8,847 nucleotides of DNA from a virus (IMGVR_UViG_2534681993_000021:1-8847), one strand, 5' to 3'. Positions 1 to 8,847 are shown, counted from the first letter of the stretch. The notes: generated by a model not told the origin, from the sequence alone. Numbers and translations: made by a program.

Positions 1-7292: not shown

Positions 7293-7323
7293 AAAAGATA
7301 ACGCATTGATTGCGTTATCTTTT
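7293..7323 (-). terminator. Hairpin terminator at the 3' end of the repressor gene
   Basis: Perfect 13-bp inverted repeat AAAAGATAACGCA (7293-7305) / TGCGTTATCTTTT (7311-7323) with a 5-nt loop. The minus-strand transcript has a 9-bp core stem followed by a U-run. It overlaps the dicA-like stop codon (7315-7317). Confidence 0.5.
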
Positions 7324-7722
7324 GTTTGTTCGTTGACGGGCTTTTAATAACTCTTCAAAGAGTTTGTTGAAATTTTTTACTCGGGCGCGCATCTCGGTGA
7401 GCTGAGCATCCTGTTCTGATTCAGGCAATGCATTAAAAAGCTCAAGGAGCTCATGTTCTTTGGGGGATAGAGCAACTGGCTCCTCAATAGGTGGTGATGG
7501 CTGCTTGTCTTCATCGCCAAATAGAATCCATGTTGGCGAGCACTGCAGTACTTTGCTGAGGGCAAAAAGATTCTTTCCTGTAGGTTCGCTATCATCCCGC
7601 TCCCATTGTGAAACCGATACGTGAGAAATTTTCAGGACTTTAGCAAGAGACCTTTGGGTGTATTTGAGGTTTTTTCGGCGATATCTAATGCGTTCGCCAA
7701 TGGTTAAATTTTTTGTATCCAT
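7315..7722 (-). CDS. dicA: Phage repressor, HTH XRE family, DicA-like (CI-type)
   Basis: 135 aa. MDTKNLTIGERIRYRRKNLKYTQRSLAKVLKISHVSVSQWERDDSEPTGKNLFALSKVLQCSPTWILFGDEDKQ... reads as a near-identical match to E. coli DicA as I recall it, with the same length. Divergent from a Cro-like gene. Confidence 0.9.
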   Translation of the reverse strand: MDTKNLTIGERIRYRRKNLKYTQRSLAKVLKISHVSVSQWERDDSEPTGKNLFALSKVLQCSPTWILFGDEDKQPSPPIEEPVALSPKEHELLELFNALPESEQDAQLTEMRARVKNFNKLFEELLKARQRTNKR

Positions 7723-7805
7723 AGTTAGCTAATGCTAAATCTTATTGACTATGTTTTTGTTAACATCTATTTTGTTAGTCATGGCTAACAATCAAGGTGC
7801 TTTAA
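7723..7805. promoter_or_regulatory. Divergent promoter/operator region between repressor and cro-like gene
   Basis: Rightward promoter: -35 TTGACT (7745-7750), 17-nt spacer, -10 TATTTT (7768-7773). Operator inverted repeat TTGTTAGTCATGGCTAACAA (7772-7791) sits just downstream of the -10. Weaker operator-like palindrome TTAGCTAATGCTAA (7725-7738) abuts the dicA start. SD AAGGTG (7794-7799) precedes ATG 7806. Confidence 0.55.
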
Positions 7806-8036
7806 ATGCTTAAAACTGACGCACTTTTGTATTTCGGTTCAAAAACAAAACTTGCACAAGCTGCTGGTATTCGTTTGGCTTCGCTTTATAGCTGGAAAGG
7901 GGAGCTAGTACCTGAAGGTCGCGCGATGCGCCTGCAAGAGGCATCCGGCGGGGAACTTCAGTACGACCCCAAAGTTTATGACGAATATCGTAAGGCAAAG
8001 CGGGCGGGGCGGTTGAACAATGAAAATCACCCCTGA
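7806..8036 (+). CDS. dicC: Cro-like regulator, DicC-like
   Basis: 76 aa. MLKTDALLYFGSKTKLAQAAGIRLASLYSWKGELVPEGRAMRLQEASGGELQYDPKVYDEYRK... matches E. coli DicC as I recall it, same length. Good SD 6 nt upstream. Divergent from dicA. Confidence 0.85.
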   Translation: MLKTDALLYFGSKTKLAQAAGIRLASLYSWKGELVPEGRAMRLQEASGGELQYDPKVYDEYRKAKRAGRLNNENHP

Positions 8037-8571
8037 ACAGGTTTGTGAGGCTCTGGATGCCTGGGTGTGCCGACCAGGAATGACACAGGAACAGGCGACG
8101 ATATTAATCACGGAAGCATTCTGGGCTCTGAAAGAACGCCCGAACATCGATGTTCAACGCATCACGTTTAATGATGGCGAGGTTGATCAACGGGCACTGG
8201 GCGTTAACCGGGTGAAGATATTCGAACGCTGGAAAGCTATCGACACCAGGGATAAGCGGAAAAAATTCACGGCGCTGATTCCGGCAATTATGGAGGCTAT
8301 CCGAATTAGTGATTTCAGGTTGTATCGTGAGATCAGTGATGGAAAAAGCATTACGTACATGATCGCCGGATTAAACAAAGAATATGGCGATGTGGTGGAG
8401 TCCGGGCTGCTTTTTGCGGATCCATCTGTTGTGGAACGTGAGACTGACGAGCTTATAGAAAAAGCTATTGCTTTCAAGCATGCGTATCGTCAGCAGTATC
8501 AATATTACTTTGCAGATAAACAAATATCTGCCAGGGGTTCGTATGAGTATCGATGCACTACGATGGGCTAA
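8020..8571 (+). CDS. YdaT-like protein (in the CII-like position)
   Basis: 183-aa ORF overlapping the dicC-like 3' end by 17 nt. N-terminus MKITPEQVCEALDAW and an internal LIPAI segment resemble the YdaT family that follows Cro-like genes in Rac-type prophages. The family assignment is from memory and is tentative. Confidence 0.5.
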   Translation: MKITPEQVCEALDAWVCRPGMTQEQATILITEAFWALKERPNIDVQRITFNDGEVDQRALGVNRVKIFERWKAIDTRDKRKKFTALIPAIMEAIRISDFRLYREISDGKSITYMIAGLNKEYGDVVESGLLFADPSVVERETDELIEKAIAFKHAYRQQYQYYFADKQISARGSYEYRCTTMG

Positions 8572-8847
8572 AAAGGTGAAAACCGGCAGTTCATCCAGTA
8601 AGTCTGTATTGACCTGGCTTGCTGATATGTGCGGTGCCGATTTGTGTGCATACCCGTCTGTATCTGCACTGGCAGAAGTAACGGAACTGAACAAAAAGAC
8701 TGTGCAGGACAGCTTACGACACCTGATGGAGATTGGGTTAATTGTTGATACCGGTGAGAGAAAAGGCAGAACAAAGCAAATTGTGGTGTACCGACTTATC
8801 GGTGTAGAAGAAAGTGTTGCCGAGCCTGAATACACCCAAAAACGGGT
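8543..8847 (+). CDS. Phage replication initiation protein, N-terminal winged-helix/HTH domain (3'-truncated by window end)
   Basis: ATG 8543, open to the window end with no stop (101 codons). MSIDALRWAKKVKTGSSSSKSVLTWLADMCGADLCAYPSVSALAEVTELNKKTVQDSLRHLMEIGLIVDTGERKGRTKQIVVYRL is typical of the HTH N-terminus of lambdoid O-like replication proteins. Overlaps the previous gene by 29 nt. Confidence 0.6.
   Translation, partial: MSIDALRWAKKVKTGSSSSKSVLTWLADMCGADLCAYPSVSALAEVTELNKKTVQDSLRHLMEIGLIVDTGERKGRTKQIVVYRLIGVEESVAEPEYTQKR

Follow-up and report, generated by a model that had tools for sequence, protein, structure and literature searches.

Two genes diverge in the viral DNA analysed here, a repressor gene read leftward and a cro-like gene read rightward, and the locus raises the question of how the short spacer between them accommodates both promoters and their operators, and how the repressor is made when no Shine-Dalgarno (SD) sequence precedes its ATG. 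The window, by which we mean the whole stretch of 8,847 bp, holds the repressor ATG at 7722-7720 (minus strand) and the cro-like ATG at 7806. The gap is exactly 83 bp, the figure given in the initial annotation and read directly as 7723-7805. Our main reading, to which we assign a probability of about 0.85, is that the spacer forms the right-operator region of a lambdoid immunity module of the P22 type, namely the dicA-dicC switch of a Qin-like prophage. Its features are collected in Table 1.

Table 1. Positions of the genes, promoters, operators and translation signals of the dicA-dicC region, numbered from the first nucleotide of the window.
Feature	Position	Strand	Description and basis
OL-type operator pair	7229..7279		TTAGCCATGACTAA at 7229-7242 and TTTGCCATGACTAA at 7264-7277; Oc-like, predicted
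dicA	7315..7722	-	135-aa CI-like repressor, ORF; HTH_3 (Pfam, 6e-16)
Divergent promoter/operator region, PRM/PR analogue	7723..7805		83 bp
dicA leader ACU, 3 nt	7723..7725	-	Putative here, transferred from K-12 mapping
Oa, OR3-type operator-like palindrome	7725..7738		TTAGCTAATGCTAA; sequence and family conservation
PdicA -10 box TAGCAT	7732..7737	-	Inferred from sequence and the K-12 start; without recognisable -35
PdicC	7745..7773	+	-35 TTGACT (7745-7750), 17-bp spacer, -10 TATTTT (7768-7773)
Degenerate middle site, Om / OR2 position	7750..7763		TTAACAAAAACATA (minus strand); position inferred from family alignments
Oc, OR1-type operator	7772..7791		TTGTTAGTCATGGCTAACAA; core TTAGTCATGGCTAA at 7775-7788; inverted repeat
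dicC Shine-Dalgarno AAGGTG	7794..7799	+	6 nt upstream of the dicC ATG; sequence
dicC	7806..8036	+	76-aa Cro-like protein; P22_Cro (Pfam, 1.3e-11)

The identity of the two genes is well founded. The repressor is 93% identical to K-12 DicA over 135 aa and the 76-aa protein 97% identical to K-12 DicC, and the RefSeq names for the identical sequence are dicA and dicC, in agreement with the dicA-like and dicC-like labels first attached to them. At the DNA level, a prophage of E. coli O145 RM9872 matches the 951 bp around the spacer at 100% identity, and the K-12 Qin prophage matches them at 89%. Closer in, a 131-bp region around the spacer shares 97% identity with K-12, and the 19 nt upstream of the dicA ATG are the same in the window and K-12. 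The best match of the whole window is the pathogenic E. coli strain CFSAN027343 (99.4%). By sequence, a DicA orthologue, a divergent DicC, the Oc operator and a downstream operator-bearing promoter are all present, as expected of a member of the DicA/DicC (Qin-type) module. The dicA start codon was also considered: the ATG at 7722 is the first start codon past the upstream stop, the next methionine is residue 111, and the DicA N-terminus aligns throughout the family and also with P22 C2. An alternative start was ruled out, there being no second in-frame start near the N-terminus. A Pfam search found no peptidase S24 domain in the repressor, which at only 135 aa lacks a RecA-stimulated self-cleaving C-terminal domain. 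This is a known trait of DicA, which is under the control of the antirepressor Rem (Ragunathan 2023, PMC10448788).

Rightward transcription can be assigned to PdicC, which matches 9 of the 12 promoter consensus positions and is the sole promoter-like match both in 7150-7950 and in 7700-8847. Since a single match is what chance predicts (1.0 and 2.0 expected for the two scans), the promoter is validated here not by the scan but by its homology to the K-12 dicC promoter, the start of which was mapped by 5'RACE and the corresponding -10 box of which carries the -11 A (Yun 2012, PMC3441716). The good rightward promoter seen initially is thereby upheld. Its predicted start near 7780 would give dicC a 26-nt leader. 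Compared with K-12, the spacer carries five substitutions: two in the Oc centre, one in the dicC -10 box (TATTTT here, TATCTT in K-12), one at -17 of the dicA promoter (7742) and one just upstream of the dicC SD. Across the 27 protein clusters of the family described below, the dicC -35 box (AGTCAA on the dicA-sense strand) is kept in 23, the remaining four having AGTAAA, and an SD-like core is found on the cro side in 25.

Oc (7772-7791) is a 10+10 inverted repeat, TTGTTAGTCA/TGGCTAACAA, that extends across the end of the dicC -10 box and the start predicted near 7780, which agrees with the operator palindrome previously placed over the likely rightward start. It is of the TTGTTAG-N6-CTAACAA type and differs from K-12 Oc at just two central positions. 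In K-12, DicA binds Oc and single-base Oc mutations abolish binding; DicA represses dicC, and dicA-side transcription from a 103-bp spacer fragment requires DicA (Yun 2012, PMC3441716). The operator pattern TTAGYNNNNRCTAA, with at most one mismatch, occurs four times in the 8,847-bp window against 0.82 expected (4 copies were reached in 2 of 200 shuffles). All four copies fall within the two regulatory regions flanking the repressor gene, two in the spacer and two just downstream. Among E. coli prophages encoding a DicA at least 93% identical (loci L010-L089), the central hexamer of Oc is highly polymorphic, with transitions only: its variants follow TTAG-YYATRR-CTAA in at least eight combinations. 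The same loci hardly differ over the 45 nt that run from the -35 box of dicC to the dicA ATG, where one A/C site occurs at 7742.

The two downstream copies form a second operator cluster that the initial annotation did not mention, as it did not mention the degenerate middle operator of the spacer. The operators TTAGCCATGACTAA and TTTGCCATGACTAA lie 35 bp apart over a leftward promoter (-35 TTGACC at 7249-7254, -10 TAATCT at 7226-7231) that precedes a DUF1391 (ydfA-like) gene recognised by Pfam. The 7226-7279 cluster is the PL/dicBp analogue of Qin, in which dicBp is repressed by DicA (Ragunathan 2023, PMC10448788). It lies 546 bp from Oc, and OL-OR looping is therefore conceivable.

Several observations concern the neighbourhood of the switch. 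A perfect 13-bp stem with a 5-nt loop (AAAAGATAACGCA...TGCGTTATCTTTT, 7293-7323) overlaps the dicA stop codon and, because T-runs occur on both strands, looks like a bidirectional intrinsic terminator between dicA and the promoter of the leftward operon. An ORF survey of the window found neither dicB nor dicF. Between the exonuclease and the ydfA-like gene, where the window has no dicB or dicF, the O145 RM9872 prophage with the identical immunity region has dicB together with a DUF1482 gene. The recombination arm itself is a mosaic in which an exonuclease ORF of 819 aa (4221-6680) overlaps an ORF of 187 aa (6433-6996) on the same minus strand, the latter with no Pfam match. On the other side, a YdaT-family gene of 183 aa (8020-8571, plus strand) overlaps the end of dicC by 17 nt. 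Its K-12 counterpart is ydfX, a truncated pseudogene, and its counterpart in phage PhiR42_1 is annotated cII, which raises the question of a CII/PRE-like establishment pathway for dicA. At the far end of the window, a 328-aa ORF (808-1794, plus strand) has the HEIIH zinc-metalloprotease motif and corresponds, in the annotation of matching genomes, to NleC, a type III secretion effector. Its position next to the prophage integrase end suggests a tandem prophage or an effector island junction.

The repressor side of the spacer looks very different from the cro side. No SD-like 4-mer is present in the 25 nt upstream of the dicA ATG (CAATAAGATTTAGCATTAGCTAACT), which agrees with the initial annotation. 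Such an absence is expected from base composition, 95% of shuffles being without an SD core, and it is the contrast with the cro side that is informative. Duplex energies with the anti-SD sequence discriminated poorly (several automatically called ORF starts in the window are probably wrong, and the short anti-SD underrates AAGGTG), and a simple count of SD cores was used instead. The sequence before the ATG on the minus strand ends in ...AATAAGATTTAGCATTAGCTAACT-ATG, and the mRNA would start at the A at 7725 (or 7726). This position comes from K-12, where the primary dicA start was placed 3 nt upstream of the ATG by dRNA-seq and RLM-RT-PCR (Romero 2014, PMC4681348, Table S3, Fig. S1); depending on the coordinate conventions of that table, the leader is 3 or 4 nt, an uncertainty of 1 nt. 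Under a Rend-seq criterion of a 5'UTR of at most 5 nt, dicA is also among the known leaderless genes (Zhang 2022, PMC8794815). The initial suggestion of a leaderless or short-leader mRNA, as in lambda cI, thus stands as regards the short leader, which is published for the K-12 orthologue, and has to be amended as regards its length, about 3 nt and not the 0 nt of lambda. Near-leaderless status has been published for racR and ymfK as well as for dicA, and the observation is therefore correct but known.

Given this start, TAGCAT occupies -12 to -7, with the key -11 A and -7 T kept, and ends 9 nt upstream of the dicA ATG; the -35 position is taken by ACAAAA (7755-7760). PdicA would accordingly be a weak promoter with a -10 box alone, in keeping with the published failure to find a consensus. 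A consensus scan of 7150-7950 and of 7700-8847 found no minus-strand promoter, but such a scan is blind to -10-only promoters, and for this reason the dicA promoter was placed from the published start. In K-12, no consensus dicA promoter is visible (Yun 2012, PMC3441716), Reg-Seq detected no RNA polymerase site in the dicA region, and DicA amounts to some 20-25 copies per cell. The dicA and dicC start sites are about 55 bp apart, the dicC -35 box (7745-7750) falls inside the dicA promoter spacer, and the centre of Oc is at about -56.5 of the dicA promoter.

Comparison with relatives indicates that this arrangement is a property of the whole family. DicA relatives were collected from Citrobacter and Serratia genomes, from phages PhiR42_1 (Escherichia) and BUCT709 (Stenotrophomonas), from the PPompW region in the Stx2_EH1910 record and from IMG/VR contigs. 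The genome-contig search gave five loci; the first search of viral contigs returned only relatives at least 93% identical, and re-ordering the query alignment brought in diverged ones. The resulting set comprises 59 distinct upstream sequences in 27 protein clusters, with 56-100% amino acid identity to the window protein. An SD-like 4-mer between -20 and -1 of dicA was found in none of the 59 distinct upstream regions, and all 59 carry TAGNAT, ending 8-9 nt before the ATG (6 nt in two). The 68 nt upstream of the dicA ATG are conserved beyond the coding sequence itself (94% vs 70% in Citrobacter, 81% vs 64% in Serratia). The geometry hardly varies: from its start to the ATG the distance is 66 nt for Oc and 15-16 nt for Oa, the middle position lies 25 bp from each, and the family consensus reads tgTTAG.ttT..cTAA-cAaa.TAgat..Ta..gA.A.ctaAGTcAAga.aAtTTAGaATtA.CTAActATG.

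The whole DicA-type switch was encountered outside Escherichia in Stenotrophomonas phage BUCT709, Serratia rubidaea and Citrobacter, where the SD-less ATG 9 nt past TAGNAT, the AGTCAA box and the fixed operator distances are conserved. A change of the recognition helix from SHVSVSQWE to AHVTISQWE accompanies a change of the operator arms from TTAGY/RCTAA to TTAGA/TCTAA. A Qin-type dicA-dicC pair with a DicA 93% identical to the window protein was also seen in contig JAIIUG010000151.1 (2.5 kb), assigned to a 'Collinsella sp.' MAG and most likely a mis-binned Enterobacteriaceae contig.

The second palindrome, Oa, abuts the repressor ATG as first described: the 14-mer at 7725-7738 is 2 nt away and its 18-mer form (7723-7740) touches the ATG. 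Oa spans -13 to +1 of the inferred dicA promoter, a placement that ruled out a lambda-like geometry with OR3 between the PRM -10 and -35 boxes. Both arms persist in 26 of the 27 family clusters, and at the two variable positions, 5 and 10, Oa tracks the Oc of the same locus (32 matches in 50, a score equalled in 0 of 10000 shuffles), a figure that is inflated by sequence relatedness and should not be read as a probability. Between the two operators, the Om candidate is centred 25 bp from Oc and from Oa and has three mismatches to TTAG-N6-CTAA; PPompW-type loci have a good operator at this middle position (GTAGAGAAACCTAA), and P22 OR2 shares it. Published K-12 assays detected DicA binding at Oc alone (Yun 2012, PMC3441716). 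On the comparative evidence, Oa is probably a real OR3-type operator. Its most likely ligand would be DicC, given the Cro preference for OR3 and the DicC data. In a 2024 preprint, DicC ChIP-seq gave peaks on both sides of dicA, at a resolution too coarse to separate Oa from Oc, 50 bp apart, together with a palindromic motif, TT(A/C/T)G...C(G/A/T)AA, and DicC induction lowered dicA 48- to 84-fold (PMC11430063).

It could be argued that Oa is not an operator and that its conservation reflects nothing more than what the promoter and the mRNA demand: a TAGNAT -10 box, the context of the start site and the 5' end of a transcript that is nearly leaderless. The only published test of Oa points that way: in an in vivo K-12 assay, DicA did not bind Oa or Om, both of them operators predicted from sequence (Yun 2012, PMC3441716, data not shown), for which reason the operator status of Oa rests here on comparative evidence. 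The assignment of the 'Oa' and 'Om' of the literature to the present coordinates follows from the descriptions in Yun 2012 and Ragunathan 2023 and is likely rather than certain. Moreover, the left arm TTAG shares bases with the -10 hexamer, and the right arm, lying on the start site and discriminator, could affect start choice or translation from a 3-nt leader; in an AT-rich region a partial palindrome could also arise easily. Yet the right arm, (N)CTAA at -4 to +1, is under no strong sigma-70 requirement and is nevertheless kept in 26 of 27 clusters, and the variable positions of Oa follow those of the Oc of the same locus. Oa also aligns with P22 OR3, Cro proteins of lambdoid phages generally prefer OR3, the DicC ChIP motif fits Oa and DicC strongly represses dicA (PMC11430063). 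We therefore regard a non-operator Oa as unlikely. A related matter is how DicA stimulates its own gene, since Yun 2012 (PMC3441716) showed only that the dicA promoter needs DicA, which fits either direct activation or a relief of competition in which DicA on Oc evicts polymerase from the strong, overlapping dicC promoter. The latter draws on the closeness of the starts (about 55 bp), on the dicC -35 box lying between the dicA -10 and -35 positions, and on an Oc centre near -56.5, which is not a classical class I/II activator position. Against it, DicA has a distinct C-terminal domain, and the P22 and lambda repressors are direct activators of PRM. Relief of competition is thus a possible explanation that we hold to be somewhat less probable than its contrary.

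A further alternative is that most DicA comes from a longer transcript initiated upstream, for instance at a PRE-like promoter in dicC or ydaT, and is translated independently of an SD by virtue of A/U-rich sequence, the -3 end being minor or processed. Lambdoid phages do possess a further repressor promoter, the CII-dependent PRE; dicC is followed by a YdaT-family gene whose PhiR42_1 counterpart is annotated cII, and YdaT has been proposed as a functional CII equivalent; the 20 nt upstream of the ATG are 78% A+T. The weight of the data is clearly on the other side. The K-12 -3 end was classed as primary, with RLM-RT-PCR on TAP-treated and untreated RNA (Romero 2014, PMC4681348), the Rend-seq criteria demand the strongest 5' end within 200 nt (Zhang 2022, PMC8794815), the consensus scan found no leftward promoter-like site in 7700-8847, and the 103-bp intergenic fragment suffices for DicA-dependent expression (Yun 2012, PMC3441716). 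We consider a predominant long transcript very improbable; a long dicA transcript confined to the establishment phase would not contradict the near-leaderless start preferred here.

With transcription of dicA beginning next to its ATG and Oa probably serving as an operator, the switch could work as follows. The strong sigma-70 promoter PdicC would drive dicC, the ydaT-family gene and downstream early genes from about 7780, with a leader carrying a normal SD. Bound to Oc as a dimer, DicA would mask the start site along with the end of the -10 box and turn the dicC promoter off, and DicA at the 7229-7279 operators would block the leftward ydfA-like operon in lysogeny. The weak -10-only promoter would start dicA mRNA about 3 nt before the AUG, and translation would therefore proceed without an SD from a 5'-proximal AUG; such SD-independent, inefficient translation fits the 20-25 copies of DicA per K-12 cell. 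Transcription of dicA would need DicA at Oc, through direct contact or through removal of polymerase from the overlapping dicC promoter. Upon inactivation of DicA by Rem, stress or titration, the dicC promoter would fire, and DicC, bound to TTAG-N6-CTAA sites, among them the Oa that lies over the -10 box and start of dicA, would switch dicA off and complete a bistable switch. Excess DicA may possibly also act at Oa to turn dicA off. In this scheme we infer that the K-12 results carry over to the present allele, and likewise the precise -10 box, the part played by Oa and the promoter competition.

The supported switch interpretation is not new, as the locus represents one allele of a switch already known, the dicA-dicC switch of Qin, and is homologous in structure to the right operator of P22 immC. 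It is of interest that a lambdoid switch and its SD-less repressor gene can be recognised from sequence alone. The module silences a prophage in a lineage of pathogenic E. coli in which the effector gene nleC sits beside the prophage integrase, and in Qin the DicA module also silences the toxic division inhibitors DicB and DicF. A near-leaderless mRNA would keep DicA at a very low level and so make the switch sensitive to titration, antirepressors and stress. What is added here is comparative and of modest novelty, namely that the DicA family as a whole has kept both the SD-less layout and the OR3-like site, together with the evidence for a functional Oa. It is tempting to go further and propose that Oa functions as an OR3-type operator, chiefly for DicC and in a weak or cooperative manner for DicA, in spite of the negative DicA test, and at the same time that self-activation by DicA is a relief of polymerase competition. 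This combined proposal is tentative and, in our judgement, rather doubtful. If true, the DicA/P22-type layout would be a mechanistically distinct and more compact version of the lambda switch, and its conservation would reach from Escherichia as far as prophages of Serratia and a phage that was isolated on Stenotrophomonas.

Among known systems, the closest is the Qin (Kim) prophage of K-12, which shares the 83-bp spacer, Oc, Oa, the dicC promoter, the SD-less dicA and the operator pair between dicA and ydfA. The K-12 locus has been described as a bistable switch resembling that of lambda, in which dicCp and dicBp have three operators each and Rem is the antirepressor (Ragunathan 2023, PMC10448788). 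In the window prophage, unlike Qin, the arm of integrase, excisionase and exonuclease is intact, and so is the ydaT-family gene. Judging from the sequence, the published K-12 functions and the dicA mRNA with a 3-nt leader should apply directly to the window allele.

P22 immC resembles the locus in a C2 repressor whose N-terminal DNA-binding domain is homologous to DicA (59% over 63 aa), in a Cro of the P22_Cro family, in a spacer of 80 bp (83 bp here) with the PR -35 TTGACT in the same place, and in three operator positions about 23-25 bp apart, P22 OR2 and OR1 occupying those of Om and Oc. We take the OR1/OR2/OR3 names of the P22 literature to apply to the aligned sites. P22 OR3, which is a repressor/Cro site, abuts the c2 ATG (ATTTAAGATGACTTAACT-ATG) just as ATTTAGCATTAGCTAACT abuts the dicA ATG. 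The two differ in their half-sites (TTAAG in P22, TTAGY here), in the middle operator, which is degenerate in the Qin type, and in the repressor, as the 135-aa DicA has no RecA-cleavable C-terminal domain and is controlled by Rem instead.

The lambda cI/PRM-PR region has in common with dicA-dicC the divergent repressor and cro genes, an operator region with three positions (the middle one degenerate here), a repressor that blocks cro and is needed for its own transcription, and a Cro that represses the repressor gene. In both, a second operator cluster is found beyond the repressor gene, and the repressor mRNA has no SD. It differs in that the cI leader is 0 nt, against about 3 nt for dicA, in the placement of OR3, which in lambda falls into the spacer separating the PRM -10 and -35 boxes, compared with -13 to +1 for Oa, and in that CI has the RecA-cleavable domain that DicA does not. 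The PRM and PR start sites of lambda are about 82 bp apart, compared with about 55 bp here, and the promoters therefore overlap much more in the dicA-dicC spacer. Finally, racR (Rac), ymfK/cohE (e14) and paaR2 (CP-933P) are likewise SD-less repressor genes in the cI position that start at or next to the AUG, each with a short spacer (97 bp in the case of paaR2) between it and a divergent gene of the cro or ydaS type. Unlike dicA, they have 0-nt leaders and unrelated operators, and paaR2 heads a toxin-antitoxin operon.
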